Shown in pieces: positions 1-32,854 of a stretch of 32,854 nucleotides of DNA. The stretch covers positions 1 to 32,854 of the forward strand of contig CANQIY010000002.1 in the NCBI GenBank assembly GCA_947624125.1, in the 5' to 3' direction. Made by a program: the position numbers and the translations under genes. The notes beneath the pieces are model-generated. The model was given only the letters and a program-made list of their open reading frames with translations. It searched no databases and was not told where the DNA came from. Origin of the DNA: an uncultured Bacilli bacterium. GTDB taxonomy: Bacteria; Bacillota_I; Bacilli_A; RF39; UBA660. Numbering within the stretch: position 1 is the stretch's first letter; every line of letters starts with the position of its first letter.

Positions 1-603
1 GTAGCTTATCTTTCTCATTCAGCATATGGAATAGGAACAGAAATAAGAATAAATAACAATGAAACATACATGACAGGATATTCAGCAGCATCAAATACTG
101 ACCAAAGTAGTATTCCTGGTGAAAGAGGAATAGATGATAAAGTAACAAAACCATACGATACACCAACCGGGTACTTAGCCAGTACAACTGGCAATATAAC
201 AGGTATATATGATATGAGTGGCGGAGCTCATGAATATGTAGCTGGGTATAGTAAAAATATAGAAGAAAAAAGTGGTTTTAGTGAAGACCCTAGTACAAAA
301 TATCCAGGTTATTTTGATAAATATCCGGACGATAGCTCTTGGCGTACTACTAACAAACGTATCTTAGGAGATGCAACAGGGGAAATGGGTCCATTCTATA
401 ATTATTACGAAAAAAACGGGACTTCATATTATCACAATGCTTGGTACGCCGACTATTCGAACTTCGTTGACTCGACGTACCCATGGTTCTATCGTGGGGG
501 CCTTTACGACGATGGAGTTCTCGCAGGTCAGTTCTACTTCGGTAGGAACACGGGAGGTGCGTATTCGAACGTTTCCTCACGTCTTGTTCTCGCCCCACAA
601 TGA
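1..603 (+). CDS. 3' part of a larger gene (open from nt 1, frame 1): FGE-sulfatase/C-type-lectin-fold protein, DGR variable (target) protein
   Basis: Frame 1 has no stop from nt 1 to TGA at 601-603, so the tracked ATG at 70 is internal. GIYDMSGGAHEYVAG resembles the G-x-YDMSGNVWEW signature of FGE/CLec domains. The C-terminal 52 codons are the VR of a VR/TR pair. Confidence 0.8.
   Translation, partial: VAYLSHSAYGIGTEIRINNNETYMTGYSAASNTDQSSIPGERGIDDKVTKPYDTPTGYLASTTGNITGIYDMSGGAHEYVAGYSKNIEEKSGFSEDPSTKYPGYFDKYPDDSSWRTTNKRILGDATGEMGPFYNYYEKNGTSYYHNAWYADYSNFVDSTYPWFYRGGLYDDGVLAGQFYFGRNTGGAYSNVSSRLVLAPQ
448..603 (+). repeat. DGR variable repeat (VR), including a 15-nt 3' IMH-like end (589-603)
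   Basis: Direct repeat of 827-982. Differs from it in the first 141 nt only at 12 positions, and the other copy has A at every one. Confidence 0.85.
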
Positions 604-640
604 CTTTTTTCCCTTCATTCATTTAAGTCATCTTGTTAAA

Positions 641-673
641 GCCATCCCCACCTTCTTTTTTAGTGGGGATGGC
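641..673 (+). other. GC-rich perfect hairpin 38 nt downstream of VR (11-bp stem gccatccccac/gtggggatggc, 11-nt loop)
   Basis: Perfect inverted repeat 641-651 / 663-673. It is followed by an A-run rather than a T-run on the + strand, so it is not a canonical intrinsic terminator for the target gene. Confidence 0.6.
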
Positions 674-789
674 TAAAGAAAAAATAAAAAAAATAAAAAA
701 ATAAAAATTAAATACTGCTTTGGCATTTATAATGGTTATCAGTTTAATATACTGATAATACATGTTTAAATATAAATGTAGGTCATAAG

Positions 790-818
790 TTGTCAAAACT
801 ATCTTTTTTAAATAATAA
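790..818 (+). promoter_or_regulatory. Candidate sigma-70-type promoter immediately upstream of TR
   Basis: TTGTCA (790-795), 17-nt spacer, TAATAA (813-818). The predicted start falls a few nt before TR nt 827. Confidence 0.3.
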
Positions 819-826
819 CTCTTTTT

Positions 827-982
827 GCCGACAATTCGAACTTCGTTGACTCGACGAACCCATGGTTCAATCGTGGGGGCAATTACAACAATGGAGTTCT
901 CGCAGGTCAGTTCAACTTCAATAGGAACACGGGAGGTGCGAATTCGAACATTTCCTCACGTCTTGTTTTAACCCCTCAATAA
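827..982 (+). repeat. DGR template repeat (TR), non-coding, with an IMH*-like 3' end (968-982)
   Basis: Same-strand copy of 448-603. It carries A at all 12 mismatch positions. Nine AAY (Asn) codons correspond to diversified VR codons. It lies outside any supported ORF. Confidence 0.85.
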
Positions 983-1018
983 AAAATAAACAATTACACA
1001 GCTTGTTTATTTTTTTTA
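982..1018 (+). terminator. A/T-rich hairpin flanked by an A-run and a T-run (possibly a bidirectional terminator) directly after TR
   Basis: aaaaataaacaa (982-993) pairs perfectly with ttgtttattttt (1003-1014), followed by more T. The stem is weak and almost all A-U. It overlaps the stop codon of the convergent gene. Confidence 0.4.
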
Positions 1019-1305
1019 GTTTTTTTCATATTAATTTTTTCTAAAGTTTTTAATAAATCTTCGGCATCTTTTAGTTCTGTCTCTTTAATGTAAGAATTTA
1101 GTTTACTAAAAGAGTTATTTTTATAAACAATAGCAATTAACCACCCACTAATAAGAGCTCTTTTAAAACGAAAAATATAACAAATATCTTTATCTTTTGA
1201 AAATTTATTAGTATAAACTATTTTAAAGGGATTATATCCAATACCATTTTTAGTACATAACCATTCTCTTAATAATTCTTGAGCTTTTAAAACATCATTA
1301 TTCAT
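994..1305 (-). CDS. Hypothetical 103-aa protein, convergent with TR
   Basis: Strong RBS (AGAGGTG, 5 nt before the ATG). No motif recognised. Not Avd-like and not an RT. Confidence 0.6.
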   Translation of the reverse strand: MNNDVLKAQELLREWLCTKNGIGYNPFKIVYTNKFSKDKDICYIFRFKRALISGWLIAIVYKNNSFSKLNSYIKETELKDAEDLLKTLEKINMKKTKKNKQAV

Positions 1306-1490
1306 TTATTCACCTCTTCAAATTTAAACACTATTCTAAAATAATTTTCACATATTATAATCTAAAAGTAAAGATAAAGGAAATGCTTATTGTCAAGTTA
1401 TACTATACTTATTTACACTTAATTAACATACAGTGTCTATTGACTTTGGCTTTTATAAATAGCTATAATTATAATGAAAGGTATTAAAGA

Positions 1491-2798
1491 ATGAAGAAAA
1501 GTATAAAAATAATTTTAGGAGCAATGGTTGGTTTTTTAAGCATTGCCAAAGTAAATGCTTTAACTCCTACTGATGTTTTTGATGAGTTAGCCCCAAATGA
1601 TGTAATGGCAGTTGATATAGTAAAACCTAAAGAAATATCTTCCCATTTAACGGCGTGGCTTAGTTCCAAATTAAAAACCGATATTATTGCATCAGTAGAT
1701 AACTGTAATAATGATGAAACAAATTGTGATGTTACAATTAGTATTAATGATGAAAATGAGCTTAATACTTTAACAAAAAATATTAATTTTAAGTGGCATG
1801 AAAAAGAAGATGCAATTTTAAAAATTGTTGAAGATAATAAACATAACTTAGAAGAAAAAGAAATAGTTATAACTGATTTAGCTTATTTAAGTTATTTAAA
1901 TAGTGAAAATAAGAAAATAACCGATTTTTTAGATTTAAAAGATGTTTATAATGACTATAATATAAGTGACTTTTGGCTCGAAAAAGATAATGCTCTAGCT
2001 AGTGTTTATTTATTTTATAATGGTATATTATATGATTATAAAGAAGATTTAAATATTATTAAGGAAAATATAATATATGTTTCTAGTGATACTTTAGAAG
2101 AAGATATATTAAAAGTTGCTAAAGAAAGAATAGATACTTATTTTGGGAAAGATAAAATAGACATTGCTATTGGAGGTTCAGTTAGCGAGTTAGATATTAG
2201 TAATTTACCTAAAATAGATAAAAGAAAAATGAGTGAAAATTACTATAATGTCACATTAACTAATGGAGATATTGTAAAATTTATAATTGTAAAAGATGAA
2301 ACTAAATATATGGCTTCAGAAAGAGAATTAACTGATAATGGAGTAAGTATAATAACAAATTCTAGTTTAGTTAAAGAAAATGCTACTTTAAAAGTTAATA
2401 AAATAAATAGTAATACAACAGAATATAATAATTTAAAAGAAATATTTAAAAGTGATTTTATAGCTTATGATATAAATATTGATAATAAAATTACTAATAT
2501 AGGAAATGATACCTTTATTGTTAAAATTCCTCTTAATGAAAATTTTACAAATAGAGATTTAGTAGCGTATTATATAAATGAAGATAATACTTTAGAAGAA
2601 CATGAAATAGTAATTGATAAATTAGGTAATGCTATATTTACAACTAATCATTTAAGTAAATATATTATTACAGGTCGAATAGGAGTTATAAACCCTGAAA
2701 TAACTCCCCAAACAGGTGATAATATAGTTCTTTATGTTGGTTTATTTATTGTTTCTATCGGAGCTATTGCCTTTGCTATAAAGAAATTTTGGAAATAA
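1491..2798 (+). CDS. Cell-wall-anchored surface protein (signal peptide plus sortase-type sorting signal)
   Basis: N-terminal MKKSIKIILGAMVGFLSIAKVNA. C-terminal TPQTGD, then a hydrophobic helix and a KKFWK tail, an (S/P)PxTG-like sortase motif. Confidence 0.7.
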   Translation: MKKSIKIILGAMVGFLSIAKVNALTPTDVFDELAPNDVMAVDIVKPKEISSHLTAWLSSKLKTDIIASVDNCNNDETNCDVTISINDENELNTLTKNINFKWHEKEDAILKIVEDNKHNLEEKEIVITDLAYLSYLNSENKKITDFLDLKDVYNDYNISDFWLEKDNALASVYLFYNGILYDYKEDLNIIKENIIYVSSDTLEEDILKVAKERIDTYFGKDKIDIAIGGSVSELDISNLPKIDKRKMSENYYNVTLTNGDIVKFIIVKDETKYMASERELTDNGVSIITNSSLVKENATLKVNKINSNTTEYNNLKEIFKSDFIAYDINIDNKITNIGNDTFIVKIPLNENFTNRDLVAYYINEDNTLEEHEIVIDKLGNAIFTTNHLSKYIITGRIGVINPEITPQTGDNIVLYVGLFIVSIGAIAFAIKKFWK

Positions 2799-2803
2799 GA
2801 AAG

Positions 2804-2829
2804 TTAGTTCAAATAGAACTGATTTTTTT
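2804..2829 (+). terminator. Intrinsic terminator after the surface-protein gene
   Basis: ttagttc-aaata-gaactga stem-loop followed by TTTTTTT. Confidence 0.55.
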
Positions 2830-2854
2830 CATTAATGTGTTATAATAATACTTT

Positions 2855-3358
2855 GTGGGGATGAATAACATGTTTAGTTTTGAAAAATTTATTGCAGGAG
2901 CATTAATTTATTATCCAAAAATAGATGAATTTGATATGGAAATATTGTTCACTGAATTTAAGAAAAAATCTCCTAATATTAAGATAACAAAAGTATTTAA
3001 TTTAAATTTAATAGGTAATTATGTTTATGTAAATAATGGTTATTTAATGTTAAAACCTAATTTAACATTAGATACATATGTTAATAGTATGGAAAAAACA
3101 ATAAGAGAATTATTTAGAGATTTAGCTGGGACTAATATTAATAAGTTTTTTCAAACTTTTCTAAGAGAAGACTTTATTTTACAAAAAATCGCATTATATA
3201 AGTATTTATCTTTAGAAAATGAATTTTTAGAAGAAGAAAAAGAGGCCATTATTGAACTTTTAGAACAGGGTTATTTAAAGAAAGATAAACAAGTTTTAAG
3301 TTTATCACGAAAAGGTTTAATAAAAATAGCAAATAATAAAAAGGAAGTAATATTATGA
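2855..3358 (+). CDS. Hypothetical protein (start ambiguous: GTG 2855, ATG 2861 or ATG 2870)
   Basis: ORF only. Its TGA stop overlaps the next gene's ATG (ATGA at 3355-3358), indicating an operon. Confidence 0.5.
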   Translation: MGMNNMFSFEKFIAGALIYYPKIDEFDMEILFTEFKKKSPNIKITKVFNLNLIGNYVYVNNGYLMLKPNLTLDTYVNSMEKTIRELFRDLAGTNINKFFQTFLREDFILQKIALYKYLSLENEFLEEEKEAIIELLEQGYLKKDKQVLSLSRKGLIKIANNKKEVIL

Positions 3359-3927
3359 AGTGTATTAAATGTCAAAGTAAAAACCGGAATTATGCTAATT
3401 ATTGTAAAAATTGTGGTTATCATTTTTCAAAAGAAGAACAAGAAGCTGCTTCTAAATGGAGTTTACCATGGTTTTTAGAAAAAATAGATAACTTCAAAAA
3501 GCTCATAACCTTAGATATTTTAAAAGGCAATATTATTTATCGGATATTATCAATAATAGTAGTTTTATTTATAGGTATTTATATGATAATTGTTAATGGT
3601 TTAAATATGAAAATATTGCCTAGTGATAATTATAAAATAGAATTTAATAAGAAAGAAAAAGAATATTATATTATCAATAAAGAAGAAGAAACCAAATTAA
3701 ATTTATATTTACCAAATAAGATTAAAGAAATAAAAATTATATTGTATGATAAAAATAATAATATTATAAAAGAAACAAATTATCAAAAGAAAGATGATAT
3801 TATCTTAAATGATAATTATGATGAAAATTATTATGTAATAGAAAGTATAAGTAATTCTAAAGTAGAAGATAAGATAAAGTTATATGTATACTTACAAGAT
3901 AATGTTGAGGTGTCTGATGAAAAATAA
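3355..3927 (+). CDS. Zinc-ribbon domain membrane protein
   Basis: N-terminal CIKCQSKNRNYANYCKNCG (CxxC-x10-CxxC), followed by one hydrophobic helix (IIYRILSIIVVLFIGIYMIIV). Confidence 0.6.
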   Translation: MKCIKCQSKNRNYANYCKNCGYHFSKEEQEAASKWSLPWFLEKIDNFKKLITLDILKGNIIYRILSIIVVLFIGIYMIIVNGLNMKILPSDNYKIEFNKKEKEYYIINKEEETKLNLYLPNKIKEIKIILYDKNNNIIKETNYQKKDDIILNDNYDENYYVIESISNSKVEDKIKLYVYLQDNVEVSDEK

Positions 3928-4825
3928 TAAATATTGTCTTTTTTGTGGAGCTTTAAATGAAGAAAGTCATAAAATTTGTAAAAAGTGCCATAAAATTATT
4001 AAACCGGAATTAAATGATTTTTTAAAATATTTAAAAGATAATATAAATGATGAATTAAAAGATAAAGTAGAAGATAAAGTAACTTCTATTATAATTAATT
4101 ATATTAAATCACATCTATATGGTTTTATTTTAACTTGTTCTATAGTATTAAGTGTAGCAAGTGGAGTTATAGTTCATGTCAATAATACAAAAGATATTGT
4201 TAATGTATTGGAAAAACCAACTGTAATGCATCTTTATAGGGGAGAGGGGTTAACAAGTAGAGAAGTTGTTACCAAATATGTAGAAGCCCTTAGTAAAGAT
4301 GCTCTAAATACAGCAACATCTTTACAATTAGATAACTATTATCCGGAATTAAAGAAAGATTTTCCAAGAATTGTTTATTTTATAGATGATAGTGAATTTC
4401 AAAAACCAACACATATATTATTATCTTTGAAAGATACTTATTTTAGTCATCTAAATAATTATAATATTTCTTCTTTAACTATTGAAGAAGATGAGGGGTA
4501 TAGTCCTTATTATTATCAAGATAAATATTTAGTGGAAACTTATACAGTTACAACAGAATATTGTTCATTTAATAATTGTGATAATAGTAATAAATTATTA
4601 GTTACAACATTTGTACAAACTGTCCAAATTGATGGTAATTTCTATGTTTCAGCTTCTGAATATACCGCAATGGATATTGGTAGTTCTTATAAATTCTATA
4701 TGTTACAAAAAGAAAATGGTAATCCTACAAATTTAGATTTTAATAAATTAGATGAAGAATTATATGCTTGTATTGATAATTATGTTGGTTGTGAAAATAT
4801 TGCTCCGGAATTTTGGCAAGATTAA
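3917..4825 (+). CDS. Zinc-ribbon domain membrane protein (paralogous architecture to the preceding gene)
   Basis: Start moved to ATG 3917 (GAGGTG RBS at 3905-3912; overlaps the upstream stop). CLFCGALNEESHKICKKCH zinc ribbon plus a TM helix. Confidence 0.6.
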   Translation: MKNNKYCLFCGALNEESHKICKKCHKIIKPELNDFLKYLKDNINDELKDKVEDKVTSIIINYIKSHLYGFILTCSIVLSVASGVIVHVNNTKDIVNVLEKPTVMHLYRGEGLTSREVVTKYVEALSKDALNTATSLQLDNYYPELKKDFPRIVYFIDDSEFQKPTHILLSLKDTYFSHLNNYNISSLTIEEDEGYSPYYYQDKYLVETYTVTTEYCSFNNCDNSNKLLVTTFVQTVQIDGNFYVSASEYTAMDIGSSYKFYMLQKENGNPTNLDFNKLDEELYACIDNYVGCENIAPEFWQD

Positions 4826-4828
4826 ATG

Positions 4829-4856
4829 AATAACTAAGAAATTAGTTATTTTTTTT
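4829..4856 (+). terminator. Intrinsic terminator
   Basis: aataacta-agaaat-tagttatt stem-loop followed by TTTTTT. Confidence 0.55.
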
Positions 4857-4865
4857 AATTTGTTT

Positions 4866-5483
4866 TTATTCTAATATATTTTTGCTAGTTATATTTCCAT
4901 CTTTATCTTTAATAAAAAATTCTGTTTTTTGATATGTTTTTTTGCCATTATTATCATAATATGTATATGTAACTTTATCAGGAGCATTTGGACTCGTAAA
5001 AGGGTCATAGCTACCTTTACCAAAATCACCATGTACTCTTACTTTTGTTCCCGTTAAGAGAAATCCATAGTAGTCATAATAATCGACATGGACACTGAAA
5101 AAAGAAGATGTAACAGCAACATATTTTTTACTATCTAAAGTTGTAGTATGTTCTGGGTTATAATAAAGAAATCCTACTAATTTTATAAAGGGAAAGAAAG
5201 AATAAATAGACACGATAATGGGGATTATACCTATGAAGGAAATAATCGCAGCTTTCTTTTTATTATCTGATGATAAAAAGATTTGTTGAATTATACCAAT
5301 TATAAAACCAATGATAGCTATTAAGATTATAAGAATAATAGCCCATAACCTAAATCTTATATTTATTAAATAAAGAATAAAATTAATTAATATGTTAATA
5401 CCAATAAAAATTAAATCACCAATTAATATATTATTTTTAAGAAATGTCATATATGTTTTAATTTTACTTTTCGTAATAGTCAC
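4866..5483 (-). CDS. Multi-pass membrane protein, unknown function (start uncertain)
   Basis: About 4 hydrophobic helices in the N-terminal half. The GTG start abuts the SD-like AAGAGG, so the real start is unclear. Confidence 0.5.
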   Translation of the reverse strand: MTITKSKIKTYMTFLKNNILIGDLIFIGINILINFILYLINIRFRLWAIILIILIAIIGFIIGIIQQIFLSSDNKKKAAIISFIGIIPIIVSIYSFFPFIKLVGFLYYNPEHTTTLDSKKYVAVTSSFFSVHVDYYDYYGFLLTGTKVRVHGDFGKGSYDPFTSPNAPDKVTYTYYDNNGKKTYQKTEFFIKDKDGNITSKNILE

Positions 5484-5699
5484 CTCTTATTTGCTATTAT
5501 ACTATAGATATGATTATAAATATATTGTTTGGTAAAAATTTTGTTATATAATTCACTTCGTCAACAAAGATTATAATTATATTGCAATTGTAAAAACAAA
5601 TTAAAAACTCCATTCATTATACATAAACCATTCACGTTCTAAACGTAAAGCTTCGAATTGAACAGAGTTCTAATATATTATTCTTTATTAAGGAATATA

Positions 5700-6902
5700 T
5701 TACTCTTCACTTAAAAAATCAATAATATTAATAACATGTATTCCTTCTATTTGTTTATTTTTTACATTATCCATAGTTAATATTATTTTTTTATAATTAT
5801 CATTTATTGCTAGAAGTGATTTTTTTTCACGTTCTTCTACTTTTTCATCCATTAGGCTTCTTGTAACTTGAAAGTATATTTTTTCGTTAGGATTTACGGC
5901 AATAAAATCAATTTCTATATCATTATATTGTCCTACATATACTTCGTAGCCGCGTCTCAATAATTCTATATATACAATATTTTCATAACTACTACCTGTA
6001 TCGTAAGATGAAATACCTGCAATGATATTTTTAATGCCATTATCTACAAAGTAATATTTCCCCTGGGTTTTTAGTAGTTGTTTTCCCTTTAATTCATATC
6101 GAGGAACTCTGTATATGAAATAAGCATTTTCTAACATTTTTAAATAAGAGTCAACTGTTTCATTTGTAATTAAACTGCCATTTTGCTTCATAAATTCGGC
6201 AATTTTATAAGGAGTTGTAAGATTACCAATTGTGGATGCCATATATTTGATTAAATTGTCCAAAAAGACAATATCTTTTATGTTATTACGACTAATGACA
6301 TCTTTTTTTAAAACAACTTCTTTTAAATCGTTTAAATAATTAATAATTAAATTTTCGTTATCGTTCATGTTGGCAATCATTGGCATTCCACCATATTTTA
6401 AATATTTATCAAATTTATCGAATTTGTCTTCTGTATCTTTAAAAGGATAGATGCTTATAAATTCTTTAAAAGAGAAAGGATATATTTTTATAGTTAAAAC
6501 TCTTCCTGCAAGAAGGGTAGTCAGTTCGCTTGATAATAAATATGCGTTTGAACCGGTTATGTAGATATCGGTATTAAAATCAACTAAAATAGAATTAACA
6601 GCTTTTTCCCACTTAGAAACATTTTGTACTTCATCAAGTAAAATATAAAATTTATTTTTGTTAACAATTCTATCCTTTATATAATTATATAAATCATTAT
6701 AATCATTAATATTATAAAATTCTGCACTTTCAAAATTCATATAAATTATATTTGTTTTATTAATATTTTGATTTAATAAATAATCTTTGTATTGAAGTAA
6801 TAAGGTACTTTTTCCCGCTCTTCGAACCCCAACTATAACCTTAATTAAATTAAGGTCTTTACTTTCAATTAATTTATTTAAATATTTTTCACGTATTAAC
6901 AT
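5700..6902 (-). CDS. AAA-type ATPase with C-terminal DUF4143-like domain (COG1373-type)
   Basis: Walker A GVRRAGKST and Walker B-like ILLDEVQ, with the typical family length. Start moved to ATG 6902 (GGGTG RBS 6 nt upstream). Minus-strand promoter candidate: TTGACA (6943-6948), 17 nt, TATATT. Confidence 0.7.
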   Translation of the reverse strand: MLIREKYLNKLIESKDLNLIKVIVGVRRAGKSTLLLQYKDYLLNQNINKTNIIYMNFESAEFYNINDYNDLYNYIKDRIVNKNKFYILLDEVQNVSKWEKAVNSILVDFNTDIYITGSNAYLLSSELTTLLAGRVLTIKIYPFSFKEFISIYPFKDTEDKFDKFDKYLKYGGMPMIANMNDNENLIINYLNDLKEVVLKKDVISRNNIKDIVFLDNLIKYMASTIGNLTTPYKIAEFMKQNGSLITNETVDSYLKMLENAYFIYRVPRYELKGKQLLKTQGKYYFVDNGIKNIIAGISSYDTGSSYENIVYIELLRRGYEVYVGQYNDIEIDFIAVNPNEKIYFQVTRSLMDEKVEEREKKSLLAINDNYKKIILTMDNVKNKQIEGIHVINIIDFLSEE

Positions 6903-7180
6903 ATTTAACACCCATATTAAATATATAATATTTTTTTGAATTTGTCAAGTTTTACGGCTGTAACCGTAAAAAAACATTTTTTTTGCTTTTTTACGGTTAT
7001 GAAATTAATTTTTCAGCAATAAAAAAATTTTTGATAATTTCTTTCATTTATCATGGAGCGATTGTGCAAGATGATTTCATTAGCTAAATTAGACCTAACT
7101 TTTTCTACTAAATTAGTAATAATTATTTTATCATATAAATTGCTAAATAATGTTAATATTAGTTACTTTTTTGTTTCAAT

Positions 7181-7206
7181 AAAAAATCATCTCTAGATAG
7201 AGATGA
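7181..7206 (-). terminator. Intrinsic terminator downstream of tRNA-Cys
   Basis: Palindrome tcatctctagatagagatga (7187-7206), followed on the minus strand by TTTTTT (7181-7186). Confidence 0.6.
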
Positions 7207-7247
7207 AATATATTTGAATGTCCGAGCATTCCGAACAGATTTATCAA

Positions 7248-7321
7248 TGGAGGAGCCGGCCGGATTTGAACCGGCGATGAAGGTGTTGCAGACCTGGGCC
7301 TTACCACTTGGCTACGGCTCC
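7248..7321 (-). tRNA. tRNA-Cys: tRNA-Cys (anticodon GCA), CCA encoded
   Basis: Minus-strand 74-nt cloverleaf. Acceptor GGAGCCG/CGGCTCC, T-arm GCCGG-TTCAAAT-CCGGC, anticodon loop CTGCAAC, 3' TCCA. Confidence 0.85.
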
Positions 7322-7511
7322 ATCACTAAGTAACAACCATATTTTAACCTAAAATAGATAAGATGTCAAATATAAGGGCATCATTAATAATATTATATTT
7401 TATTTTATGTAAAAAATGGTAATTGTTAAATAATTTTAACAAAAAGTTAATTATTTTTTCTGTTAATTTAATTCTATATTAGATAAGATAGAGTTAAAGA
7501 GGAGAGAAAAG

Positions 7512-8036
7512 ATGAATATTGGAGAAAAAATTATAAGTTATAGAAAGAAAATGAATTATTCCCAAGAAAAATTAGCTGAAATGTTAGGTGTAACAAGGCA
7601 AACACTATCGAATTGGGAAGATAATATTACGGTACCGGATTTAAAACAAGCCAAAAAACTAGCTGATATATTTCATATTGCAGTTGATGAATTAACTAAT
7701 TCCGAGAAATTATTAATTTCTTTAGTTAAAAAACAAATGACTTTAACAAAAGTAATCATATTTACTATTTATTTTATTATATTAGGTTGTTTAATAACAT
7801 TTAGTATTTATGAATTATTAAAAAAAGATTTTACTTATCCAACTGATGCAAGTTTTGTATGTGTCGTAGATGATAAGGAATACCCAGTCTATGTTACAGA
7901 TAATGAAAATGATGTTTATAAAATAGTTATAGGGGATGAAGAATATTTAGGAGGTAATTCCATTTCAGAATTAATGGAAACTTTAAATGTAGTGAAAAAG
8001 ATGTTAATAAATAATGGGGGAAAATGTTATCATTAA
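7512..8036 (+). CDS. XRE-family HTH transcriptional regulator with a C-terminal membrane-anchored domain
   Basis: YSQEKLAEMLGVTRQTLSNWE helix-turn-helix, then the TM helix VIIFTIYFIILGCLITFSIY. RBS AGAGGAGAG. Confidence 0.8.
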   Translation: MNIGEKIISYRKKMNYSQEKLAEMLGVTRQTLSNWEDNITVPDLKQAKKLADIFHIAVDELTNSEKLLISLVKKQMTLTKVIIFTIYFIILGCLITFSIYELLKKDFTYPTDASFVCVVDDKEYPVYVTDNENDVYKIVIGDEEYLGGNSISELMETLNVVKKMLINNGGKCYH

Positions 8037-8112
8037 TTTTAATTAGAAAAGTTTCTTGAATATGTAAATATGTTATGTTATACTTATATATAGTAAAGAG
8101 GAGCAAATTCTT

Positions 8113-8835
8113 ATGAATAAAAAGGGAAAAGACAGCAAGAAGTATGATGATAAAGAAGATTTAGAAATAACAAAAGTTGCTAAAGGTAGCGAAAACTCCC
8201 AAATGCTTTTATTTGTTGTGTTAATCTTTTTATTTGGATTAACTCTTTTTGCATCGCTTACTTTTATTGGCTCTTATTATATTAATAAAAACAAACAATA
8301 CGTTAATACAGAATATATAAATATTGATAAAAATAAAAATCATGTTTTAATAACCAACAATGGTAAAATTTCGATGGCACTAAAAGAGAGTGATTTAGAT
8401 ACAAGTGGCGAAAAAGTTATTATTGAAAAATATACAGCAATTGAACTTAAAACAGATAGAGATGCCAAAGAAGATGGGAAAATAAAATATTCGGTTCGTT
8501 ATAATATTGAAGAAAATGATTATGATAAGAATGTTATTGCTACTAATTATAGTGATTATTTAGTACGATTTGCTTATTCTTATGATAATAATGAGTGGAT
8601 ATATGTAAATAATGCAATATCAAATATGAATAATACTTTAACACCTTTAATGGGTAATTATTATGATGTAGCAGGAATAACGGGACCGCTAAATGTTGTA
8701 AGTAAATATGAACTTAGTGTTAACCCAGGAAAAAGTAAGAAAATGTATTGGAAAAGTGAAACAATTATTAATAAAAATGCCGATAATATCGATAAAGCAG
8801 TAAGGGCTGAATTTAAAATTACATATGATGAATAG
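8113..8835 (+). CDS. Membrane-anchored or secreted protein of unknown function
   Basis: Charged N-terminus, single hydrophobic segment (MLLFVVLIFLFGLTLFASLTFIG), RBS AGAGGAG. Sits directly upstream of a SipW-type signal peptidase. Confidence 0.55.
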   Translation: MNKKGKDSKKYDDKEDLEITKVAKGSENSQMLLFVVLIFLFGLTLFASLTFIGSYYINKNKQYVNTEYINIDKNKNHVLITNNGKISMALKESDLDTSGEKVIIEKYTAIELKTDRDAKEDGKIKYSVRYNIEENDYDKNVIATNYSDYLVRFAYSYDNNEWIYVNNAISNMNNTLTPLMGNYYDVAGITGPLNVVSKYELSVNPGKSKKMYWKSETIINKNADNIDKAVRAEFKITYDE

Positions 8836-8896
8836 ATAATTTAATTGTTATTATGGAAAAAAATGTTTATAATATAGTTAGAATAGGACGAGTTGT

Positions 8897-9601
8897 ATGG
8901 AAAATAAAATAGATGAAACACATTACAATCTTAAAGGTTTATTAAAATATATTACAACTGTAGTCAGTTGGACAATTTTTGTATTGCTTATTATTGTTTG
9001 TATACTACTCACATATTATTTTATCTCAGTTAAATTATATGCAACTAAGGGTGAAAAATATAAACCTAAATTTTCTGTTTATACGATAGTTAGTCAAAGT
9101 ATGGAACCAACCATAAATGTATATGATGTTATTGTTAATACCAAGGTTGATGAACCAAGTTCGATTAAAGTTAATGACGTTATAACCTTTACTTCAACTT
9201 GGCAAGTAACTTATGGAATGACGATTACGCACCGGGTGGTTGGGACTAAAAATTTAGATGATGGTTCTCTATGTTTTATTACAAGAGGAGATAATAATAC
9301 CCAAGAAGATGAAGGTTGCGTTAAAGAGTCAAATGTTATTGGGGTTGTAAAAGCTGTTATTCCTAGTTTAGGTAAAATTCAAGCCTTTTTAGGTACAAGT
9401 TTAGGTTGGATTACAATTATTTTAATCCCCGCCCTATATATTATAGTTAAAGATATCATTAAATTAATTGCACTTGTTAGTCATAAAGAAGAAGTATTAA
9501 ATAAAGAAATAATATTACCAACGAAAACTGTTAGTAAAGAAAAAAGATTAGAACAAGCTTATAAAGATATTATGAAGGTCAAAAAGAAAAGAAAAAAATA
9601 A
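8897..9601 (+). CDS. Signal peptidase I, SipW-like (S26B, archaeal/ER type)
   Basis: SQSMEPT (catalytic Ser box), ITHRVVG (His box), RGDNN. N- and C-terminal TM helices. Confidence 0.75.
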   Translation: MENKIDETHYNLKGLLKYITTVVSWTIFVLLIIVCILLTYYFISVKLYATKGEKYKPKFSVYTIVSQSMEPTINVYDVIVNTKVDEPSSIKVNDVITFTSTWQVTYGMTITHRVVGTKNLDDGSLCFITRGDNNTQEDEGCVKESNVIGVVKAVIPSLGKIQAFLGTSLGWITIILIPALYIIVKDIIKLIALVSHKEEVLNKEIILPTKTVSKEKRLEQAYKDIMKVKKKRKK

Positions 9602-9696
9602 GAAAAGATTTAGGTAAATTAAGAAATACTTAAATCTTTTTTCATTGCATTTTATCCTTTAATGTTATATAATTTTCTTTGAGAAGGAAGTGCATT

Positions 9697-10236
9697 ATGG
9701 AATTAAAAGGTTCAAAAACAGAAGCCAATTTAATGGCGGCATTTGCGGGTGAAAGTCAAGCTCGTAATAAATATACTTATTATGCTAGTAAAGCAAGAAA
9801 AGATGGTTATGAACAAATCGCAGCCATTTTTGAAGAAACAGCAAATAATGAAAAAGAACATGCTAAATTATGGTTTAAAGAATTGCATGGTGGTGATGTT
9901 CCGGATACTCATACAAACTTAGAAGATGCTGCTGCTGGTGAAAATTATGAATGGACAGATATGTATAAAGAATTTGCAGAAGTTGCGAAAGAAGAAGGAT
10001 TTACAAGAATAGCTAATTTATTTGAAAGTGTCGGAGCAATAGAAAAAGAACATGAAGAAAGATATAGAAAGTTAATAGCTAATATCGATGAAGATTTAGT
10101 TTTCTCAAGTGAAGGTGATACAATTTGGATTTGCCGTAACTGCGGTCATGTTGTAATTGGTAAAAAAGCTCCAGAGGTATGTCCAGTTTGTAAACATGCC
10201 AAAAGTTTCTTTGAAAGAAAAGCCAATAATTATTAA
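9697..10236 (+). CDS. rbr: Rubrerythrin
   Basis: [12 protein letters not shown] and EKEHAKLW / EKEHEERY diiron helices, plus a C-terminal rubredoxin CRNCG...CPVC. Start moved to ATG 9697 (GAAGGAAG RBS). Confidence 0.9.
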
Positions 10237-10261
10237 AAAATATGATGATTTAAATTAAGTA

Positions 10262-10462
10262 GGTTAATGAGTTCTTAAAAAGAGATAAAATACCATGGGT
10301 GAAAGTATTTTAAGATAAACATTTAACTGAATTTCCTTTAATGAATATTTTAAGAGTAATTCACGTTACGAATTAAAGTGTATGATAATTTCATAAAAAA
10401 AGGTGGTACCGCGGGGAAACTCGTCCTTAACTCTTCTTTTATGAAATTTTTCTTTTTAATTT
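10262..10462 (+). promoter_or_regulatory. T-box riboswitch leader of pheST
   Basis: AGAGA (10281-10285), GGGTGAAAG distal-loop-like element (10296-10304), and the conserved T-box core GGTGGTACCGCG (10402-10413). A 12-bp helix (10387-10398 / 10437-10448) is followed by a T-run. Location upstream of pheS is typical for Firmicutes. Confidence 0.8.
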
Positions 10463-10486
10463 AGGTATAATGGAAGGAGAATATCA

Positions 10487-11536
10487 ATGAATAATGATAA
10501 AATAGAAAGTATAAAAAAAGAATTAAATGGGATATTTAAAAATATTAAAGATGAAATAGAATTAGAAAATATCAAAAATGAATATTTAGGTAAAAATGGT
10601 AAAATTACTAGTTTAAGTCAACTTATTAGAGAAATACCTAATGAAGAGAAAAAGAATTTTGGGATGCAAATAAATGAACTTAAAAATATTTTTAATGAAG
10701 AATATAATAATTTAAAAAATAAATTAGAAGAGATGAAAATATTAGCTAAGTTAAATGAAGAAGCAATTGATGTAACATTACCTAGTACAAAAATACCTAG
10801 TGGAGCAGCTCATCCTATTGAAAGAATAATTGAAAGTTTGGAAAGTCTTTTAATGAGTATGGGTTATGATGTAGTAGAGGGACCGGAAATAGAGAAAGAT
10901 TTATATAATTTTGAATTATTAAATTTACCGAAAGGTCATCCAGCAAGAGATGCCCAAGATACATTTTATATTAAAGGAGAAGAATATTTACTTCGGAGTC
11001 AAACAAGTCCTGTACAAGTAAGAGAAATGCTTGCTCACGAAGGACATGAACCAATAAGAATAATTTGTCCAGGTAAAACTTATCGAAGAGATGAAGATGA
11101 TGCTACTCATTCCCATGAATTTACGCAAATGGAAGGTTTATTAATTGATAAAAATATTACGTTAGGTGATTTAAAAGGGACATTTGAAAGTATTGCCAAA
11201 ATGTTATTTGGTAATACAAGGGAAACAAGATTTAGACCTAGTTTTTATCCATTTACTGAACCAAGTGTAGAAATGGATATAAGTTGTTTTAATTGTCATG
11301 GTAAAGGATGTAATATATGTAAAGGAACAGGTTGGATTACAGTTGGCGGAGCTGGGATGGTTAATCCAATTGTGTTAAAAAATTGTGGTTATGACCCTAA
11401 AGAATGGAATGGTTTTGCATTTGGTTTTGGGCTTGAGCGACTTGCGATGTTAAAATATGGTATAAATGATATAAGAGTCTTCTATATTAATCATGATATG
11501 CGAACTTTAGAACAATTTGACAGGAGGGAATATTAA
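10487..11536 (+). CDS. pheS: Phenylalanine--tRNA ligase alpha subunit
   Basis: Class II aaRS motifs (HPARDAQDTFY, RSQTSPVQ, FRPSFYPFTEPS, GAGMVNP...GFGLERLAM). RBS GGAAGGAGA. Confidence 0.95.
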   Translation: MNNDKIESIKKELNGIFKNIKDEIELENIKNEYLGKNGKITSLSQLIREIPNEEKKNFGMQINELKNIFNEEYNNLKNKLEEMKILAKLNEEAIDVTLPSTKIPSGAAHPIERIIESLESLLMSMGYDVVEGPEIEKDLYNFELLNLPKGHPARDAQDTFYIKGEEYLLRSQTSPVQVREMLAHEGHEPIRIICPGKTYRRDEDDATHSHEFTQMEGLLIDKNITLGDLKGTFESIAKMLFGNTRETRFRPSFYPFTEPSVEMDISCFNCHGKGCNICKGTGWITVGGAGMVNPIVLKNCGYDPKEWNGFAFGFGLERLAMLKYGINDIRVFYINHDMRTLEQFDRREY

Positions 11537-11537
11537 G

Positions 11538-13928
11538 ATGGCTTTAAGTTTAAATTGGGTTAATGATTATATTGATATAAAAAAAGAAGATAAAAAAGCT
11601 TTAGCTGATAAAATAACTAAAGCCGGAATAAATGTGGAAAAAGTTACTTCTTTCAACATTGAAAATTTAGTAATAGGTGAAATAGTTGCTTGTGAAATGC
11701 ATCCGGATAGTGACCATTTACATGTTTGTAAAGTCGATATAAAAAGTGATATTTTAAATATTGTATGTGGAGCAAGTAATGTTCGGGTAGGTCTTAAAGT
11801 AATAGTGGCATTACCCGGTGCTATATTACCTGGTAATTTTGAAATTAAAAAAAGCAAAATAAGAGGAGTCGAATCAAATGGGATGCTTTGTGCCTTATTT
11901 GAATTAGGTTTAGAAGAAAAAACAGAGGAAACTTATCAAAAAGGTATTTGTGAATTACCATCTGATGCTCCTTTAGGAGAAAATGCTTTAGAATACTTAG
12001 GTTATGATGATACAATATATGAATTAGATTTAAATCCTAATCGAACTGACTGTAATAATCATCTTCCTTTTGCTTATGAAATCGGTGCTGTTTTAGGTAA
12101 AAAGGTAGTAGAACCCGATATTAGTTTTAAAGAAAGTAATGATGATATTAATAAAGAAGTTACTTTAAAAGTTGAGACTGAAAATGTATCTATGTACAAT
12201 TTAATGGTTGCTAAAGATGTTACGATTAAAGAAAGTCCTAATTTTATTAAAAGAAGATTAGAAGTAGCGGGTGTAAGAAGTATTAATAATGTAGTTGATA
12301 TTTCTAATTATGTTATGCTTGAATATGGGCAACCTCTTCACTTCTTTGATAAAGATAGTGTTGGTAATGAAATTGTCGTAAGAATGGCTCATGATAAAGA
12401 AACAATTGTTACCTTAGATAAAGAAGAAAGAGTTTTAACTAAAGATGATATAGTAATAACAGATGGAAAAAAATCTCTTTGTGTTGCTGGAGTTATGGGT
12501 GGTTTAAATAGTGGAATAACTGATAATACTAAAAATATTTTAATTGAGTCAGCGATTTTTAACCCTTATAATATCCGTTATACTTCCCTTCGTTTAGGCT
12601 TACGGAGTGAAGCTAGTTTAAGATTAGAAAAACCACTTAGTTATGAATACACCGAAAAAGCAATTAAAAGAGCATGTCATTTATTAGAAAAGTATGCTGA
12701 TGCTAAAATTGTTAAGGGAATTGTTACTTATGACAAAACAGATAAAAAAACTAAAAATATTTCAGTAACTTTAAAAGAAATTAATTCTATTTTAGGAATG
12801 ACTTTAACAGATGAAGAAGTTATCAATATTTTACAAAATTTAGGTTTTACCTATCATAAAGAACAAGAAGAATATCATGTAGAAATTCCTTTAAGAAGAC
12901 AAGATATTTATGAACAAAAAGAAGATTTAATTGAAGAAATTGGTCGTTTACATGGTTATGATAATATAAAACCAACTCTTCCTATTGTAGAAACTAAAAA
13001 AGGTGTTTATAAAGAAAATATTCATTTAAGAAAAATGATATCTAAAAGAATGCGTTCTTTAGGTTTTAATGAAGTAAGAACATATACTTTAGTTAGTGAA
13101 GAAGAAATAACGAAGTTTAATTATGATAATAAAGAATTTATTAAATTATTAAGACCAATGTTAAAAGAAAAGGCTTATGTAAGACAAAATATAGTAAATA
13201 GTTTATTTGATATATATAATTATAATATTAATAAAAAAATAAAAGATATATTAATATATGAAATATCTAATGTTTATGGTTTAGAAAATGAAGATTATCA
13301 AGAAGATACTAAATTATCATTTTTACTATCAGGTAAATATATTATTAATACATGGAATAATAATAATTTAGAAATAGATTTTTATTTATTAAAGGGAATA
13401 GTAGAAAATTTATTAAATTATTTAGGGTTAGAAAATAGATATACTTTTAAATTAAGTTCGAATGTTCCTAAAGAAATCCATCCTAAAATAAATAGTGAAA
13501 TAATAATAGATAATAAAAATATAGGTTATTTTGGTAAACTTCATCCAAATATATCTAAAAATGATGTATATGTTTGTGAAATATCTTTAACTAAATTATT
13601 TAATTGTAAAACAAGTGATGTTAAATATAAAGAATTAAATAAATTTCCAACAATTCAAAAAGATTTGGCTTTTATAGTTGATAATAATATTGATAGTATG
13701 GAAATTTATAATGAAATAAAAAGAGCTGGGGGAAAATTACTTACTAATATTGTTATTTTTGATGTTTATAAAGGGGATAAAATAGATAAAAATAAAAAAT
13801 CTATTGCTTATAATTTAACTTTTGAAGATTATAATAGAACTTTAACTGAAGAAGAAGTTATGGTTAAATTTAAAGATATAATTAATTCAGTTGAGAAAAA
13901 ATTTAATGCTATTTTAAGAGATAAATAG
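11538..13928 (+). CDS. pheT: Phenylalanine--tRNA ligase beta subunit
   Basis: Start moved to ATG 11538 (MALSLNWVNDYI), 1 nt after the pheS stop, with RBS AGGAGGG. N-terminal tRNA-binding domain (HPDSDHLHVCKVD), B3/4, B5 and FDX-ACB-like C-terminus. Confidence 0.95.
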   Translation: MALSLNWVNDYIDIKKEDKKALADKITKAGINVEKVTSFNIENLVIGEIVACEMHPDSDHLHVCKVDIKSDILNIVCGASNVRVGLKVIVALPGAILPGNFEIKKSKIRGVESNGMLCALFELGLEEKTEETYQKGICELPSDAPLGENALEYLGYDDTIYELDLNPNRTDCNNHLPFAYEIGAVLGKKVVEPDISFKESNDDINKEVTLKVETENVSMYNLMVAKDVTIKESPNFIKRRLEVAGVRSINNVVDISNYVMLEYGQPLHFFDKDSVGNEIVVRMAHDKETIVTLDKEERVLTKDDIVITDGKKSLCVAGVMGGLNSGITDNTKNILIESAIFNPYNIRYTSLRLGLRSEASLRLEKPLSYEYTEKAIKRACHLLEKYADAKIVKGIVTYDKTDKKTKNISVTLKEINSILGMTLTDEEVINILQNLGFTYHKEQEEYHVEIPLRRQDIYEQKEDLIEEIGRLHGYDNIKPTLPIVETKKGVYKENIHLRKMISKRMRSLGFNEVRTYTLVSEEEITKFNYDNKEFIKLLRPMLKEKAYVRQNIVNSLFDIYNYNINKKIKDILIYEISNVYGLENEDYQEDTKLSFLLSGKYIINTWNNNNLEIDFYLLKGIVENLLNYLGLENRYTFKLSSNVPKEIHPKINSEIIIDNKNIGYFGKLHPNISKNDVYVCEISLTKLFNCKTSDVKYKELNKFPTIQKDLAFIVDNNIDSMEIYNEIKRAGGKLLTNIVIFDVYKGDKIDKNKKSIAYNLTFEDYNRTLTEEEVMVKFKDIINSVEKKFNAILRDK

Positions 13929-14017
13929 GTGGGTTTTCCACTTATTTTTTCTTGCAAAACTTGACTCCGGGGGGGGTATTATATAATAACAAATATAAAA
14001 TAAAGGGAGAAAAAGTA

Positions 14018-16078
14018 ATGCAAGTTATTAACAAAAAGATAATTGTTATTTTTATATGTTTAAGTATTTTTATATTTGGGTTATTTAAATTGTTTAATAA
14101 AGAAAAAGTTGTGTTAGATAATGTAATATTAGATATAAAAGATACTAATAATTCTTTTGCTATTTATATAGAGAAGTATGATGCAGAAGGTAATGCTTCA
14201 TATGTAGAAAGTGAAGATAGTATATTTCCAATAGAAGATTATGTATATAATAAAGAATTAAGTGGATGTTTAGATAGTAATAGTAATGAAGTAGAAGATG
14301 CATTGAATTATAACTATGTAGATAAAGAATTAAATTTAAGAGTAAATAAACCAGTGACGTGTTATGTATATTATGATTATAAAGGTAATGGTACAGAGAA
14401 AATACCATATAAGATAAGAAGTATCGAAGATTTATTAGATTTAAGTCTAAAAGTTAATTCCGGAACAACTTATGCAAATGAATATTTTGAATTAACAAGA
14501 GATTTAGATTTTAGAGATAGTAATTCTTATAATGATAGTGAAAGAACAGACTATGGAAATTTAAATGGAATAGAAGATAATAATACATTAATGGAAGAAT
14601 TAACAACAGGAACTGGATGGATACCTATTGGCAAATATGTTGGTACACTAAGTTTTCAGGGAATATTTGATGGTAATGATAAAAAAATTAATAATTTATT
14701 TATTGAAGAAAAAACTAGGACTGATTATCATACTGGATTATTTGCTTTAATAAACAATAGTGAAATAAAAAATTTGACTGTAAGTGGTAATATTTATCGT
14801 TTAATTGGTGGAGTAAGTGGAGGGATAGTGAGTTTAGTAACTGGCAATTCAGTTATAGATAATTGCCATAGTGAAGTTAATATAGAAAATGAGGCAACAT
14901 CAAATTCAGCAGGTGGGATAGTAGGTGAACTATTAGCAGGTGGAACACTAACAATAAAAAATAGTAGTAATAAAGGAAATATAAGTGGAAGTAATAATAC
15001 TGGAGGTTTAATAGGTTTAAATTTTAATAATTTAAAAATAGAAAATAGTCATAATGAAGGAACAGTTACTAATTCTTTAGGACTTTATACAGCTGGCTTA
15101 TTAGGAAGAGATTATACTGCGACTAGTACAACAACAATTTTAAATTCATATAATAGTGGAAAAGTAATAATTGATGGCACTGATAGAAGTGCGAATTCAG
15201 GAGGTCTTATAGGGAAATTAAATGGTAATGCACATATAAACAATAGTTATAATAAAGGGGAAATAAATGTTAATATAGATGCAACAGCAGGCCAAGTTTC
15301 TTCAGGTGGATTAATAGGTTATGATGATGGGAAGGTAATAATGACTAATTCCCATAATGAAGGTAATGTAATGGGTGGTAATCGAGTTGGAGGTTTAGTA
15401 GGAATTGGTTGGAATAACAGTGTTACAATTATTGACAAGAGTTATAATACTGGTAATTTAGCTCCATCCGAAAATAGTAATTGGAATGGTAGTGTTCATG
15501 TTGGTGGAATTACTTCATATGTTTGGAATGGAGCGAAAATGTATTTATTTAATTCATATAATTCCGGTAATGTCGAAGCAAATTCGTCATTAAAAAAAGG
15601 TAATGCCGGATTTATTACATCTATAAGTGGCGATACTGAAGATAATCAAAAAGTTATTATTTTAAATAGTTATAATATAGGTGATATACTAAATGGAAAT
15701 ATGGGTTTCGGATTTAGTGGTTTGAGTAAAGGAACATTAAAATTGAATAATATCTACAATATGGGTGATTTTAAAGATGTAACAACAAAGTGTGGAATAG
15801 GTTATTTCACTATTGGTCAACCTTATGATGTAAAAAAAGCTTACTACAAAAATAACATTTCAGGAAGTAATATAGAAAATAATGAAATCGTTGGTAAAGA
15901 ATTAAACTATATGCAAAGTGATGCCTTTGTAACAGAGTTAAATAATAATTTAAGTAGTATAACTATTTCAGATTATATAGATAATGATTTATTAACAGAA
16001 TTTAAAAATACAACAGGATATGATTTAACATTAAGTAAATGGACACTAAAAGATGGACATCCTGTCTTAGTTTTTTAG
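14018..16078 (+). CDS. Large secreted or membrane-anchored protein with repeated GLUG-type motifs
   Basis: Start moved to ATG 14018 (AGGGAG RBS). N-terminal anchor IIVIFICLSIFIFGLF. More than 8 repeats of the pattern N-x-G-x-[IV]-x-G-x(3-6)-GG[LI][IV]G. Confidence 0.7.
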   Translation: MQVINKKIIVIFICLSIFIFGLFKLFNKEKVVLDNVILDIKDTNNSFAIYIEKYDAEGNASYVESEDSIFPIEDYVYNKELSGCLDSNSNEVEDALNYNYVDKELNLRVNKPVTCYVYYDYKGNGTEKIPYKIRSIEDLLDLSLKVNSGTTYANEYFELTRDLDFRDSNSYNDSERTDYGNLNGIEDNNTLMEELTTGTGWIPIGKYVGTLSFQGIFDGNDKKINNLFIEEKTRTDYHTGLFALINNSEIKNLTVSGNIYRLIGGVSGGIVSLVTGNSVIDNCHSEVNIENEATSNSAGGIVGELLAGGTLTIKNSSNKGNISGSNNTGGLIGLNFNNLKIENSHNEGTVTNSLGLYTAGLLGRDYTATSTTTILNSYNSGKVIIDGTDRSANSGGLIGKLNGNAHINNSYNKGEINVNIDATAGQVSSGGLIGYDDGKVIMTNSHNEGNVMGGNRVGGLVGIGWNNSVTIIDKSYNTGNLAPSENSNWNGSVHVGGITSYVWNGAKMYLFNSYNSGNVEANSSLKKGNAGFITSISGDTEDNQKVIILNSYNIGDILNGNMGFGFSGLSKGTLKLNNIYNMGDFKDVTTKCGIGYFTIGQPYDVKKAYYKNNISGSNIENNEIVGKELNYMQSDAFVTELNNNLSSITISDYIDNDLLTEFKNTTGYDLTLSKWTLKDGHPVLVF

Positions 16079-16101
16079 AAGGTATATAACCTTCTTTTTT
16101 T
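16077..16101 (+). terminator. Intrinsic terminator
   Basis: agaaggt-atata-accttct stem-loop followed by TTTTTT. Confidence 0.7.
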
Positions 16102-16105
16102 AAGA

Positions 16106-16141
16106 ATAAAAAAAACGAGAACACAAATTAATTGTGTTCTC
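16106..16141 (-). terminator. Intrinsic terminator (minus strand)
   Basis: 10-bp stem gagaacacaa/ttgtgttctc (16117-16126 / 16132-16141), followed on the minus strand by TTTTTTTT. Confidence 0.65.
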
Positions 16142-16286
16142 AAAGAATAAAAAGGGGTTGACTAGTGTGATACTAGCACCAACTCGGTATTTTCCGAATT
16201 GGTGATTACTATACTAATCGATTTTAATTGTTTTGTCAACAATTTTTTAGCTATTTTTGCTAAAAATTTTTTAATATTTTTGAACG

Positions 16287-17684
16287 TTAATTTTTACCAA
16301 ATTTTTTTAAAATATCTCTAGCAGCGATAAGCCCTGTAGCAGCAGCGACAACAATGTTTCCCGCCTTTCCAGCTCCATCCCCAATGAAATAAATATTATG
16401 ATTTAATAGTTTCATATTATTATCAGTAGTTATTTCATTACTAAAAAATTTTATTTCAGGTCCATATAACAAAGTTTCACCATTATTAACTCCCGGAATA
16501 ATTTTATCAAGTGTTTCTAAACCTTCTAAAATATTTTTAATAATACGATGGGGAAGAACTAAAGCTAAATCACCCGCCACAACATCTTTAAGCGTTGGTT
16601 CAATAAAACCTTTATTAATTCTTTCCATTGTGGAACGTCTTCCGCATTTTAAATCTTTAAGTGACTGTACTATTGGTTTACTGTCTCCTAAAGTATTAGC
16701 AATTTTCGCAATTGATTCGCCATATTCTCTTGTATTAGTTACGGGATGAGTTAAATTAACTTTTGAAATAAAAGCAAAATTAGAATTATCTGATTTAGTT
16801 TCTTTTAAAGCATGACCATTAACACAGATATAACCATAATAATTTTCTTTAGTTACGAAACCTTCGGGATTAGTACAAAAAGTTCTAATTTGGTCATTAT
16901 AAGTATCTGTTTTAATAAAAATAGTTGGGTCATAAATAACACTACAAATATCTTGTAAGATTTCTTTTCTTACTTCAACGCGAACACCAATTTCAATACT
17001 TTGGGAAACATAAGGAATTTGATATTTATCAGCAATTTCTTGAACCCATTTCGCTCCGGTTCTTCCTGGTGCCACAACTACATATTTGGAATTAACTTTC
17101 TTTTCTTCTTTTCCTTCTTTAAAAACAACTTCATAATTATCTTTAGAGTTTTCAATAATATCAGTGACATTAGCATTATCTAAAAGAGTTACACCGGCTT
17201 CTTTTAAATACTCAGTAAAATTTTGAATATAAGTAGGAAGTTTATCACTACCCAAATGTTTTTGCTTAATAATTAAAAGATTAGCTCCTTCTTTTGCAAT
17301 TTTGGCTTGAATTTTTTTAGCTTCTTCCATATTAGTTGGATATACTTTACTATCCATCCCAAATTTATTAAAAATTTCTTCAGTATCATCAATTAATTTA
17401 TAAGCATCACTTATACTCATATATTTAAATAAATCACTTTTACCTATTTTTGGAATAAAATTTAATTTACCATCAGAGAAAGTACCAGCTCCCCCGTAAC
17501 CCGATAAAATAGCACAGGGATTACAATTGATACATTTACCTGTTTTTTTCATTGGGCATACTCTTGTCTTAGCAAATCTTCCTTTATCTACTAATAATAT
17601 TTTTAAATTAGGATTATTGCTTATTAATTCATAAGCCGTAAATAGACCAGCAGGGCCAGCCCCGATTATTGTAACATCAAACAT
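16287..17684 (-). CDS. NAD(P)/FAD-dependent oxidoreductase (COG2509-like)
   Basis: Start moved to ATG 17684 (AAGGTGG RBS). N-terminal Rossmann motif DVTIIGAGPAGLF and C-terminal GDGAG. Confidence 0.75.
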   Translation of the reverse strand: MFDVTIIGAGPAGLFTAYELISNNPNLKILLVDKGRFAKTRVCPMKKTGKCINCNPCAILSGYGGAGTFSDGKLNFIPKIGKSDLFKYMSISDAYKLIDDTEEIFNKFGMDSKVYPTNMEEAKKIQAKIAKEGANLLIIKQKHLGSDKLPTYIQNFTEYLKEAGVTLLDNANVTDIIENSKDNYEVVFKEGKEEKKVNSKYVVVAPGRTGAKWVQEIADKYQIPYVSQSIEIGVRVEVRKEILQDICSVIYDPTIFIKTDTYNDQIRTFCTNPEGFVTKENYYGYICVNGHALKETKSDNSNFAFISKVNLTHPVTNTREYGESIAKIANTLGDSKPIVQSLKDLKCGRRSTMERINKGFIEPTLKDVVAGDLALVLPHRIIKNILEGLETLDKIIPGVNNGETLLYGPEIKFFSNEITTDNNMKLLNHNIYFIGDGAGKAGNIVVAAATGLIAARDILKKFGKN

Positions 17685-17770
17685 AAAAACCACCTTACAT
17701 AAGTATTTTATCATAATAATATAAAAAAAACATTATTAATTATGGTATAATGGGTTCATTGGTGATTTAG

Positions 17771-18571
17771 ATGTATAAAAAAATATATATAGAAATAACA
17801 AATAATTGCAATTTAGAATGTGATTTTTGTATTAAAAGTAAGAGAAATAAAAAATATATGCATCTAGATGAATATGAAGTTATTTTAAAAAAAATTAAAA
17901 ATTATACTAAGTATTTGTATTTGCATGTTGAAGGTGAACCCTTAATGCATCCTTTAATAAATGAATTTATTGATATAGGTAGTAAAAATTTTTATATTAA
18001 TATAACGACTAATGGGTATTTAATCAAAAGAATTTTAAATAATCATAATATTAGACAAATAAATATATCTTTACATAGTTATGATGAAAAATATATGATA
18101 TCTTTAGAAAAATATTTGGATAATATTATAGAAGTTATTAATAATTTGAAAAGTGATACTTATTTTGCTTTAAGATTTTGGGTTAATAATAAGAATAATG
18201 AAAAAATCATTAAGTATTTAGAAAAGAAGTGGCAAGTGCCAATTATTTTACAAAATAATTATAAAATTATGGATAATGTTTTTGTTAGTATCAACAAAGA
18301 ATTTATTTGGCCAAGTTTAGATAATGAGTATTATAATGAAAAAGGAACATGTTATGCTTTAAAAGACCATTTAGGAATACTGGTAAATGGGGATATTATA
18401 CCGTGTTGTTTAGATGTTTTAGGGATTTTAAAATTAGGTAATATTTTTATAAATGAATTAGAAGATGTTATAAATAGTGAAAAGTATCATAGAATGGTAA
18501 AGGGATTTAAAAATAATAAAAAATGTGAATTGTTGTGTAAAAAGTGTAATTTTTTAGATAATAATTGCTAA
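17771..18571 (+). CDS. Radical SAM protein with a Cys-rich (SPASM-like) C-terminus
   Basis: CNLECDFC (CxxxCxxC) near the N-terminus. C-terminal cysteines in PCCLD and CELLCKKCNF. Confidence 0.75.
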   Translation: MYKKIYIEITNNCNLECDFCIKSKRNKKYMHLDEYEVILKKIKNYTKYLYLHVEGEPLMHPLINEFIDIGSKNFYINITTNGYLIKRILNNHNIRQINISLHSYDEKYMISLEKYLDNIIEVINNLKSDTYFALRFWVNNKNNEKIIKYLEKKWQVPIILQNNYKIMDNVFVSINKEFIWPSLDNEYYNEKGTCYALKDHLGILVNGDIIPCCLDVLGILKLGNIFINELEDVINSEKYHRMVKGFKNNKKCELLCKKCNFLDNNC

Positions 18572-18622
18572 ATTTATTATTTAATTGTATAATTTAAAGA
18601 AAGAAAGGAGTATTTTAATATT

Positions 18623-19036
18623 ATGTACTACGGTTATCCTACGCAAACATCACCAATTGATGATGTTGTATCATCTAGTGAAGGAACTGCTATATGGGTA
18701 TTGGTTTCACTTATCTTAGCTGTAATTGGAGGTCTTGTTGCTTATTTTGTTTTTATTAAACCGGATAAAAAAACAGAAAATAAATGGCTTGCTTGGTTTA
18801 AAGATTACTTTAATTTTCATAAAATGATGATTGAAGATTTACTTAAGACAATATATATAATTATAGCTATATTTATAACTTTATCTTCATTCTCATTTAT
18901 TGGTAGTAATTTCCTAGGTTTTCTAATTTATCTTATTGTAGGTAACATTATTGCTAGAATTTGTTTTGAAAGTGCTTTAATGTTAGTTATGATTTGGAAG
19001 AATACCAATGAAATCAATAAGAAATTAAAAAAATAG
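18623..19036 (+). CDS. Small membrane protein (DUF4282-like)
   Basis: Three hydrophobic helices. The WFKDYFNFHKMMIEDLLKTIY segment resembles that family. Weak call. Confidence 0.45.
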   Translation: MYYGYPTQTSPIDDVVSSSEGTAIWVLVSLILAVIGGLVAYFVFIKPDKKTENKWLAWFKDYFNFHKMMIEDLLKTIYIIIAIFITLSSFSFIGSNFLGFLIYLIVGNIIARICFESALMLVMIWKNTNEINKKLKK

Positions 19037-19106
19037 AACTGAATTTAAAAAAGAATTACGGTTCTTTTTTGTTGTTAGAAAAAAATTAGAAAAAAATAAA
19101 AAAAGC

Positions 19107-19136
19107 TTGTCAAAACAAATGTTTGTGTGATATAAT
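19107..19136 (+). promoter_or_regulatory. Strong promoter with extended -10, containing an ACAAAtgTTTGT palindrome in the spacer
   Basis: TTGTCA (19107-19112), 18-nt spacer, TGaTATAAT (19128-19136). Confidence 0.5.
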
Positions 19137-19571
19137 CATATTGTCCAGGAGGTAATGGTTATGTTAGATTACAGGTTATATCCACATTAGTTATGATTAT
19201 AAATGTAAAATAATTTTAAATAATTAAATAGTAAGGGGAAAGTATGATATAATTTAAGAGAATAACAAATACTATGGAGTTGATTTTGGTGGCAAGTAAA
19301 TTGTTGATTAATTCTAATTTGGATAATCAAATAAGGGAAGCACTTTTAAAAGAAGGGTTTTATCTTTCTGATAACAAATGGATAATGCAAATGTATCATT
19401 AACTAAAGGTGGTTTTATAAATGTTTTGGTATTATCTAGTGTAGTAGTTAGTGTTTGTGTTGTTGTCTTTTTGGTAACGTTATACCTTATAAGTTAAATC
19501 CAATATTTAAATTAAGGTATTAATCTTTAAATTTTGAAAATAAATGATATAATTAATATGGATGGTGTTTT

Positions 19572-20168
19572 ATGAAAAATAATAAAGTTTCTTTAATTAG
19601 TTCAATAGCCTTTTTAGCAATAGGAGTTATTCTTTTTGTTAAACCCGATGCAGTCATTAAGTTTATATCTTATTGTTTAGGTGCAGTACTTATCGTAATT
19701 GGGATATATAAATGTGTTAATTATTATATTCAAGATAAGAGATTAGGTGTAGTAAATCGAAATGAAATGCTTTTTGGCATTACCGCAATTGTTTTAGGTG
19801 TTATATTTATTTTCTTAGCATCAGCAATTGAATTATTGTTACGGTTTATAGTTGGATTTTGGATTATCTTTGCTGGACTTAGTAAGATATTTAGTTCCTT
19901 TTACACAACGAATAGAACTTCCCAATTTTATTCTTTAATTGTAGTTGGTCTTATTTTAATTGCTCTTGGAGCTTATACAATTTTATATTCTAATTTACCA
20001 TTAGCTATTATTGGTTTATTTATGATGATTTATGGCCTTATCGATTTAATTAGTTATTTTGCCTATTTAAGAGGGCCTAAAATAATCGGTGCTGATAACA
20101 TGTTTACGAGAAGAAGAAAAAAGAAAAATGATGATGTTTATGAAGCAGAGATAGTTGATAAAAAATGA
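19572..20168 (+). CDS. HdeD/DUF308-family membrane protein
   Basis: Six hydrophobic helices with the repeated G-x-x-x-I/L-x-x-G pattern. Basic C-terminal tail. Confidence 0.5.
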   Translation: MKNNKVSLISSIAFLAIGVILFVKPDAVIKFISYCLGAVLIVIGIYKCVNYYIQDKRLGVVNRNEMLFGITAIVLGVIFIFLASAIELLLRFIVGFWIIFAGLSKIFSSFYTTNRTSQFYSLIVVGLILIALGAYTILYSNLPLAIIGLFMMIYGLIDLISYFAYLRGPKIIGADNMFTRRRKKKNDDVYEAEIVDKK

Positions 20169-20968
20169 TTAAAAAAATCTTAATAAAAGAAGTATATTTA
20201 CCAATTATTTATATAATTTGTGCTTTTATTCTTTATCAAATAGCATGTAAAATTGTTGATAAAGTCTTAATTATTAACAAAGAAAAGAAGAAAAAGAATA
20301 GTTTAGCCTTAAAAAGAGAAATAACAATTGTTAATTTAATTAAAAGTATTATAAAATATATTTTACTAATTATTACTCTTTTAGCAATATTGAGTGTTTA
20401 TGGGGTAAAAACAACAAGTATTGTTGCGTCTTTAGGAATTATCGGGGCTGTAGTTGGTCTTGCCTTTCAAGATACATTAAAAAATTTGTTATCAGGAATT
20501 ACGATTATTTTTGATAATCATTATATGCAGGGTGATATTGTAACGATTAATGGTTTTCGAGGAGAAGTCATTGATTTAGGATTACAAACAACAAAAATCA
20601 GAGCTTATAGTGGGGAAGTAATGATAATTAATAATAGTTTAATAACAAGTGTTATTAATCATAGTATGTATGATACGATATTATATATAGAATTTCCTGT
20701 TTCTAAAGATGTTTCAGTAGCAAAATTAATGGAAATAATAGAGAATGTTAATAAAAAAATTATTAAATTAGATGAAGTAGAAGAAGAAATTAAAGCATTG
20801 GGAATTGAAAAATTAAATGCTAATAACTATATTTATAAAGTACAGATTAATTGTAAGCCGGATAGCCATTTTAATGTTAATCGAAAATTTATGGAATATT
20901 TAAAAGAGGAGTATGACAATAATAATATTAATGTTCCAGCTGAATATTTAGAAATTAATAAAAAATAA
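20165..20968 (+). CDS. Mechanosensitive ion channel family protein (MscS-like)
   Basis: LAFQDTLKNLLSGITIIFDNHYMQGDIVTINGFRGEVIDLGLQTTKIR matches the MscS TM3/beta-domain signature. ATGA start-stop overlap with the upstream gene. Confidence 0.85.
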   Translation: MIKKILIKEVYLPIIYIICAFILYQIACKIVDKVLIINKEKKKKNSLALKREITIVNLIKSIIKYILLIITLLAILSVYGVKTTSIVASLGIIGAVVGLAFQDTLKNLLSGITIIFDNHYMQGDIVTINGFRGEVIDLGLQTTKIRAYSGEVMIINNSLITSVINHSMYDTILYIEFPVSKDVSVAKLMEIIENVNKKIIKLDEVEEEIKALGIEKLNANNYIYKVQINCKPDSHFNVNRKFMEYLKEEYDNNNINVPAEYLEINKK

Positions 20969-21025
20969 GAAAATATATTGTTATCTTTAAATAAAAATAT
21001 TTATAATTATATGAGGAGGAAGAAA

Positions 21026-21919
21026 ATGGAAAAAGCAAAAGTATATTTTACAAGAGATATTAGTAGTGAAGGATTAATAAGAATTTATGAAGCCTTAGGT
21101 GTAAATTTACCAGGGAAAGTAGCTGTTAAAATATCAACTGGTGAACCAGGAGGACATAATTTTTTAAATCCAAATCTTATCAAAGGATTAGTTAATAAAT
21201 TAGATGGGACAATTGTTGAATGTTGTACAGCATATCGTGGTAAACGTTTTGATGTTGAGAGTCATTGGCAAGCTATTAAAAATCATGGTTTTTTAGCTCT
21301 TGCTCCCTGTGATATTATGGATGAAGAAGGAGAAATAGAAATACCTATTGCTAACAGCAGACATTTAAAAGGTATTAATATTGTTGGTAGTCATATTAAT
21401 AATTATAATTCGTGTTTAATGCTTTCACATTTTAAAGGGCATGCGATGGGTGGTTTTGGTGGAGCATTAAAAAATATGAGTATTGGTATGGCATCAAGAA
21501 ATGGTAAAGCTTGGATACATTCGGCTGGATTTACAAAAGTTCCTGATGAAATGTGGGGACATACAGATGACCAAGATGGTTTTTTAGAAAGTATGGCCGA
21601 AGCTTGTGAAGGAATTATTAATCATTTTGGTAAAGATAAGATGGCTTATATAAATGTTGTTAATAACATATCAATTGACTGTGACTGTGATGCAAATCCT
21701 CATGCTCCAGAAATGAAAGATATTGGCATTTTTGCATCTTTAGACCCAGTTGCTCTTGATAAGTGTTGTTATGATACAATTATAAATTCAGAAGATGAAG
21801 GAAAAGCTTCCCTTATTAAAAGAATGGAAGAAAAGCATGCAATTCATACAGTAGATGAAGCGGCTTCCTTAGGACTTGGTAGTTTAGAATACGAAATAAT
21901 AGATTTAGATTTAAGATAA
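21026..21919 (+). CDS. DUF362-domain protein (putative Fe-S protein, COG2768-like)
   Basis: Start moved to ATG 21026 (GAGGAGGAAG RBS). Begins MEKAKVYFT...KVAVKISTGEPG...NPNL, with a CDCD cysteine cluster. Confidence 0.6.
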   Translation: MEKAKVYFTRDISSEGLIRIYEALGVNLPGKVAVKISTGEPGGHNFLNPNLIKGLVNKLDGTIVECCTAYRGKRFDVESHWQAIKNHGFLALAPCDIMDEEGEIEIPIANSRHLKGINIVGSHINNYNSCLMLSHFKGHAMGGFGGALKNMSIGMASRNGKAWIHSAGFTKVPDEMWGHTDDQDGFLESMAEACEGIINHFGKDKMAYINVVNNISIDCDCDANPHAPEMKDIGIFASLDPVALDKCCYDTIINSEDEGKASLIKRMEEKHAIHTVDEAASLGLGSLEYEIIDLDLR

Positions 21920-21924
21920 AGTAA

Positions 21925-21976
21925 AAACTGAGTTGAATTTTAAAAATTATTAAATTCCACTCAGTTTATTTATTTT
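21925..21976 (+). terminator. Intrinsic terminator
   Basis: About 15-bp stem (21925-21939 / 21953-21967, one mismatch) followed by a T-rich run. Confidence 0.55.
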
Positions 21977-21988
21977 AATTATAATATA

Positions 21989-22699
21989 ATGTATAATAAA
22001 GATGTTCATTTTGAGGTGAGATTATTGGAACAAGTAATTATATATTTTTTATTATTTATTATATATTCCTTTTTAGGTTGGTTAATGGAAGTATTATGCA
22101 AAGTTGTTCAAGTAAGAAGATTTGTTAACCGAGGTTTTTTAATCGGACCAATATGTCCTATATATGGTTTTGGTGTTTTAGGTATATTATTATTAATAGG
22201 TAAAACTCCGGGTGATATTTTAAGTGTTTTTCTAAAATCTATTTTAATTTGTTCAGCTTTAGAATATTTTACTTCTTATATTATGGAAAAATTATTTAAA
22301 GCAAGATGGTGGGATTATTCCAAAAATAAATTTAATATCAATGGAAGAATATGCTTAGAAACGATGCTTCCGTTTGGTCTTCTTGGCACTGTTATTGTTT
22401 ATTTTGTTAATCCCTTTTTGAGCCATATAATAGAAAAAATTCCCTCTTTTGTAAGATTAATTTTAGCAATAATTATATTTATTGTTTACTTAATCGATAA
22501 TATTATTTCCTTTAATGTTTTAAATAAAATAAAAAGTGAAATTAAACGACATAAAGTTGATAGTTCTGAAATTATTAGAAAAAAAGTTATGAAATGGTTA
22601 GAAGAAAATACTGTTTTATATCGCCATATTAAAAATGCTTATCCAAAATTTAAGATAATTCGTTTAAATAGAAAAGAAAGAAATAAGAAAGATAGTTAA
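21989..22699 (+). CDS. Membrane protein of the 'putative ABC-transporter type IV' / DUF1113 family
   Basis: FLLFIIYSFLGWLMEV...NRGFLIGPICPIYGFG signature. An alternative TTG start at 22025 sits behind GAGGTGA. Confidence 0.65.
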   Translation: MYNKDVHFEVRLLEQVIIYFLLFIIYSFLGWLMEVLCKVVQVRRFVNRGFLIGPICPIYGFGVLGILLLIGKTPGDILSVFLKSILICSALEYFTSYIMEKLFKARWWDYSKNKFNINGRICLETMLPFGLLGTVIVYFVNPFLSHIIEKIPSFVRLILAIIIFIVYLIDNIISFNVLNKIKSEIKRHKVDSSEIIRKKVMKWLEENTVLYRHIKNAYPKFKIIRLNRKERNKKDS

Positions 22700-22849
22700 A
22701 AATTTTGTTTAAAAAACTATTGCATTCTAATATTGAAAGTGATAAAATTTTCTTAAATTATTTTTTGAGGAGTGTTTATGTTAAAGAATAATTATTTAAA
22801 AATTATTAATTATTGTTTAATTAAAGATGGTTTTTTAATGTTGGGTTTG

Positions 22850-22889
22850 ACACGCAGATAATCATGAGATTATTTGCGTGTTTTTGTTT
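22850..22889 (+). terminator. Strong intrinsic terminator or attenuator 12 nt upstream of the rel start codon
   Basis: 14-bp stem (22850-22863 / 22868-22881, one G-U pair), loop ATGA, then TTTTGTTT. It directly abuts the rel RBS GGAGG (22890-22894). Confidence 0.7.
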
Positions 22890-22900
22890 GGAGGTTAGAT

Positions 22901-24340
22901 ATGGATAAAATTGTGTTAGAAGATTTATTGTTAGAGATTAGCAAATATAATGAAGATATTATTGCTGAAGTAAAAAGAGCTTATTATTATGCAGCACGTT
23001 TACATGATGGGCAATTTAGACAAAGTGGGGATGCCTATATTACGCATCCTTTGCATGTTGCTCTTATTTTAGCCCAAATGCATGCTGATAGTGATACAAT
23101 TTGTGCTGGGCTACTTCATGATACTTTAGAAGATACAAATATTACAAAAGAAGATATTGCGCATGATTTTAATCCGACCGTGGCAAGTCTTGTTTTAGGG
23201 GTTACCAAATTAGCTAAGATGAATTTTTCTTGTAAAGAAGAAGAAAATTCCGCGAATACAAGAAAAATAATAACTAGTATTACAGAAGATGTTCGAATAA
23301 TTATTATCAAATTAGCAGACCGTCTACATAATATGCGCACTCTTCAATATAAAGATGCCTTTAAACAAAAAGAAAATGCAATTGAAACAATGGAAGTTTT
23401 TGTTCCACTTGCTTATTATATCGGAGCTTATCGAATGAAAAGTGAATTAGAAGATTTATCTTTAAAATATTTAAAGCCAGATATTTATAAGAAAATTGAG
23501 GAAAAGAAACAAAATATTGAGCAAAGTTACCAAGATGTATTATTAAATATTAAAGATAATGTTCATAATGTATTAATGAATGCCCAAATAAATAATGAGA
23601 TTAAAATTAGACCTAAAAATATTTATGGGATATATAAAAGATTAAATGAAGGACAAAAATTATATGATATTCATGATTTATTTGCTCTTAAAATAATGGT
23701 TGATGATATTTATAAATGTTATTTATCTTTAGGTTTAATTCATAAAGAATATCATCCAATCAATGAAAAGTTTAAAGATTATATTTGTAATCCGAAAACT
23801 AACATGTATCAAAGTTTGCATACAACGGTTTTTGCTCCGAATGATAGATTAGTTCAAATGCAAATAAGAACATTTGTGATGGATAAAATTGCATCATTTG
23901 GTTTAACGGCTTATTTTGACCTTTCCAGTAGTAATGCTAGGGATATTATGCAAAATGATTTAAAAACAAAATATCAATTTTTTCGCTCATTAATGGAAAT
24001 TAATTCGATGTTTGGTGATAATCAACAATTTGTAAGTCAAGTCAAAAAAGAATTATTCTCAGAAAGTGTTTATGTTTATACAACGAAGGGTGAAGTTATA
24101 GAACTACCAAAAGGTTCAACTATCATCGATTTTGCTTATCGAGTTAGCCAAGATGAAGGTAATGCCATGGTCGCAGCTTTAGTAAATGAAGAATTTGTTC
24201 CTTTGAATTATGTTTTAAAAAATAAAGATAGAGTAAGAATAGTGACAGATGAATTAGCTTTTGGCCCTAAAGAAGAATGGTTGCAAATAGCCAAAACTTC
24301 TTATGCTAAAAGTAGAATAAAACAATTTTATAATAAATAG
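22901..24340 (+). CDS. rel: RelA/SpoT-homologue (p)ppGpp hydrolase/synthetase, short form (HD-SYNTH-TGS only, 479 aa)
   Basis: Start moved to ATG 22901. HD domain (HPLHVALIL, LHDTLEDT, DRLHNMRT), synthetase region (RPKNIYGIYKRL, KFKDYICNPKTNMYQSLHTTV, QMQIRT), TGS (VYVYTTKGEVIELPKGSTIIDFAY). The protein ends soon after TGS. Confidence 0.85.
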   Translation: MDKIVLEDLLLEISKYNEDIIAEVKRAYYYAARLHDGQFRQSGDAYITHPLHVALILAQMHADSDTICAGLLHDTLEDTNITKEDIAHDFNPTVASLVLGVTKLAKMNFSCKEEENSANTRKIITSITEDVRIIIIKLADRLHNMRTLQYKDAFKQKENAIETMEVFVPLAYYIGAYRMKSELEDLSLKYLKPDIYKKIEEKKQNIEQSYQDVLLNIKDNVHNVLMNAQINNEIKIRPKNIYGIYKRLNEGQKLYDIHDLFALKIMVDDIYKCYLSLGLIHKEYHPINEKFKDYICNPKTNMYQSLHTTVFAPNDRLVQMQIRTFVMDKIASFGLTAYFDLSSSNARDIMQNDLKTKYQFFRSLMEINSMFGDNQQFVSQVKKELFSESVYVYTTKGEVIELPKGSTIIDFAYRVSQDEGNAMVAALVNEEFVPLNYVLKNKDRVRIVTDELAFGPKEEWLQIAKTSYAKSRIKQFYNK

Positions 24341-24409
24341 TATTAATATTTATTAAAAAGAGTTGCTAAATTAAAAATAATAAGTAATAATGAAGATGGA
24401 GATGATTTT

Positions 24410-24628
24410 ATGGGATTATTTAGTTTTTTATTTAATTTAAATAATGCTTTAGAAGATAGTGAAAAAGAAGAACGAAATAAAAGAATAGAACAAGAAATGG
24501 AATGGAATAATTTTGATGAACATGAAAAAGAAGAAGTACGAAAAGGTAATTATGATGTTCATAATTTTGAAGATTCAGAAGATATAGAGCTTGATGAAGA
24601 TGACTATTATAGTGAGGATAATAGATAA
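24410..24628 (+). CDS. Small, highly acidic hypothetical protein (72 aa)
   Basis: ORF with a GGAG RBS. Low-complexity, E/D-rich composition. Confidence 0.4.
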   Translation: MGLFSFLFNLNNALEDSEKEERNKRIEQEMEWNNFDEHEKEEVRKGNYDVHNFEDSEDIELDEDDYYSEDNR

Positions 24629-24754
24629 AATATTTTTAAGGAGTATAGTTATAACAATGAATGTTTTAGAATTTCATAAAACAATTGGTTTAGGTTTTGT
24701 TAGAAACGAAGTATAATAATAAATAAATTATGAAAAAGGTGAAAATTAAATAGT

Positions 24755-25753
24755 ATGAAAGTAAGTATTATTGTTCCAGTATATAATAGTGAAAAATATT
24801 TAAAAGATTGTTTAGATTCTTTAGTTAATCAAACATTAAAAGAAATCGAAATAATTGCTATTGATGATGCATCGAGTGATAAAAGTTTAGAAATATTAAA
24901 AGATTATGAAAAGAAGTATCCTAATAAAGTTAAAGTTTATGTTAATCATAAAAATTTAGGACAGGGTGCTACTAGAAATAGGGGAATTGAACTTGCAACA
25001 GGAGAATATATTGGTTTTTTAGATAGCGATGATTATGTTAATTTTAATATGTATGCTAAAATGTATGAAATGGCTAAAAGAAATGATAAACCTGAGGTCA
25101 TAACAACAGGACTAATTTTTGTTAAAAATAATGATTATTTAGTTAACAATTTTAAAGAAATAGCCCAAACAAAAGGAAGAATATTAAATGTTAAAGTAAA
25201 TCCTAAAATAGTATTAGATGAATCACCATCTGTATGTAATAAATTATTTAGAAGTAACATTCTCAAAAAAGCCCCATTTATTGAAGGAAGAATGTGGGAA
25301 GATATTGCTTTTACTTATGCCAAAATGTTTAAAGCTAATAAAATATTAAAATTTAATGATGCTGATTATTTCTATCGACGTCGAGCTAATGAAGGTGTTT
25401 CTTCTAAAAATAATCAATTTAATAATCATTTATTTGATATTTTTGAAGTTTGCGATTATTTAGAAAAAGAATTAAAGGAAGCTAATATATATGAACAATA
25501 TGAATATTATATAAGATTTATTCAGATTTCTTATTCATTATATCGCGTTACTGAAGTTTTAACTTGGAATATAGATGAAAAAGAAAAAGAAGAATTAGTT
25601 AATAAAATGTGTAATTTAATAGTGAAAAAATATGGCGATTGGCGATGCTATCCTGAAGAACTTTTAACTAGTAAAATAGGAATTATAGAACTTGATAAAA
25701 TAAATGAATATTTTATGAAATCAAAGCAAAATACACCATCTATGAAAATATAA
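24755..25753 (+). CDS. Family 2 glycosyltransferase
   Basis: VSIIVPVYNSEKYL...IAIDDASSD...FLDSDDY motifs, typical of GT2. Confidence 0.85.
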   Translation: MKVSIIVPVYNSEKYLKDCLDSLVNQTLKEIEIIAIDDASSDKSLEILKDYEKKYPNKVKVYVNHKNLGQGATRNRGIELATGEYIGFLDSDDYVNFNMYAKMYEMAKRNDKPEVITTGLIFVKNNDYLVNNFKEIAQTKGRILNVKVNPKIVLDESPSVCNKLFRSNILKKAPFIEGRMWEDIAFTYAKMFKANKILKFNDADYFYRRRANEGVSSKNNQFNNHLFDIFEVCDYLEKELKEANIYEQYEYYIRFIQISYSLYRVTEVLTWNIDEKEKEELVNKMCNLIVKKYGDWRCYPEELLTSKIGIIELDKINEYFMKSKQNTPSMKI

Positions 25754-25843
25754 GATTAAGAAAATAAAAATAGAGTTAAATGAACTTTAAAAAAGAATAA
25801 AAGTGTTATATAATATTATTTATTATTTTTAAAGGGGTGTTAT

Positions 25844-28207
25844 ATGCAAAAAAGTGAGATAATGGAAATTATCAATAAGAAAACAGCCGAAGCTAAAAAA
25901 ATTATTAATGAAATTAATGAATTAAAAAAGATGCTTAATAATTATGATAGTCAAAATAGAGCTATGTTTACAAATGAAGAAAAAGTAAATCTTTTTATGG
26001 ATTATTTTAAAGGTAGAGATAATATATATCCTTATCTTTCTATTGATAAAAAAGATACGAGTAAAAAATATTATATACCTAAGTGCGCTAATGAATGGAA
26101 TAAAAATGTTTGCTATAAGACAATGGGCAAAAAATGTAGGGATTGTCCCAATTGGTTAGATAAACCTATTGATAAAGAAGTAATTAGAAATCATTTATTT
26201 AATAATATACCAATTGGTATTTATCCTATGTTAGAAGATGAAACATGTTATTTTCTTGCCTTTGATTTTGATGATAAGAAAAATGAAAATACTATTAAAG
26301 AAGATGTTCTTGCTTTTGCTAGTGTTTGTGATAAATATAATGTGCCAATTGCGATTGAAAGAAGTAGGTCTGGGCATGGAATGCATATATGGATTTTTTT
26401 TGAAAATAATATAAAAGCTTCCATAGCAAGAAAGATGGGAAGTTTATTATTATCAAAAACGATGGAAATCCGTGATACTTTAAAAATAGACTCTTTTGAT
26501 AGAATGTTTCCTAATCAAGATACTTTACCTAAAGGTGGTTATGGTAATTTAATTATGCTTCCTTTTCAAAACGACCCGATGAAATACAATAATACAGTTT
26601 TTTTAGATAGAAATTTTTTAGCCTATAAAGACCAATACGCTTATTTAGCCAAAGTTAAAAAAATGAATTATGATGAAGTAGCAAGTATTATAAGAATATT
26701 ATCTATGAATACAATTGATATTAGTAATGAATATATGGAATTAAAAAAAGAAATAAATAATAAAGAAAAAAATAATTTTGATTTTCCAAATAACATTAAT
26801 GTTATATTAGATAATATGATTTATATAGATAAAGCTAATTTAAGTTCAGCAGTTAAAAATTGTTTTAGAAGACTAGCTACTTTTGCTAATCCGGAATTTT
26901 TTAAGAAACAAAGGATGAGAATGTCTGTTCATAATATTCCGATGATTATAGACTGTAGTAAAGAAGATGATAAGTATTTGATGCTCCCGAGAGGAAAACT
27001 AGAATATCTAAGTGTTTTATGTAATCAAAATAATATAAAAATGAATATTATTGATAAAAGAAATAAAGGCGAAAAAATAAATATAAAATTTAATGGGGAA
27101 TTAAGAGAAGAACAAAAACAAGCCCTAAATGGCATGTTGAAATATGAAAATGGTATTCTTGAGGCACCGACGGGATTTGGCAAAACAGTTATATGTTGTA
27201 AATTAATTGAAGAAAGAAATGTTAATACACTTATTATTACTTTTAATTTATCCCTTTTAAAACAATGGAAAGAAAGATTAAAAGAATTTTTAAATATTTC
27301 TCTAGTTGGACAGATTGGTGATGGAAAGAATACTTTGACAAATAAAATTGATGTGGCTAGTATTAAAGCAATATATAATGAGGGAAAATTTAATGATATG
27401 GTTAAAAACTATGGTATGATAATTATCGATGAGTGTCATCATTCATCTGCTTATACATATGAGGCGGCATTAAATATGGTCAATGCTAAATATGTGTATG
27501 GCGTATCAGCAACCCCAGAAAAAGAAAATGGTCATACTCCCATTATCAAAATGCAGTGTGGTGATATTAGATATAAAGTTGATATGAAGGAATATAATAA
27601 AAAATTAAATTTATCAATGAAAGTTTATAATAGAAGTGTTCATTTGAATTTTGTTAATAAAAATGTAACGGATTATAAGATTAATGAAATATATGATTTA
27701 ATAACCAAAGATGTGATAAGAAATGAAAAAGTTATTAAAGATGTAAAAAGGGAATTTGAAAAGGGGAAAAATATATTAGTTTTAACAGAAAGAATTGAAC
27801 ATTTAGAATATTTATTTACCAAATTATCTAAGATAACGGATAATATAATTATATATCGAGGCGGATTAGGTAAAAAGGTTTTAAAAAAATATGATGAATT
27901 AAATGATAATATAAAGAAAAATAATGAAAATAAAATTATAATTGCTACGAGTTCTTGCATTGGGGAAGGATTTGATGATTCTAGTTTGGAAGTTTTATTT
28001 TTAACGATGCCTATTTCAAGTATAAATAGAATAGTACAGTATACGGGAAGATTACATCGAAAGAATGAAAATAAAAAAGAAATAATTGTTTATGATTATG
28101 TTGATGATAATTTTGCAATGATTAGAAATATGTTTTTAAAAAGAAAGAAGGCATATGAAAAAGTTGGGTATGAAATTGTGGAAAATAATGGGCAAATGTC
28201 ATTATAA
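25844..28207 (+). CDS. Archaeo-eukaryotic primase (PrimPol)-like domain fused to an SF2 DEAD/DEAH-type helicase
   Basis: Cys cluster C-x8-C-x7-C-x2-C (CANEW...CRDC). AEP motifs LAFDFDD, SGHGMHIWIFF and FDRMFPNQD. Helicase motifs APTGFGKT (I), IIIDECHH (II), VSATP (III) and QYTGRLHR (VI). Confidence 0.8.
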   Translation: MQKSEIMEIINKKTAEAKKIINEINELKKMLNNYDSQNRAMFTNEEKVNLFMDYFKGRDNIYPYLSIDKKDTSKKYYIPKCANEWNKNVCYKTMGKKCRDCPNWLDKPIDKEVIRNHLFNNIPIGIYPMLEDETCYFLAFDFDDKKNENTIKEDVLAFASVCDKYNVPIAIERSRSGHGMHIWIFFENNIKASIARKMGSLLLSKTMEIRDTLKIDSFDRMFPNQDTLPKGGYGNLIMLPFQNDPMKYNNTVFLDRNFLAYKDQYAYLAKVKKMNYDEVASIIRILSMNTIDISNEYMELKKEINNKEKNNFDFPNNINVILDNMIYIDKANLSSAVKNCFRRLATFANPEFFKKQRMRMSVHNIPMIIDCSKEDDKYLMLPRGKLEYLSVLCNQNNIKMNIIDKRNKGEKINIKFNGELREEQKQALNGMLKYENGILEAPTGFGKTVICCKLIEERNVNTLIITFNLSLLKQWKERLKEFLNISLVGQIGDGKNTLTNKIDVASIKAIYNEGKFNDMVKNYGMIIIDECHHSSAYTYEAALNMVNAKYVYGVSATPEKENGHTPIIKMQCGDIRYKVDMKEYNKKLNLSMKVYNRSVHLNFVNKNVTDYKINEIYDLITKDVIRNEKVIKDVKREFEKGKNILVLTERIEHLEYLFTKLSKITDNIIIYRGGLGKKVLKKYDELNDNIKKNNENKIIIATSSCIGEGFDDSSLEVLFLTMPISSINRIVQYTGRLHRKNENKKEIIVYDYVDDNFAMIRNMFLKRKKAYEKVGYEIVENNGQMSL

Positions 28208-28394
28208 TTTTTAAATTTGTGTTACGATAAAATGAAACATTATTATGTATAAAAATGAAGAAGAATTAAGTAAAATTATAGATGAAATGCAGTAAACGAA
28301 GTAACTTATGAGTGAAATAAAGAAAATTAGTGAAAAAAATAAAAATCTTAATAAAGAGATATGGTATTTCTGTAAAAGTGTAGGAATATTTACA

Positions 28395-29639
28395 TTAATC
28401 TTCTTTTTCTATTATTTTTTCTAATTCAATTCCAATTTTTTCTATTATACCTACTACAAGAGCGTTACCCATCATAAAATTTCTTTTTTTATCAGTCATT
28501 CCCGTATTTGTCCAATTATCTGGAAATCCATTAATTCTTTCACATTCAATAGGGGTTAATAATCTTATTTTTTTAGTCTTATAGTCTTCAATAATATGAG
28601 TAGTTCTGCTGATTCCACCTTCGCTAGTTAGCATTGTTCTAGCTGGTACTTCTAAATTATCTGGACAAGGCATAGCTCCCTCGGCATAAAAATATTTTTC
28701 ACCATTAGGCTTGGTTCTAAGAATCCTTTTATTACCTTTTAAATATTGAAACTTTTTATATTCCTTATCACTTAAAAAGAATTTTTTATCGACTTCTTCA
28801 TGTTGAATTAATTTTTTTAATGGGTAAATATCATTACATTCTGAAACTACTTTAAAAGTATAAGTTTTTCCATTGCACATGAGACCAGCATTATAAAATT
28901 GTGCCTTAAATTTATTACTAACTTCTACTAAATTTTTAAAAGAATTTTTTGATAAATTGGCAGTTTTAAATTCTAATTCTTCATCTTTAATTGGAAATTG
29001 TTTAACAAATATACCATCATTAAAGATTATATCTTTTGGATTTATTTTGGCAATGGATTTATAATATTTAGTAGATTTATGATAGGCAAAGATAAATACT
29101 CTTCTTCTTTTTTGTGGTAAACCATATTCACCAGCATTAATAACTCTCCATTGAACACCATATCCACAATCCATAAAACTTCTTAAAATAATACCAAAAT
29201 CTCTGCCTCTTTGTTTTGCGGGTGATAATAGCAACCTATCAACATTTTCTAACAAAACGAAGGGTGGCTTCTTTGCTTTTAATACATCATTAATAGCCCA
29301 CCATAAAACGCCTTTTTTGCCTTCAATACCTTTACTATTTGAAAGCGTTTGAGCAACAGAGTAATCTTGACACGGAAAACCTCCCACTAAAAGGGTATGG
29401 TTTGGAATTTTTTCTTTATCAACTTGGAATATATCAACATTACTCACATTTTTTTCTCCAAATCTTTTAACATAACAATCAAAAGCTTCTTGTGTTTTTG
29501 TTGAAGGCTCCCATTGGTTGGCCCATAAAAATTCCCAATTACCTTTTTCTTTAACTTTATTTTTAGTGAGTTCAACTTTATTTAAACCACATCTAAATCC
29601 ACCGACACCAGCAAATAGCTCTACTACGGTTTTCTTCAT
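28395..29639 (-). CDS. DNA (cytosine-5)-methyltransferase
   Basis: Motif I ELFAGVGGF, IV GGFPCQDYS, VI LLENV, VIII QKRRRVF, X GNALVV. RBS AGGAGG. Confidence 0.9.
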   Translation of the reverse strand: MKKTVVELFAGVGGFRCGLNKVELTKNKVKEKGNWEFLWANQWEPSTKTQEAFDCYVKRFGEKNVSNVDIFQVDKEKIPNHTLLVGGFPCQDYSVAQTLSNSKGIEGKKGVLWWAINDVLKAKKPPFVLLENVDRLLLSPAKQRGRDFGIILRSFMDCGYGVQWRVINAGEYGLPQKRRRVFIFAYHKSTKYYKSIAKINPKDIIFNDGIFVKQFPIKDEELEFKTANLSKNSFKNLVEVSNKFKAQFYNAGLMCNGKTYTFKVVSECNDIYPLKKLIQHEEVDKKFFLSDKEYKKFQYLKGNKRILRTKPNGEKYFYAEGAMPCPDNLEVPARTMLTSEGGISRTTHIIEDYKTKKIRLLTPIECERINGFPDNWTNTGMTDKKRNFMMGNALVVGIIEKIGIELEKIIEKED

Positions 29640-30089
29640 GTTTATTCCTCCTATAATTGTTTAAATCTACTATATTGTTTATAATATGATGGAAAAAATT
29701 AATTTCCTACTTATATTTTAAACCAATCTTTAAATTAAAACAAGATCAAAAAAAGAATTTTATAAGAAAGGTTCGATTAGACAATAGGAAGAAATGGAGC
29801 TTACCACTAAATAAATAGGTAGTAGATAACTACTATGTTATATATGGCAATAAGAAAAGATTTAAAAATTATTTCATTTTTATTGACTTTAACCATATTA
29901 TGAATTATATTAAAGGTGATAAACGAAAAACTTTGTTGGTATAAATGAAAATGAAGAGTATTGTGTAATATATGCAAAAGTAATTAAATTATCAGTAGTG
30001 AGTCATTAACTGGTTAGAAATACAAGAACAATATTTTTGGATTTATAATAAAAGAAATATTTAAAGAATTTAGTTAGGAGACAATTATT

Positions 30090-30830
30090 ATGGAAGAATT
30101 AAAATGGTTAACACCAAAATGTTGTGAAGAAAAAAGGAATTATAGGATAAAGCAAGCAAAGCAATTTGATAAAGGAATAGATAAGCCAGTCACAATTAAT
30201 TTATCCTTTGAAAATAATATTAAATATGGATTTCGTAATCCTGGCAAAGATGATGGTAAACCTATTAAAAATAGTAAAAATAAAAGAAGAGATATGACTC
30301 CATTTGTTGAAGCAGAAAATAATCCTATATCGACAGGTGAATTTAAAAATATATGGGGAGTATTATTAACATTACAACAAATTTTGGATAAAAGTATATT
30401 ATTAAAACTATATAGATTAATTTATAAACTTGCATTCATGGTAGATTTTGATTTTAATGAAGAAAATAAATGTTATATGCCAAATAGCACATTTATTAAT
30501 GATATACAATATATACAAGAAGAGATAAATAAAGCTGGTTCTGATATTAATATTAAATCATTTATAATATTACTTGATTTACTTGGATGGAATGAAGATT
30601 ATAAATATCAGTTAACAGATGATGTAGCAGATAGTCCGTGGACAGGAAGACTTAATTGTTTGATTTGTATGATATCAGTACCTATTGAGTTAAATAAGCT
30701 TAATATTAAAAAGGGAGAGAAAATAAATTTTGATAGTTTACTTGAAATGTGTTATGCATTTTGTATGTCTAGAGGAATATTTGTATTAAAGAAAAGTGAA
30801 TTAATTCAAGAATTAGAATTGGAGGAATAA
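30090..30830 (+). CDS. Hypothetical 246-aa protein, divergent from the methyltransferase (possible cognate nuclease or other defence component)
   Basis: TAGGAG RBS. No family recognised. There is only a weak D...(E/D)xK-like string (LLDLLGWNEDYKY). Confidence 0.5.
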   Translation: MEELKWLTPKCCEEKRNYRIKQAKQFDKGIDKPVTINLSFENNIKYGFRNPGKDDGKPIKNSKNKRRDMTPFVEAENNPISTGEFKNIWGVLLTLQQILDKSILLKLYRLIYKLAFMVDFDFNEENKCYMPNSTFINDIQYIQEEINKAGSDINIKSFIILLDLLGWNEDYKYQLTDDVADSPWTGRLNCLICMISVPIELNKLNIKKGEKINFDSLLEMCYAFCMSRGIFVLKKSELIQELELEE

Positions 30831-31194
30831 GTAATATATTTCTCCTTTTTATAAACCATTAAGGGTGTATGAATGAACTAAGATTTATCTAATTTTCATT
30901 TCACAAAATAATTTTAATTTTCATACCTTATATTAGGTGATAAAACTATGAATGAAAGAGTAAGTAAAAAGGTGGTAATTGATGCTGGACACCCGAGTTT
31001 TGATAAACCCGATAAATTAAAACTTGGGTTGTAGCAAAAAAGAATCTATGATTTATGATAAAAATTATAATAAGATACTTGGGTAAGTGTCTATTAATTT
31101 GAAAAAAATTAGGAAAATAATTTTCTTTTGTGGTAATTTATGGTATTATATAAAATTAAGAAATTGTTTTGATATGCATAGATATGGAGGTCAT

Positions 31195-32076
31195 ATGAGT
31201 ATAACCAATAAATTTACTGAATTTTGCAATAACATTAAAATTAGCAAAGAAAATTTAGATTGTATAAGCGATAGATATCATAAAATAACAAGAAGAATAA
31301 ATATAGACTATTGGAATACGGAATCTGATATTAACCATAGTTTATATGTTGGATCATTTGGAAGAGATACGGAGATTTATTGTAGTGATATAGATATGTT
31401 GGTTGAATTACCTTATTTTGTTTATGAAAAATATAATAATTATCAAGGAAATGGACAATCTGCATTATTACAAGATGTTAAAAAGGTGATAGAAAAAACC
31501 TATGTTTATTCTAACTTAAAAGGTGATGGTCAAATAATTAGTTTGCCTTTTAGTGATGGAATAAATTTTGAAATTCTACCTGCTTTTGTAAATACTGATA
31601 ATATTAGTTTTACTTTTCCTAATTCAAATAATGGCGGAAGTTGGAAAAAAACAAATCCGAGGGCTGAAATTAATGCCGTGAATGAATTAAATAAAACTTG
31701 TAATGGTAATTTAAAAAAATTATGCAGAATGGTAAGAGCATGGAAAAAATACAATAATGTTGATATAAGTGGTATTTTGATAGATATATTATGTTATAGA
31801 TTTTTAGAAAATTGGGAATATCGTGCAAATTCTTTAGAATATTTTGATTGGTTAACAAGAGACTTTTTTAAGTATTTATCTGAAATTGATTTGAATCAGT
31901 CTGAATGGTATATAATGGGTAGCAATAGAAAAATAGTTGATAATGGATATTTTCAAGGTAAAGCAAAAAAGGCCTATGAAACATCTTTAGAAGCAATAGA
32001 ATATGAAAATAAAAAGTATGAATGGTCTGCTAATCAAAAATGGAGGGATATATATGGAACGAAATTTCCACAATAG
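31195..32076 (+). CDS. SMODS-type (CD-NTase-like) nucleotidyltransferase
   Basis: Start moved to ATG 31195 (GGAGG RBS). Pol-beta NTase signature GSFGRDTEIYCSDIDMLV, then FEILPAF as the third acidic position. Confidence 0.75.
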   Translation: MSITNKFTEFCNNIKISKENLDCISDRYHKITRRINIDYWNTESDINHSLYVGSFGRDTEIYCSDIDMLVELPYFVYEKYNNYQGNGQSALLQDVKKVIEKTYVYSNLKGDGQIISLPFSDGINFEILPAFVNTDNISFTFPNSNNGGSWKKTNPRAEINAVNELNKTCNGNLKKLCRMVRAWKKYNNVDISGILIDILCYRFLENWEYRANSLEYFDWLTRDFFKYLSEIDLNQSEWYIMGSNRKIVDNGYFQGKAKKAYETSLEAIEYENKKYEWSANQKWRDIYGTKFPQ

Positions 32077-32635
32077 CCAAGGATATAAATTAGAATCGCA
32101 ATTAAGAGAGGCCTTTGGTAAAGTTGTTTATACTCAAACATGTCACAATAAAATGGCTGAAAGATTTGCTAAAAGAGATAATAATATTAAAATTTTTCAA
32201 ATTGTGCTTTCTGCAATGACAACGGGAGGCTTTATTACAACTATAATATGTGATGATACGATTGTTAAAATAATAGGCTCAATAATATCATTTTTATTAT
32301 TAATATTTAATTCTTACACTAAAAATTTTAATTTAATTGAAAAAGCAGAGTCTCATAAAAATGCTGCTAATTTGTTGTGGAAAATTAGAGAAGAGTATAT
32401 ATCAGTATTAACTGATTTTGAAATATTGGATGTAGATAAAATTATTTCAATACGAAATGATTTACAAAACAGAACATACGAAATTTATAATAGTTCTCCA
32501 AGAACAGATAAAAAAAGTTATTTACAAGCTCAAAAAAGTTTAAAAACTGAAGAAGAACAAACTTTTTCTGAAAAAGAAATTGATAATATGCTCCCTAATT
32601 CAATTAGACGAGAAAATAGAAAATATAAGGAATAA
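32054..32635 (+). CDS. SLATT-domain two-transmembrane effector
   Basis: Start moved to ATG 32054 (GGAGGG RBS), overlapping the NTase gene by 23 nt. Helical N-terminus, two TM helices (IFQIVLSAMTTGGFITTIIC; IIGSIISFLLLIF), helical C-terminus. Always-adjacent partner type of SMODS. Confidence 0.65.
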   Translation: MERNFHNSQGYKLESQLREAFGKVVYTQTCHNKMAERFAKRDNNIKIFQIVLSAMTTGGFITTIICDDTIVKIIGSIISFLLLIFNSYTKNFNLIEKAESHKNAANLLWKIREEYISVLTDFEILDVDKIISIRNDLQNRTYEIYNSSPRTDKKSYLQAQKSLKTEEEQTFSEKEIDNMLPNSIRRENRKYKE

Positions 32636-32702
32636 TTATAAAGTTTTAGAATAACTGCTATTTTTAATGTTTTTTGATGAAGAAGAAAGCGAGGATTGAT
32701 AA

Positions 32703-32854
32703 ATGAGTTTAAATTATGGAATATTTAGAAGTCAACCGATAATGACTATCAATGATTTAGCACAAATCGGTTCACACAATAAAAGAGAAAAGAAAGTATA
32801 TAAAAGTAATAAAGATATTAAATTAGAATTAACAAAAAATAATATTGAATTAGT
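32703..32854 (+). CDS. MobV-family (Mob/Pre) relaxase, N-terminal 50 codons (runs off the window)
   Basis: GSHNKREKKVYKSNKDIKLELTKNNIEL aligns by eye with the pMV158 MobM N-terminus (HNER...SNKDI...N.EL, HxxR motif). RBS GAGGA. Confidence 0.75.
   Translation, partial: MSLNYGIFRSQPIMTINDLAQIGSHNKREKKVYKSNKDIKLELTKNNIEL

Follow-up and report, generated by a model that had tools for sequence, protein, structure and literature searches.

Diversity-generating retroelements (DGRs) are bacterial systems that rewrite the binding site of a surface protein. The rewritten stretch (VR) is part of a target ORF, where it typically encodes the C-terminal end of a C-type-lectin or Ig fold, and is copied from a template repeat (TR), next to which the reverse transcriptase (RT) is usually encoded. 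RTs of the DGR clade are marked by the motifs [LIV]GxxxSQ and YxDD, and in about a third of DGRs the VR is followed by a GC-rich inverted repeat. The Bordetella phage element has such a repeat downstream of its IMH, where it marks the recipient, and its avd-TR-brt acts in trans (PMC5758913). About 29% of known DGRs are devoid of an accessory gene, a feature which is not strictly defining (PMC5758913), and DGRs with an MSL are reported to have avd as well (Wu et al. 2018; PMC5758913).

The stretch of DNA analyzed here (the window, 32,854 nt of a contig from an uncultured Bacilli bacterium) harbored at its start a VR and a TR lying close together, and no gene for an RT. The element is of a known kind and adds one DGR target/template pair to a large C-type-lectin family of uncultured gut Bacilli. 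It is unusual for an intact TR to stand next to its VR where the enzyme genes are lacking, and detection pipelines that start from the RT would miss such loci.

Variable and template repeats

The VR (448-603) and the TR (827-982) formed a same-strand repeat, with a gap of 223 nt (604-826) between the end of the former and the start of the latter. The repeat finder returned 448-601 and 827-980 (154 nt, 90% identical, start-to-start spacing of 379), and the 5' limit of the homology was sharp, at 448/827. Base-by-base comparison of the first 141 nt (VR core at 448-588 and TR core at 827-967, both on the + strand) gave exactly 12 mismatches, at TR positions 833, 857, 869, 881, 882, 887, 890, 914, 920, 921, 941 and 950, and the TR base was an adenine in 12 of 12 cases. 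The TR core was composed of 37 A, 36 T, 34 G and 34 C, and all of its non-A positions (104/104) were the same in the VR. The probability that 12 of 12 mismatches would fall on A by chance was 2.3e-8 (hypergeometric).

The TR core contained 12 AAY codons, nine of which were recoded in the VR (to Y, Y, Y, L, D, D, Y, G and Y) and three kept, while the tenth changed codon, the sole one that was not AAY, was ATT>GTT. At the mismatched template adenines, the VR carried T in six cases, G in five and C in one. GC content was 52-53% in the VR and 47% in the TR, against 25.7% over the window. The last 47 codons of the target gene (the VR core) are overwritten from the TR core, at template adenines only. 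A preliminary description made from the letters of the window had already proposed the repeat, the 12 adenine positions, about 37 adenines facing about 104 identical non-A positions, and nine AAY codons among ten affected; the repeat finder, the base comparison and the codon table agreed with it throughout, its two approximate counts proving exact.

Both repeats ended imperfectly. After 17 identical nt, five of the last 15 positions differed between the VR 3' end (589-603, + strand, CTCGCCCCACAATGA, stop codon included) and the TR 3' end (968-982, + strand, TTAACCCCTCAATAA), two of them on TR thymines (968 and 976) and three on TR adenines, so that the divergence at non-A positions reported earlier for this end was real. 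The ends read CTC GCC CCA CAA TGA in the VR and TTA ACC CCT CAA TAA in the TR, and translate as L A P Q stop and L T P Q stop, respectively, most of the differences being synonymous. Five differences in 15 nt, beside none at the 104 non-A positions of the core, indicate a boundary, and would indicate that the core was homogenized by copying much more recently than the 3' ends diverged. In related cassettes, VR and TR were identical up to the stop codon, unlike the diverged ends of the window. Position and pattern of the window 3' ends agreed with the operational definition of IMH and IMH* (PMC5758913). The IMH versus IMH* arrangement initially suggested is consistent with the sequence pattern, which appears to fit a 3' limit of that type.

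Target gene and protein

The target gene was cut at the window start, leaving its 3' 200 codons (1-603, + strand) as an open frame up to a TGA at 601-603, and the VR made up the last 52 codons of this intact reading frame. The 200-aa fragment had 810 homologues (best 66% identical), the named ones coming from MAGs of uncultured Bacilli or Firmicutes, and shared 64% identity with the 605-aa target encoded in the complete cassette at locus L010. Many target homologues were located on short contigs.

No Pfam or NCBIfam family was obtained for the window target fragment. The Pfam FGE-sulfatase family (PF03781) had no match in the window protein, with a threshold as loose as E 0.1, or in its full-length relatives, and a precomputed PF03781 match was found in a few homologues only. 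The AlphaFold model of the truncated 200-aa window fragment was poor (pLDDT 41), and that of homologue P0006 (302 aa, 61% identical, 121 sequences) reached a pLDDT of 82 and a pTM of 0.82. The best Foldseek matches of the P0006 model were TaqVP (5VF4, E 3e-5, probability 1.00), then Mtd (1YU1, E 0.075), and formylglycine-generating enzymes (FGE) ranked below both. The family profile searched against PDB sequences also gave 5VF4 as best match (E 2.9e-4), over a region spanning the GIYDMSGG..EY motif (NITGIYDMSGGA.EY). From the FGE/C-type-lectin signature initially assigned to this protein, the fold was retained through the P0006 model and its matches to TaqVP and Mtd, and membership of the Pfam FGE-sulfatase family was not; the modeled structure supports a resemblance to FGE at the level of the fold only.

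Full-length relatives began with a signal or anchor sequence, and the target product is predicted to be secreted or located at the surface, with a binding site formed by a C-terminal C-type-lectin fold. Among 121 homologues, the entropy of the 12 AAY-templated residues averaged 3.39 bits, compared with 1.37 bits for the 35 remaining residues of the VR (Mann-Whitney P = 2e-7).

Related loci and complete cassettes

Relatives of the target were found in GTDB species genomes (four loci, from rabbit and Hadza human gut MAGs) and in metagenome contigs, where 513 stretches encoded one; the best 80 of these 513 represented 78 distinct loci. No member of the target family was found in IMG/VR, which points to a cellular family and not to one of phages.

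When every locus was compared with itself, ten of them (L010, L014, L018, L019, L020, L024, L034, L035, L037 and L082) displayed a VR closing the gene and, about 320-350 nt beyond it, a TR. In these ten, all or most (at least 75%) of the VR/TR mismatches fell on TR adenines. The relatives shared a single layout on one strand, with the target and its VR, a GC hairpin and the TR, followed by genes for a MutS-like protein, bAvd and a DGR-type RT; this enzyme module came directly 3' of the TR in 10 of 10 TR-bearing relatives. The MutS-like protein (136-154 aa) harbored MutS domain I (PF01624, 39-40 bits for a cut-off of 20.6), and bAvd (119-120 aa) matched PF22296 (57-79 bits for a cut-off of 40), its match to the NCBIfam DGR Avd model being below the cut-off of the latter. 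The RT (about 342 aa) matched PF00078 and carried the motifs IGNYTSQ and YMDD; it was incomplete in L020, L019 and L037, which reached a contig or locus end, and in L082, where it was split over two frames.

The window TR was 86-89% identical to the cassette TRs, with differences on all four bases, as expected of orthologous TRs. These orthologous complete cassettes, and not the adenine bias alone, support the VR/TR reading made at first sight, and we consider a DGR origin of the pair to be nearly certain.

Seven of the cassettes, each from a different metagenome sample, belonged to one sister species (L014, L018, L020, L024, L034, L035 and L037). Their TRs were 96-100% identical and their VRs were all different, with 75-100% of the differences of each VR from the TR lying at TR adenines, and to judge from these sequences the DGR of the family is active. 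Other targets were found away from a cassette. The VRs of L013 (two) and L021 matched the TR of L014 with A-only mismatches and no cassette in cis, the target of L066 was 9.9 kb away from an RT fragment, and L003 displayed the hairpin and a VR of 53% GC with no TR nearby. In L043, the target end was joined directly to the block found downstream of the TR in its relatives.

The last 150 nt of the window VR had a GC content of 52%, cassette-linked VRs ranged from 51 to 57%, and the rest of the target gene was at about 33-35%. VR-equivalents of cassette-less paralogues formed a continuum down to 29-35% GC, which may be read as decay after DGR maintenance stops. The window VR looks freshly copied by this measure, and the GC content of the VR may provide a simple indicator of ongoing DGR maintenance in a paralogue.

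Elements flanking the repeats

A GC-rich inverted repeat (AGCCATCCCCAC / loop CTTCTTTTTTA / GTGGGGATGGCT) was located downstream of the VR at 640-674, 36 nt past the stop codon, and is a candidate target-recognition hairpin or cruciform. Such a GC hairpin was present in all 11 TR-linked targets (window included) and in L003, and in none of the 66 other paralogues. It lay 36-58 nt past the stop codon, with a conserved loop (CTYCTTTTTWA) and compensatory changes at 7 of 11 stem pairs (five different cassettes). No such GC hairpin was found after the TR. This covarying hairpin is specific to the family and marks TR-linked targets.

The alignment of the relatives displayed a conserved block just 5' of the TR (719-809, + strand, TGGCATTTAT ... 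TATAAATGTAGGTCATAAGTTGTCAAAA), with about 74% identity to the corresponding position in L014-type loci and conservation in six aligned cassettes; it may form the 5' part of the TR RNA, or else act as a promoter. The best match to a promoter consensus was on the minus strand of this block (TTGACA-16-TATATT, at 796-769), and no + strand TR promoter was conserved across the cassettes.

On the other side of the TR, an AT-rich hairpin (AATAAACAA / TTACACAGC / TTGTTTATT) with A-run and T-run flanks could be read at 985-1011. It is a possible two-way terminator for the TR transcript and for a minus-strand ORF; the terminator scan passed over it, the stem having too few G-C pairs. A block of about 110 nt, conserved 3' of the TR in the relatives, was not retrieved in the window by a covariance model (best E 0.38, elsewhere). 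If this missing block were the equivalent of the BPP-1 spacer RNA needed for priming, the window TR could not be a template.

Region downstream of the template

No RT, Avd or MutS-like gene was detected with Pfam among the 29 ORFs of at least 100 aa encoded on both strands of the 32.8 kb. Six-frame tblastn of the RT, MutS-like and Avd proteins of the relatives against the window returned neither genes nor pseudogene remnants (best E 0.24-0.32), and the window was thus devoid of a DGR accessory gene (Avd with or without MSL or HRDC). As the window starts inside the target gene, these searches covered the 32.8 kb of the downstream side only.

The position of the MutS-like, bAvd and RT genes of the relatives was occupied by a 103-aa ORF (994-1305, minus strand), which had no Pfam or NCBIfam match and no counterpart in any related locus. 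Beyond it, the window encoded a 435-aa membrane-anchored protein, then housekeeping genes, e.g., pheS/pheT and relA/spoT.

Origin and maintenance of the pair

The reading that we favor, and to which we give an even chance, is that the window holds the target-and-template half of a chromosomal DGR of the MutS-like plus Avd type, the pair being still served by an RT encoded outside the window. The TR would be transcribed on the + strand and copied by the DGR reverse transcriptase with Avd, misincorporation occurring opposite adenines; the cDNA would then replace the VR, with its 3' limit at the imperfect 15-nt end and the hairpin marking the recipient. The serving RT module would be located either on the 5' side of the truncated target gene or at another site in the genome. 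We lean towards continued RT service because the pair looks freshly homogenized and the cis elements have all been preserved within the TR and on its 5' side, and the family often has targets at a distance from the cassette. Against it stand the divergence of the TR 3' end from that of the VR, and the replacement of the enzyme module and of the conserved 3' block by unrelated DNA.

That same replacement is what a recently orphaned DGR remnant would display, in which everything 3' of the TR was deleted or replaced, leaving a frozen VR and an undecayed relic of the TR. Unrelated genes sit at the canonical position of the enzymes, no enzyme genes occur in the 32.8 kb, and the block conserved 3' of the TR is absent. 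The 3' end of the TR is also uniquely diverged, with four of its five changes towards A/T, and loss of DGR maintenance recurs in the family, since the VR-equivalents of many paralogues are at background GC. Orphaning would, however, have to be very recent to leave 0 of 104 non-A mismatches and a GC content of 52-53% in a 26% GC genome, and would require a break exactly at the TR end that spared the TR, the preceding block and the hairpin. Moreover, the five differences bunched in the last 15 nt fit a retrohoming boundary better than decay, and the loss is argued from the downstream side of the target gene. As a relic would stay mismatch-free only briefly and an active pair would always be clean, we hold continued service to be an even bet and orphaning a serious contender at somewhat under even chances.

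The lack of enzymes beside a TR and a VR would reflect either cassette decay caught midway or a separation of template and enzymes. It is conceivable, though rather unlikely, that the window TR is a free-standing template, with its own upstream element and a terminator-like hairpin and without the 3' block of the family, used by a distant RT/Avd/MutS-like module. If so, one enzyme module would serve several dispersed TR-VR pairs, forming a distributed DGR and not a cassette.

An assembly artefact, with the TR wrongly joined to unrelated DNA or with a normal cassette hidden by the contig start, has very little probability. VR/TR repeats do break or collapse assemblies, as displayed by L001, whose contig ends within the TR, by L043, with its target end joined straight to the TR-downstream block, and by the many homologues on short contigs. 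L001 is nevertheless an independent assembly (about 2x coverage, ENA sample ERZ27249647), identical to the window over 1.9 kb except for an 8-bp indel and 3 substitutions within the TR, and it reproduces the junction between the TR and the downstream DNA. The junction is real because this independent assembly repeats it, which makes a misassembly unlikely, and the VR and TR lie with distinct flanks on one contig. The same-species contigs found were 2-3 kb long, at about 2x coverage and from one ENA study, and none of them reached the VR.

The least probable explanation, a duplicated gene 3' end without any DGR, whose non-coding copy would have drifted towards A/T in a genome of 25.7% GC and become more A-rich than the VR, is effectively refuted, since such drift is strand-symmetric and would give equal changes to T and to A where the core displayed 12 to A and 0 to T, six of the 12 changes are T/A transversions and not GC-to-AT changes, all of the changed codons are AAY or ATT, AAY-templated positions are hypervariable family-wide, and the orthologous TRs adjoin DGR RTs.

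Comparison with described systems

The BPP-1 DGR (mtd VR / IMH / inverted repeat; avd-TR-brt) resembles the window in its VR, located at the C terminus of a receptor-binding protein with a C-type-lectin fold, its TR of about 90% identity with adenine-only differences centered on AAY codons, its imperfect repeat at the 3' end, and its GC-rich inverted repeat located after the VR and not after the TR (PMC5758913). Unlike BPP-1, the window element is chromosomal and has no IMG/VR relative, its hairpin is located 36 nt past the stop codon with an 11-nt T-rich loop, and it is devoid of the 14-bp all-GC IMH segment. The relatives of the window also possess an extra MutS-like gene, and the window TR is followed by neither avd nor RT.

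Remote-target DGRs, including that of Treponema denticola, are comparable with the L013, L021, L066 and L003 targets, which have no cassette in cis. In Treponema denticola-type DGRs, the remote element comprises a VR only and the TR is beside the RT, whereas the window TR is beside the VR, with no RT in 32 kb.

The MSL-containing DGRs described as 'Architecture D', which include the Legionella pneumophila DGR, share with the relatives of the window a small MutS domain I protein, Avd and RT encoded on one strand (Wu et al. 2018; PMC5758913). Through its relatives, the window element belongs with these DGRs. The differences are that the host here is a low-GC lineage of uncultured gut Bacilli, the arrangement is target-TR-MSL-Avd-RT, and the window copy is without all three protein genes.

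For the target protein, Thermus aquaticus TaqVP (5VF4) comes from a different organism, with 14-15% identity, a TM-score of about 0.4 and unrelated N-terminal domains, but was the best match by both profile and structure, and the sequence match included the region equivalent to GIYDMSGGAHEYVAG.

GC content of the variable repeat

GC content was computed for the related loci L002-L084 over the final 150 nt of every target gene, the region equivalent to the variable repeat (VR). In this region the values graded continuously between 57% and 29%, and the remainder of each target gene stayed at 28-39%. All targets linked to a template repeat (TR) had a VR-equivalent GC of 51% or above. The GC content of the VR-equivalent region may act as a clock for lost DGR maintenance.

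Irregular related loci

The usual cassette order is target gene, hairpin, TR, MutS-like gene (MSL), Avd and reverse transcriptase (RT). At L043 (10597-10790), the end of the target gene was joined directly to the block normally located 3' of the TR, followed by MSL, Avd and RT; VR and TR appear to have collapsed to a single copy, through assembly or recombination. At L082 (1650-2383), the cassette RT was split over two reading frames near residue 132, which represents either a frameshift or an error, the contig having a coverage of roughly 4x. L003 (5826-5853), from a GTDB Hadza-gut MAG, displayed a target with a DGR-type hairpin and a VR of 53% GC, with no TR or RT found within 5 kb upstream and 10 kb downstream.

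Non-coding stretch between the hairpin and the TR

Among the non-coding parts of the cassettes, conservation was highest in a block close to the TR on its 5' side (window 765-800). Reading of this sequence predicted near-consensus promoter hexamers on the minus strand (TTGACA-16-TATATT, window 796..769), directed away from the TR and antisense into the hairpin and VR; both hexamers were retained in five further cassettes. The halves TGGCATTTAT (window 721-730) and ATAAATG (771-777), which showed no variation across six cassettes, are candidates for base-pairing across an insert that varies. In the window, a 40-nt A-rich run, AGAAAAAATAAAAAAAATAAAAAAATAAAAATTAAA (677-716), separated the hairpin from the conserved block; none of the related cassettes had it.

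Comparison of the TR with an independent contig

L001, a contig of 2x coverage from an independent assembly (ENA sample ERZ27249647), was identical to window 888-2877 over 1.9 kb except for an 8-bp indel (about 1309-1316) and three substitutions (A890G, A914C and T943G), all three within AAY codons of the TR. These substitutions could stem from VR and TR having been assembled into a chimera where the contig ends, from true polymorphism of the TR or the VR, or from sequencing errors.

Other genes and RNAs in the window

On the minus strand, an AAA_14/DUF4143 ATPase gene (5700-6911) was closely followed on its 3' side by an Rfam match to DUF3800-VIII RNA (5604-5671; 48 bits, over the gathering score), and a tRNA gene was found at 7251-7321 (Rfam, 62.5 bits). 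The gene directly after pheT (13952-16078) encodes a GLUG-motif protein of 708 aa, probably another surface protein. A defence-type gene cluster (25844-32635) encompassed a TOTE-type AEP primase-helicase fusion (25844-28207), a minus-strand C5 cytosine methyltransferase (28395-29639), and the overlapping genes of a SMODS nucleotidyltransferase (31087-32076) and a SLATT_4 two-TM effector (32003-32635).

Follow-up and report, generated by a model that had tools for sequence, protein, structure and literature searches.

A DGR target gene and TR beside an orphan ORF in an uncultured Bacilli contig: probable recent remnant of an MSL/Avd-type cassette

Results

A VR/TR pair at the left end of the contig

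The DNA analysed here, referred to below as the window, is one whole contig of 32.8 kb from an uncultured Bacilli bacterium, and on the left the assembly breaks off within the target gene of a DGR. The features of the locus, from left to right, are as follows.

1-603, plus strand: 3' part of the DGR target gene, 200 codons and TGA, the N-terminus being lost at the contig end
448-601, plus strand: VR, a 154-nt direct repeat with TR 827-980 at 90% identity
448-588, plus strand: VR core, 141 nt, differing from TR at 12 sites, each a TR adenine
589-603, plus strand: VR tail with the stop codon, five differences from the TR tail in 15 nt, adenine and non-adenine
640-674, no strand assigned: GC-rich hairpin 3' of VR, 12-bp stem and 11-nt T-rich loop
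719-730, plus strand: conserved noncoding motif TTTGGCATTTAT, of which TGGCATTTAT is invariant in the aligned cassettes
772-793, plus strand: conserved leader ATAAATGTAGGTCATAAGTTGT; the leader profile matches the window at 769-803 (E 6.9e-10)
827-982, plus strand: TR, with a core at 827-967 and a diverged tail at 968-982
981-1024, no strand assigned: AT-only hairpin of 13 bp with a 9-nt loop, and T-run, overlapping the 3' end of the convergent ORF
994-1305, minus strand: convergent 103-aa ORFan, its stop 11-12 nt past the TR end, with AGAGGTG 5 nt before the ATG

VR makes up the last 51 codons of the target ORF, with TGA at 601-603. The 154-nt repeat alignment contains 16 mismatches between VR and TR, of which 14 lie at TR adenines and 13 fall on codon position 1 or 2 of the plus-strand target ORF. 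Over 448-588 there are no non-adenine mismatches (adenine mismatches, 12 of 12), and the final 13 nt of the repeat hold four mismatches, two of them not at adenines. Near-repeats that differ at TR adenines are a defining feature of DGRs, and by its adenine-specific mismatches this is a genuine DGR pair. By analogy with BPP-1, the stretch 589-603 is likely to mark the 3' limit of homing, as an IMH-like boundary.

Translated in the VR frame, TR reads ADNSNFVDSTNPWFNRGGNYNNGVLAGQFNFNRNTGGANSNISSRLVLTPQ followed by a stop, and its tail carries a distinctive sequence, TTTTAACCCCTCAATAA, which is unique to the TR locus. Identity between the window TR and those of intact cassettes is 83-89%, and the window TR includes a 23-mer that is invariant among the TRs compared. 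A TR pattern with each adenine opened to any base (A->N) matched twice in the window, at VR and TR alone, against 0 matches expected by chance, and gave no match in the genome, metagenome and viral collections. The sequence-only reading made earlier of this locus had raised the prospect of additional VRs matching this TR elsewhere; the collections yielded none, and the window has no repeat of this kind beyond the known pair. When the TR-encoded peptide was searched against a protein database, five TR-derived ORFs were recovered, all from other species, and an identical copy was not found.

The target gene family

Uncultured gut Bacilli have a large, multicopy gene family of which the target is a member, with 810 homologues found and a domain that is FGE-sulfatase/C-type-lectin-like; PF03781 was matched by 20 of 32 family members, and the window fragment alone fell below the threshold. 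Full-length relatives measure 330-635 aa and possess a signal peptide. The locus thereby has a VR at the 3' end of a coding target with a lectin/FGE-sulfatase fold, as is typical of DGRs. Many family members are located at contig ends, and the contig break in the window target falls directly after the most conserved protein block of the family.

Related genomes carry many dispersed target paralogues, and thus the family duplicates often. These paralogues differ from the TR of their own genome at many non-adenine positions, indicating that diversification in trans is not the rule in this family. A role of the dispersed paralogues as current trans targets is not supported, on account of these differences and of their lack of the GC hairpin.

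Noncoding elements between VR and TR

The hairpin at 640-674 folds with a dG of -22.5 to -23.5 kcal/mol (z -5.45). The fold is common to all DGR-linked relatives, with stem sequences that differ, and TR-less paralogues are without it, having AT-rich terminators in its place. A GC-rich hairpin or cruciform 3' of VR is a further DGR feature, here specific to the DGR-linked copies, and we regard 640-674 as a candidate DGR target-recognition hairpin/cruciform, for which there is precedent (PMC3240598). An ordinary terminator was also considered for this hairpin and was discarded, as a T-run after the stem is absent on both strands.

Between the target gene and TR, the interval 604-826 contains only a 57-aa minus-strand ORF with a TTG start and the tail of an out-of-frame ORF. 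The sequence-only reading had seen no plausible ORF there, which is borne out, but it had expected avd in this position from a canonical target-avd-TR-RT layout. That expectation is wrong for this lineage, in which the order is target-TR-MSL-avd-RT, and since avd lies after TR its absence from 604-826 is normal. The same reading had proposed a promoter (TTGTCA, 17 nt, TAATAA) at 790-818. The string is present, but a consensus promoter scan was silent at this site and the -10 element is not conserved; TTGTCA belongs to the conserved leader motif. Rfam returned no family over the DGR region, its matches in the window being a tRNA-Cys and a DUF3800-VIII RNA that lie elsewhere.

Intact relatives and the leader-spacer helix

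The complete cassettes compared were L048, L049, L065, L074 and L096, together with close copies of L048. Among DGR-linked relatives the order is target with VR, GC hairpin, leader, TR, a spacer of ~200 nt with a terminator, and genes for a MutS-like protein (MSL), bAvd and RT, avd being 3' of TR. Complete cassettes have a gap of ~190 nt between target (VR) and TR and of ~150-200 nt between TR and the MutS_I gene, and the genes of the module were assigned by Pfam to MutS_I (PF01624, 1.2e-9), bAvd (PF22296, 8.3e-15) and RVT_1 (7.4e-16). Every TR locus with enough downstream DNA shows the spacer followed by MutS-like, bAvd and RT genes, with the sole exception of L100, itself disrupted, where TR, spacer and MSL are kept and then give way to a block that carries genes for a tyrosine integrase and Mob_Pre; with L100 the family has a second cassette that is disrupted. 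None of the related TR loci places RT before the target, and in all of them the module is found 3' of TR. A profile of the spacer matched 14 RT-bearing loci, with E values of 1e-29 to 1e-47, and also three partial loci.

All intact relatives have a 12-bp helix between leader and spacer that brackets TR, and its upstream strand corresponds to 780-791 of the window leader (AGGTCATAAGTT). In this helix 98.6% of cells pair, as against 32-54% with the partner slid, and pair types change at three positions; the observed score was reached by 38 of 500 shuffles, a modest statistic drawn from six to eight sequences.

Absence of the spacer and of the MSL, Avd and RT genes

The window aligns with the complete cassettes from the target through the hairpin, the motifs and TR, and then stops. 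The spacer profile found nothing significant in the window (best E 0.8), its sole match being the reverse complement of the leader at 772-793, and a strand complementary to the leader strand of the helix was not found near the window TR. Thus, of the pairing between spacer RNA and upstream segment, the window possesses the upstream strand only, 780-791.

The protein-coding half was sought by three approaches. Pfam found no RT, Avd or MutS_I domain in any window ORF of at least 80 aa, and phmmer with BPP-1 Brt and Avd gave no match among stop-to-stop ORFs of at least 60 aa in the window. Lineage-specific MSL, Avd and RT proteins gave no tblastn match in the window at E <= 0.01, and at E <= 10 the best match was 0.027, which is chance level. 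The claim in the sequence-only reading of a VR/TR pair with neither RT nor Avd in 32.8 kb therefore holds by all three methods. An RT is not encoded near TR within the 32.8-kb contig (no RVT_1, Brt or lineage-RT homologue), and neither of the accessory proteins that the relatives have, Avd and in this lineage also MSL, is encoded in the window. An MSL-type cassette has TR, MSL, avd and RT together, and the window amounts to its TR-side half.

The junction 3' of TR

Homology with the intact cassettes ends within the AT hairpin region (981-1024), a few bases after TR. The stem, 981-993 with 1003-1015, has a dG of -7.8 kcal/mol (z -3.1), so that the A/T hairpin with T-run previously noted after TR is a real fold; a terminator scan does not report it, and a terminator-like AT hairpin placed as in the window is not conserved in the intact cassettes. 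A self-contained TR transcript of ~190 nt had been deduced from this hairpin and the putative promoter. This is not upheld, since the promoter is not conserved, the hairpin is window-specific with respect to the intact cassettes and overlaps the end of the ORF, and the spacer strand is missing.

The convergent ORF at 994-1305 adjoins TR and has its AGAGGTG as first described, but its support is weaker than was claimed, as it has no homologue or family and its Shine-Dalgarno sequence is lacking in a second assembly. No homologue was found among 5.8 billion proteins, and neither Pfam nor NCBIfam gave a match. A divergent accessory protein or RT remnant was entertained and dismissed for this ORF, there being no family, homologue or similarity to MSL, Avd or RT. 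The 103-aa ORF is the non-DGR side of the junction and is unrelated to DGR accessory genes.

When exact matches to the 103-aa ORF were looked up, only one contig was retrieved, L001 (1,981 nt, ending inside TR; ENA sample ERZ27249647), an independent assembly with the same TR-to-ORF junction. It is identical to the window over ~1.9 kb except for an 8-bp indel and three substitutions at the L001 end, and the 8-bp deletion in L001, whose coverage is only 2x, takes out the Shine-Dalgarno sequence of the ORF. With the exception of L001, the right-hand genes of the window had no homologues in the fetched loci, and the state before truncation could not be rebuilt by synteny because no relative is close enough. 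Another locus, L103 (ENA sample ERZ27298658), shares the distinctive TR tail of the window and has an AT hairpin directly 3' of its TR, with no significant spacer match in the 46 nt between TR and its contig end. If L103 is also without a spacer, the arrangement in the window might be a maintained variant.

Discussion

We propose, with a probability of roughly 0.7, that the window holds an MSL/Avd-type DGR cassette, of the sort typical for uncultured gut Bacilli, of which only the 5' half is present, the cut lying just 3' of TR, and that the local TR is a relic. The half present consists of the target gene with its VR, the post-VR GC hairpin, the conserved leader and TR. The half that is missing, and that comes directly after TR in intact relatives, is the spacer RNA of ~200 nt, with the partner strand of the helix and its own terminator, and the genes for the MutS-domain-I protein, bAvd and RT; in its place, a few bases past TR, stand an AT hairpin and the convergent orphan ORF. 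Such a locus could have originated by a deletion or rearrangement with its breakpoint just 3' of TR or, alternatively, by a duplication that took only the front half of a cassette to another site. Among the options offered by the sequence-only reading, a decayed DGR is the best supported, in the specific form of a cut just after TR with the spacer and genes of the relatives absent.

The consequence for the local TR may be envisaged from the Bordetella phage DGR. The spacer and an upstream:spacer duplex are required for cDNA synthesis in BPP-1 (10.1101/2023.10.23.563531; PMC6182149), and of 278 Avd-type DGRs, 207 are predicted to form an upstream:spacer duplex similar to it (10.1101/2023.10.23.563531). 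As the priming site in the spacer and the duplex are both essential there, a TR transcript devoid of the spacer would be expected to give no cDNA synthesis, and the local TR would therefore be a relic rather than a working template gene. Both the TR adenines and the leader are intact. Since VR and TR differ at adenines alone over 141 nt, either the event was recent or a complete cassette elsewhere still serves VR; with the VR core, TR adenines and leader all intact, the truncation event is probably a recent one. VR may now be frozen, or may still receive new sequence from a complete cassette in another part of the genome. The locus is most likely a recent remnant, rather than a stand-alone template gene of a novel kind.

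Some observations stand against a relic. Adenine-only mismatches with an intact TR and leader are the pattern expected of an active system, and so fresh-looking a pair fits a relic only if the truncation was recent. The spacer requirement is taken from one experimental system, BPP-1, and the DNA to the left of the contig end may hold an RT module, as may the rest of the genome.

Other readings of the locus were weighed against these data. It is conceivable, if unlikely, that VR is not frozen but is served at a distance by a complete master cassette, which would lie elsewhere in the genome and have a TR that matches at non-adenine positions, the local TR being a passenger from a partial duplication. 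The many dispersed paralogues in the genomes of relatives, with the frequent target duplication that they indicate, and the DGR-specific hairpin kept at VR agree with this, remote targets are documented, and more than one DGR occurs in ~10% of DGR-containing genomes (PMC5758913). However, the dispersed paralogues of relatives differ from their own TR at many non-adenine positions, and a master copy of the window TR was not found in the collections searched. As regards TR, a master cassette is compatible with the remnant that we favour. A split but working DGR, in which RT, Avd and MSL lie elsewhere and use the local TR transcript in trans, with TR as a stand-alone template gene, we consider very unlikely. 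It would be in keeping with the freedom of VR and TR from non-adenine differences over 141 nt, with the intact TR adenines and leader, with the hairpin at VR, and with reports that DGR components can act in trans and that TR/RT co-transcription is not needed (PMC5758913); L103 may also share the arrangement. Set against it are the absence of the whole spacer, helix partner strand included, which is present in every intact relative and on whose RNA counterpart priming in BPP-1 depends (PMC6182149; 10.1101/2023.10.23.563531), the lack of conservation of the proposed TR promoter, and the failure to find a second copy of TR in any collection or protein database. In its most particular form, a working "satellite" template in which a leader-TR RNA has a terminator of its own, is without a cis spacer and is reverse-transcribed by a complex of RT, Avd and MSL encoded elsewhere, the idea is highly doubtful. 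Were it true, the spacer would have to function from trans or priming would be unlike that of BPP-1, DGR templates would be dispersible as independent RNA genes, and L103, as a possible second example, would make the arrangement a maintained one.

The sequence-only reading had also suggested a non-canonical RT...target-TR order. An RT module just upstream of the target, past the contig end, is given room by the fact that the whole contig begins inside the target with its left flank unseen, and 48 architectural variants of DGR cassettes are known, RT-TR orders included (PMC5758913). Nevertheless it is improbable to a high degree, given that related TR loci never have RT upstream and have the module downstream of TR in all cases, that the spacer which always accompanies TR would still be missing, and that a break after the most conserved block fits paralogous repeats rather than a DGR module. 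An assembly artefact, with a chimeric join between TR and the 103-aa ORF and a real TR that runs into spacer, MSL, Avd and RT, is scarcely credible. Short-read assemblies are indeed commonly broken or misled by VR/TR repeats and multicopy targets, many members of the family lie at contig ends and the coverage of L001 is low, but the identical junction occurs in that independently assembled contig, and a chimeric join would require another repeat precisely where TR ends, and none was seen there.

The closest known systems are the MSL-type DGRs of Architecture D (Wu et al. 2018, PMC5758913), in which MSL is always accompanied by avd. The relatives are alike in having TR, a small MutS-domain-I protein, Avd and RT, and the target, VR, leader and TR of the window are homologous to those of the relatives' MSL-type cassettes; unlike Architecture D, the window has no MSL, Avd, RT or spacer and is a front half only. 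With BPP-1 (mtd-avd-TR-brt) the window has in common the adenine-specific VR/TR differences, a lectin-fold protein with VR at its C-terminus and a GC-rich hairpin 3' of VR (PMC3240598), and the BPP-1 cPRT Stop duplex resembles the 11-13 bp duplex between upstream segment and spacer in the intact relatives. The gene order of the lineage, as mentioned above, is not that of BPP-1, the phage DGR hairpin has a GRNA tetraloop whereas the loop in this lineage is 10-12 nt, T-rich and ~36-48 nt from the stop codon, and the spacer strand and proteins of BPP-1 are wholly absent from the window. A further parallel is Nostoc all3226, an RT-less dispersed paralogue with remnant TR-VR homology, which was read as a case of variable-protein genes being dispersed and the diversification machinery lost (PMC7517822). 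Like the window it is a target-family paralogue with a TR/VR pair and no RT gene or pseudogene nearby, in a different phylum and a different DGR lineage; the window pair differs in being pristine in its core, with no non-adenine mismatch, and in having a breakpoint that can be located to a few bases from where TR ends.

Surveys of DGRs begin from the RT gene and hence miss RT-less TR/VR pairs such as this one. The locus offers a clean example of cassette dismantling, the signals on the VR side being intact and those on the RNA side half gone, and it agrees with the view that genes for variable proteins disperse as paralogues and lose the machinery for mutagenesis. If TR did work in the absence of the spacer, the presumed requirements of DGR RNA would change. 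Possibly the more useful by-product of the comparison is that the DGR template of gut Bacilli is a discrete conserved noncoding unit of leader, TR, spacer and terminator, and that the covarying helix which brackets TR, matching the cPRT Stop duplex, provides a sequence-level test of TR function.

A variable and template repeat pair at a truncated target gene

Comparison of repeats within the window detected a direct repeat of 154 nt with 90% identity, in which one copy (448-601, the variable repeat, VR) closes a plus-strand ORF with its TGA at 601-603 and the other (827-980, the template repeat, TR) lies downstream. At 14 of the 16 VR/TR mismatches the TR base is adenine, and 13 of the 16 fall on the first or second codon position of the ORF. 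Within the VR core (448-588), 12/12 differences lie at TR adenines and none at other bases, whereas four differences occur in its final 13 nt past the core, two of them non-adenine, and the VR/TR tails, stop codon included, differ at 5 of 15 positions. Read in the VR frame, TR encodes ...NSNF..STNPWFNRGGNYNNG...FNFNRNTGGANSN..., and the TR pattern with N in place of each A occurs only twice in the window, at VR and at TR, with zero matches expected by chance. The two repeats are thus a genuine VR/TR pair of a diversity-generating retroelement (DGR). This TR pattern gave no match in any of the genome, metagenome and viral collections scanned, and the peptide encoded by TR, used as a protein query, returned only TR-derived ORFs of other species. 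The GC content of the VR/TR region and target 3' end (window 1-1000) is 38-40% (VR 53%, TR 47%), that of the following 11 kb about 20-28% and that of the entire contig 25.7%.

As the window is a whole contig, its left end is an assembly break within the target gene, located directly after KNTEWGA, the most conserved block of the target family. A search with the truncated target returned 810 homologues, nearly all in uncultured "Bacilli bacterium" gut MAGs. A scan of GTDB representative genomes confirmed 577 target-family loci, with up to eight or more copies per MAG (rabbit, human and mouse gut). Full-length members are about 330-635 aa long, the target of the RT-bearing relative L048 carries an N-terminal signal peptide, and PF03781 was matched by 20 of 32 members; this FGE-sulfatase domain is a lectin-like fold usual among DGR targets. 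The majority of copies are chromosomally dispersed or tandem, with neither TR nor RT within 10 kb, and among the fetched relatives L002-L089 (GTDB and ENA), where tandem pairs of 80-84% nucleotide identity are frequent, linkage to TR/RT was seen for just a single copy per genome. The variable alignment columns of the paralogues fall on the TR adenine codons, which suggests diversification in the past, with duplication afterwards. TR-less paralogues show many non-adenine differences from the TR of their own genome and are therefore not current targets.

Intact cassettes of the relatives

RT was present in four of the 80 fetched loci (L048, L049, L065 and L074), and a metagenome scan with a 23-mer invariant in the compared TRs added 11 further loci. 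At all TR loci with enough downstream DNA, apart from the disrupted relative L100, gene order is constant: target(VR), TR, MutS-domain-I, bAvd, RT. Alignments of diverse cassettes were used to read the non-coding elements.

Elements of the relatives' cassettes, in order
Target gene, with VR at its 3' end
GC-rich hairpin, about 40-48 nt past the stop codon, stem of 11-14 bp, T-rich loop of 10-12 nt
Motif TGGCATTTAT, between GC hairpin and leader
Leader ATAAATGTAGGTYATAAGTTGT, between motif TGGCATTTAT and TR
TR, about 190 nt from the target(VR)
Spacer, after TR, about 200 nt, conserved, containing TYTAMGGAYTT, TTTAGAAAYTTATRACCT, AGATAAAAAT and GTTAGTAGTAAAATGGTGAAAATC
Hairpin with T-run, directly ahead of the MSL ribosome-binding site, at the end of the spacer region
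MutS-domain-I protein (MutS-like, MSL), first gene after TR at about 150-200 nt, 154 aa, PF01624
bAvd, after the MutS-domain-I gene, 120 aa, PF22296
RT, after bAvd, about 340 aa, RVT_1

These cassettes correspond to "Architecture D" of Wu et al., the MSL-containing type, where avd is present whenever MSL is (PMC5758913), and the four GTDB cassettes show 9-17 VR/TR mismatches each, virtually all at TR adenines. The sequence-only reading had expected avd between VR and TR, which is wrong for this lineage, since the relatives' bAvd comes after TR; its statement that 604-826 holds no plausible ORF was borne out by our ORF scan, which found no credible one there.

The stem sequence of the GC hairpin varies among loci with pairing preserved, and the hairpin is restricted to DGR-linked copies, TR-less paralogues carrying ordinary AT-rich terminators. 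It agrees with the target-recognition hairpin/cruciform described by Guo et al. (PMC3240598), although its loop is unlike. Leader segment AGGTYATAAGTT and spacer segment AAYTTATRACCT are complementary and form a 12-bp helix in which 98.6% of alignment cells are paired, compared with 32-54% after shifting the partner by 1-3 columns. Three positions vary, one through U-A, C-G and U·G, the others from A-U to G-C and through G·U, G-C and A-U; the shuffle control was modest, with 38 of 500 shuffles of six sequences reaching the observed score. This helix is consistent with the "cPRT Stop" duplex known from the Bordetella phage DGR, an 11-bp pairing of a segment just upstream of TR with the spacer, where deletion of the upstream strand abolished reverse transcription; similar duplexes, averaging 13 bp, were predicted in 207 of 278 Avd-type DGRs (10.1101/2023.10.23.563531).

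The window retains the front half of a cassette

Alignment of the window with the intact cassettes spans the target 3' end, the hairpin, TTTGGCATTTAT, the leader and TR, and homology ends a few bases past TR.

Non-coding elements of the window
640-674, GC hairpin, dG about -23 kcal/mol, z -5.45
719-730, motif TTTGGCATTTAT, aligning with the relatives' cassettes
772-793, leader (profile match at 769-803, E 6.9e-10)
769-796, minus strand, sigma-70-like site TTGACA-16-TATATT, 11/12 near-consensus, inside the conserved leader motif
981-993 with 1003-1015, AT-only hairpin with T-run after TR, dG -7.8 kcal/mol

The spacer profile, which matches 14 RT-bearing loci (E 1e-29 to 1e-47) and the partial loci L102, L104 and L105, has no match in the window (best E 0.8). 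The only weak "spacer" match there is the window's own leader in reverse complement, which independently confirms the leader/spacer complementarity, and no partner strand for the leader occurs near TR, the nearest candidate lying ~1.5 kb downstream. No RT or Avd was found by Pfam scans of all 34 window ORFs of at least 80 aa, phmmer with BPP-1 Brt and Avd matched none of the stop-to-stop ORFs of at least 60 aa, and tblastn with lineage-specific MSL, Avd and RT gave no window match at E <= 0.01, the best at E <= 10 being 0.027, which is chance level; the earlier statement that the window lacks an RT was thus upheld. The window thus contains only the front half of a cassette, without spacer, MSL, Avd and RT.

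Hexamers similar to those of the minus-strand sigma-70-like site are kept in most relatives; the site may serve as an antisense promoter directed at VR, or its presence may follow from conservation of the RNA motif. Past the post-VR hairpin, an A-rich tract (675-715, about 40 nt) is far longer than in other aligned cassettes, and its 91% complementarity over 22 nt to the T-run after TR (1003-1024) is probably a low-complexity coincidence.

Origin and state of the locus

The locus belongs to a known kind, as an RT-less TR/VR remnant of an MSL-type DGR, and its best reading is a cassette truncated on its 3' side just past TR, or a copy of only the front half made by partial duplication. The observation of the sequence-only reading is confirmed and its interpretation partly supported; among its options the best fit is a decayed DGR, here one cleanly truncated past TR. 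Placement of the RT upstream of the target gene, beyond the assembly break, is unlikely, that order being absent from all relatives. A chimeric assembly join between TR and the following ORF would also yield such a junction; however, the same junction is present in the independently assembled L001 (1,981 nt, ENA sample ERZ27249647), which shares the TR 3' end, AT hairpin, ORF and next gene, and no second repeat, which a chimera would need at precisely the point where TR ends, was seen. A precedent for a disrupted cassette is L100 (1-7262), which keeps the VR end, hairpin, leader, TR, spacer and MSL (its MutS_I protein being 217 aa), with neither Avd nor RT after MSL. Downstream it encodes a 123-aa ORF, a Tpt1/KptA RNA 2'-phosphotransferase, a Cys-rich protein, an HTH_36 protein, a tyrosine integrase and a Mob_Pre relaxase, and an integrative mobilisable element appears to have interrupted or replaced the cassette. 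The presence of a 2'-phosphotransferase beside a system priming from an RNA 2'-OH is curious.

The VR/TR pair looks fresh, with no non-adenine mismatch over 141 nt, TR adenines retained and a leader agreeing with the family consensus, and the difference between divergent tails and clean core suggests that homing homogenised the core over the long term until recently. This leaves a recent truncation, or continued rewriting of the window VR by a complete cassette elsewhere; in the case of a duplicated front half, the copy may just have carried over the adenine-only pattern of that moment. BPP-1 primes at a site within the spacer and cannot do without the duplex (PMC6182149; 10.1101/2023.10.23.563531); by analogy, RNA from the window TR would not be expected to support cDNA synthesis. 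Such RNA could arise by read-through from the target gene, as no T-run follows the post-VR hairpin, so that the discrete ~190-nt transcript proposed earlier is not required. Its proposed promoter (TTGTCA-17-TAATAA, 790-818) is not reported by our scan, the -10 hexamer is not conserved and TTGTCA is part of the leader motif.

A 547-nt contig from a separate sample, L103 (1-547), has a TR tail (TCACGTCTTGTTTTAGCCCCTTAA) closely matching the unusual one of the window, a VR tail of the common family type and a leader whose helix strand has two changes (AGGCTTTAAGTT). A 15-bp AT hairpin (dG -14 kcal/mol) starts 18 nt past its TR, the spacer profile gives no significant match within the 46 nt available after TR, and its last bases resemble spacer elements by eye. 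L103 represents either another instance of what is seen in the window or a cassette whose linker has been shortened; if it is truly without spacer, the arrangement might be a maintained variant.

The TR 3' junction and the surrounding contig

The convergent ORF and the A/T hairpin with T-run described earlier beside TR are both present.

Features of the junction
994-1305, minus strand, 103-aa ORF, stop 11-12 nt past TR, AGAGGTG 5 nt before ATG
1309-1316, 8-bp indel TTCACCTC, sole window/L001 difference outside TR
890, 914 and 943, window/L001 substitutions A>G, A>C and T>G, all three inside TR (~1.98 kb compared)

The ORF may be a gene, since by our own estimate such a length is unlikely by chance in AT-rich DNA. 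It had been called well supported, and the ORF and its AGAGGTG do exist, but it has no homologue among 5.8 billion proteins and no family match, and the indel deletes its GAGGTG Shine-Dalgarno in L001. The two assemblies are otherwise identical over about 1.9 kb, barring the three substitutions; these lie within 56 nt of the L001 end, at 2x coverage, and probably reflect errors at read ends or an assembly that mixed VR with TR. If real, they would mean that TR itself differs between strains.

By Pfam, the window is ordinary low-GC (25.7%) chromosome, encoding PheS/PheT, RelA/SpoT, rubrerythrin and some defence genes. No integrase lies near its DUF3800-VIII sRNA or tRNA-Cys.

Other features of the contig
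5604-5671, minus strand, DUF3800-VIII sRNA (Rfam, 48.2 bits), just downstream of an AAA_14/DUF4143 ATPase gene
7248-7321, minus strand, tRNA-Cys (GCA), about 340 nt upstream of the same ATPase gene
25844-32635, defence-type cluster: a 787-aa AEP-TOTE primase domain fused to a ResIII/DEAD helicase; a C-5 cytosine methyltransferase (minus strand); a SMODS nucleotidyltransferase, then a SLATT_4 membrane effector

Follow-up and report, generated by a model that had tools for sequence, protein, structure and literature searches.

The window (the whole stretch of DNA that was analysed, 32,854 nucleotides) contains an intact 787-aa ORF on its forward strand, with an ATG start, preceded by a short conserved leader (Table 1). 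The gene is chromosomal, lies beside relA/spoT and a glycosyltransferase gene, and is followed by genes for a C5 methyltransferase and a type I CBASS (cyclase and SLATT). A 23-nt imperfect direct repeat (83%) is located just 5' of the start codon (25820-25842) and across the stop codon (28202-28224); otherwise, a search for repeats marking insertion boundaries around the gene returned only AT-rich matches at chance level.

Table 1. Features of the locus, with positions in the window and the basis of each assignment
Feature	Position	Strand	Basis
Conserved upstream leader of the cassette	25783..25843	+	DNA similarity to at least 16 related loci starts here
Promoter-like site, TTTAAA-17-TATAAT	25786-25814	+	Promoter scan; lies in leader
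Ribosome-binding site, AAAGGGGTG	in leader, 25783..25843	+	
Probable IEE-family PrimPol-SF2 gene, 787 aa	25844..28207	+	38.2% identity across 765 positions aligned with E. coli IEE
N-terminal long helix, residues 3-37	25850..25954	+	AlphaFold2, pLDDT about 80-87
AEP/PrimPol domain, residues 46-281	25979..26686	+	Pfam AEP-TOTE, the 'Z1568-like' AEP family
Cys4 cluster, C81-x8-C90-x7-C98-x2-C101, within AEP domain	26084..26146	+	
Mixed beta/alpha domain ahead of motor, residues about 310-405	26771..27058	+	Secondary structure of model; Foldseek
SF2 motor core, two RecA-like lobes, residues 419-776	27098..28171	+	GFGKT, DECHH, SATP, QYTGRLHR
Stub of AlbA_2 + HATPase_c_4 gene, 16 codons and a stop, MYKNEEELSKIIDEMQ	28245..28295	+	DNA alignment and translations
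Stub of second gene	28308..28345	+	Matches 5' end of 161-aa ORF after the same arrangement in related locus L006

Domain organisation of the 787-aa protein

A sequence-only reading of the window had described a protein of four parts, namely an N-terminal segment, a four-cysteine cluster, an archaeo-eukaryotic primase (AEP) catalytic set and an SF2 helicase core; this anatomy was borne out, and all motifs lie where it had placed them. The AEP domain matches Pfam model AEP-TOTE (PF22548, E=5.3e-82). Motifs A (hDhD), B (sxH) and C (hD) are all present (FDFDD at 140-144, GHGMHIW at 177-183, FDRMFPNQD at 218-226), and the catalytic residues are D141, D143, H181 and D219, with Y127 in the sugar-selecting position. 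The TOTE label mentioned in that reading proved correct: the profile search did not reassign the domain, and the RefSeq name of the E. coli homologue, 'TOTE conflict system archaeo-eukaryotic primase domain-containing protein', agrees with it.

The motor core is covered by the Pfam models ResIII (8e-25, residues 419-559) and Helicase_C (residues 634-740). It includes the Walker A lysine K447 in GFGKT (444-448), the DExH box DECHH (529-533), SATP (555-558) and the arginine finger R736/R739 in QYTGRLHR (732-739). Such a motif and domain match is far more than would be expected by chance.

The AlphaFold2 model of the protein has a mean pLDDT of 81.4. Its single long N-terminal helix is consistent with a coiled coil or leucine zipper, although not proof of one, and the N-terminus of a homologue matches the leucine-zipper profile HALZ. 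The Cys4 cluster, a presumed zinc site, lies in a region of low model confidence. The best Foldseek matches were T4 UvsW (1.5e-21), XPB and RadD, and for the AEP part the CRISPR-associated PrimPol CAPP (7nqe). The alignments to T4 UvsW (518 columns) and XPB (660-680 columns) extend well upstream of the RecA lobes, so that residues about 310-405 would correspond to the N-terminal part of UvsW/XPB-type helicases.

Relation to the IS-excision enhancer of E. coli

BLASTP aligned residues 37-782 of the window protein with residues 40-781 of the IS-excision enhancer (IEE) of E. coli (38.2% identity, 551 bits). The fetched E. coli O157:H7 sequence (ECs1305, 786 aa) was confirmed as IEE by a match at 10 of the 10 residues named in the literature: Y128, D142, D144, S171, Q175, G176, H178, D216, K451 and R735 (PMC9943667). 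The equivalent pairs, window protein first, are D141/D142, D143/D144, H181/H178, D219/D216 and Y127/Y128; in the motor, K451 and R735 of IEE correspond to the Walker A lysine and the arginine finger. The tyrosine at the sugar-selecting position replaces the ribonucleotide-selecting histidine of LigD-type AEPs. The HHpred templates reported for IEE are the same structures that Foldseek retrieved for the window protein (10.1101/2023.06.07.543989).

Conservation was counted in 132 family sequences, with identity down to about 32%. D141, D143, H181 and D219 are kept in 127-131 of them, Y127 in 126 (the remainder having Phe), R736 in 131, and K447, D529, E530 and R739 in all 132. The four cysteines, also present in IEE, are kept in 116-118 sequences; neither their role nor primase activity is addressed in the IEE literature found.

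[quoted passage not shown] The SF2 part steadies the enzyme on duplex DNA and lets two 3' ends meet; 3' overhangs are joined at microhomologies of at least 4 bp, which requires both domains, and in vitro joining still occurs with the ATPase lysine mutant K451A (PMC9943667; 10.1101/2023.06.07.543989). In cells, IEE increases transposase-dependent excision of IS3, IS1 and IS30 family elements (10.1101/2023.06.07.543989) and also yields adjacent deletions (PMC9943667; 10.1101/2023.06.07.543989). The in vivo mechanism is disputed between end joining after double-strand breaks and strand switching during copy-out (PMC9943667; 10.1101/2023.06.07.543989).

These comparisons suggest that the ORF probably encodes a member of the IEE family, i.e. 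a PrimPol-type AEP fused to a UvsW/XPB-like SF2 ATPase. The earlier statement that no biochemical function had been shown for such a fusion is incorrect in view of the published work on IEE (PMC9943667; 10.1101/2023.06.07.543989), and the window protein is not an uncharacterised enzyme, because it is a distant relative, with the same layout, of a characterised one. Given the collinear layout and the retention of all catalytic residues, the window protein may be expected to have the same chemistry as E. coli IEE. Its most likely cellular job would be to act on broken or branched DNA produced by mobile elements, where template switching or end joining could abort copy-out transposition or heal the donor site. 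In keeping with this assignment, IEE homologues have been reported in Firmicutes (10.1101/2023.06.07.543989). Counting against it are the identity of only 38% and the origin of the known IEE activities, all from E. coli and none from Firmicutes.

In E. coli, IEE and IS elements co-occur in 94.75% of cases (PMC9943667). A tblastn search for IS3, IS600, IS1, IS66, IS91, IS110 and Tn7-like transposases found none of these kinds in the 33-kb window, nor in the 10 kb around the gene in related Bacilli. Because no probed transposase matched, the E. coli-type link to IS elements is not visible here, though only 33 kb of this genome is covered. The same result would suit a general polymerase of double-strand-break repair or damage tolerance, a bacterial counterpart of DNA polymerase theta that would serve the host or its mobile element and not be directed specifically at IS elements or invaders, as would the error-prone joining of 3' overhangs at microhomologies by IEE (PMC9943667) and the comparison with polymerase theta already drawn in PMC11724360. 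However, the effect of IEE in vivo requires an active transposase (10.1101/2023.06.07.543989), and the gene is patchy, occupies variable regions and carries frameshifts in some relatives (loci L012 and L013), a pattern typical of accessory or conflict genes and not of core repair. Such a polymerase is quite unlikely.

Family distribution and genomic context

The family comprises 1,984 clusters at 50% identity (E<=1e-30), and 876 of 5,426 complete E. coli genomes carry a member. Repeating the homologue search from the E. coli protein brought in nothing beyond near-identical sequences of E. coli, which extended the list of names and not the diversity; the scan of the genome collection used a single protein and reaches close relatives only. 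A PLD-like C-terminal domain occurs in about 60% of the top family representatives, and most of these tails are without the catalytic residues (His in 10 of 81, Lys in 18 of 81). On a rough neighbour-joining tree, the window protein and IEE share one mostly tail-less block.

Full-length homologues were found on 98 plasmid records and 19 IMG/VR contigs, and the E. coli gene adjoins DUF3987/YfjI and Gp2-like backbone genes, as might be expected of a primase-helicase that replicates a plasmid, phage or integrative element and resembles the AEP-SF3 proteins pRN1 ORF904 and P4 alpha. Against this, the motor is a UvsW/XPB-like SF2 ATPase and not a ring helicase, IEE does not unwind DNA (PMC9943667), no full-length copy was found on phage records, the window copy is chromosomal, and the conserved unit is the gene alone. 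Embedding in replication modules, which the sequence-only reading had regarded as incompatible with a defence role, was not seen either, no rep or ori genes recurring near the gene in 29 homologue contexts. A replicative function was accordingly rejected as highly improbable.

The gene is a self-contained one-gene cassette, consisting of promoter and gene, that is differently placed in related genomes. This behaviour is evident because related rabbit-gut Bacilli share only the promoter and the gene: in 16 species-level genomes, DNA identity of 80-87% is confined to positions 25783-28215 or 25783-28286 of the window, and the sequence on either side is unrelated, including that upstream of 25783. 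Downstream, a gene encoding AlbA_2 and HATPase_c_4 domains follows the PrimPol-helicase gene intact in four related loci (L001, L012, L013 and L018), and such a gene adjoins homologues in 7 of 29 contexts. The window copy has lost this frequent partner, of which a 16-codon stub remains. Because this stub lies between the two genes, the adjacency to the C5 methyltransferase is a deletion scar and not a conserved link. The functional link that the sequence-only reading proposed was rejected, with C5 methyltransferases near the gene in 2 of 29 independent contexts and stubs of two other genes at the junction. The 246-aa ORF of the window, which had no match in Pfam, PADLOC or PDB, is possibly an endonuclease partner of the methyltransferase.

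The neighbourhood survey covered 29 independent homologue contexts with 144 neighbours, and each neighbour family accounts for at most 7 of the 144. Neither SMODS nor the 246-aa ORF, whose co-occurrence the earlier reading had suggested checking, recurs next to homologues in these contexts. Individual settings are suggestive of defence. On an Aeromonas plasmid, the homologue is flanked on one side by a CBASS-like nucleotidyltransferase/MPN pair and on the other by a type I RM system; in E. coli, IEE directly follows int-alpA-yfjI-yfjJ-like genes, in a slot that holds abpAB and rnlAB in CP4-57 of K-12; the Agrobacterium homologue heads the cargo of a Tn7-like element; and Abi_2, Fic, HipA, nSTAND and toxin-antitoxin genes occur near further homologues.

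The many homologues that occupy defence or cargo regions would also be compatible with a wider role against invaders. In an anti-phage or anti-plasmid enzyme, the motor would load on foreign DNA that is invading or replicating, and the PrimPol would make aberrant strands or switch template, aborting replication of the invader, and IS excision would be one visible case of a general activity against mobile elements. Consistent with this are the C5 methyltransferase and CBASS genes following the gene in the window, the PLD-like domains, the Pfam label, which places the domain in a conflict system, and the best PADLOC match, to the accessory 'Cas-associated PrimPol' profile (8.9e-78). The remaining PADLOC matches are to generic helicase profiles, however, and no system-defining model of PADLOC-DB v2 matches the protein; no single neighbour family dominates the contexts, and most PLD-like tails lack the catalytic His and Lys. 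The literature search turned up no experiment, nor any paper under the names 'AEP-TOTE' or 'TOTE conflict system'; the large defence-screen papers examined do not mention primase or PrimPol, and the published phenotype concerns IS elements and not phages. A defence role is rather unlikely on this balance; it keeps some weight because homologues often occupy defence or mobile-element cargo sites.

A bolder proposal, which we consider unlikely, is that IEE-family fusions are general innate-immunity effectors against replicating invaders (IS circles, plasmids and phages) and not IS-specific. Template switching would then abort invader DNA synthesis, the AlbA_2 and HATPase_c_4 protein would act as sensor or regulator in a two-gene system, and the mostly inactive PLD-like tail would have a related DNA-binding role.

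Under the favoured assignment, the window protein is a further member of the known IEE family. Public names are 'TOTE conflict system AEP domain-containing protein' or 'DEAD/DEAH box helicase', and because they never say IEE, a characterised enzyme is easily taken for an unknown one by a reader or a pipeline. Should members from Firmicutes likewise promote IS loss and deletions, they would influence the plasticity of gut-bacterial genomes; should their targets be phages or plasmids, they would represent a new kind of polymerase-based defence.

Comparison with known systems

IEE itself is the closest known system. The two proteins are of nearly equal length (786 and 787 aa), have the same order of N-terminal helix, Cys4 cluster, AEP domain, UvsW-like domain and SF2 core, and share every named catalytic residue, including the sugar-selecting tyrosine; both genes are accessory and lie in variable regions. 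They differ in phylum, the window belonging to a rabbit-gut Bacilli genome with 26% G+C, and in the AlbA_2 and HATPase_c_4 gene, often downstream in close relatives of the window protein and absent from the E. coli loci. In addition, no IS element of the probed kinds was seen near the gene in the window or the Bacilli loci.

TOTE conflict systems are named after their TPR, OB, TBP and Effector components (Aravind, Iyer and Burroughs 2022, as cited in PMC12458937). The AEP domain of the window protein matches the Pfam model bearing their name, but the TPR-OB/CSD and TBP genes are absent from the window. Pfam scans found no TPR or CSD/S1 domain in its 21 ORFs and no TBP-domain gene, none of these is among the recurrent families of the 144 neighbours in 29 contexts, and the annotations of eight E. 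coli and plasmid loci list no TOTE partner family close to the gene. As neither a TPR-OB nor a TBP gene is present, the gene was rejected as part of a full TOTE system.

The closest solved AEP fold is that of CAPP (PDB 7nqd/7nqe; Foldseek TM 0.78, rmsd 3.6; sequence E=1e-10), and the NCBIfam model PrimPol_Msp matches at 3.6e-24, below its cut-off. The window has no CRISPR-Cas context, unlike CAPP, which in turn has no fusion to a UvsW/XPB-type motor. For residues about 310-787, T4 UvsW, archaeal and eukaryotic XPB and E. coli RadD are the best structural and sequence matches, and none of them has an AEP domain, unlike the window protein. UvsW unwinds branched DNA. In contrast, the IEE motor hydrolyses ATP without unwinding (PMC9943667).

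The AEP-SF3 primase-helicases (pRN1 ORF904, P4 alpha-like proteins and AgaPP with PriCT-DUF3987) likewise combine an AEP polymerase with an NTP-driven DNA motor on mobile elements. The view that the AEP-SF2 fusion is an architecture distinct from these replicative proteins was upheld: its motor is not an SF3 ring helicase, it has no replication context, and IEE shows no unwinding. Eukaryotic DNA polymerase theta is alike in its working, combining a helicase-like domain with an error-prone polymerase in microhomology joining (PMC11724360). Its polymerase belongs to family A and not to the AEPs, and its domain order is opposite, so the resemblance is one of analogy and not homology.

Domain architecture and conservation

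The gene occupies an open reading frame at 25844-28207 (+), with an ATG start and a 787-aa product, as the sequence-only reading had described it, and all motifs of the PrimPol (AEP) and SF2 helicase parts named there were located at definite positions in the protein (see table). The gene is preceded by a promoter-like site of its own (25786-25814) and has its own strong ribosome-binding site. Pfam assigns residues 46-281 to AEP-TOTE (PF22548, E=5.3e-82) and also matches ResIII and Helicase_C. The AlphaFold2 model, computed with 42 homologues as input (mean pLDDT 81.4), comprises one long helix (residues 3-37), an AEP fold, a mixed beta/alpha domain (residues ~310-405) and two RecA-like lobes. 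Foldseek comparison against the PDB gave T4 UvsW as the top match (E=1.5e-21), followed by XPB (TFIIH, archaea) and RadD, and the N-terminal part resembles CRISPR-associated PrimPol 7nqe (TM 0.78); the sequence matches in the PDB (XPBII, SauUSI helicase, CAPP and UvsW) agree with these.

A search of 1.84 billion cluster representatives with the protein as query returned 28,109 matches at E<=1e-3 and 1,984 at E<=1e-30, and 130 of the 150 best matches covered essentially the full query. When these 130, the query and the E. coli protein are aligned (132 sequences in total), polymerase residues D141, D143, H181 and D219 are kept in 127-131 sequences, motor residues K447, D529, E530 and R739 in all 132, R736 in 131, and the four cysteines in 116-118. 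Since the catalytic residues are retained in nearly all sequences, both active sites are under selection across the family.

The 130 full-length homologues fall into two length classes: 47 stop directly after the motor, as the window protein does, and 80 carry a C-terminal tail of at least 100 aa. Of the 81 tails that reach 80 aa or more, 77 contain a PLD-like domain (Pfam PLDc_2; homologues P0244, P0245, P0248, P0307 and more than 70 other representatives) whose catalytic residues are mostly missing (His is present in 10 and Lys in 18 of the 81). Rarely, an FMN reductase, nucleoside phosphorylase or GNAT acetyltransferase domain is fused to the N-terminus. In tblastn searches, full-length homologues occurred on 98 plasmid records; none was found in phage records, where the helicase half alone matches.

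Identification of the E. coli homologue as IEE

[quoted passage not shown] 2023, PMC9943667). The O157:H7 homologue fetched here is also 786 aa long and has all ten residues named in that paper at the published numbers (Y128, D142, D144, S171, Q175, G176, H178, D216, K451, R735); it is therefore IEE. The window protein, described in the sequence-only reading as a candidate uncharacterised conflict-system enzyme, is 38.2% identical to it over 765 aligned positions (residues 37-782 against 40-781, 551 bits), and a rough neighbour-joining tree without support values groups both within one section of the family, whose members mostly lack tails. A passage of the Chandler et al. review preprint (10.1101/2023.06.07.543989) relays that IEE homologues had been noted in Firmicutes and many other phyla.

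Traced from an E. coli plasmid copy, the gene is present in 876 of 5,426 complete E. coli genomes, and O157:H7 and O104:H4 carry it on a large integrative island that also contains iha, urease and IS elements. RefSeq names the E. coli gene 'TOTE conflict system archaeo-eukaryotic primase domain-containing protein', 'DEAD/DEAH box helicase family protein' is another RefSeq/UniRef label on the studied IEE protein, and the name IEE is absent from the RefSeq/UniRef annotations examined.

Genomic context

Sixteen species-level genomes, mostly rabbit-gut Bacilli MAGs, encode proteins 76-89% identical to the window protein, and none of the 16 shares the neighbouring genes of the window. The DNA similarity (80-87%) spans only 25783, in the promoter -35 region, to 28215 or 28286, outside of which the sequences are unrelated. 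The gene and its promoter thus form a one-gene cassette and no operon with the methyltransferase. A 23-nt imperfect direct repeat (83%) has one copy just before the start codon and another across the stop codon; it may be due to chance in AT-rich regulatory DNA, each copy preceding a gene start, or be a trace of cassette movement.

Several relatives (L001, L012, L013 and the P0051 loci) have a gene for an AlbA_2 + HATPase_c_4 protein of 553-556 aa directly after the PrimPol-helicase gene, in the same orientation and at a distance of 31-68 bp. Of this gene only the first 14 codons are left in the window, inside a 16-codon stub (MYKNEEELSKIIDEMQ*); behind the stub come the beginning of a second gene, known from homologue locus L006, and finally the C5 methyltransferase gene, which is convergent and ends there with its 3' end. 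Because the junction holds stubs of two genes, the adjacency of the methyltransferase is a product of deletions, and a functional tie between the two is not supported.

The neighbour survey covered 144 neighbours, up to three genes per side, in 29 independent contexts. The commonest families were HATPase_c_4 (7) and AlbA_2 (6), then resolvases (5), integrases (4) and other helicases (4), with HipA at 3 and C5 methyltransferases represented by three proteins in two loci. The AlbA_2 + HATPase_c_4 protein is the most frequent neighbour (7 of 29 contexts), sometimes with a winged-helix C-terminus, and also stands beside family members whose identity to the window protein is just 38-43%; some copies match pAgo-associated PADLOC profiles. 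At L012 and L013, from two close relatives, frameshifts or assembly errors break up the PrimPol-helicase frame, which reads as two or three ORFs; the AlbA_2 + HATPase_c_4 gene downstream at L013 is intact. IMG/VR contigs L045-L053 and L055 share a block of sigma70-r4-like protein, DUF3307 and PrimPol-helicase, followed on the opposite strand by two paralogous Bacteroidota-type tyrosine integrases, which suggests a cargo position in an integrative element.

A full TOTE system was considered and rejected. TOTE stands for TPR, OB, TBP, Effector in the definition relayed in PMC12458937; TPR, cold-shock/S1 and TBP families were found neither in the 21 window ORFs scanned with Pfam nor among the recurrent neighbour families of the 29 contexts. 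By this definition the window lacks the system and has only the domain to which Pfam gave the system's name.

The main rival to an IEE-like role is that the gene serves in defence, which we regard as unlikely. The window itself carries CBASS and a methyltransferase, an Aeromonas plasmid has a homologue flanked by CBASS-like genes on one side and a type I RM system on the other, and the E. coli copy directly follows int-alpA-yfjI-yfjJ-like genes, a slot occupied in K-12 CP4-57 by abpAB and rnlAB. Homologue neighbours include Abi_2, Fic, HipA and toxin-antitoxin genes, one homologue is the first cargo gene of a Tn7-like element, and PADLOC matched the 'Cas-associated PrimPol' profile. However, this is guilt by association without a control, a conserved partner is absent, and the published phenotype concerns IS elements; no phage or plasmid challenge data for the family were found in the papers searched. 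Anti-IS and anti-invader roles are compatible, not mutually exclusive.

Elsewhere in the window, the CBASS cyclase and effector ORFs as listed overlap by 74 nt, so that the true start of the effector is probably a Met further downstream. The 246-aa ORF may be the cognate endonuclease of the C5 methyltransferase, or the latter may be an orphan.

Features of the window, its PrimPol-helicase protein and homologue loci
Feature	Location	Remarks
FDFDD	residues 140-144	window protein
GHGMHIW	residues 177-183	window protein
FDRMFPNQD	residues 218-226	window protein
GFGKT	residues 444-448	window protein
DECHH	residues 529-533	window protein
SATP	residues 555-558	window protein
QYTGRLHR	residues 732-739	window protein
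Cys cluster	C81-x8-C90-x7-C98-x2-C101	window protein
23-nt repeat	25820-25842; 28202-28224	
AlbA_2 + HATPase_c_4 stub	28245-28295	
Second gene start	from 28308	
C5 cytosine methyltransferase	28395-29639 (-)	type II-like; PADLOC MTase_II, 2.9e-166; divergent from 246-aa ORF
246-aa ORF	30090-30830 (+)	no Pfam, PADLOC or PDB match
Two-gene type I CBASS	31087-32635	SMODS cyclase (PADLOC cyclase, 7e-131); SLATT_4 two-transmembrane effector (2.9e-75)
AAA_14 + DUF4143 ATPase	5700-6911 (-)	PADLOC candidate system PDC-S01, 8.6e-151; ~340 nt from tRNA-Cys; adjoins HTH_3 regulator
tRNA-Cys	7248-7321 (-)	
HTH_3 regulator	7512-8036	
Nine ORFs of 103-435 aa	70-9601	several with stretches resembling signal peptides or transmembrane segments; no Pfam match at E<=1e-3
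708-aa ORF	13952-16078	GLUG motifs only (Pfam)
IEE of E. coli O157:H7	L030 12001-14361	
Split PrimPol-helicase	L012 431-2793; L013 10001-12364	
AlbA_2 + HATPase_c_4 copies	L001 12395-14065; L018 11993-13654; L039 4753-6057; L056 7920-9518; L007 12451-13911	

Predicted activity and comparison with IEE

The AEP domain of IEE is a Mn2+-dependent error-prone DNA polymerase that tolerates primer/template dislocation, and its C-terminal domain is a DNA-dependent ATPase, dead in the K451A mutant, which does not unwind 3'- or 5'-tailed duplexes; without this domain synthesis is shorter and strand displacement weaker (PMC9943667). Both domains are required for joining 3' overhangs with at least 4 bp of homology, and K451A still promotes synapsis of two 3' ends (PMC9943667). 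In cells, IEE together with an active transposase makes IS3, IS1 and IS30 family elements excise more often and causes deletions beside them (PMC9943667; 10.1101/2023.06.07.543989). The published models are end joining of transposase-made breaks (PMC9943667) and strand switching in the copy-out step, with transposition aborted (10.1101/2023.06.07.543989). Because it retains this layout and every catalytic residue, the window protein would perform the same chemistry.

The architecture, domain family, spread including Firmicutes, biochemistry and E. coli in vivo phenotype are all already published, and the window contributes one distant and intact family member. Points not found in the papers examined are the absence of the name IEE from public annotation, the high conservation of the Cys4 cluster, the PLD-like tail that most of the representative clusters examined carry in a mostly degenerate form, the recurrent AlbA_2 + HATPase_c_4 neighbour with its stub in the window, and the sharp boundaries of the cassette of promoter and gene. 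The HHpred templates reported for IEE, 7NQE and 2OCA (10.1101/2023.06.07.543989), are the same pair as the Foldseek matches of the window protein.
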